Position numbers and translations under genes: made by a program. 37,913 nucleotides of DNA from an uncultured virus (IMG/VR IMGVR_UViG_3300047548_000491) (Duplodnaviria; Heunggongvirae; Uroviricota; Caudoviricetes): the IMG/VR virus record IMGVR_UViG_3300047548_000491, positions 62,001-99,913 of that record. One strand, given 5' to 3'. Positions within the stretch are counted from its first letter, which is position 1, and every line of letters begins with the position of its first letter. Below the pieces are notes generated by a model. The model searched no databases. It was not told the DNA's origin and saw nothing but the letters and a program-made list of their open reading frames with translations. Positions 1 through 37,913 of this stretch are shown here, piece after piece.

Positions 1-2
1 TC

Positions 3-2276
3 ATGTCTGGTGCACCTGCAGGCTTATTAAGAAGAAAAGCTACAGGTAGCACAATTGTAACTGGCTCTACTACTTCGCCAGAACCAACTGTAGGATCCGT
101 ATTGTATGCTACTGTATCAACTCCGGGTGTTCCTGCTGCATCGGTCCATCAAATTACTATGACCGGTTCAACAGGATCTTCGTTTGTAGTTGATTGGCTT
201 GCAGCCGATATCCCTAATACAGATGCATATTTGACTACTAATGGAGCAATTCAAATCGAACACACCGCCGGCGGCGACATCTATTTAACTGATGTTAATC
301 CTACAACAGGTATTAGTTCGGGACTTCTTGCTGAAATAGGTTTTGACACAGTATCTAACCCAGATGTACTAGTTGGTTTTGCTCTAAGTAACTACAACAC
401 ATTCCAGTACACTGACATTGGCGGCGCAGTATTCTCTGTAACTATTGAAAGAGATTACTATTCTGTTTCTGCTAACTTAGGATCCGGTAACTACTCTAGT
501 TCTGGTACTACTCAGGTAGTAATACCAGGAACTGATTTAGGTGGTTCATCTCCTGCAAATGATATTACAATTAACATTGAAGGTGGTTCATCTCCTACTT
601 GGACATTCATGTCCGGCACACCTAACATTAAATATGTTTCAACTTTATCTAATTGGGAATGGTTGTCCTACACACCAAATGAAGGTCCACTAGCAACAAA
701 CCCAGCAAACGGAACTAATTGGTACTACAGTACAATTTCTGAAGTTGACATTATGGTAAACCAAAATGGTGCTTGGAAAGGGTATCGTGAAGTATCTTAC
801 GATAGTAATGGTCACCCCCTACCAAGCGGTGTTAACACAACTGATCCTAACGGTCCGATTCTTGCAACCGATGAGCCAACTACTCAGAGTGACGGTACTG
901 CTCTAGTGTACGGTGATCTATGGATTGACACTAATGATTTAGAAAACTATCCAATGATTTATCGTTGGCAATTGGTTGATGGTCAAGATCAATGGGTACA
1001 AATCGACAACACAGACCAAGTCAGTCAAAACGGTGTTCTATTTGCAGACGCACGTTGGGGCACTTCTGGTAGCGTAGATCCAGTAAATGATCCGATACCT
1101 GAAATCGTTGATTTGCTAGAAAGCAATTATCTAGATTTAGATGCACCTAATCCAGTTGCGTATCCACAAGGTATGTTGTTATGGAATACCCGTCGTTCTG
1201 GATATAACGTAAAGCAGTTTAGAACTAATTACTTTACAAGTGCTAACTATCCAGGTGAATCATTACCTACATTCTCATACACATGGGTAAGTGTAAGTGG
1301 ATTGAATACTAATGGATCAGCTTACATGGGCCGCAAAGCTCAGCGTAATATGGTTGTACAAGCCATGAAAGCTGCAATTGGTACTAACCAGACAATTCGT
1401 GAAGAAGATACATTCTTCAACTTAATGGCTACACCAAACTATCCTGAGTTGCAACCTGATATGGTCGTTCTAAACAATGACCGTAACAACACTGCTTACA
1501 TCATTGGTGATACACCATTGCGCTTACCAGATCAAGCTACTGCATTGACTAACTGGGCTACAAACGCTGCAGGAGCATCAAGCACAGGTGAAGATGGATT
1601 AGTTACACGTAACGAATATATGGGTCTATTCTATCCAAGCGGTATCACTGTAAACCCAACAGATGGTTCTGCAGTGGTGGTACCTGCTTCACATATGATG
1701 CTTCGTACATTCTTACGCAATGATACTATTGCTTATCCTTGGTTAGCACCAGCTGGTACTCGTAGAGGTAATATCGACAATGCAACAAACATTGGTTATT
1801 TAGACGCAACTACTGGCGAGTTTGTAGCTATCAAGAATCGTTTAGGAATTCGTGACGTATTGTACACAAACCAGATCAACCCACTAGCATTCTTCACAGG
1901 TGTTGGCTTGTTGAACTATGGTAATAAGAACAGCAAGGATACACAGTCTGCACTAGATCGTATCAACGTAGCTCGTTTAGTTTGCTATGTACGTGAAAGA
2001 CTGCAAGTTCTTGCTCGTCCGTTCGTATTCGAACCTAACGATTCTGTAACACGTAATCAAATTGCAGGTGTGGTACAGTCATTGTTTATAGATTTAGTCG
2101 CTAAACGTGGCCTATATGACTACCTAGTTGTATGTGATGAATCTAACAATACTCCTGCACGTATCGACAGAAATGAATTGTGGATCGATGTTGCGATTGA
2201 GCCAGTGAAAGCTGCTGAATTCATCTACATCCCAGTTCGTGTCCTTAACACAGGGGAAATTCAAGGAGCCCAATAA
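3..2276 (+). CDS. Contractile tail sheath protein (T4 gp18-like), probably 5'-truncated by the window edge
   Basis: C-terminal sheath motifs PWLAPAGTRRG, LYTNQINP, SALDRINVARL, FVFEPND, VVCDESNNTPARIDRNEL and IEPVKAAEFIYIP; lies directly upstream of the tube gene. Confidence 0.95.
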   Translation: MSGAPAGLLRRKATGSTIVTGSTTSPEPTVGSVLYATVSTPGVPAASVHQITMTGSTGSSFVVDWLAADIPNTDAYLTTNGAIQIEHTAGGDIYLTDVNPTTGISSGLLAEIGFDTVSNPDVLVGFALSNYNTFQYTDIGGAVFSVTIERDYYSVSANLGSGNYSSSGTTQVVIPGTDLGGSSPANDITINIEGGSSPTWTFMSGTPNIKYVSTLSNWEWLSYTPNEGPLATNPANGTNWYYSTISEVDIMVNQNGAWKGYREVSYDSNGHPLPSGVNTTDPNGPILATDEPTTQSDGTALVYGDLWIDTNDLENYPMIYRWQLVDGQDQWVQIDNTDQVSQNGVLFADARWGTSGSVDPVNDPIPEIVDLLESNYLDLDAPNPVAYPQGMLLWNTRRSGYNVKQFRTNYFTSANYPGESLPTFSYTWVSVSGLNTNGSAYMGRKAQRNMVVQAMKAAIGTNQTIREEDTFFNLMATPNYPELQPDMVVLNNDRNNTAYIIGDTPLRLPDQATALTNWATNAAGASSTGEDGLVTRNEYMGLFYPSGITVNPTDGSAVVVPASHMMLRTFLRNDTIAYPWLAPAGTRRGNIDNATNIGYLDATTGEFVAIKNRLGIRDVLYTNQINPLAFFTGVGLLNYGNKNSKDTQSALDRINVARLVCYVRERLQVLARPFVFEPNDSVTRNQIAGVVQSLFIDLVAKRGLYDYLVVCDESNNTPARIDRNELWIDVAIEPVKAAEFIYIPVRVLNTGEIQGAQ

Positions 2277-2301
2277 ATGAAGCCCGAAAGGGCTTCATTT
2301 T
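2275..2301 (+). terminator. Rho-independent terminator after the sheath gene
   Basis: AAATGAAGCCC-GAAA-GGGCTTCATTT(T): 11-bp perfect stem, GNRA loop, T tail. Confidence 0.85.
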
Positions 2302-2307
2302 ATAAAA

Positions 2308-2315
2308 GATAAATA
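2308..2315 (+). promoter_or_regulatory. Putative late promoter (GATAAATA) and AGGAG RBS for the tail tube gene
   Basis: Resembles the T4 late -10 box TATAAATA; the same motif recurs upstream of many genes in the window. Confidence 0.7.
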
Positions 2316-2335
2316 TATATAACAGGAGAAATAAT

Positions 2336-2965
2336 ATGGCAACAGCCTCTCAATCATTGTTCAACATGACCGTAGCATCTGATAATGCTACAAATAGTCA
2401 AGGCTTGTTGATGCCAAAATTACAATATCGCTTCAGAGCTTTATTTTTGAATTTTGGAGTTGGCGGTGCAACAACTGAACTTACTAAGCAAGTTATTGAT
2501 ATCGCTAGACCTAGTCTATCATTTACTGAAATACCAATTGATATTTACAACAGTAAAATTTACCTATCAGGTAAGCACGAATGGGCTGCTACTACAATCA
2601 ACTTACGTGATGATGCACAAGGTAACGTAGCTAAGTTAGTAGGTCAACAGATTCAAAAGCAAATGGATTTCGTAGAGCAAGCAAGTGCTGCTACTGGTCA
2701 GGACTATAAGTTCCAGATCAACTATGAAGTTCTTGACGGTGGAAATGGCTTACTCACACCTACAGTTTTAGAAACTTGGGAATTGTATGGGTGCTTCGTA
2801 CAACAAGCTAACTATAATACAATGAACTATTCTACCAATGAACCTGCAACAATTTCGTTAACTGTACGTTACGATAACGCAATTCAGAGTCCGTTGACTT
2901 CTGGTATCGGTACTAACGTCGGTCGTGCATTCGGTGGCGGTACTGTAACAGGTATCGGTTCTTAA
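2336..2965 (+). CDS. Tail tube protein (T4 gp19-like)
   Basis: Follows the sheath gene; 209 aa; motifs PKLQYRFR, IYLSGKHEW, ETWELYGCF and ISLTVRYDNA typical of the tube fold; AGGAG RBS. Confidence 0.88.
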   Translation: MATASQSLFNMTVASDNATNSQGLLMPKLQYRFRALFLNFGVGGATTELTKQVIDIARPSLSFTEIPIDIYNSKIYLSGKHEWAATTINLRDDAQGNVAKLVGQQIQKQMDFVEQASAATGQDYKFQINYEVLDGGNGLLTPTVLETWELYGCFVQQANYNTMNYSTNEPATISLTVRYDNAIQSPLTSGIGTNVGRAFGGGTVTGIGS

Positions 2966-2977
2966 TTAGGAGCCTAA

Positions 2978-4135
2978 ATGGCAGGTTTTTTTCAAGACCT
3001 TTTAGGGGACGCTACCAAAGCGTTCTTCGGTAATGACTACTTGCGTGATTATACTCACGCAAGTCTTACCTTTAGATCCAACGCATACCAATACTCACCC
3101 AAGTTTAAGTTTTTATTTCATGTTTATTTTGATATAAACACAGAGTATATTTCTACACAATTTCCTCAAGGAAGTAACTTTGGATTAGCTGTTAAAAACA
3201 TACAACTACCTAAGTACACTGTTGATGTTACAACACTTAATCAATATAATAGAAAACGTCTAGTGCAGACGAAATTAAAATACGATCCCATCAACATAGT
3301 ATTTCACGATGATAACGGTAATTTAATTAGAAATTTATGGAATGCATATTATACATACTACTATAAAGACGGATTACAAATAGATTCGTTTAGTAACGTC
3401 ACTGCAGGTCCTCCTAATCCAAAATTTGATTTAAATAAGAGAAATGTGTATGATAGTAGTATCTCAGGAAACGATGATTGGGGATACATCGGAGAATCTA
3501 GTAGAACACCGGTGACCACAGCAGGATCTGCGTTGGGTCAGACGAAAGCTCCGTTCTTCAGAGCTATTAATATATACGGTTTTAACCAACACAATTTTGC
3601 ATTGTATCGACTTATCAATCCTATGATTGAAAGTTTTAGCCACGACACCTACGACTACTCACAATCAAACGGTGTAATGGAAAATCAAATGTCAATTGCG
3701 TATGAAACTGTAAATTATTTCCAAGGTGCAATTGACGGTAGAAGACCTGATCAGATTGTTAAACAATTTGGTGTCGATGGTCAATATGATAGAACATTGA
3801 GTCCTATCGCACGTCCGGGATCGAATGCCGCAATATTAGGTCCGGGTGGTTTATTAGATGCAGCAGGTGGTATCTTAGAAAATTTAGAAAGCGGAAACAT
3901 TTTAGGTGCAATCCAGAAAGCAGGAGCTGCAAAAAATACTTTTAAGAACCCTCAAAATATAGTGAAGATAGCAACTGCAGAGGCGTTGGGAATGGCTAAT
4001 ACAGCATTACAGGGTTCACCTAACAGAAATACTCAGTTCACATTCCCAACTGAAGCAGCAACATTTATCAAGGGTGTTCCTGGACAAGTACAACAGGGTG
4101 TCCAGCAAATGTTGAAAAAGCCACCAACTGTATAA
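2978..4135 (+). CDS. Tube-fold baseplate/tail-tube initiator-like structural protein (gp48/gp54-like)
   Basis: Segment VKNIQLPKYTVDVTTLNQYNRKRLVQTKLKYDPINIVFHDD and later ESFSHDTYDYS...MSIAYE mirror the tube fold; position after tube gene; AGGAG RBS. Confidence 0.55.
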   Translation: MAGFFQDLLGDATKAFFGNDYLRDYTHASLTFRSNAYQYSPKFKFLFHVYFDINTEYISTQFPQGSNFGLAVKNIQLPKYTVDVTTLNQYNRKRLVQTKLKYDPINIVFHDDNGNLIRNLWNAYYTYYYKDGLQIDSFSNVTAGPPNPKFDLNKRNVYDSSISGNDDWGYIGESSRTPVTTAGSALGQTKAPFFRAINIYGFNQHNFALYRLINPMIESFSHDTYDYSQSNGVMENQMSIAYETVNYFQGAIDGRRPDQIVKQFGVDGQYDRTLSPIARPGSNAAILGPGGLLDAAGGILENLESGNILGAIQKAGAAKNTFKNPQNIVKIATAEALGMANTALQGSPNRNTQFTFPTEAATFIKGVPGQVQQGVQQMLKKPPTV

Positions 4136-4141
4136 TAAATA
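4135..4141 (+). promoter_or_regulatory. Putative late promoter ATAAATA, 5 nt before the ATG at 4147
   Basis: Motif match; no Shine-Dalgarno between motif and ATG. Confidence 0.6.
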
Positions 4142-4146
4142 CTTTT

Positions 4147-4509
4147 ATGGCACAACTAATTGACGCACCTAGAAATAATCTAGATAACACTGTTAGAATT
4201 TATGACCAGTTTTACAACTTTGATTTAGTTGTTGACGGTGGTCAATTTGATTTGGTTTATTCGTATTTCTTAAAGATCACTGGTAATAAAAATACAGCTA
4301 ACAATTTCACCGGTATAATGTTTAGAATTTCTAACATTACTGGTGAAAATGTATTGTCATTACTTGATCAAATGAAGAACACAAGTAATCTTACAACTAG
4401 TAATCTTCTGACTTATTACTTAAACAGCTTAAGAAGTAAAACTACTTTGTACGGAATAGCCAATTTTCCTATACCTAATGAAACTGTTCAACGAAACGTA
4501 GTACAATAA
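4147..4509 (+). CDS. Hypothetical protein in the tail module (120 aa)
   Basis: Tightly packed ORF between structural genes; no recognisable motif. Confidence 0.75.
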   Translation: MAQLIDAPRNNLDNTVRIYDQFYNFDLVVDGGQFDLVYSYFLKITGNKNTANNFTGIMFRISNITGENVLSLLDQMKNTSNLTTSNLLTYYLNSLRSKTTLYGIANFPIPNETVQRNVVQ

Positions 4510-4510
4510 T

Positions 4511-4948
4511 ATGGCTAATTGGGCACAAGGTATCTATACTCCTAAAAACCCTGACAAATACATAGGAAAACATAAGCCTAAGTATCGCAGTGGTTGGGAG
4601 TTTACCTTTATGCAATTTTGTGACAATAACGCATCTGTTCTTAAATGGGCAAGCGAGGCAATATCCATACCTTACATGCATCCATTGACTGGTAAAAGAA
4701 CTAATTACATACCAGACTTTTTCATAATCTACCAGAATAAATTTGGAAAACAATTAGCAGAAATAGTTGAGATTAAACCCAAAAAGCAAAGTTTGATTGA
4801 AAGCAGAGTAGCAAGTGCTAAGGACAGGGCAGTTGTTGCAATAAACCATGCTAAGTGGGCCGCAGCTATGGCCTACTGTAAACAAAACGGGTTTACATTC
4901 AGAGTTATCACAGAAGACGATTTGTTTAGAAACGGTAAACGCAAGTAA
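4511..4948 (+). CDS. Head completion nuclease (T4 gp4-like, TnsA-type PD-(D/E)xK fold)
   Basis: PKNPDKYIG, YRSGWE, WASE, YIPDF, EIKPKKQ, NHAKWAAA and FRVITE match T4 gp4 family motifs. Confidence 0.88.
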   Translation: MANWAQGIYTPKNPDKYIGKHKPKYRSGWEFTFMQFCDNNASVLKWASEAISIPYMHPLTGKRTNYIPDFFIIYQNKFGKQLAEIVEIKPKKQSLIESRVASAKDRAVVAINHAKWAAAMAYCKQNGFTFRVITEDDLFRNGKRK

Positions 4949-4975
4949 TAAATACTACTATTACTTAATCGTCAA

Positions 4976-5467
4976 ATGACAAAAAAACTTTCAGAATTAT
5001 TTGATTTACCTGAACCCGACGAACCTGATAATCTCAATGAACAGATTATCGAAAGTGCTGAGGTCCGAGAAATTACTCAAGAAGCCTTTTCTAATTTAGA
5101 AAAAATAGAAAATGCGTTGCCACAAGTTAAGGGTTTAGAAGCTGCTGACGGCGAGATGGATGATCTTGCTCAATTAGCACAAGACAGTTATAAAGATTTA
5201 ATGGATCTTGGTATGCAAGTTGACAGTCGTTTTGCTAGTGAAATCTTTGGTGTAGCCGGTACTATGTTAGGACATGCTATTACAGCTAAAACAGCAAAGA
5301 TTAATAAGAAATTAAAAATGTTAGACCTTCAATTAAAGAAGGCCCAACTAGATCAAAAAGCACTCTCACAAACTAAAGAAATAGAAAATACACCTGTCGG
5401 AGAAGGTCAACTGTTAGATAGAAACGAATTGCTCAAGCAAATTCTAGCTAACAAAAAATCCGACTGA
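4976..5467 (+). CDS. Helical/coiled-coil protein, possibly terminase small subunit
   Basis: 163 aa, acidic N-terminus, central helices, coiled coil, C-terminal DRNELLKQIL; preceded by ATAAATA at 4948-4954; function inferred from architecture and context only. Confidence 0.4.
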   Translation: MTKKLSELFDLPEPDEPDNLNEQIIESAEVREITQEAFSNLEKIENALPQVKGLEAADGEMDDLAQLAQDSYKDLMDLGMQVDSRFASEIFGVAGTMLGHAITAKTAKINKKLKMLDLQLKKAQLDQKALSQTKEIENTPVGEGQLLDRNELLKQILANKKSD

Positions 5468-5469
5468 TT

Positions 5470-5477
5470 GATAAATA
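5470..5477 (+). promoter_or_regulatory. Putative late promoter GATAAATA
   Basis: Intergenic motif followed by AGGA RBS and ATG at 5496. Confidence 0.65.
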
Positions 5478-5495
5478 ATATATAGGAATAACAAA

Positions 5496-6095
5496 ATGAA
5501 GAACCTACGTCATTATCTAACAGAAAGTGCTAGAACGTATAACTACACCATCAAAATTCTTGGTGACGTTGACAGCAAGTTTATGGACATGTTTAAATAC
5601 AATCTTACAAAGTTTGATCCAGTAAAGATTGATGATCCAAAGACTACCCCTATTCAAAAAACTGTTGCTGGATTTCCTGATGCAGAGAACAATAGCTTAA
5701 CTATTATTAGAGCAGAATTTAGATATCCAGCAACAGAGCCAATGATTCAACAATGTGCTCAAGCATGCGGATGTAATATCAATCGTGTAAGAATGTTTAC
5801 AACTGATTTTGCAGATTCAGTCGAGCACGAAGCAAAACAATATCAAAATGAGGTTGATGATAGTCCTTTATTGTTAGATTCTGAATTGTCAGATAGCGGG
5901 AAAGAAGCTAGCAAAGAATACGCAAACCAATATCTAGATAGAGTTGTTCCTAAGAAACCTAGTGTTGATATCCCGTTCGCCGCAAAGCCTACTCCTATCG
6001 CACCTAAGAACAACAAAGAAGAAAGTCATATGAGTCCGATGAGTAAAATTACTCGTCCTCAAAAACCAGCTACAGGAGCTAGTAAGGCAAAATGA
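5496..6095 (+). CDS. Hypothetical, probable head/internal protein with leader MKNLRHYLTE
   Basis: 10-aa N-terminal leader ending in L-T-E resembles T4 internal-protein capsid-targeting sequences; basic Pro-rich tail. Confidence 0.6.
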   Translation: MKNLRHYLTESARTYNYTIKILGDVDSKFMDMFKYNLTKFDPVKIDDPKTTPIQKTVAGFPDAENNSLTIIRAEFRYPATEPMIQQCAQACGCNINRVRMFTTDFADSVEHEAKQYQNEVDDSPLLLDSELSDSGKEASKEYANQYLDRVVPKKPSVDIPFAAKPTPIAPKNNKEESHMSPMSKITRPQKPATGASKAK

Positions 6096-6322
6096 TTGAT
6101 TTTACATCTTCACAGTTGAGTTGGATACTCATCGGTGCTTGTAGTATCGGTGGCACCGGTTATATTACCATTGATAACAAAATCAATGATATGGACGTAA
6201 AAATGGCAATAGTTCAAACTAAAGCTGATGCAACTGAGAAGAAGTTGAATGAAATGGCTGTTCAATTAGACAGGGTTGAACAACTGTTAATAGCACAAAA
6301 TACGAAAAAAGGATCACGATAA
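6092..6322 (+). CDS. Small membrane-anchored coiled-coil protein
   Basis: N-terminal hydrophobic segment WILIGACSIGGTGYITI followed by heptads; ATGA and TAATG overlaps with neighbours. Confidence 0.65.
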   Translation: MIDFTSSQLSWILIGACSIGGTGYITIDNKINDMDVKMAIVQTKADATEKKLNEMAVQLDRVEQLLIAQNTKKGSR

Positions 6323-8517
6323 TGGATTTTAGAAATATGTTACAATCGTTAACCTCATTAGCTGAAGGTGAAACAAAAGATACCAAGACTGGTCGTGTAC
6401 ATAAAGGCAGTTATGGTACTTCTTATGACGGTGACGATGATAAAAAAGAAAAGAAACCTGAAGTAAAGCGTGGTCGTGGCCGCCCTAAAAAGGACGCAGG
6501 TGAAGACGGCGAAGTAAAGAAATATGATACTAAAGGTCTACATGATGTGTTCGGTGGCGGTAAGAAACCTAAGAAAGAAGTCGGCAAGACTTCTAAGAAA
6601 CACTCATTAAAAGAATACATTGAAGAAGTTGCTGATAGCAAAACTCAGTTAGATGAGGCAGAGCAGATTACTATTCAACCTGCACAACAAAATACACAGG
6701 TCATCAAGCAAGGTAATAAGACATTAGGTACAGTTACTAACCCACAATTAGCTCAGCAAATTAAGCAGTCAATAGGTAAGGGTGAAATGTCTTTAGCCGG
6801 TGATGAGTTAACTGACGAAGGTGTAATGGACACCATGAAGAAAGCAGGTTCTGCTGTTTTGAATAAATTAGGTCACGGTAGTGATGCTGAATTATTGAAG
6901 AAGTTACAAAAACAAGCCGGCGCGCAAAATGCACAAGTTCACGGTAAGCCATCGATGGCATCTTCTAATACACAAAAGCCTGTAACAGAAAAAGCTCCTG
7001 AAGGTTGGGAAGGTACAGTTAAAGCGATGAAGAAGCACAAGGATGAGATTGATAATCCTTGGGCTCTAGCACACTACATGAAGAACAAAGGTTATAAGAG
7101 TCATAAAAAGGCTGAAGAGATGACTGAATCTTTTAAAATGGAAGACGGCTCTCTTTTGACTGAGGGTTCTTTAAGAAGTTTAGTTCTCTGTTTGATGGAT
7201 GATCTAAGAAATGGTCCTGAAGGTTATAATATCTTACCTGCAGTAGAAATGCAAGATCGTGCAAAAGCACAGCGAACAATTGATAAAGTATTACAGCACG
7301 GTGATCGTTATAAGCGTTTAGCTGGAACATTAAAAGGTCATTTACGTGATGCTGCCTTAGAAGAATTTGGATTCACAGACTATGATGCCAGCTTAGAAGA
7401 AGCAGACACACGTCCTGAGCCAGAACTATTAGCACCTGTTCCTAGCAAAGAAGCGTTTAGAACTACTGGAATGGATAGCAAATTAGGCAATCCTAAAGAG
7501 TTTGTTCCTAGTAGAACGCAAGCTCCTGCAGCAAAGCCTGGTATTTTCAGAGCAGCTGGGTCAGTAGCTAGCAAATTAAATCCATTCAGAAAACTCGGAG
7601 AAAATAAAGAAATGAAAGATACTCAATTAGAAAGCTGGGAACAGCATTTAAATTCATTATTAAATGAAGGTATTACTGTTACTAGCAGTACTGGACAGCA
7701 AGGCTCCCCAGACTCAGTGAGTATAAATGCCACAGACACTGACGCACAAGAATTATTAGCAATTGTAAGACAAGCTGGTCTAGGTGTTTTTGGTAATCAA
7801 GAACAAGAGGTTAGTGATTACGGTGCTCCAATGAGTACTGGAAGTGAAGAACCAGCAGGACATGGAACAGACCCTGAGGTTTCACCTACTGTAGTTGGCG
7901 ACGGTGACGATATGATGGCATTAATCAAAAAAATGACAGGTATTGACACGAGTGGTTCTGAAGACTATGCTGATGAAGAAGGTGAAGAAACACACACATT
8001 AGAACCTGCAGATTCTGATGAAAGTGAAGATGACACAGAAGAAAAAACTGATGAAGGTAATGCTTTCACCGGTGCCTTAGCAAAAGCAAAAGCTGATGGT
8101 GTGCAGCCCGGTGAAAAAATGAAAGTTGGTGGAAAAGAATATCCTGTCAAAGAAGAAGATGAAGTCGAAGAAGGTAACAAGTTTACTGGTAATTTAGCAA
8201 AAGCACGTGCCGCTGGAAAGAAAGAAGCTGACTTAGACGGCGACGGCGACATGGAAAAAGTGCATGAGGGTGAACATACTTGCAATGAATGTGGAATGTA
8301 TGAGTCACAATGCGGTTGCGAAGAGCCTGTTGAAGAAGGATTCTCAAACGATGCGGGCGGTGACGCAATGGCCGATACAGAAATGGCAAAGTTAAAAGCA
8401 CTCCTATCAATGGGAAATGATCTACACAAATTAAAAAGAAATCAAACTGTAGGTAACCCCACGCAAGTTGCATTTGAATCACAAATAAATGACTGGAAGA
8501 AGTTAAGCGGTCTGTAA
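6322..8517 (+). CDS. Large charged modular protein, probable prohead core/internal (poly)protein
   Basis: 731 aa, Glu/Lys-rich; many (L/V/M)xE junctions; AT-hook KRGRGRPKK; duplicated EGNxFTGxLAKA module; CNEC..CGC motif. Confidence 0.6.
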   Translation: MDFRNMLQSLTSLAEGETKDTKTGRVHKGSYGTSYDGDDDKKEKKPEVKRGRGRPKKDAGEDGEVKKYDTKGLHDVFGGGKKPKKEVGKTSKKHSLKEYIEEVADSKTQLDEAEQITIQPAQQNTQVIKQGNKTLGTVTNPQLAQQIKQSIGKGEMSLAGDELTDEGVMDTMKKAGSAVLNKLGHGSDAELLKKLQKQAGAQNAQVHGKPSMASSNTQKPVTEKAPEGWEGTVKAMKKHKDEIDNPWALAHYMKNKGYKSHKKAEEMTESFKMEDGSLLTEGSLRSLVLCLMDDLRNGPEGYNILPAVEMQDRAKAQRTIDKVLQHGDRYKRLAGTLKGHLRDAALEEFGFTDYDASLEEADTRPEPELLAPVPSKEAFRTTGMDSKLGNPKEFVPSRTQAPAAKPGIFRAAGSVASKLNPFRKLGENKEMKDTQLESWEQHLNSLLNEGITVTSSTGQQGSPDSVSINATDTDAQELLAIVRQAGLGVFGNQEQEVSDYGAPMSTGSEEPAGHGTDPEVSPTVVGDGDDMMALIKKMTGIDTSGSEDYADEEGEETHTLEPADSDESEDDTEEKTDEGNAFTGALAKAKADGVQPGEKMKVGGKEYPVKEEDEVEEGNKFTGNLAKARAAGKKEADLDGDGDMEKVHEGEHTCNECGMYESQCGCEEPVEEGFSNDAGGDAMADTEMAKLKALLSMGNDLHKLKRNQTVGNPTQVAFESQINDWKKLSGL

Positions 8518-8537
8518 ATAACAAAACCGTACCTCAT

Positions 8538-8566
8538 AGCCCGAGTAAATTTACTCGGGCTTTTTT
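8538..8566 (+). terminator. Rho-independent terminator
   Basis: Perfect 24-bp palindrome AGCCCGAGTAAATTTACTCGGGCT running into a T6 tract. Confidence 0.9.
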
Positions 8567-8591
8567 ACGGGCATACTAAGAATAATAAAAC

Positions 8592-8599
8592 GATAAATA
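8592..8599 (+). promoter_or_regulatory. Putative late promoter GATAAATA for the fibre/lysin operon
   Basis: Motif directly after the terminator, upstream of AAGGT RBS and ATG at 8622. Confidence 0.7.
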
Positions 8600-8621
8600 C
8601 TAGATAAGGTAGACTATTGAT

Positions 8622-11600
8622 ATGGCTCAACAATACATAGACTTTGGTACATTTCCAAACGATCCATCGGCTGATCCGATTCGATCAGCATTTCAGAAAA
8701 TAAACGAAAACTTCAATGAACTTTACGGTACTTTTTTCTCGTCCGGTGTTACATCTATTACCACTACTGGTGGTATTACAGCTCCGGCAGGAGGAACAGG
8801 GGACGTATTAATTGAGGGTAATTTCCCTAGAATTCAGATTATTACAGGTAGTAATTTAACAGTTGGAGCAGGTGCACCTAACACTACCCAGTCAGCAAAT
8901 ATCACTACCTTTTCTGTTCCGTTTTATTTAGATTTAGCTAATTCGATTAATACACAATCAGCTACTTTTACAACAGGTGTAACTACATCTAATCTTAGCG
9001 TAGGCAACGTAGTAACTAGCTCATTAATTCCCAATGCATCTACCGGTCAATTAGGAAATAGTACCAATAGATGGGGTAATTTATTTGTTACTTCTAATAT
9101 AAATTTAGGAGCAGCAGCCAATAGTCAAACGATTAGATCAAACACTTCAGGTGTAATTCTAACTAATCTTTTTGTAACATCAAACACTGTAATAGGTAAT
9201 GCTAACATCACCGGATTAGTTACTGCAGGCAATGCTACTGTGACAGGTCTAACGACTACAAATAATTTAACAGTAACTGGAAATTTGATCGGTAACTTAA
9301 TTCCTGATCAAGACGAAGTTTATAATTTAGGTAGCCCCACACGTAAGTTTAAAGAATTATTTCTTGCTGCGAATACTTTGACATTGGGTGCAGTTACAAT
9401 ATCAGCAGACTCAAATAGCATTATTGTTCCTAATTTATCAGTCACTGACACAATCAGTGTAGGTACGATAACTGCAGGATTTGTCGACGGTATAATAACT
9501 GCAACATCACAACCATTAATTACTAGTTTGGGCGCATTAAGCAACTTGACTGTTGCTGGTTGTGTAGCGATTGGTAATACATTAATTGATTCTAACGGGG
9601 CAATCACAGTAGGTAGTACAGTTATTGATCCTTCCGGTAACATTATACTACCGGCTAATGGTACAATTACTGGAACAGTTATTACTCCACCGGGCGGAAC
9701 AGTTAGTGCTCCGGGTTCTAATACACAAATCTTATTCAATGATGACGGTAACTTAGCAGCAGTTCCAGGACTACAATTCAACAAAGTAACTAGTTTATTA
9801 AGTATTTCAGGTAATGTAGCAGGAGGAAACTTAGTATCTTCAGGTGCTCTATCAGTTACTGGTAACGGTAGTGTAGGCGGCACATTTAGTGCTACTGGAA
9901 ATGTGAACGCTGGCAATTTAATTACCTTAGGTGTTTTAAGTGCTAGCGGCAATATTTCAGGCGGTAATATTTCAACTAATGGATTCTTACAAGTAGTAGG
10001 CAATGCTAGTTTGGGCAATATTACAACAACTAGAATAGATGGTACTATAGTTAGTGTATCGGGTAATATTTCAGGCGCTAACTTAATTGCTAGCGGTATA
10101 ATGCGAGTAGACGGTAACGCAAACGTAGGTAACCTAACTACTAGTGGTTTAGTGTCAGCCGCAACAATAAATGCATCAGGAAATGTGTCTGCTGGTAATA
10201 TTAGTGTTTCCGGATCACTAGCAGTTGACACATTATCAGGAAATAACTTAAGTTCTAGTGGCAACTTAACTGTTACCGGTAATTCTTCTTTAGCAAATGC
10301 AATAGCTACAAGTCTATCTGCTATAGGTAATATTTCAAGTAGTAATTTAAATATTACCGGTAATTCTTCTTTAGCAAATGCAATAGCTACAAGTCTATCT
10401 GCTATAGGTAATATTTCAAGTAGTAACTTAATCATCACTGGTAATTCTACACTAGCTAATGCATTGGCTGCGAGTCTTGCAGCTACGGGTAATGTTTCAG
10501 GTGGAAACATATTGACTGGTGGACTAATTAATGCTACTGGTAATATATTAGGTGGTAACTTATCCACCACTGGTGTAGTTTCTGCTACAGGTAATGTTTC
10601 AGGTGGCAATATAACAACTACAGGGTTAATCACTGCGAATGGCACCATCGTCGGCGGCAATCTATCCACTGCTGGTGTAGTTTCTGCTACAGGTAATGTT
10701 TCAGGTGGAAACTTAACTACAAACGGATTAATTGTAGCTACAGGCAATGTCTCAGGTGGTAACTTATCTACTACAGGTGTAGTCTCTGCTACAGGTAATA
10801 TATTAGGTGGTAACTTATCTACTACAGGTGTAGTCTCTGCTACAGGTAATATATTAGGTGGTAACATTAATGCTAACGGTAGCGTTACAGGTAACTTGTT
10901 TAGTGCTAATTTCTTCAGCGGTGATGGAAACAGCATAACAAACTTGAATGCGTTAAATGCTAAGAATAAGATTGTGCCAACTGGTTTATTAATTGGTTCA
11001 GGAACAGCAACTATAACTTTCTCTACGCAATCTTTTGCCCCGTTTGATATTGGACAAACAGTAAATGTTTCAAACATTTTACCAAGTGGATTAAACGGTT
11101 CACAGACCATTACGTTCTGCAACGCAGACACATTAACATTTAGTACTGCACTAACCTCAAACGTTGGATTTGTGCCAGGTACATCAATAGTATCAGGTGA
11201 CATTAAAGTTTCAAGTGCTATAAGTGCTGCTTCGGCAAATACTGCTAATTCTGCGAATACTGCTAACTCAGCAACGATTGCTGGACAAGTTACAGGTGCA
11301 ACACAAGGAAACATCACAAGTGTAGGAACTTTAGTAGGATTGACTGTTGCTCCAACTGGATCAATAACCGGTGCTAATACTATTTCAGGTAATTTTATTT
11401 CAGGTAATTTTGTTCTTGCAAGTGTTACTAGTGGCATCGTTGCTTCTGGTACTACTCAAAGCACCGCATATCCGTTGATTAGTCAATATAATGTTGTTTC
11501 TACTTCTAGTACAGGAACTGCTGATGGTGTACGTTTACCAACAGCTACAGTGGGTATGCAAGTTATTATCATCAATAATACTGCAAACAGTGTTAAAGTT

Positions 11601-11732
11601 TATCCAGCATCAAGTGCAAAAATAGATTCCCTAGCAACAAATGCATCATTCTCATTGGGTACAGGTGCAAGACTATTATTAGTAGCAACAGGGATTTCTC
11701 AGTGGTACACAATGGTTGGTGTTTACGGTTAA
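8622..11732 (+). CDS. Tail fibre / baseplate appendage protein with Gly-Asn-Thr-Ser repeats (1036 aa)
   Basis: N-terminal IDFGTFPND..ADPIRSAFQKINENFNELY resembles T4 gp9/gp10-like attachment segments; long run of beta-type repeats (GNVSGGNL). Confidence 0.8.
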   Translation: MAQQYIDFGTFPNDPSADPIRSAFQKINENFNELYGTFFSSGVTSITTTGGITAPAGGTGDVLIEGNFPRIQIITGSNLTVGAGAPNTTQSANITTFSVPFYLDLANSINTQSATFTTGVTTSNLSVGNVVTSSLIPNASTGQLGNSTNRWGNLFVTSNINLGAAANSQTIRSNTSGVILTNLFVTSNTVIGNANITGLVTAGNATVTGLTTTNNLTVTGNLIGNLIPDQDEVYNLGSPTRKFKELFLAANTLTLGAVTISADSNSIIVPNLSVTDTISVGTITAGFVDGIITATSQPLITSLGALSNLTVAGCVAIGNTLIDSNGAITVGSTVIDPSGNIILPANGTITGTVITPPGGTVSAPGSNTQILFNDDGNLAAVPGLQFNKVTSLLSISGNVAGGNLVSSGALSVTGNGSVGGTFSATGNVNAGNLITLGVLSASGNISGGNISTNGFLQVVGNASLGNITTTRIDGTIVSVSGNISGANLIASGIMRVDGNANVGNLTTSGLVSAATINASGNVSAGNISVSGSLAVDTLSGNNLSSSGNLTVTGNSSLANAIATSLSAIGNISSSNLNITGNSSLANAIATSLSAIGNISSSNLIITGNSTLANALAASLAATGNVSGGNILTGGLINATGNILGGNLSTTGVVSATGNVSGGNITTTGLITANGTIVGGNLSTAGVVSATGNVSGGNLTTNGLIVATGNVSGGNLSTTGVVSATGNILGGNLSTTGVVSATGNILGGNINANGSVTGNLFSANFFSGDGNSITNLNALNAKNKIVPTGLLIGSGTATITFSTQSFAPFDIGQTVNVSNILPSGLNGSQTITFCNADTLTFSTALTSNVGFVPGTSIVSGDIKVSSAISAASANTANSANTANSATIAGQVTGATQGNITSVGTLVGLTVAPTGSITGANTISGNFISGNFVLASVTSGIVASGTTQSTAYPLISQYNVVSTSSTGTADGVRLPTATVGMQVIIINNTANSVKVYPASSAKIDSLATNASFSLGTGARLLLVATGISQWYTMVGVYG
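10273..10426 (+). repeat. In-frame tandem duplication, 81-nt period (27 aa)
   Basis: 10273-10345 and 10354-10426 are identical over 73 nt (TGNSSLANAIATSLSAIGNISSSN). Confidence 0.95.
10754..10865 (+). repeat. In-frame tandem repeat, 51-nt period (17 aa GGNLSTTGVVSATGNIL), about 2.2 identical copies within a longer degenerate array
   Basis: Units start at 10754, 10805 and 10856; degenerate copies extend back to about 10483. Confidence 0.95.
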
Positions 11733-11743
11733 TAGGAGTTTTT

Positions 11744-12367
11744 ATGATTACAGTAGATATTTTACAAAAAATATGCCCAAAGACGAAAACGGCAGTATTA
11801 GAAAGATATGCGTTACCTCTTCACGAAGTAGCAGAGTACTACGATATGTACAAAAATCCAAAACGTGCGGCTGCCTTTTTAGCACAAATCGCACACGAGT
11901 CAGGTGGATTTAATTTTGTAACAGAAAATTTAAACTACAGTGCTAAGGGGTTGATGACTACTTTCAAAAAGTATTTCCCAACAGAAGAATTAGCAAAGCA
12001 ATATGAGAGAAAGCCTGAAAAGATTGCTAATCGTGTTTATGCTAATCGAATGAGTAACGGAGATGAAAATAGTGGTGATGGCTGGAAGTTCAGAGGTCGT
12101 GGATTAATACAATTGACAGGCCGAGCTAACTATACACGGTTTGCCGAAGACTTAGGCATTAGCCTTGACGAAACGGTTGCATATTTAGAAACTCCTGCAG
12201 GCGCAGTTTCTAGTGCAGGATGGTTCTGGGATAACAATAACTTAAATCAGTTATGTGATAAAGATGATTTCGTGACTCTTACGAAAAGAATTAACGGTGG
12301 CACTATTGGTTTAGAAGATAGAAAACATCACTATCATATTGCATTAGAGGCATTAGGCGTTCACTAA
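11744..12367 (+). CDS. Glycoside hydrolase family 19 lysin (endolysin or virion-associated muramidase)
   Basis: AAFLAQIAHESGGF, ENLNYS, GDGWKFRGRGLIQLTGRANY, AGWFW and TKRINGGTIGLEDR; start reassigned to ATG 11744 after AGGAG at 11734-11738. Confidence 0.95.
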   Translation: MITVDILQKICPKTKTAVLERYALPLHEVAEYYDMYKNPKRAAAFLAQIAHESGGFNFVTENLNYSAKGLMTTFKKYFPTEELAKQYERKPEKIANRVYANRMSNGDENSGDGWKFRGRGLIQLTGRANYTRFAEDLGISLDETVAYLETPAGAVSSAGWFWDNNNLNQLCDKDDFVTLTKRINGGTIGLEDRKHHYHIALEALGVH

Positions 12368-12368
12368 C

Positions 12369-14519
12369 ATGTCACAACTATTATGGAATACACCTGCAGG
12401 TAATATAGGTACTTATCCTAGTCGATTGCCTATAACTTACACATTTTCTGCCATTGCACCTACTGTGGGAGACAGTGTAGAATACATTCTATTAAACGGA
12501 GTATTGCCTATTGGTGTAAGTCTTCTCAGTAACGGACAGTTAACAGGTGTTATTGGTAGCATCGCTGAAGAAACCGTATATAGTTTTACGATACGTGCTA
12601 AAGATAGTTTTAATTCTATATCAGATAGAACATTCTCGTTGACCGTATCAGGTGTAGGTATACCTGTTATTTCAACTCCTGACGGTCAAATAGCTAACAC
12701 ATTAGATAGTGTGTATGTTGATAAGACCATTAATGTCACAAACTATGCTAATATACCTTATATTATTAAACTGTCTGGTGGAAGTCTTCCGCCTGGGTTA
12801 TCAATATCTAATACAGGTAGAATAACAGGATATGCAGAACCACCTATTTTAACCAATGGTTCACCTACTACTAAAACATACGAATTTGCATTACAACTAA
12901 TTAGTGAGTACGGTGTCGATGGTGGAATTTTCAATATAGTAGTTCGAAATCAATTGTTAACAAAATCCCCACACCAGATCAATCCTGTAATTTTAAATAG
13001 TTACCCATTGGAATTGCCTATTAGTACTACTGATCCTTATTATTCTTATTATTTGGTTGACACTATAAATCTAGGTACAACTAAATCCGGTGAGTACTTC
13101 AACTTTAAATTTATAGGTTATGATTTTGAAGATGATAGTTTGACATATTCTTTCGGTTCTTTACCACCGGGATTAACTGGAAACAGTACTACTGGTTGGA
13201 TTACGGGAGTACCGATCATTGCATCTAATACGATAATAGAGTATGGTTTTACTGTTGTAGTATATAAAACATTATATCCTAGTATTAAGTCCTCTATCCA
13301 GCGATTTGTTATTCGAGTTTCTAACGAAGTTGATGAAACAATTACATGGAATACTGATTCGGATTTAGGTACATTACTAAATGGGGAACTAAGTGATTTG
13401 TATGTTGATGCAACTGGATTTGGCAATCTTTCCTACGAATTAGTATCCGGTAGATTACCTGATAATCTATCTTTGTTATCTAATGGTAGCATTATTGGAA
13501 AAGTATCATTTGAGCCTGAATCTTTTCTAACTATGGTTGGTACTAAAATAACATATGCATTTACAGTTAAAGCATTCTTAACGGACAATCCTATCGTTTC
13601 TTCAACAAAAGAATTTACTTTAACAACAGACAAACAGTTCTTAGAGCCAACTGAAAGTGTTTATTTGAAAGCGACACCTGATCTGCCTGGTCGTGCTATT
13701 ATTCAATCATTGTTGACTGACACCTCTATAATTCCTAACGAATATTTGTATAGACCGGAAGATGTTTATTTTGGTAAAGCGTCGGATATTAGAGTTGTAG
13801 TGACATATGGAGTTAATGCTAGTAAATTAACAACGTATTTGGACACATTGAACACAAACTTTTATTATAGAAAAATAGTATTAGGTGAATTAAAAACTGC
13901 GATTGCAACAAATGAAAACAACGAAACACTGTATGAAGTTGTCTATTCTGAGATAGTAGACGGCTTAATAACACCCGACGGAGTGTCAATACCGGATGAG
14001 ATAGTTTGGCCTAGAAAAATAAGTTTGAACCAAGGTGATTATTATACTTCCAATACCTCTATATATAATAGCTCGACAGAAGTATTCACTAGTGCTAGTC
14101 CTGGATTTGTTCAAAAACTGTATCCAGCAAGTTTACAGAATATGAGAAATAAAATAATTTCTACTATTCCGTATAATAACAGTCAAACATTTTTACCACT
14201 TTGGATGACTAGTCAGCAGGCTGATGGTAGTACATTGGGATTTAAGCAAGTTTGGGTAATATGTTACACGTTGCCCGGAAAGTCACAGGAAGTTTTGAAC
14301 AATATTAATGATTCCTGGCCATACAAACTTAACCAAATTGATTTCTCAATTGATCGTTTTATAGTAGATAAGAGCGCAACATACAATTATAACTTGTATC
14401 CAGGTATTCCTAGCTGGAGTTCATTACCAGGTGCAACGCCAACACCTGATCCGTTGGATACATATGATTTACCTGTGCTGTTTTCGAACACAAACATTTT
14501 ACCTAACAGTAATCAATAA
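12369..14519 (+). CDS. Virion structural protein with repeated putative Ig-like (He_PIG-type) domains
   Basis: Four GxLPxGL/NL..G.ITG motifs (GVLPIGVSL, GSLPPGLSI, GSLPPGLTG, GRLPDNLSL), each followed by YxFT-type strands. Confidence 0.75.
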   Translation: MSQLLWNTPAGNIGTYPSRLPITYTFSAIAPTVGDSVEYILLNGVLPIGVSLLSNGQLTGVIGSIAEETVYSFTIRAKDSFNSISDRTFSLTVSGVGIPVISTPDGQIANTLDSVYVDKTINVTNYANIPYIIKLSGGSLPPGLSISNTGRITGYAEPPILTNGSPTTKTYEFALQLISEYGVDGGIFNIVVRNQLLTKSPHQINPVILNSYPLELPISTTDPYYSYYLVDTINLGTTKSGEYFNFKFIGYDFEDDSLTYSFGSLPPGLTGNSTTGWITGVPIIASNTIIEYGFTVVVYKTLYPSIKSSIQRFVIRVSNEVDETITWNTDSDLGTLLNGELSDLYVDATGFGNLSYELVSGRLPDNLSLLSNGSIIGKVSFEPESFLTMVGTKITYAFTVKAFLTDNPIVSSTKEFTLTTDKQFLEPTESVYLKATPDLPGRAIIQSLLTDTSIIPNEYLYRPEDVYFGKASDIRVVVTYGVNASKLTTYLDTLNTNFYYRKIVLGELKTAIATNENNETLYEVVYSEIVDGLITPDGVSIPDEIVWPRKISLNQGDYYTSNTSIYNSSTEVFTSASPGFVQKLYPASLQNMRNKIISTIPYNNSQTFLPLWMTSQQADGSTLGFKQVWVICYTLPGKSQEVLNNINDSWPYKLNQIDFSIDRFIVDKSATYNYNLYPGIPSWSSLPGATPTPDPLDTYDLPVLFSNTNILPNSNQ

Positions 14520-14542
14520 TAAATATATTACGGAATACAAAT

Positions 14543-15334
14543 ATGAGCGCAATAAACACTAACAGTATCGATGCTAATTACCCTGTGCCGGGCGTTAATA
14601 ATAGCACACAGGGTTTTAGAGATAACTTTTCAAGCATTAAGAATAACTTAAATACGGCAGGATCTGAATTAACAGACTTGCAATCCAAAGCAATATTAAA
14701 GTCACCGTTGACTGGTACATTGTTGAATAATGATATGGCTGGTGCTCCGCTAAGCAATGCACTAGTAAATGGATTTAGAGCCAAGACATATAATTTAGGT
14801 GAAAATTTATCAGGAACAGTAACTGTTAATGTCAGCAAAGCTGATGTGCAGTACGGTACAATACAGTCAGATTGCACTATCAACTTTGGTGGCTGGCCAC
14901 CTACAGGAACTAGGGCAAGTGTCGAACTACATTTAACTATTGCTAATCCTAATGTAACAATTACATTACCGCCCACTACAGTTAACGCAGGTGAAATAAC
15001 TTCAGGTATGCGTGATAGTGTTAAATTGTTGGAAAATTATTATGCTACCGGTACTACCGCTTCATATAGTAATTTTATCACTACCCCATATCAAGTAACT
15101 GAATTGGTATTGCAATTTATAACACTTGATTGTGGCGCCACGTTAGATGTGATTCCTGTGAATCGAAACCAACGTAGTTCCCAGTTATCAATTAGGACTC
15201 CTACTAGTATAGGACAACCTGGAGACTTTCCTGGACAAATGTGTATGGATCAAAATGGGTACGTTTACTTTTGTGTAGGTCAATATGACGGTGAAAACGT
15301 TATTTGGGGTAAAGTAACATTATCCGGAATTTAA
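14543..15334 (+). CDS. Probable virion structural protein (263 aa)
   Basis: N-terminal YPVPGVNNSTQGFRDNF plus short coiled coil; C-terminal PTSIGQPGDFPGQM..YVYFC..W module; ATAAATA at 14519-14525 upstream. Confidence 0.6.
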   Translation: MSAINTNSIDANYPVPGVNNSTQGFRDNFSSIKNNLNTAGSELTDLQSKAILKSPLTGTLLNNDMAGAPLSNALVNGFRAKTYNLGENLSGTVTVNVSKADVQYGTIQSDCTINFGGWPPTGTRASVELHLTIANPNVTITLPPTTVNAGEITSGMRDSVKLLENYYATGTTASYSNFITTPYQVTELVLQFITLDCGATLDVIPVNRNQRSSQLSIRTPTSIGQPGDFPGQMCMDQNGYVYFCVGQYDGENVIWGKVTLSGI

Positions 15335-15353
15335 TAAACCGATAATTGTTGCA

Positions 15354-15361
15354 TATAAATA
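15354..15361 (+). promoter_or_regulatory. Late promoter, exact T4 consensus TATAAATA
   Basis: Exact match, 5 nt before ATG at 15367. Confidence 0.7.
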
Positions 15362-15366
15362 TCAAT

Positions 15367-15603
15367 ATGCAACACCCATTCATAAACGATCTTAGTGGTA
15401 AGTCTATGGAAGACTTGCAAAACACAATCCAAGAACTAACCAAAAAATTAAATTTTGTATATAGGACTCAGAACGGTCCTATGATATCGCAAATCCAAAT
15501 GGTTTTAGAAAGTTACAAAACTGAGTACACCAAACGAATGGATGATATCTACAAAAAACAAAACTTAACAAATAAAATTAACATTTCCAACGATAATAAA
15601 TGA
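15367..15603 (+). CDS. Small helical hypothetical protein (78 aa)
   Basis: Start reassigned to ATG 15367 (MQHPFINDLS); ATGA overlap with next gene. Confidence 0.7.
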   Translation: MQHPFINDLSGKSMEDLQNTIQELTKKLNFVYRTQNGPMISQIQMVLESYKTEYTKRMDDIYKKQNLTNKINISNDNK

Positions 15604-16199
15604 CAGCCCGAGTACAGCGAAACTTTGAGTTTGTGGCAGGTGTATTCATTGACAATGAGTTGCACATGAATGTATACGACATAGAAGTCAATTTCTTCAT
15701 TGAAACTGACAGCATCTATGAACAAAATATTGCCCTTGACAGAATAAAATATTTGTTTATTGAAAAAATAGAAAATGCAATTTTTATAAATGAGACAGAA
15801 TCGGTAATTTTTGAGAAAATATCTAATTTAGGTTTAAAATGTGTGCAACTACCAGAAGATCCGTACGATCAAATTTTGGGAATCGCATTAATGGCAAAAA
15901 TAGATTCTGTTATAGAAGACCGTTTAACTGTTTCTGATATAAGAATTTCTAGTAGGATGAGCGATGGTGTGAGCTATCTACACAGTATGGAAGAAAGTAG
16001 GGGTCCGCTCAGCGAAAAAGGTTGGTGGAATGATTCAAGCCCGAATACATCAACTAAACCCACAAAAAATAAAAAGGTTGTGAAGTTAAAAGAAATAACT
16101 ACTAGTTGGGATGACTTACTGCTTGGTTGGCAACCACCGATAAAAAGACCCGATTCTGACGTTATTATGGTAGACTTTGATTCTAAAACGGATAAATGA
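15600..16199 (+). CDS. Hypothetical protein (199 aa)
   Basis: Translationally coupled ORF; no motif recognised. Confidence 0.75.
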   Translation: MTARVQRNFEFVAGVFIDNELHMNVYDIEVNFFIETDSIYEQNIALDRIKYLFIEKIENAIFINETESVIFEKISNLGLKCVQLPEDPYDQILGIALMAKIDSVIEDRLTVSDIRISSRMSDGVSYLHSMEESRGPLSEKGWWNDSSPNTSTKPTKNKKVVKLKEITTSWDDLLLGWQPPIKRPDSDVIMVDFDSKTDK

Positions 16200-16202
16200 T
16201 AT

Positions 16203-16231
16203 TTGCTTTTTTGTAATAAGTCTGCTAAACT
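16203..16231 (+). promoter_or_regulatory. Sigma70-type promoter with extended -10
   Basis: TTGCTT (16203-16208), 17-nt spacer ending TGc, TAAACT (16226-16231); ATG follows 7 nt later. Confidence 0.6.
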
Positions 16232-16238
16232 AGTAGCA

Positions 16239-16745
16239 ATGAAAACTGACCAGTATAGCCGACAGATTTTATCAGAAGATGATTTGTGTGACATTTTCCT
16301 ACGAAATCCAGAACACAAACTATCAACGGTATTAACCGATACAGTAATACATTTTCATCCAGATTTAGAATTAAATAATACTTTTCATACAACAGAACCT
16401 ACTACACAAACTATCAGCGTGTCAGAATTTGATGATATAAATCAATCAACATGGTTTATGCCTGATGAATATAAGTCAATGGATATTGCTAAATATCTTT
16501 TAGATTTATGCACCTCAGATGAAGAATTACAGCGTGTAGGTAAAGAACTTATTCTTTATCAAGAAAGGAATATGTTTCCCTTGCTTAGATTCTGCAAATA
16601 CTTGGTAGACACAATGAGAGCTAATAATGTAGTATGGGGAGTAGGTAGGGGAAGCAGTGTTAGTAGTTATGTACTGTTTTTGCTAGGAGTACATAAGATA
16701 AATTCAATATATTACGATTTGGATGTAGAAGAATTTTTAAAATAA
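16239..16745 (+). CDS. DNA polymerase III alpha (DnaE)-like fragment, N-terminal part of the palm
   Basis: RVGKEL...YLVDTMRANNVVWGVGRGSSVSSYVLFLLGVHKINSIYYDLDVEEFLK aligns by eye with DnaE [32 protein letters not shown]; only 168 aa. Confidence 0.85.
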   Translation: MKTDQYSRQILSEDDLCDIFLRNPEHKLSTVLTDTVIHFHPDLELNNTFHTTEPTTQTISVSEFDDINQSTWFMPDEYKSMDIAKYLLDLCTSDEELQRVGKELILYQERNMFPLLRFCKYLVDTMRANNVVWGVGRGSSVSSYVLFLLGVHKINSIYYDLDVEEFLK

Positions 16746-16791
16746 ACGATGTTTTTCAATAATTAAATACTTATTTAACAGGAGAGTTGCT

Positions 16792-17094
16792 ATGCCATTA
16801 CATAGAACAGCACAAGGTAAAATGATAGATATGTCATCTATCGTTGCAAAAAATGAGAAAGTCAGAGCAGTGGGTAACATGAATGTTAATGCACGAGGAG
16901 ATATTCTCGACAGCAATAACAAAGTTATCAAAGACAACAACAAAAGAGTAAAGGCTAATTATCAAAAAGTCGTTAGCAAGGCACCGGCAAAGCCAGCACC
17001 CTCGCAGCCCGCCCCAGTTAAGTCTCAACCAGTAGAACAATTAACTAAAGAAGAAAGAGAAATTTTTGATGATGATGAGGATTTTGAAAAGTGA
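16792..17094 (+). CDS. Hypothetical protein (100 aa; AVGNMNVNARGD motif)
   Basis: AGGAG RBS and TTAAATA (16763-16769) upstream; GTGA overlap with next gene. Confidence 0.75.
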   Translation: MPLHRTAQGKMIDMSSIVAKNEKVRAVGNMNVNARGDILDSNNKVIKDNNKRVKANYQKVVSKAPAKPAPSQPAPVKSQPVEQLTKEEREIFDDDEDFEK

Positions 17095-17462
17095 AAAAAG
17101 CAGCATTTGACCCGCATAAGATATCCAAAAGCAAATTCAAACCATTAGGTGAACATGTAATTGTTTATGATATGGTATTTGACGAACGTATTACTAGAAG
17201 CGGAATCATCATACCCAACGATGACATGAAATCTCAAGGAATCAGACCACGCTGGGCACAAATCTATGCTGTAGGACCTGATCAGAAAGACCCTGAATTA
17301 GTACCCGGAAAATGGATTTGCGTCAGCCATGGTCGCTGGACGAGAGGAGTACAAATTGAAGATGAAACGGGTAAACACACTATACGCCGAGTTGACATTA
17401 ATGATATACTGTTAGTCAGTGACGAACCCGTCAATGACATGACAATGAGTGATAAGGTATAA
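17091..17462 (+). CDS. GroES/Cpn10-like co-chaperonin
   Basis: FKPLGEHVIV, mobile-loop-like RITRSGIIIP, and IYAVGP match the Cpn10 pattern. Confidence 0.8.
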   Translation: MKKAAFDPHKISKSKFKPLGEHVIVYDMVFDERITRSGIIIPNDDMKSQGIRPRWAQIYAVGPDQKDPELVPGKWICVSHGRWTRGVQIEDETGKHTIRRVDINDILLVSDEPVNDMTMSDKV

Positions 17463-17464
17463 TT

Positions 17465-17776
17465 ATGAAATGGTTTTACAAATGGCTAGGGTCTAAGATT
17501 CACGATTCTCAATATAGTGACGAGGCAATCCCTCAAATATTAGGAACCACTAAAGCCAATAGAGCAAGAAGAAGTTTGGTCAGTGAATCCGAGGATTTAA
17601 GTTCAGAACCCATTACGTTTAAAATGTTCAAGGCAAGCGGCGGCTGGGCAATTGAGTTTAGACAATACGACAACCGAAATGATAGAGTTGACGTTAATTT
17701 ATATGTAGTGAATGATGAACAAGAATTAGGAAAGCATATTTCACAAATTATTACTATGGAGGCATTAAAAAGATGA
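17465..17776 (+). CDS. Hypothetical protein (103 aa)
   Basis: Packed ORF in the operon; ATGA overlap with next gene. Confidence 0.7.
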   Translation: MKWFYKWLGSKIHDSQYSDEAIPQILGTTKANRARRSLVSESEDLSSEPITFKMFKASGGWAIEFRQYDNRNDRVDVNLYVVNDEQELGKHISQIITMEALKR

Positions 17777-18459
17777 GTTATTCAGATACATTGATATATC
17801 GCAGTGCGGCTCAAATCAACGAAGCAATGGGTCGTGTGTATGGCTACATGGGACTTGCTACATTGGTAAGTTTGTTTGTAAGCTATGTAGTAGGTTCCAG
17901 TCCAGAACTTGTGCAATTTTTCTTCACGGGGTGGATGAAGTGGGTAACTATTCTTTCTCCACTTGTAGCAGTTGTATTAATTACGATTGCATTGAATAGT
18001 AATCCCCCGAAAGAAATGGCACTGTTTATGCTAGTACTCTTTGCTGGCATCATGGGCTTGAGTTTTGCAGTAATCTTTGCTGTCTACACAATGGCAAGTA
18101 TTGTTAGCGCATTTATGGGGTCAGCAGTGCTATTTGGAACTATGAGCATTTATGGTTACTTTACTAAACAAAGTTTAGATAGTCTGGGCAAGTTTCTATT
18201 TGTAGGCTTGATTGCAATTGTGATTGCTAGTATAATCAATCTTTTCATAGGAAGCACAGTGGGACAGATGGTAATTTCTGCACTTGCAGTTATTATCTTC
18301 TTGGGACTTACAGCCTATGATACACAAAAAATCCGTGAACAATTAATGGATTCTAGTGACTCGACTGTTGCAGAAGTCTCCGGAGCATTAACATTGTACC
18401 TAGATTTCATTAATATATTCTTGTCGTTGTTACAACTTTTTGGCAATAAGAAAGACTAA
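17773..18459 (+). CDS. Bax inhibitor-1/YccA family membrane protein
   Basis: About 7 hydrophobic segments; signatures AYDTQKI and ALTLYLDFINIFLSLLQLFG. Confidence 0.92.
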   Translation: MSYSDTLIYRSAAQINEAMGRVYGYMGLATLVSLFVSYVVGSSPELVQFFFTGWMKWVTILSPLVAVVLITIALNSNPPKEMALFMLVLFAGIMGLSFAVIFAVYTMASIVSAFMGSAVLFGTMSIYGYFTKQSLDSLGKFLFVGLIAIVIASIINLFIGSTVGQMVISALAVIIFLGLTAYDTQKIREQLMDSSDSTVAEVSGALTLYLDFINIFLSLLQLFGNKKD

Positions 18460-19383
18460 ATGAAGAATCAACTTTGGGTAGAGAAATACAGACCGCAATC
18501 AGTAAAAGAGTACGTCTTTGTAAATGACAGTCAAAAGCAACAAGTAGAAGGCTGGATTAAAAACGAATCTATTCCTCACTTGTTGCTCAGTGGTGATCCT
18601 GGTACAGGTAAAACTACACTAGCAAAAGTTCTTATACACGAACTTGGTATTGAAGATTATGATGTACTAGAAATTAACGCAAGTCGTGAAAACTCTGTGG
18701 ATGTAGTCAGAGACAAAATAGTTGGCTTTGTACAAACAATGCCTTTTGGTAAGTTCAAAGTCGTGTTGCTAGACGAGGCTGATTATTTGACTCCGGCAGG
18801 TCAGGCGGCGTTGCGTAATGATATGGAAGCATATCATGCGACTGCTAGATTTATTTTGACTTGTAATTATCAGCATAGAATTATTCCTGCGCTAAAAAGC
18901 AGATGCCACGAGTTTCACATCAGTAAAACAGACAAAACTGAGTTTACAGCTAGAGTAGCTACTGTTTTAGTGACTGAAAATGTAGAATTTGATTTAGATA
19001 CATTGGATAGTTATGTTGGAGCTACTTATCCTGATTTGCGTAAATGTTTGAATCAAGTTCAAGTAAATAGTAGTAGTGGTAAATTATTAGCGTCAGTTAA
19101 TCAAACTAACAGTGAAGATGAACTATTGATTGAAGCAACTAACTGCTTTAAGAGTCAAAAAGTATTTGAGGGAAGGCAATTGTTGTTGCAATATCTAAGT
19201 TTGTATCCTACACGCATCGAAGATGTATACAGATGGATGTATAATAACTTAGACTTGTGGGGTAACACTAATGAAAAACGTGATGCTAGTATTATCATTA
19301 TTAGAAATGGTTTAGCTAATTTGAGTTTAGTGGGTATTCCTGAAATTTCACTAGCAGCCACTCTGATAGAGTTAACCAGTTAA
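18460..19383 (+). CDS. Sliding-clamp loader AAA+ subunit (RFC small / T4 gp44-like)
   Basis: LWVEKYRP, Walker A GDPGTGKT, EINAS, Walker B LLDEADYL, FILTCN, SRC motif (LKSRC), PDLRK. Confidence 0.93.
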   Translation: MKNQLWVEKYRPQSVKEYVFVNDSQKQQVEGWIKNESIPHLLLSGDPGTGKTTLAKVLIHELGIEDYDVLEINASRENSVDVVRDKIVGFVQTMPFGKFKVVLLDEADYLTPAGQAALRNDMEAYHATARFILTCNYQHRIIPALKSRCHEFHISKTDKTEFTARVATVLVTENVEFDLDTLDSYVGATYPDLRKCLNQVQVNSSSGKLLASVNQTNSEDELLIEATNCFKSQKVFEGRQLLLQYLSLYPTRIEDVYRWMYNNLDLWGNTNEKRDASIIIIRNGLANLSLVGIPEISLAATLIELTS

Positions 19384-19391
19384 GGATTATT

Positions 19392-19646
19392 ATGAGATAC
19401 ATGTTAATTACATATTATAAAAAAGCCGGTGGTCAGATTGACGAACAGGTTGAAATTTCTAGAAATTTAAAACCTAAGGATCATTCTACTTGTAATGTTA
19501 TTATGGACTTCAAAGAAAAGAAAGTCGAAAAATGCGTGATTGAAGGACAAACACTAACAAAAGAGTGGAACCAACTACGTGATTATTACTTTAAAGTATA
19601 TCCTGATGTAGTTGAAAAAATAGAAAAACTTATGAACGAGAGCTAA
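19392..19646 (+). CDS. Hypothetical protein (84 aa)
   Basis: AAGGA RBS; ends at a terminator. Confidence 0.75.
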   Translation: MRYMLITYYKKAGGQIDEQVEISRNLKPKDHSTCNVIMDFKEKKVEKCVIEGQTLTKEWNQLRDYYFKVYPDVVEKIEKLMNES

Positions 19647-19670
19647 AAAGGGGCGTTAAGCCCCTTTTTT
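19645..19670. terminator. Bidirectional terminator between convergent genes
   Basis: AAAAAGGGGC-GTTAA-GCCCCTTTTTT; A/T tracts on both sides. Confidence 0.88.
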
Positions 19671-20460
19671 ATGAGTATAATTTTAAAACGTGCTCAATAA
19701 TTTTATGCCGTTGAACATCTTGCAGTTCAAACTCGCATAACTGCAACCCTGGAATCACCCCCTTTCTCAATCGATTTTGTAAGTCTAGTAGCCCATTGTC
19801 GGCTGTTTTTCTATCGGCTTGCTCAATGTCACCAGTAATTACAATCTTACTGCCAACGCCGATCCTAGTCATAATCATTTTGAGTTGACCAGGGGTTGCA
19901 TTTTGAGATTCGTCTAATATTATATAACTATTTTTAAAGTTTCGACCTCGGCAAAATGCTAGGGGTGCAATTTCCACTATTTGTTCGTCTAGCATGCGGG
20001 TGATTTCACGCATTGTATAATATTCACGTAACACATCTAACAACGGTCTTGTCCAGGGTTCCATCTTTTGATTTAAGTCACCGGGTAAGAAACCGTGTTC
20101 TTCTTCCTCTACACCTACTGCAGGTCTTGATAAGATGATCCTATCAACTTCACCTTCTTTTAGTGCTTTGATGGCTGCTTGCATAGCTAGATAAGTCTTG
20201 CCTGTTCCAGCAGGACCGCTAACTACTACAATATCAGTATCAGCATCAGTTAATGCGGAGATATATTTTTTTTGATTAATTGTCTTTGCGCTTAAATTAA
20301 CCGGTCTAGAGTTAGATTTAGTGCGACTATGATCAAAATTAATAGTTTTTGATTCTTTCGTGTAAAATGTGGGTGTGTCTTCGTAATTGTATTTGTCGGT
20401 TTGTGTGTATCGTGTGTCTATTTGTTGTTTGCGTAAAGCGCCTGTTTTTCTCTTTCCCAA
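19669..20460 (-). CDS. phoH: PhoH-like ATPase
   Basis: GPAGTGKT, RIILSRPAV, GFLPGDL, APLAFCRGRNF, ILDESQNAT, TRIG and GDIEQAD; TTG start with AGGAG RBS at 20471-20467 (minus strand). Confidence 0.95.
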   Translation of the reverse strand: MGKRKTGALRKQQIDTRYTQTDKYNYEDTPTFYTKESKTINFDHSRTKSNSRPVNLSAKTINQKKYISALTDADTDIVVVSGPAGTGKTYLAMQAAIKALKEGEVDRIILSRPAVGVEEEEHGFLPGDLNQKMEPWTRPLLDVLREYYTMREITRMLDEQIVEIAPLAFCRGRNFKNSYIILDESQNATPGQLKMIMTRIGVGSKIVITGDIEQADRKTADNGLLDLQNRLRKGVIPGLQLCEFELQDVQRHKIIEHVLKLYS

Positions 20461-20618
20461 AATATACTCCTTTTATTGTGAAAGCCGAGTTCTCATAACA
20501 CTCAGAGATATTTAAAACCTCATAACAAGCCTAAACTAGTAGAGTTTTAACGCATTTTTTAATGATAAATATTAGGCTAAGGGTTTTGTTCAAAGCATTT
20601 ACGTATTCATACATATTT

Positions 20619-20626
20619 GATAAATA
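20619..20626 (+). promoter_or_regulatory. Putative late promoter GATAAATA (second copy at 20564-20571)
   Basis: Motif 7 nt before ATG at 20634. Confidence 0.6.
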
Positions 20627-20633
20627 CAATACT

Positions 20634-21242
20634 ATGAGCAAACTAAAAGCCGACGACTTTTTTAACAATATTGATTTCCCTAGCATTGTTGATACTATCA
20701 AGGGTGTGTATTCCAGTGACGGCGCAATGAGCGCATTATTGGACTTCGAGCGAGTTCTTGACGAAAGTGATCTATACGCATACAAGAATTGGGACTTAGG
20801 GGAATTAGTATCCGGTCCTGATGTGAAACGCTACACTGTTTCTTGCATGTTTATGTACCCACTAAAATTAATGCCTGATCCAAGAGGTGCATTAAGATTA
20901 CTAGGAGTAGGGTGCAATCTACAATTTAAGAAAACTAAAATAAAAGTACCGGTTGCTATTAAAGATCCAGGGGACTATAAAGCGGGAACCCACTTTCCGA
21001 AAATGACGGAAAAAGAAATCTGGTTAGTAAGAATTGAAATCCCCAAAACTCTAATGGATGATATTCGTGAAGGATCTATTGATTTAGCAGGTCAAAGCAT
21101 TGACTTAGAAGAATTAGATAATGCATATGAGGAAGATTTAGATAAAGAATCTGCACAAGGACAAGAAGACCAGGCGCAACAGCCTCAAGGAATGCAGCCA
21201 GCCCCAGCAGCCGGCACCCCACCAGCATTGCCAGGATTATAA
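20634..21242 (+). CDS. Hypothetical phage protein (202 aa) with acidic, Gln/Pro-rich tail
   Basis: Start reassigned to ATG 20634 (MSKLKADDFF); globular core LLDFERVLDE..YKNW..MPDPRG. Confidence 0.75.
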   Translation: MSKLKADDFFNNIDFPSIVDTIKGVYSSDGAMSALLDFERVLDESDLYAYKNWDLGELVSGPDVKRYTVSCMFMYPLKLMPDPRGALRLLGVGCNLQFKKTKIKVPVAIKDPGDYKAGTHFPKMTEKEIWLVRIEIPKTLMDDIREGSIDLAGQSIDLEELDNAYEEDLDKESAQGQEDQAQQPQGMQPAPAAGTPPALPGL

Positions 21243-21243
21243 T

Positions 21244-21816
21244 ATGAAACAGATACTAGTTGAAGGTTTTGACTATCACGATTTAGTAGGTCAAATTTTC
21301 CCAGAAATATCAGTAGATGAGTATTCTGCAAAAATGGGATCAGATGACAACATTGTCACACTTGCATTTACTGTTAAAGGTAAAGCCGTAGGTGAAGATT
21401 TGTCTGATTGGTTTGAACGCGGTTATATATGGGTATTAGATGCACAAGTGAGTGAGGGAGAAATCACTCCGGGAAAATACTTAGTGTTCGTTGAAATTGA
21501 TAGAAGAATGGCTGTACCTGAAAGAATTGTTCAGCTTATAGAAGATTTAGAAACATTGACAGACATGCCTCTTTCTGAATGGACTATTGAGGTAGATGAT
21601 GAAAAACACAAAAATCCAACAGTTGAAGTGTTGAAATCAAAAATAATTTTGAGTCCTCATCAGTATAGAGAAAAGTACGGTACAGAAGAAGAACAAGAAA
21701 AAAAAGATGACAATAAGATTGATGAAATGAAAAATCTATCAGGATTAGATCCTAGCAAAAAGTTTAAAGAACCTGATAGTTTATTAAAAGATTTTATTGC
21801 AAAAGCAGGACTATAA
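21244..21816 (+). CDS. Hypothetical protein with leader MKQILVE, possible head component
   Basis: Short leader ending L-V-E; C-terminal MKNLSGL resembles the WKKLSGL end of the 6322 protein. Confidence 0.65.
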   Translation: MKQILVEGFDYHDLVGQIFPEISVDEYSAKMGSDDNIVTLAFTVKGKAVGEDLSDWFERGYIWVLDAQVSEGEITPGKYLVFVEIDRRMAVPERIVQLIEDLETLTDMPLSEWTIEVDDEKHKNPTVEVLKSKIILSPHQYREKYGTEEEQEKKDDNKIDEMKNLSGLDPSKKFKEPDSLLKDFIAKAGL

Positions 21817-21826
21817 GGAGAAAAAG

Positions 21827-22414
21827 ATGCCACAAACTTTACTAGCTAGAAAATCAGGTTCACAAGATATGGCAATTGCCACAGATGATGAAGCACATCA
21901 ACAACTAGCAACAGATCCTTCTATTCCACAATTTCCTGAAAGTAATAGTTTTGGAGCATCAAATGGATTCAATGTATCATCAAGCAACACTTCAGCATTT
22001 GGCTCTTCTCCGTCAGCAGGATTCGGCTCCTCACCCAGCTATTCCGCACCATCAAGTAGCATTGGCGGAAGCATGTCTGGAAGCGTACCTCAACCAAATC
22101 TCACCCAAGCAGGTTCAAATGCCGCCCAGGGTGCAGACGTATTAGTTCAGCACGATAAAGAAAGTTCAGACTGGATAAACAAAAAATGGCGTCCTGCAAT
22201 GGGATGGATGTACATGTTAACATGTACTGTTGACTTTGTTGTATTCCCAGTTTTATGGTCGCTATTGCAGGCATTGAGTAAAGGTTCCGTCACAAGTCAG
22301 TGGCAACCACTTACATTGCAAGGTGCAGGATTGTATCATATTGCAATGGGTGCTGTATTAGGTATCGCAGCATACGGTCGAACAAAAGAAAAACTCGAAG
22401 GCGCTGCAAAATAA
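21827..22414 (+). CDS. Holin-like membrane protein (GTA 3TM-holin type) with long Ser-rich N-terminus
   Basis: WINKKWRPAMGW, hydrophobic segments, and LGIAAYGRTKEK; start ATG 21827 after AAGGAG. Confidence 0.75.
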   Translation: MPQTLLARKSGSQDMAIATDDEAHQQLATDPSIPQFPESNSFGASNGFNVSSSNTSAFGSSPSAGFGSSPSYSAPSSSIGGSMSGSVPQPNLTQAGSNAAQGADVLVQHDKESSDWINKKWRPAMGWMYMLTCTVDFVVFPVLWSLLQALSKGSVTSQWQPLTLQGAGLYHIAMGAVLGIAAYGRTKEKLEGAAK

Positions 22415-22417
22415 ATA

Positions 22418-22446
22418 TTGACACTTGCACAATAATGTGCTAACAT
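22418..22446 (+). promoter_or_regulatory. Near-consensus sigma70 promoter with extended -10 driving dnaJ-clpA
   Basis: TTGACA (22418-22423), 17-nt spacer ending TGc, TAACAT (22441-22446); ATG 6 nt later. Confidence 0.8.
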
Positions 22447-22452
22447 CAATAT

Positions 22453-23235
22453 ATGACCGATTATTACCAAACTTTGGGTGTAGCGAAAAATGCTACACCG
22501 CAAGACATTAAAAAGGCATACCGTCGTTTAGCAGGAATACACCATCCAGACAAAGGCGGTGACACTTCCAAGTTCCAAGAAATCCAAACAGCATATGAAA
22601 CGTTGAGCGATCCAAAAAAGAGACAAGAGTACGACAACCCTAGTTCGTTTGGTCCTTTCAATGATCGGCACGGGTTCCATTTTAACTTTAATGGGTTTAA
22701 CATTAATGATCTTTTCGGAGCAGCGTTTAGTCAAGGATTCAGACAACCTCAAATGCCTAGTTACCGCACGACTGTACTGGTTACTTTAGAACAAGCATAT
22801 TCGGGTTCAGAACAAACATTGCAATTCAATGCAGATGGGCAGCGACAAGTCGTAAAAATTCAAGTACCCAAAGGTGTCACTGATGGACAAACATTAAGGT
22901 ATGAAAATCTTATTAAAAATGCTATCTTACTAGTTGAATTTAGAATTCAGCCGCACCCTACATTCGAGCGTGACGGTTCTAATTTATATAGCATTCAAGA
23001 TATCGATGTTTTGGATTTGATAATCGGAACTGAAATTAGATTTACTGCTATTTCGGGCAAAGTATTAACTGTAAAAGTGCCACCTAAAACACAGCCCGGT
23101 GCTAAGCTACGAATTCAAAATGAGGGGATGCCAGTTAATAATGGTTTCGGAGACCAATATATCTTGCTAAAACCGTTCATACCTGATAAAATAGACAATC
23201 GAATTATTGATAGCATTTTGCAATCAAGAGCCTGA
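22453..23235 (+). CDS. dnaJ: DnaJ/CbpA-type co-chaperone (J domain plus C-terminal domain, no Zn finger)
   Basis: DYYQTLGV, IKKAYRRLA..HHPDK, AYETLSDPKKRQEYD; G/F-rich linker; HPTFERDGSNL and VPPKTQPG..LRI..EGMP. Confidence 0.92.
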   Translation: MTDYYQTLGVAKNATPQDIKKAYRRLAGIHHPDKGGDTSKFQEIQTAYETLSDPKKRQEYDNPSSFGPFNDRHGFHFNFNGFNINDLFGAAFSQGFRQPQMPSYRTTVLVTLEQAYSGSEQTLQFNADGQRQVVKIQVPKGVTDGQTLRYENLIKNAILLVEFRIQPHPTFERDGSNLYSIQDIDVLDLIIGTEIRFTAISGKVLTVKVPPKTQPGAKLRIQNEGMPVNNGFGDQYILLKPFIPDKIDNRIIDSILQSRA

Positions 23236-23260
23236 GTGAGACATTATTTAAAGGAAGTTT

Positions 23261-25534
23261 ATGAATTCACCCGAAATTGAAGTAATTATTGAGCAAGCAT
23301 TAAATTTGGCTAAAGAGAGGTCACACAAGTATTGTACACTTGAACATTTATTGCTTGCACTGATTACTCATCAGCCCTTTAAAAAGTGCTTAGATAGTTT
23401 TGGTGCAGATGTTGAAACACTAACCAAAGAAGTTACTCATTATATTGACACACTACATGCCATTGTAGTTGATGTTAGTAACGGAGAAGAAGTGCATCCT
23501 CGCAAAACTAATTCTCTCGAAAGAGTCATGAACCGAAGCATTACACAAGTATTGTTTACTGGTCGTAAAATGGTAACTACTATTGATTTGTATCTGAGTA
23601 TTTCTAGCGAAACCAACAGTCATGCACATTATTACTTGCTGAAATATGGTATCACAAAGCAAGAATTTGTAGCACACTGGCAAAAGAATTATAAAAATCA
23701 GGATGCAGAAACTAAACTTACTGATTCGCAAGCATCTGAAATTCTCGAAGAATACACAGTTAATCTTAGCGAACTTGCACGTAACCATAAACTAGAACCG
23801 CTTGTGGGTCGTAGTGAAGAACTGGACGACATTATAAATGTGCTAGCTAAGAGATTCAAATCAAACGTACTAATGGTGGGGGATCCAGGTGTAGGCAAGA
23901 CCGCTATCGTAGAGGGACTAGCACAGCGTATTGCTGATGGTAAAGTACCTGAGTTTCTTAAGGACCATGAAGTATATTCAGTAGAAGTAGGTAACTTGCT
24001 TGCAGGTTCAAAGTATCGTGGAGATTTCGAAGAAAAGATCAAAGTAATCATTGAAGCACTGATTACAAAGAAAAAGGCTGTGTTGTTTATCGATGAAGCA
24101 CATACTATGAAAGGTAGCGGGTCTTCAAATAACGGCAGTGTTGACTTTGCTAATATGATTAAGCCTGCAATCACAAAGGGTAATTTGAAAGTTATCGCAA
24201 GCACTACATGGGAAGAATTCTATGAGTCCTTCGAAAAGGATCGTGCATTGATGCGTAGATTCTATCGTGTGGGTGTAGATGAACCTGATCGTGATTCTAC
24301 GGTTCGCATTTTGACAGGGTTAAGTACTCGGTTGAATGACTTCCATGATGTGGATATTTCTCCTGACGCTATCACTGCGGCAGTAGATAGCGCAATTAGG
24401 TATTTGCATGACCGTAAAAACCCTGATAAGTCTATCGACTTGCTAGACGCCGCATGTGCAAAACAGCGTGTAGCTGATAACAAGGGTGCAGTCATTACTA
24501 AAGAAATGGTGTATGACCAAGTTGAACGTATTGCAGGAGTTCCAGCAGATAAACTCAAGGATCAAACAGTTGATAAGATTCAACTATTGGAATCTAATAT
24601 CAAAGATAAATTGTATGGGCAAGAAGATACGGTAGATAAAGTTTTGGAACGTATTTATGTTAGCTTTGCTGGCATCGGAAATCAAAGTAAACCTATTGCA
24701 AGTTTCTTATTCTTGGGCCCTACTGGTACTGGTAAAACAGAATTGGCTAGACTGTTAAGTAAGAACCTAGATATGCCGCTAATCAAATATGACATGTCTG
24801 AATATTCTGAGAAATTCAACGTTAGTGCTTTGCTAGGTGCACCTCCCGGATATGTTGGGTTTGGAGAAGGTAGTCTTGGTGGCGGCAAACTAATTAACGA
24901 CTTGAGTAAAAATCCGCACTCTATCTTGTTGTTTGATGAAGTAGAAAAAGCACACCCTGATATCTTTAATATTTTCTTGCAATTGCTTGACGACGGTAAA
25001 GTTACTGGTACTAATGGTAAGTCAGTAAATGCAAAGAACTGTATTGTTATTATGACTAGTAACTTGGGAAGTCAAGATGCAGAAAGAAACAATATTGGCT
25101 TTGGCAGTCAAGAAAAATCAGGTGAAGATGATAAAGCCTTGAAGGACTTCTTCAAGCCTGAATTCAGAAATCGTATTGACTTGATTTGTAAATTCGGTAA
25201 ACTTGATATGCTAGCAATCAAGAAAATTGTCATTAAATTTACTGATGATTTGAAGAAGTCATTGAAAGATACCCATGATATTACTCTTAATTTGCGTGAA
25301 TCAGTTGTTGAATATCTCGCTGAAAAGGGTTATGATAAGAAGATGGGTGCAAGACCACTGGCTCGAAAGATCGATGAATTGATTAGGGTTCCATTGTCAA
25401 AGAAGATTCTTTTTGAACGTATTAAAAACGCAACTATTAACGTTAGCGTCGGGGATGATGACAAGATTGAATTCGAAATTCAACAAAAATTAACTGCTAC
25501 GGTGAATGAAGATGGGATTATTGAAGTCAGTTGA
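23261..25534 (+). CDS. clpA: ClpA-type Hsp100 ATPase
   Basis: N-domain EHLLLAL; NBD1 GDPGVGKT/FIDEAH; NBD2 GPTGTGKT/LFDEVEKAHPD; IGF ClpP-binding loop; MGARPL; 757 aa without a ClpB M-domain. Confidence 0.92.
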   Translation: MNSPEIEVIIEQALNLAKERSHKYCTLEHLLLALITHQPFKKCLDSFGADVETLTKEVTHYIDTLHAIVVDVSNGEEVHPRKTNSLERVMNRSITQVLFTGRKMVTTIDLYLSISSETNSHAHYYLLKYGITKQEFVAHWQKNYKNQDAETKLTDSQASEILEEYTVNLSELARNHKLEPLVGRSEELDDIINVLAKRFKSNVLMVGDPGVGKTAIVEGLAQRIADGKVPEFLKDHEVYSVEVGNLLAGSKYRGDFEEKIKVIIEALITKKKAVLFIDEAHTMKGSGSSNNGSVDFANMIKPAITKGNLKVIASTTWEEFYESFEKDRALMRRFYRVGVDEPDRDSTVRILTGLSTRLNDFHDVDISPDAITAAVDSAIRYLHDRKNPDKSIDLLDAACAKQRVADNKGAVITKEMVYDQVERIAGVPADKLKDQTVDKIQLLESNIKDKLYGQEDTVDKVLERIYVSFAGIGNQSKPIASFLFLGPTGTGKTELARLLSKNLDMPLIKYDMSEYSEKFNVSALLGAPPGYVGFGEGSLGGGKLINDLSKNPHSILLFDEVEKAHPDIFNIFLQLLDDGKVTGTNGKSVNAKNCIVIMTSNLGSQDAERNNIGFGSQEKSGEDDKALKDFFKPEFRNRIDLICKFGKLDMLAIKKIVIKFTDDLKKSLKDTHDITLNLRESVVEYLAEKGYDKKMGARPLARKIDELIRVPLSKKILFERIKNATINVSVGDDDKIEFEIQQKLTATVNEDGIIEVS

Positions 25535-26234
25535 TGATGTTCCTGGTATTAATTATTACGAATACCGTGATAATTTATACTACAACAATTATGAATATCG
25601 TTTGAGGGCAACAATACCGTGTATTAAATATACTTGGTATTGTAAGAATCCCGAAGAACTGGATAAAAAAATTGAGGGCAAATTCAATAGATATGGCAAT
25701 GTTCGTAAAGAAGATAAGCAAGATGTTATTGATAACTTACCGGCTTTAAAGTTTATAGTCAAATTACAAAAAGAAAAAAAGAAAAAGCAAATTGGTATTC
25801 GTATTGAAAGTGAAACAATTGCGGTTTTTTCTAATGATATAGCTATTCTAAAAGATATTGCTACGGAATTAGGAACTCGATATAAATGTAACTACACTCA
25901 GGTAAAAACAAGTCAATATGCTGGTATCAAACATTTTGTAAATGATCCTCCCCATAAATACCGTGTATATTTGAAGTCAAAGCGAGTAGAAGATAACTTT
26001 CACATTGAATTTCGTAAAATGTGTGAAAGGCAACCAGGACTACACCCTAGTCCTGCTCTTAAAAGATGGTTGTACAACGACGGAAAACGCTATGGAATCT
26101 GGTATTTCCGTTGGGCTAGTTCAGCACATTTTATTGATTATGACGATGAAAGTACACTCAGTTACCTAGCACTTATGTACGGCGAAATCTTAGGTAAAAA
26201 GTACAAATTAGAAAAGCGTCCTGATAATATCTAA
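25506..26234 (+). CDS. Hypothetical basic, Tyr-rich protein (start may be 25512)
   Basis: 242-aa ORF overlapping the clpA end; no motif recognised. Confidence 0.7.
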   Translation: MKMGLLKSVDDVPGINYYEYRDNLYYNNYEYRLRATIPCIKYTWYCKNPEELDKKIEGKFNRYGNVRKEDKQDVIDNLPALKFIVKLQKEKKKKQIGIRIESETIAVFSNDIAILKDIATELGTRYKCNYTQVKTSQYAGIKHFVNDPPHKYRVYLKSKRVEDNFHIEFRKMCERQPGLHPSPALKRWLYNDGKRYGIWYFRWASSAHFIDYDDESTLSYLALMYGEILGKKYKLEKRPDNI

Positions 26235-26238
26235 AAGT

Positions 26239-26268
26239 GATAAATACTCTATTACTATAGGGTATTTA
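26239..26268 (+). promoter_or_regulatory. Late promoter GATAAATA embedded in a hairpin covering the downstream translation initiation region
   Basis: TAAATACTCTAT-TACT-ATAGGGTATTTA (12-bp stem, one G-U pair), ATG 2 nt after the stem. Confidence 0.65.
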
Positions 26269-26270
26269 CC

Positions 26271-26438
26271 ATGGCAAAGATTGTAGAAGACGTATTAGTC
26301 GTTAAATTCAGCAAAATCGTTAAAGATGCAGACGCAGATAATGGTGGTTTAGTCAATAATGACATTCAAGCAGCATTAGAGCAAGTCGCCCAAGAATTAG
26401 TGGGTGACGGTGTCGTTGTAGAAGTGGAACGAGCATAA
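26271..26438 (+). CDS. Small protein (55 aa) not in the ORF track: MAKIVEDVLVVKFSKIVKDADADNGGLVNNDIQAALEQVAQELVGDGVVVEVERA
   Basis: Manual translation; fills the gap, follows a late promoter, TAATG overlap with next gene. Confidence 0.85.
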   Translation: MAKIVEDVLVVKFSKIVKDADADNGGLVNNDIQAALEQVAQELVGDGVVVEVERA

Positions 26439-26794
26439 TGTCACAAGCCACTACATTAATACTATTACCACAGACTTACTACCAAAATAACAACGTAAAT
26501 GTTGTGGGTGAGAAGGTACAAGCTGCTGCGTATTATTTAGGTAATCAAGATTTACAAACTTTAAGCTGGAGTCTTAATTCGTTTTACGGAGTCATAGACA
26601 TTCAAGCCACACTTGCATCAGACCCAACTGCAAATTCTGATTGGTTCAACGTTCATCAGATTTCAGGCAACAATACTACTACAAATAGTTTTGCAAACTT
26701 AACTGGTAATTATGTTTGGCTAAGAGCGAAAGTTAGTTTTAATAACAGCACCGGAAATCCAGGTGTAATTCAATACGTTAAAGTGAGTTATTAA
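26438..26794 (+). CDS. Beta-rich hypothetical protein, probably structural (118 aa)
   Basis: IDIQATL..DWFNV..GNYVWLRAKV pattern of alternating strands. Confidence 0.65.
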   Translation: MSQATTLILLPQTYYQNNNVNVVGEKVQAAAYYLGNQDLQTLSWSLNSFYGVIDIQATLASDPTANSDWFNVHQISGNNTTTNSFANLTGNYVWLRAKVSFNNSTGNPGVIQYVKVSY

Positions 26795-26795
26795 T

Positions 26796-27557
26796 ATGAA
26801 ATTGTTTGAGGGCGGAAACATTTGGCCTGATGTTGTAACTAATTTTGATCCAGGTGTAGTTGGGAAACCACTCACCGCCGCCACACAAAAATATCTAGAA
26901 CCATTAGGTGCAACAGTTCACACAATAGGTAGCGCATGGAAGCCTAGATTTGATAAAGACGGCAACGTTGTTCCTAGCAATGACTTAGATGCTATGGTCG
27001 ATCTTGCTGAATTACAAAAAGCATTTAACACTACTGATGCTAAAACAACAAGACAAGCATTAGATGATTATCTACAGAAACAAGGTCTAAAGACTTATAA
27101 AGCAGGGGTAACAGTTCACACTAGAATGCCGTTAGGTGGAAAGTTTTATCAAGCTGACTTAAAGGTTGTACCGAACGCAGCCAAAGTTGCACAATTTCAT
27201 AGACACGAAATACCTCAAGGCAGTCAATACAAAGGTGTCAACAAGCAACTTGTAATGAACGCACTTGCTAGCAGTCAACGTATGCTATGGAGTCCCGATG
27301 AAGGATTGTATGCAAGAGATGCTAATGGTAAGAAAGCTGAATTATTAAGTGATGACTGGGATACGATTGCTCAGTATTTACTAGGCAAAGGTGCAACAGG
27401 AAATGATTTAGGCAGTGTTGAATCTATCATGGCAAAGATTCCTGATCCTAAGCGTAGAGAAGAAATAATGAATATGGCACGTTCAGGTCATAGTTGGCAA
27501 GCTGCAACTCCTAATGTGACTGAATGGTTCCGTAGAGCAATGGATATGTTAAAATGA
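26796..27557 (+). CDS. Pol-beta-superfamily nucleotidyltransferase-like protein with leader MKLFE
   Basis: IGS...SNDLDAMVD (GS plus DxD) and third acidic residue in YQADL. Confidence 0.6.
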   Translation: MKLFEGGNIWPDVVTNFDPGVVGKPLTAATQKYLEPLGATVHTIGSAWKPRFDKDGNVVPSNDLDAMVDLAELQKAFNTTDAKTTRQALDDYLQKQGLKTYKAGVTVHTRMPLGGKFYQADLKVVPNAAKVAQFHRHEIPQGSQYKGVNKQLVMNALASSQRMLWSPDEGLYARDANGKKAELLSDDWDTIAQYLLGKGATGNDLGSVESIMAKIPDPKRREEIMNMARSGHSWQAATPNVTEWFRRAMDMLK

Positions 27558-28678
27558 AAATTCAAACACTATTAGAAGCTGCTGGACAAGTTGGGCGTAA
27601 GTATCAACACATTGAAGATTTAGTAATAGCTAATGGTAGTGCAGGTGGACTACATGCAGTTGAACGCATGAAGCACATGGTTGACAATTACGATTCAATT
27701 GAACTTAAGTGGGACGGTATGCCAGTAGTATACTGGGGCCGTGATGAAAAAGGTGTCTTTAGAATGATTCCTAAGAATGCTTGGGCTTACTTAAAGTCAG
27801 GCAAGACACAAACTAGTTCAGGTGCAAGTACAATCATGAACAGCCCCGATGACGTTTATAAATTTGTTATGGGCACAGGAGACGGTGGAGAAGGTCGTGC
27901 AGGATTTGCAAAGCAATTTGCTAGCTTGTGGCCACTGTTCGAAAAGATAAGCCCTAAGCAAGGCTTCCTTGAAGGTGGTTTATTATTCTTCCCTGGTTCA
28001 ATGCCTGTAGTTAATAAAAACACAAATACATACGATTTCAAACCTAATATTACTACATTCCATGTACCAGTAGATAGCAATTTGGGTAAGCGCATTGCTA
28101 ATGCTAAGATGATGGTTGCTGCCACTGGTTACTATACACAGATGGGTTCAAGTGATGAACAGCGTTATCCGGATGCACAGAAACTAAGCACACCTGATGT
28201 TATTGTACAAGGCACAACGTATGTTGAAGAAATGCCAGGTGTTAGCACAGCAGGTCTAGACAGAATTGAACAGTTCATAAGGACAAACGCTCAAAAAATT
28301 GACAACTACTTAGCACCTAAGAAGGGATTAAGTAATCCAGGTGGTGAGTTATACACTTATCTAAATAAACATTTACGCACAACAGGTCTGTTGAAAGACT
28401 TTCCTGCTTGGGCACAACAGAATTTAAGTGCAGGTAAAGCACAAGCAATGTTAGCAGATACTGAAGGGTTAAAAGCTACATTGGGAGCAGTAGAAGCATT
28501 GTCTAATGAAAAGATGAAGATTATCAAGTCATTAAGTTTGGGACTTCACGGTGGTATCATGCAAACTAATCCTGAAGGATACGCACAAGCACATCCTGAG
28601 ATTAATTTCAAGTATGATCTGCCTGGACAATTCTTAAAACTTATTGACCAACTAAATTGGAAGCCAAGAGCATTATGA
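27554..28678 (+). CDS. ATP-dependent ligase-fold-like protein (DUF6267-like) with leader MKIQTLLE
   Basis: HIED, motif I-like ELKWDG (K at 27707), motif III-like LEGGLL, FKPN.TT, motif IV-like PEGY, and C-terminal LKLID. Confidence 0.6.
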   Translation: MKIQTLLEAAGQVGRKYQHIEDLVIANGSAGGLHAVERMKHMVDNYDSIELKWDGMPVVYWGRDEKGVFRMIPKNAWAYLKSGKTQTSSGASTIMNSPDDVYKFVMGTGDGGEGRAGFAKQFASLWPLFEKISPKQGFLEGGLLFFPGSMPVVNKNTNTYDFKPNITTFHVPVDSNLGKRIANAKMMVAATGYYTQMGSSDEQRYPDAQKLSTPDVIVQGTTYVEEMPGVSTAGLDRIEQFIRTNAQKIDNYLAPKKGLSNPGGELYTYLNKHLRTTGLLKDFPAWAQQNLSAGKAQAMLADTEGLKATLGAVEALSNEKMKIIKSLSLGLHGGIMQTNPEGYAQAHPEINFKYDLPGQFLKLIDQLNWKPRAL

Positions 28679-30519
28679 AACGTACAGGGAACAGCAAAGT
28701 AGCAGTAGTAGGTTGGGGCCGTGGAATGGGCCATACTGGTCATATGTATCTAGCTGATGCAGTGATTCAACAAGCGGCCGATATGAAAGCTGACCCTTAT
28801 TTCTTTATTAGCAAAACAGTTGGTAAAGATGATCCCATCTATCCAGAAGAAAAAGTAAAAATCTATCAAGCTGTATTCCCTAAATACGCAAACATCTTCA
28901 TGCCTCAAGGTAACTTGAATCAAGCGTTAACAGACTTATCTCAATTAGGTTATGACGGTGTCGTAGTTGTCGTCGGTGCAGATCAAAAACAAGCATTTCA
29001 ATACTTAGAGAAACCAAACAAAGAAGGTGTACCTGTATACCAAACAATGGGATTCAAAAAGCTAAGAGTTATTAGTAGACAAGAAACCCGTAGTAAGTTT
29101 GCCAATGAAGAAGGCCCTCGTGCTACTCCAATGCGTGAGATTCTAATGAATCCAAATGCAAGTGAAGAAGATAAATTTGCAGTATGGCGTAGAGACATGC
29201 CAAAGAATTTACCTGATAAACAAGTGTTAGACTTGATGCAAAAAGCAGAACAGCGCATGAGAGCTATTCCAGTTAAGAATAAGAAACTTAAAGAGTTCAT
29301 TACTAAATTACGTCCATTGCTTAAAGAAGCGAACACAGCACAAAGATTGAAAGTGTTAAAGTTAATCAAAGAATCAATGGCACACAAAATTGATGAGACA
29401 TTAAATAGAGATGGATATCATGTTAGCGTACAGAAAGGCAAGTTTATGCCTAGTAAGTTCGGAGAAGATAATTATAACTATTTACATGACTTAATGAATA
29501 GCAGCGAAAGCAGCGGTAGCCCTATGTTAGTCACCATTGATGATAAGAAACTTGCACGTGAAATTGCTGCAATGTACGGCGCTGATGTAGAAGAAACTGG
29601 TTTAGGAACATATAGAATTGTTCAAAGAAAAGGCTCAACACCACAACAAGTTAAGACACCAGAGTTATCCACTGTAAATGAATTCGCACCCAGTGATGAT
29701 AAAAGACCAGATGCTGAATATGAAGTATATCTATGTTCAGGATTAGACGACCAATTTAAGTGGGAAGGTGATCCACTATTACGCACAAATAACTTAGGCA
29801 AAGCACACACTGTTGCTTATGAACTATGGAAAAAACATCCCAACAGAATGTTTATGATTTGGCAAGACAAGACTCAAGGTAGTCGCGGTGGATATGGACC
29901 TAAGGGGTCTGTTCTTGAACCTAGTGAAGAAGAATTGAATGAATTTGCAGCAGGTGGTGATTTCAAACCACCTGCTCCCCCAAAACAAAAAAGTAACGAT
30001 CCTTGGGGCAATGATGACCGTAGCAAGATTATACAAGCAGTTGGGCAATTATTAAAAGCCGGTAACAAAGTAGATTGGAAAGTCCCGGGACAAATGGGAC
30101 ATGTTGTTAGAGTTAGTGATGACAGCGTAACAATGAAGCGTTGGGGCAAACCGTATAGCAAGATCCATTATTCGTTGATGCTTACAGACGACCAAGATGA
30201 CAAATATGAAATTCAACTGGTCAAACCCGGCTATTACAAAGTTGTCACTTCAGATCCTGATTGGCAATTAGATGAAGGTCCATACGAGTATCAGCCACCG
30301 GGAGCCGGTGCTGCACAGACAAATAATGTACTGCGTCAAATGAACCAAAATTCAGGTAAGTTTGTTTGGAAAAAGCCAAACCAAATCGGTGGAAGTTTTA
30401 CTGAACAAGAATTATTATCAAAAGGTTTTAAGAAATCACAATATAATTCTTGGGGCGGAACACAAGAAATGTGGAACCGTCTACTAAACATACGTGAAGA
30501 TTACCTAGACGAAAAATAA
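28675..30519 (+). CDS. HxGH (cytidyltransferase/NadD-like) nucleotidyltransferase fused to a chain of small C-terminal modules
   Basis: VVGWGRGMGHTGH (HTGH at 28732-28743), DDPI, VVVVGADQ, RATPMRE; ATGA coupling to upstream gene gives start 28675. Confidence 0.75.
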   Translation: MKRTGNSKVAVVGWGRGMGHTGHMYLADAVIQQAADMKADPYFFISKTVGKDDPIYPEEKVKIYQAVFPKYANIFMPQGNLNQALTDLSQLGYDGVVVVVGADQKQAFQYLEKPNKEGVPVYQTMGFKKLRVISRQETRSKFANEEGPRATPMREILMNPNASEEDKFAVWRRDMPKNLPDKQVLDLMQKAEQRMRAIPVKNKKLKEFITKLRPLLKEANTAQRLKVLKLIKESMAHKIDETLNRDGYHVSVQKGKFMPSKFGEDNYNYLHDLMNSSESSGSPMLVTIDDKKLAREIAAMYGADVEETGLGTYRIVQRKGSTPQQVKTPELSTVNEFAPSDDKRPDAEYEVYLCSGLDDQFKWEGDPLLRTNNLGKAHTVAYELWKKHPNRMFMIWQDKTQGSRGGYGPKGSVLEPSEEELNEFAAGGDFKPPAPPKQKSNDPWGNDDRSKIIQAVGQLLKAGNKVDWKVPGQMGHVVRVSDDSVTMKRWGKPYSKIHYSLMLTDDQDDKYEIQLVKPGYYKVVTSDPDWQLDEGPYEYQPPGAGAAQTNNVLRQMNQNSGKFVWKKPNQIGGSFTEQELLSKGFKKSQYNSWGGTQEMWNRLLNIREDYLDEK

Positions 30520-30526
30520 TTCGCAC

Positions 30527-30564
30527 CCTCGTTACTGATGTAAATATTTGCATCATTAATGAGG
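30527..30564 (+). promoter_or_regulatory. Long imperfect hairpin with late promoter GTAAATA at its centre and the RBS in its 3' arm
   Basis: CCTCGTTACTGATGTAAAT|ATTTGCATCATTAATGAGG; CCTC pairs with the GAGG Shine-Dalgarno of ATG 30570. Confidence 0.7.
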
Positions 30565-30569
30565 ACCTT

Positions 30570-31556
30570 ATGGCAACAAAGAAAACAACCAAACCTGCTG
30601 CAAAAGCAGCTACTAAAGCAGTAAAATCTGTACCCGTCGAAAAGGTACAAGAAATCAAAGAAGAAGCACAACAAGCTCCTGCAACTCCTACTCCAGGACA
30701 AGTTCAAGTTAACGTAGATTATCTACGAACAACTAAAGTTCATATCGCTATGCCCTGCTATGGTGGCATGTTGACTGAATCAACATTTATGAGTTTCATT
30801 AAATGGGCTAACACTGCCCGCCAGCTTGGTATCGACTGGACTCTCGAAACCATGGTAAATGAATCTCTCATCAGCCGTGCCCGTAATACATTAACTGCTA
30901 AATTCTTGGAACAAGAAGGTGCAACTCACTTGTTCTTTGTCGATGCTGATATCGGTTGGGAACCATGGCACTTGCTAGTTTTATTGAACCGTGATGTTGA
31001 CGTTATCGGTGGTTTATACCCAATGAAGACTATGCCCATTAAGTGGGTTGTTAATGGATTCGAGGGTGCAGAAGAAGGTCCTGACGGACTACAAGAAGTT
31101 TCTAAAGCGGGTACTGGATTCTTGCTAATGAAGCGTCATGTATTTGAAAAGATGAACAGTCACCCTGCTGTTAAGCAATATAAGAACGATATTGGTCTAG
31201 ATCCTAAGTACGACAAGCACTTGAAGACATATTTTGACACTGCTGTTCGTCAAAGTCGTTACTACAGTGAAGACTGGACTTTCTGTGAAAACTGGCGTGA
31301 TTTAGGTGGTAAAATCTACGTTGACAAGCGTGTATTACTACGCCACAGCGGTTCTTATGTATTCTGTATGGAAAATCAAGACAGTCTATTGAATACAATT
31401 GGTCCGATGTATGTTGAAGAATTGAAGAAGAAGCAAGCGCAGGTTCCTGCAGTAGCGACTCCTGTTGATGCTAAATCTGTTAAGAAACCAACAAAAGCTC
31501 CAGCAAAGACCCCAGCAAAAGCAACTAAGAAAGCTGCTAGCAAAAAGACTGGTTAA
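30570..31556 (+). CDS. GT-A fold glycosyltransferase-like protein with Lys/Ala/Pro-rich termini
   Basis: IAMPCYGG, ESLISRARN, THLFFVDADIGW (DxD), GGLYPMK, GTGFLLMKR, SEDWTFC and L.HSG. Confidence 0.85.
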   Translation: MATKKTTKPAAKAATKAVKSVPVEKVQEIKEEAQQAPATPTPGQVQVNVDYLRTTKVHIAMPCYGGMLTESTFMSFIKWANTARQLGIDWTLETMVNESLISRARNTLTAKFLEQEGATHLFFVDADIGWEPWHLLVLLNRDVDVIGGLYPMKTMPIKWVVNGFEGAEEGPDGLQEVSKAGTGFLLMKRHVFEKMNSHPAVKQYKNDIGLDPKYDKHLKTYFDTAVRQSRYYSEDWTFCENWRDLGGKIYVDKRVLLRHSGSYVFCMENQDSLLNTIGPMYVEELKKKQAQVPAVATPVDAKSVKKPTKAPAKTPAKATKKAASKKTG

Positions 31557-31574
31557 AGTTATCTAACCTTAACG

Positions 31575-31602
31575 AAGAGGCTGTCATATGACAGCCTCTT
31601 TT
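31575..31602 (+). terminator. Rho-independent terminator, followed by late promoter ATAAATA (31604-31610)
   Basis: Perfect 26-bp palindrome AAGAGGCTGTCATATGACAGCCTCTT plus TT. Confidence 0.85.
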
Positions 31603-31614
31603 CATAAATACATT

Positions 31615-32703
31615 ATGCTTTTAAAAGAATTAGATAATTTTAAATTAAGTGATGCCCTATATTTTCACAAAAACCTGAATCCTGCTATTTTTGACGGGGA
31701 TAATATGAACCCTGAAGTAAGGGAGCAGTTATTGACTATTGCTCAGGATTTTATAGAACATTTAGGCATATCCAACTTAGAAGTTAAAGATATTACTATC
31801 TCGGGAAGTAATGCTGCATATTCCTACACTCGTCACAGTGATCTTGATTTACATATATTAGTTGACATGAATCAGTTCAACAACGATGACGTATATAGAG
31901 AATTGTTTGATGCTAAAAAGACTATATATAACGACCAACATGATATCAAAATAAATGACATTGACGTTGAATTATATGTACAAGACACAAATCAGCCCGT
32001 GATTAGTTTGGGAGAATATTCAGTATTAAACGATAAATGGATTCGTCTGCCTAGAAAACACAGAGCAAATTTTGATCAAGCAGCAACTAAGTTAAAGTTT
32101 GAGAAAATTGCGAAACTAGCTGAATACGCCATTAAATCTAACAACTACGAAAAGATTAGTAGTGTTCTAAAGACTATCAAAAAGTATCGACAAGCCGGAT
32201 TAGACTTAAATGGTGAGTTTGGCCCTGAAAATTTAGCATTTAAAGCATTGCGTAGTAAGGGTATTATTAAAAAGTTATATGAAAAATTAGATGACTTGCA
32301 TAGTCGAGAATTAAGTTTACCTGAAGATGCTCAATCTGGTTCCTTAAACAAACCTACGTTAAACGTAGTTGATTTAGCTAGGTTACATAAAGTAACTAAA
32401 GAACATATACAGAATCAACTTAAATTAGGCATCAAAGTTGAAATGGAACATACAAGTAAATACGAAGTTGCAAAAGAAATTGCACTAGACCATTTAAAAG
32501 AAGATCCTAATTATTACTCAAAACTACATAAAGTTGGTCTAGAAGAATCTTCCGGGTATATCCCCAGTGAAAAAGAAAAAAATGATCCTAGATTTAAAAC
32601 TGCACTAACAGTTGATGTAAAGCCTGATGCCATCGAAAAGAATGCAAAGGCTTTTGGCTTTAAAGTTACTAGGGCAGGTATTCCTCCATTGCTAAGAAAA
32701 TAA
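31615..32703 (+). CDS. Pol-beta-superfamily nucleotidyltransferase with appended DUF5661-like and C-terminal modules
   Basis: ISGSNAAYSYTRHSDLDLHI (GS plus DxD), DVELYVQD, GEFGPENLAFKALR; then GIKVEMEHT..AKEIALDHLKEDPNYYSKL; start reassigned to ATG 31615. Confidence 0.8.
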   Translation: MLLKELDNFKLSDALYFHKNLNPAIFDGDNMNPEVREQLLTIAQDFIEHLGISNLEVKDITISGSNAAYSYTRHSDLDLHILVDMNQFNNDDVYRELFDAKKTIYNDQHDIKINDIDVELYVQDTNQPVISLGEYSVLNDKWIRLPRKHRANFDQAATKLKFEKIAKLAEYAIKSNNYEKISSVLKTIKKYRQAGLDLNGEFGPENLAFKALRSKGIIKKLYEKLDDLHSRELSLPEDAQSGSLNKPTLNVVDLARLHKVTKEHIQNQLKLGIKVEMEHTSKYEVAKEIALDHLKEDPNYYSKLHKVGLEESSGYIPSEKEKNDPRFKTALTVDVKPDAIEKNAKAFGFKVTRAGIPPLLRK

Positions 32704-32715
32704 TAAGGATAAGAG

Positions 32716-35103
32716 ATGGCAACAGATCCAAGAACAATAATAAATGATAATGAGGATGCTGCGTTAAATCCAAGTGGTGTGGTGCCAGTATCGGCCCCCA
32801 ACACTAACGCCACACTGCAAACAGTAACAGTTCAATACACTACTCCTCCGTATTACGGAGTACAAGACTTGCAAATTATAAATGATCCAGGTGGCAATAC
32901 TGACGGTGCAATTCAATTCAATGCTAGTAATAGATTCGGCGGTGACGGTAATCTTCGTTGGGATAACAAAAATAAAACATTAAATGTTTCGGGTAACATT
33001 AGACTAACAGGTGAGCTACAAGGTAGAATTTACACATCTACTGCCAAATTCAAACTATACGGCGGAGTAGCTAATTATGTTTTGAGTACAGACGGAAACG
33101 GTAACTTATCTTGGGTAGATGTTGCAGATTCAACGTACGGTAATAGTAATGTAGCAGCATACTTAGCTAATTATACAGGTAATGTTAATGCAAGTAATAT
33201 TAATGTATCTGATACCGCGTATTTGTACAATATATCAAGCACAGGTACAGCGACAATTACTAACCTGGTGATTCATTCTACCGGGACTGCTAACTTAGGA
33301 CCACTATCAAATATTAAAATTTCAGGTGGCTCTAATGGACAATTTTTAAGTACAGACGGTAATGGTAACTTATCTTGGGTTAACATAAGCAATGCTAATT
33401 ATGCAACTTATTCAGGAACTGCTAACGTAGCTAACAGCGTTTCGGTGGCAAATGTTACTGGTATAGGAAATATTGCAACTACTAACTATGATGGCAACGC
33501 AAGCAATGTATTACATGGTGACGGTACGTGGAGTCCTACACCAACTAGCGTAGCTAATGCCAACTACGCTAATACTGCAAACATAGCGAATGTTTCTTAT
33601 TCTATTGACGGTGCTAATGTCAATGGAACAGTAGCCAACGCAAACTATGCTATCTACTCAGGTACAGCAAACACTGCTAATTCAGTAGCAGTAGGAAACG
33701 TGACTGGCATCGGTAATATTGCTACATTAAATTTAGATGGCAATGCAAGCAACATACTATATGGTAATGGTGTATTTGCGGCTGCTCCTAGTGGCGGTGG
33801 GTATGGTAATAGTAATGTCGCATCTTTCCTAGCAAGTTTTGGATCTAATACAATCACTACTACAGGTAACGTAAGCGTTGGTAACATCACTGCTACTAAC
33901 CTAGGTAATATAAGCAGCATAAACAAAGACGGCAACGCAAGCAATATTCTCTATGGTAATGGAGTATTTGCTGCACCCACAACACCGGCAGCTGCTGGCA
34001 GCAATACACAAGTTACATTTAATGATGCTAACGTATCAAATGGCAGTAGTAGTTTCACATATAATAAAACTACAGGTACATTAACAGTACTGGGTGTGGC
34101 TAATACTGGTATTAGTGCAGGTGACTTTGGTGTTGTAAGTACTGAATTACCAAATACAGTAGTAAGTTTCACAGCTAATGTTAACAGTTATACCCAAGTA
34201 ACACTACAGAACAAGAATACAGGTGCTGATGCTACAGCAGATTATATATTGACCGCAGATAACGGCACTGATACAGTTAATTACTTAGACTTGGGTATTA
34301 TTAATAGCGGTTATGATGCTAATACTCCAACTAATAGTTTAGGAAACATAGTTTATGCTGCTGACAGTTACTTATATGCTCAAGGTAATGTGAGCAATAC
34401 AAGTCAGCCAGGTGGTAACTTAGCAATTGGTACAACTGTTGCTGGCAAATCTGTTAAGATTTTTGCAGGTGGCACCAGTAACTCAAACATCGTTGCTAAT
34501 ATTTCTAATACAGGTGTTGCAGTTACTGGTAATTTAACTACCACAATTAATGTAATTGCTACAGGAAATGTTAGTGGAAGTACATTAATTTCTACGAACG
34601 CATCAGGAGACGAAGGTGGCGAACTTCAATTAGCTAAAGCACCAAACAGTACATTATCTGGTAATATTATTGTAGATTCCTACATAAACAGAGTACGAGT
34701 ATTTGACGGGGGCGGCACAAATCGCGGAATGTATTTTGATATCGCTAATAGTCCAGCAGGCGTAGGTGCAGCAGTGGGTTATCGTGATATTCCTCAAGTT
34801 ACTTTCTCAGGTAATGCAACATTGGCAGCAACAGATGCAGGTAAACATTATTATTCTCAATTGTCTACTGCGAACACACTAACGATACCTAACAATGCAA
34901 GTGTTTCATTTAGTACTGGTGCAACTATAAACATTATAAATCAAGGAACAGGAAATATAACTATCGCTCAGGGAACAGGTGTTTCATTGTATTTGGCTGG
35001 TAATTCTACTAGTGCTAATAGAACACTCACTTCGTACGGTATAGCATCTATAACCAAAGTTTCAACTGATACCTGGTTTATATCTGGAGTGGGGTTGTTA
35101 TAA
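32716..35103 (+). CDS. Tail-fibre-like Asn/Gly/Thr-rich repeat protein (795 aa)
   Basis: Repeats LSTDGNGNLSWV x2, YGNSNVA x2, DGNASN(I/V)L x3; C-terminal GYRDIPQ...TWFISGVGL domain; AAGGA RBS. Confidence 0.75.
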   Translation: MATDPRTIINDNEDAALNPSGVVPVSAPNTNATLQTVTVQYTTPPYYGVQDLQIINDPGGNTDGAIQFNASNRFGGDGNLRWDNKNKTLNVSGNIRLTGELQGRIYTSTAKFKLYGGVANYVLSTDGNGNLSWVDVADSTYGNSNVAAYLANYTGNVNASNINVSDTAYLYNISSTGTATITNLVIHSTGTANLGPLSNIKISGGSNGQFLSTDGNGNLSWVNISNANYATYSGTANVANSVSVANVTGIGNIATTNYDGNASNVLHGDGTWSPTPTSVANANYANTANIANVSYSIDGANVNGTVANANYAIYSGTANTANSVAVGNVTGIGNIATLNLDGNASNILYGNGVFAAAPSGGGYGNSNVASFLASFGSNTITTTGNVSVGNITATNLGNISSINKDGNASNILYGNGVFAAPTTPAAAGSNTQVTFNDANVSNGSSSFTYNKTTGTLTVLGVANTGISAGDFGVVSTELPNTVVSFTANVNSYTQVTLQNKNTGADATADYILTADNGTDTVNYLDLGIINSGYDANTPTNSLGNIVYAADSYLYAQGNVSNTSQPGGNLAIGTTVAGKSVKIFAGGTSNSNIVANISNTGVAVTGNLTTTINVIATGNVSGSTLISTNASGDEGGELQLAKAPNSTLSGNIIVDSYINRVRVFDGGGTNRGMYFDIANSPAGVGAAVGYRDIPQVTFSGNATLAATDAGKHYYSQLSTANTLTIPNNASVSFSTGATINIINQGTGNITIAQGTGVSLYLAGNSTSANRTLTSYGIASITKVSTDTWFISGVGLL

Positions 35104-36569
35104 TGGCTGGTATATTAATGCCCATTATGGCAATTGCTGGTCAAGGAGGTATTATAGTACCTAGTGAAATTCCAAACTTGAACCTTTGGTACGATGCATC
35201 CGTTAGTGACGCTGCGTATATACAATCACCGGGTGGTACTGCTCCCACTAACGGCGGTCCTGTTAAAGCTCTAATTGATAAAATGGGTTTTGGACGAAAC
35301 GTTGACCAAGCAGCATCCAACCGTCAACCGCTTTGGCGCGCCAATCAACAAAATGGTTTAGGTACTATACAATTTGACGGAATTAATGATACTTTCACCT
35401 TAAATCCAATAGCATGGGCTTTGAGTTTACCTGGACAGACTACTTTTATTGTTGTTAAATTAGCTGCACAAGCGAATCAAATGCACGTGATGGCAACTAA
35501 TACGGGCGGTTTCACATTTAACTTGAATGGTACTAACTGGGCAGTAGAAACTGGTGGCGGAATAGCATCAAGTAGTCAAGGCAGTGATACAACTAATTAT
35601 CACTATATGGGTATGATTTTTGATGGTAGTCAAACTAATGCAGATATAACTACTCAGAATAATTTACGGGTGAGGTTCAGATATGACGGAGTACCGCAAA
35701 CACTCACGTTCAGTGCCAACGCCAATACCACTACATCAGCATCTGCAAATACATTAAACATTGGTTCAGATGACGCAGGAAACGCCAACTTCCTTAATGG
35801 ATATATAGGCGAAATGATGATCTGGACTAGAACATTAACTGCTACTGAAATTTCGCAAGTAGAAAACTATTTAAAGACTAAGTGGGGCATTACTAATCCA
35901 GTTACAAGTAATTTAGTGTTATCATATAATCCAGCAGTTTCTACAAGTTACGCAGGCTCCGGCACTACTATAAACAGTTTAGTATCACCTAACTTACCGG
36001 GTACATTAAGTAACATTACATATACTACTCCTTATTTTAGCTATAATGGTAGCACCTCACAAGTAAGTATTGCAGACAATGCTGCACTAGAACCTGGATC
36101 AGGTAATTGGACTATGGAAGTATGGTTCAATGCTGCTTCAACATCAGGAAGTACAGTTATTCTAGGTAAATTCAATAATGGTGGTATGGCAGCACATGTT
36201 TCTTATTCTATCAGAACTTCAAGTGCTAGTCTCTTTGCCCAGATAGGTGATGGGACAGGAGCATTTGTAAATTCTACTAGTTATACTTTCTCTACAAATA
36301 CTTGGTATCAGGTTGTTTATGTTTGGCAAAACGGTGCAACTAAAACATTAACTACGTATATAAACGGCACAAATATAGGAACAGTATCTCATACTTTATC
36401 AAGTATACTAAATTCAACAAATCCGCTGTATCTAGGACGTTACAACGGGGGTGAATACGCACAAAACTTTAACGGAAGAATTGGTATAACAAGATTGTAT
36501 AATAGCACTTTGTCAGCAGCAGAAGTATTGCAGAACTATAATGCATCTAGGTCAACATACGGTCTATGA
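35103..36569 (+). CDS. Tandem concanavalin A-like/LamG domain protein (receptor-binding or decoration)
   Basis: LWYDAS..IQFDG..GYIGEMMIWTRTL..VENYL..KW and WTMEVWF..TWYQVVYV..YING..FNGRIG..LYNSTLS.AEVLQNYNA; TAATG coupling to the fibre gene. Confidence 0.85.
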   Translation: MAGILMPIMAIAGQGGIIVPSEIPNLNLWYDASVSDAAYIQSPGGTAPTNGGPVKALIDKMGFGRNVDQAASNRQPLWRANQQNGLGTIQFDGINDTFTLNPIAWALSLPGQTTFIVVKLAAQANQMHVMATNTGGFTFNLNGTNWAVETGGGIASSSQGSDTTNYHYMGMIFDGSQTNADITTQNNLRVRFRYDGVPQTLTFSANANTTTSASANTLNIGSDDAGNANFLNGYIGEMMIWTRTLTATEISQVENYLKTKWGITNPVTSNLVLSYNPAVSTSYAGSGTTINSLVSPNLPGTLSNITYTTPYFSYNGSTSQVSIADNAALEPGSGNWTMEVWFNAASTSGSTVILGKFNNGGMAAHVSYSIRTSSASLFAQIGDGTGAFVNSTSYTFSTNTWYQVVYVWQNGATKTLTTYINGTNIGTVSHTLSSILNSTNPLYLGRYNGGEYAQNFNGRIGITRLYNSTLSAAEVLQNYNASRSTYGL

Positions 36570-36600
36570 CAGGTAATTTTATAAACATAAATGCGATATT

Positions 36601-36623
36601 AAAAGCCCTTAAAGGGGCTTTTT
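36601..36623 (+). terminator. Rho-independent terminator
   Basis: AAAAGCCCT-TAAA-GGGGCTTTTT stem-loop with T tail. Confidence 0.8.
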
Positions 36624-36650
36624 CATTTATAGCTGTTAAAAGATAAAAAC

Positions 36651-36658
36651 GATAAATA
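36651..36658 (+). promoter_or_regulatory. Putative late promoter GATAAATA
   Basis: Motif after terminator, upstream of GGA and ATG at 36679. Confidence 0.7.
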
Positions 36659-36678
36659 CTCTAATAGCGGAATTTATT

Positions 36679-37913
36679 ATGAAAATAACCTCACTTTTAG
36701 AAGCAATGACGACCCCCGGGAGCGATCCGGCATCTAATCAGAGCCAACAAGCACCTAGGTTTGGTCGTGATCCTCATGTTTTAGAAGATGATGAAAAATT
36801 AGATGAAACTACTACATCAGGGGCGGTAGCATCAGTAGCCCAACCAATGGGAGCTATGCAACGCCGTGGAAAAGGTAGTATATTTTCGGGTGTAAAAACT
36901 AGCAAAAAATTTCCTAATAGCCAAGCTGTAAAAGAAGATGTAAATGAGGCTAAGGTTGAAGAAGTTAATCCTGTTGTAAATGCTATTGCACGCCGAATTC
37001 TTGGCCAACGTATGGATTTATTGAAAAAATATGGACCTAAGTACGTAATGCAAGCAATTGATGATGTGTCTGATTCAGTCGGAGAAGTACAAGAAATAGG
37101 TTCAAGCGATGTGAGTGGTTGGGTAATTCAAGTAGAACGTAACTTGAAAAATAAACTTAATCAGTATGATAAACCAATGAGTGTGATAGATAATATTGAA
37201 GAAGCACAGAAATGTCCGCATTGCAACGGTCCTATGTTCAGCGATTTATTGTTAGCTGAAAAGAAAGATGCTTGCTATCACAAAGTTCGCAGTCGCTACA
37301 AAGTATGGCCAAGTGCTTATGCATCGGGTGCATTAGTTCAGTGCCGTAAAAAAGGTGCTGCTAACTGGGGCAACAAGAGCAAGAACGAAGGTGTGGCGGA
37401 AGGCAAGGAAGACAAGGTTAAGCAACTAAAGCAAGATTATGCTACAGCAGTTCATTGGAGTAAGAATGATACCAATCCGCATAAGCGTGAGGCTGCTCGT
37501 CAAAAGGCTGAAAAGATTAAGCGTCATTTAGAAACACAATACAAACAAGGTGTGGCGGAGGCGGCTGGATTATATGGTCCTTTCACCGTAACCATCAACA
37601 CAGGTGAGCGTCCTAAATCAAGAACAAAAACCAAAAAGTTCCGTCGTGAAGATGATGCTATATTGTGGGCACAAGATTGGTTAGAAGATTTTTCACAATA
37701 CCCATATGCCTCGGCCGAAGTCACAGATCCAGATGGCAATGTTGTTTGGACAACTGATGAAGAAGATAGTCCATGGGCACCTGCAAAACAGCAAGGTGTG
37801 GCGGAAGAAATAATTCATGTAGGTCATCGTAATTCAAAAGGTGATTGGGTTAAGACTAGCACACATAGTAACTATGCTGATGCAGAAGCCGCAATGAAAG
37901 AATTAGAAAGACA
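36679..37913 (+). CDS. Modular polyprotein-like ORF, 3'-truncated (at least 411 codons), absent from the ORF track
   Basis: Manual translation is open from MKITSLLEAM to the window end; modules separated by xxE and (Q/E)GVAE junctions. Confidence 0.9.
   Translation, partial: MKITSLLEAMTTPGSDPASNQSQQAPRFGRDPHVLEDDEKLDETTTSGAVASVAQPMGAMQRRGKGSIFSGVKTSKKFPNSQAVKEDVNEAKVEEVNPVVNAIARRILGQRMDLLKKYGPKYVMQAIDDVSDSVGEVQEIGSSDVSGWVIQVERNLKNKLNQYDKPMSVIDNIEEAQKCPHCNGPMFSDLLLAEKKDACYHKVRSRYKVWPSAYASGALVQCRKKGAANWGNKSKNEGVAEGKEDKVKQLKQDYATAVHWSKNDTNPHKREAARQKAEKIKRHLETQYKQGVAEAAGLYGPFTVTINTGERPKSRTKTKKFRREDDAILWAQDWLEDFSQYPYASAEVTDPDGNVVWTTDEEDSPWAPAKQQGVAEEIIHVGHRNSKGDWVKTSTHSNYADAEAAMKELER
37388..37805 (+). 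repeat. Three identical 13-bp direct repeats AAGGTGTGGCGGA separated by unrelated in-frame spacers
   Basis: Copies at 37388-37400, 37547-37559 and 37793-37805; periods 159 and 246 nt. Confidence 0.95.

Follow-up and report, generated by a model that had tools for sequence, protein, structure and literature searches.

The window, a stretch of 37,913 nucleotides from an uncultured virus, ends inside an open reading frame of 411 aa that is still open at the contig end. This frame carries three exact copies of the 13-mer AAGGTGTGGCGGA, with periods of 159 and 246 nt, all of which read G-V-A-E in frame (Table 1). Allowing up to two mismatches gave four matches; 100 shuffles averaged 0.34, and four was never reached. 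The 99.9-kb record contains these three exact 13-mers and no others, and GVAE peptides likewise occur only at these three places. A previous sequence-only reading had listed the three in-frame copies and their periods, and the exact positions and the shuffle control confirm them. It had also described the intervening segments as unrelated, which holds (best E 0.058, profile probability 0.2%), and GTG and GCG as locally rare codons, which agrees with their use in the genes of the window (85 of 741 Val codons and 54 of 841 Ala codons, respectively). The ATAAATA sequence located 5' of the gene has a weak resemblance to the T4 late promoter; it is not enriched before leader-bearing genes (2/7 vs 21/114).

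Table 1. Features of the repeat-bearing gene at the end of the window.
Feature	Position	Strand	Basis
ATAAATA 5' of the gene (weak candidate)	36652..36658	+	sequence
Putative modular polyprotein gene, cut by the contig end	36679..37913	+	ORF
Capsid-targeting-like leader MKITSLLE, hydrophobic-x-Glu end	36679..36702	+	leader statistics
Basic Cys-containing module (KDACYHKV...), common to cyanophage cluster T4-GC119	37261..37386	+	S-SSM5 comparison; phrog_727
Repeat 1 (E-G-V-A-E)	37388..37400	+	exact 13-mer
Module 1, 49 aa, basic	37402..37548	+	recurrence at other loci
Repeat 2 (Q-G-V-A-E)	37547..37559	+	exact 13-mer
Module 2, 78 aa, net acidic	37561..37794	+	predicted fold; recurrence at other loci
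Repeat 3 (Q-G-V-A-E)	37793..37805	+	exact 13-mer
Start of module 3a (68 aa in all)	37807..37913	+	recurs separately from 3b in other phages

Record G001 matches the last 668 nt of the window without differences and holds a fourth copy of the repeat 411 nt beyond the third, the G001 contig stopping 2 nt past it. Thus, the array runs beyond the window edge, as had been predicted. Past this edge come, in order, a G-M-M-E joint, module 3b (65 aa) and repeat 4, and with G001 the host protein comprises no fewer than six modules in at least 513 aa. The G-M-M-E between modules 3a and 3b is probably a decayed joint; the same joint carries the canonical repeat in one relative. Record G006 shares an overlap of 118 identical nt with G001, and its frame stays open for 597 aa. 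If G006 is the continuation, for which the 118-nt overlap is the evidence, the host gene is probably about 1071 aa long. Since one contig of the probable source run covers repeats 1 to 3 with zero differences, and two 151-nt pieces from another study cover repeats 2 and 3, the array is considered to be no assembly chimera.

The genes of G001 include those for a gp21-type protease and a gp23-type capsid protein as well as scaffold-like ones. The protease (L245:1366-1998, minus strand) matches PF03420 (E 8e-29) and adjoins the gp23 capsid gene (PF07068); PF03420 was matched in 4 of 5 records. The closest proteases from cultured phages belong to Phosso, Atu_ph07 and PA5oct (53-62%), and the exact repeat is absent from all five cultured relatives chosen by protease, namely these three, SCTP-2 and Vibrio 2.275.O. 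Most of the stretch is found in runs from freshwater metagenomes, which may be its source. More than 100 viral contigs have modules joined by the repeat, in a wide variety of genes, and the 14-nt form of the repeat was found at at least 134 loci in IMG/VR. Among the matches listed, 157 of 171 distinct ones fall within an ORF of at least 100 aa in the GVAE frame, there are 119 distinct gene starts, the repeat is always on the coding strand and the median spacing is 73 codons; most loci were chosen by motif, and relatives are not independent. The exact 13-mer is absent from all 79 non-self loci to which the N-terminal region of the gene led, mostly via the KDACY module. On these sequence comparisons, the repeat is restricted to one clade. 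As a raw count, the repeat lies within 300 nt of a contig end in 16 of the 80 loci L001-L080.

Module exchange at the repeat

Across 126 array pieces, the free end of the alignment falls at the repeat in both partners in 72 of 323 cases, with 0.7 expected, a count to which the common repeat contributes by itself attracting ends. For alignments of at least 92% identity, 16 of 23 ends lie at the repeat. Base -3 tracks the upstream module (52 pairs sharing the upstream module only) and base +11 tracks the downstream module (39 pairs), which places the crossover inside the 13-mer.

Modules 1, 2, 3a and 3b are each found in other genes beside other neighbours, and identical junctions recur in several records. 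Module 1 recurs at 22 non-self loci, which belong to several unrelated host genes and at most of which the repeat flanks it. The profile of module 2 gave 34 protein clusters at E <=1e-10 among 40 matches; these have 34 different upstream contexts, with the linker on both sides in 22 of the 34. A run from another study holds a copy of module 2 with 1 difference in 262 nt and the repeat at both borders; the start of the gene that holds it has 24 differences in 146 nt. Two orthologues with 65% identical N-termini, L075 and L363, harbor one exact repeat and seven exact and near-exact repeats, respectively, with different modules in a different order. One clean empty/filled pair was found at 781 sites, in which the filled form has a 195-nt insert and one extra repeat. 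The proposal that modules are gained, lost and reordered at the repeat was thus borne out by alignment ends, orthologues, the empty/filled pair and recurrence: searched singly, modules reappear in other genes, and module order differs between orthologues. Of the outcomes named beforehand as refuting the sequence-only reading, those examined here did not occur. There is very little doubt that it is at the repeat DNA that modules enter and leave genes and pass from one gene or phage to another.

Neither a well-supported deletion joint within the phage's own population nor a circular cassette intermediate was seen among the contigs; joints in which one side had at most 22 letters, which amount to a match to the repeat alone, were not counted as excisions. 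A single contig (L131/L132) holds two copies of a 50-codon module that are 99% identical but differ in their neighbours. Paralogues of module 2 that form a diverged family (P0025-P0034) have the same linkers.

Constraint on the repeat as DNA and as peptide

The 13-bp repeat had been called invariant. The three window copies are indeed identical, but the repeat varies across the clade, where single-change variants are common and the conserved stretch around it tapers over ~17 nt. At four-fold silent sites compared with the window, 10 of 91 differ in the linkers and 90 of 237 in the adjacent modules (19 homologues), a count that favours the linkers, since 5 of the 38 were omitted for exceeding 3 mismatches. 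The set consists of homologues of modules 1 and 2 from a protein search, with redundant loci dropped. In the protein-selected set for modules 1 and 2, 28 of 47 distinct junctions are GVAE, of which 19 are written GGT GTG GCG. The same codons are used by 19 of 26 GVAE peptides in four other genomes, or 15 of 22 minus the selected site per genome, against an expectation of 0.3-1%, as counted by hand on tiles of these genomes, with G003 partial and one duplicated ORF removed. The suspected constraint at the DNA level is thus supported by silent-site and codon counts in protein-selected sets. The base after the Glu codon is G in 215 of 227 repeats, compared with 346 of 917 other hydrophobic-x-Glu sites, whatever residue begins there. 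Within-genome homogenisation of variants is not supported, GTA neighbours being present for 3 of 61 GTA sites and 5 of 134 canonical ones; among doubly variant neighbour pairs, 4 of 24 match (1.2 expected, P 0.03).

In L328, L329 and L317, some modules are flanked on both sides by the same variant repeat, overall weakly above chance. In G003, 463 identical codons occur twice (175624-179142 and 523177-524565), one copy lying at a contig end, which is probably assembly redundancy; the duplicated ORF also holds a tandem E-G-V-A-E-G-V-A-E.

At the peptide level, 425 distinct sites with up to 3 mismatches keep Glu in 418 cases and V, M, L or I two residues earlier in 423; 97 sites from the variant scan are excluded from this set, and many of its canonical sites came from the first scan. 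The G>A changes at these sites give Glu>Lys 4 times, Gly>Asp 22 times, Val>Met 27 times and Ala>Thr 16 times. Glu>Asp was not seen at all, versus 48 silent GAA>GAG changes. Joints without the repeat likewise end in hydrophobic-x-Glu. In T4, the gp21 motif is given as L/I-x-E, and Asp blocks processing of the leader (PMC9026906). The suggestion that V-A-E is a protease site stands in so far as the hydrophobic-x-Glu pattern is under protein-level selection, but Val falls outside the quoted T4 motif. Leaders ending in hydrophobic-x-Glu were found in 46 of 119 repeat-bearing genes vs 69 of 1120 others (P 6e-21), and the target gene begins MKITSLLE, a leader assigned by pattern. As judged from these substitution patterns, the repeat is constrained at both the DNA and the protein level, and the head-maturation protease probably cuts the modules apart at the repeat.

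Cargo, exchange machinery and rival explanations

On balance, we favour a capsid-cargo polyprotein of a giant T4-type phage that would be shuffled by short-homology recombination at a joint which is also the cut site. The N-terminal leader is likely to load the polyprotein into the prohead. In the head, as the selection on the joints suggests and with good probability, the gp21-type protease would cut after V-A-E and other hydrophobic-x-Glu joints, freeing peptides of 50-130 residues that are probably delivered with the DNA. Modules are gained, lost and moved at the joint DNA by crossover within the 13-mer. Exchange would fairly probably proceed through the phage's general recombination, of the UvsX, gp32, gp46/47 and UvsW type, on 13-17 nt of exact homology and with no integrase. 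Recombinants are expected to be viable because exchange inside the repeat preserves the reading frame and retains a cut site to either side. Modules with canonical repeats would have the most exchange partners, so that the repeat stays uniform across the clade while unused copies decay silently. One sequence serving as crossover and protease site would let modules enter head-targeted genes with frame, targeting and release intact, and would extend the T4 scheme of one gene for one internal protein to shuffled polyproteins. Splitting at the repeat would then give hundreds of candidates for injected proteins, mostly unannotated and each with defined ends, that could be screened for anti-defence activity.

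The modules themselves reveal little of their role by homology. No significant Pfam or PHROGs family was found for modules 1-3, no Pfam family for the target protein and no match in PADLOC. Module 2 is predicted to be a β-β-α-β-β mini-domain (pLDDT 78) and module 3a to be β-β-α-β (pLDDT 71). The best fold match of module 2 reached Z 5.3 (T4 antitoxin Dmd, rmsd 2.3 over 54) and that of module 3a Z 4.6; no viral structure matched the modules at E 0.001, and the best ESM Atlas scores, 0.85 and 0.75, were to unnamed clusters. All fold scores are within background, and no function was therefore assigned from the folds. One continuous fold across the junctions is disfavoured because the modules change neighbours freely. 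A Pfam scan of 71 of the 81 listed array proteins left 54 of the 71 without a family; the others include DUF6321 (9), GP88 (2), deaminase (2), and single matches to ParB-N, SutA-RBD, DUF6934 and DUF5661.

It is somewhat unlikely that the modules, once cut and packaged, act in the head as DNA-binding, charge-balancing or core-filling peptides rather than as injected proteins against host defence, with shuffling that is largely neutral. Such a role would suit the Lys/Arg richness of module 1 (13 K+R, 7 D+E), module 3b and the cyanophage-type modules, the contact of T4 internal-protein lysines with packaged DNA (PMC3012670), and arrays in which most proteins lack a Pfam family and DUF6321 is the commonest match. 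However, module 2 is acidic and predicted to be folded, the arrays also hold GP88, deaminase and ParB-N domains, and rapid exchange fits host conflict, as T4 Ip1-3 each block a different GmrSD (PMC12373910). By likeness to Ip1-3, the cargo may have an anti-defence function, a tentative assignment that is nearly an even call.

It is unlikely that this clade of freshwater giant phages possesses a dedicated in-frame cassette system, in which the polyprotein would be the same and an unrecognised phage or host recombinase or nicking endonuclease would read the 13-17-nt site and insert or excise cassettes. The dominance of one sequence in phages whose core proteins are 30-80% identical would be expected of such an enzyme, as would the sharp repeat edges, the G kept after the Glu codon and the scarcity of genome-specific homogenisation of variants; a single clade-wide sequence fits protein recognition as well as homology. 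If true, the enzyme would capture coding DNA into any capsid-targeted gene, with the same letters acting as protease site, and the clade would share, as a common library, hundreds of injected mini-proteins directed at host defences. Against this, eight repeat-bearing records, three of them at least 90% complete, contained no tyrosine or serine recombinase, reverse transcriptase, Y1 or IS110 transposase or Cas1, and gave no match to PF00589, PF00239, PF07508, PF00078, PF01797 or PF01867. PF00589 was found in 0 of the 8 records versus 14 of 14 controls; most of the records are incomplete, and a host-encoded enzyme is possible. A weak match that had been a candidate IS110 transposase turned out to be a ROK-family gene. 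RecA/UvsX was found in 6 of 8 records. None of four repeats forms a hairpin (top-strand z -0.65 to 0.89), and the motif is without dyad symmetry.

Cellular origins of the motif were also considered. A host Chi-like site was rejected, as the 6-7-mers of the repeat show no consistent excess outside arrays in four genomes. The 12-mer resembles the 5' end of bacterial tRNA-Leu; among 143 tRNAs in the phage records (phage tRNAs only), none holds the 12-mer with fewer than 2 mismatches, and a tRNA origin was rejected. The same applies to a cellular attachment site: across 185,579 prokaryote genomes, the 20-nt form occurs in 6 places, five of them single and one a three-copy contig resembling phage DNA, with no cellular repeat family. 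Locus L491, with three in-frame repeats, lies on a contig binned as a lake Bacteroidetes genome and is probably mis-binned phage DNA rather than a pointer to the host. In T4, recombination takes place at microhomologies of 6-10 bp (PMC9391042), and whole genes are shuffled at PeSL repeats with no dedicated enzyme known (PMC2839356). General short-homology recombination is thus favoured, given these precedents and because no enzyme, hairpin, cellular counterpart or Chi-like excess was found.

It is highly improbable that the repeat is a recombination joint which merely encodes a tolerated flexible linker in a protein that stays whole: DNA constraint by itself would preserve most of the peptide, but missense change is frequent at Gly and Ala, near-absent at Glu and hydrophobic-only at Val, silent change of the Glu codon is free, and repeat-less joints end in hydrophobic-x-Glu as well. 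Finally, mosaic arrays created as chimeras by the assembler can be virtually dismissed, since contigs often end near the repeat (the 16 of 80 loci above, and G001 at 2 nt) but independent contigs with long unique flanks cross the junctions, also in another study, the same junctions occur in several records, and frames are open at 157 of 171 sites. Caution is needed as such genes are clustered or annotated as single hypothetical proteins, and assemblies tend to break there.

Relation to known systems

The T4 internal proteins appear to be the system that works most like this polyprotein. IPI-III and Alt likewise have a short N-terminal hydrophobic-x-Glu leader, a gp21-type protease and small variable cargo (PMC9026906, PMC3012670, PMC12373910). 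T4 encodes one small internal protein per gene whereas many modules are chained here in one frame, and an internal DNA repeat at the predicted cut sites is present only here. The PeSL of the T4-type phages RB49 and phi1 is also alike, as a conserved repeated linker at the borders of exchanged units with no known dedicated recombinase; it is ~100 bp long, intergenic, comprises a promoter and a stem-loop, and moves whole genes, with mini-circles shown (PMC2839356). In contrast, the joint described here is 13-17 nt, coding, in frame and without a stable fold. The polyprotein resembles T4 internal proteins with PeSL-type shuffling and is a member of neither family.

Integrons have an integrase, hairpin-forming cassette sites, exchangeable cassettes and circular intermediates. 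The arrays share with them an exchangeable series of cassettes with a repeated site between, whereas the cassettes here are in-frame domains without a start or stop of their own. The integron-like array of the sequence-only reading did not hold in the mechanistic sense, as no integrase, other recombinase or hairpin was found. Integron identity was likewise rejected: no tyrosine integrase was found in the eight records, there is no hairpin, and the cassettes form one open frame rather than separate genes.

Polyvalent proteins also join disparate domains in one chain, are thought to be delivered with the DNA and are sometimes proteolytically released (PMC5512222). They are built on MPTase, ArdC and similar domains, none of which is present in the target or the 71 array proteins, and the account given includes no conserved DNA joint (PMC5512222). 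The KDACY module is 68% identical over 59 aa to the S-SSM5 member of T4-GC119, the member through which the target was found to share modules with this cluster. T4-GC119 likewise has KDACY, KCW..VPNC and DUF6321 modules and variable length; unlike the polyprotein, it lacks the repeat, and it is described as a hypothetical or structural protein (PMC3037559). In Table S8 of that paper, it has 13 peptides in the first proteome column, read as S-SM1 virions from other rows, and is undetected in the second phage encoding it (PMC3037559); this bears indirectly on packaging. In literature searched mostly outside subscription journals, we found no published account of this repeat, nor of any joint at which crossover and cutting coincide. 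Work by Repoila in 1994 on T-even internal-protein polymorphism may already cover exchange of whole ip genes mediated by repeats.

Elsewhere in the window, the gene at 6322-8517 is without GVAE modules, whereas its apparent homologues in L007 and L013 have GVAE-bounded modules. At 28657-30519, a cytidyltransferase-like N-terminus (phrog_3041) is followed by segments that start after V/L-N-E or L-D-E. This gene, in which the GVAE repeat is absent, likely encodes another polyprotein that is cut. In G006 (L478:10577-18084, minus strand), many of the genes located 3' of the probable continuation start with M-R/K-x-x-E-F-x-x-E. The run includes a ferritin-like protein, a GP88 protein that follows one repeat, and a GH19 lysozyme carrying a TAT-like stretch.
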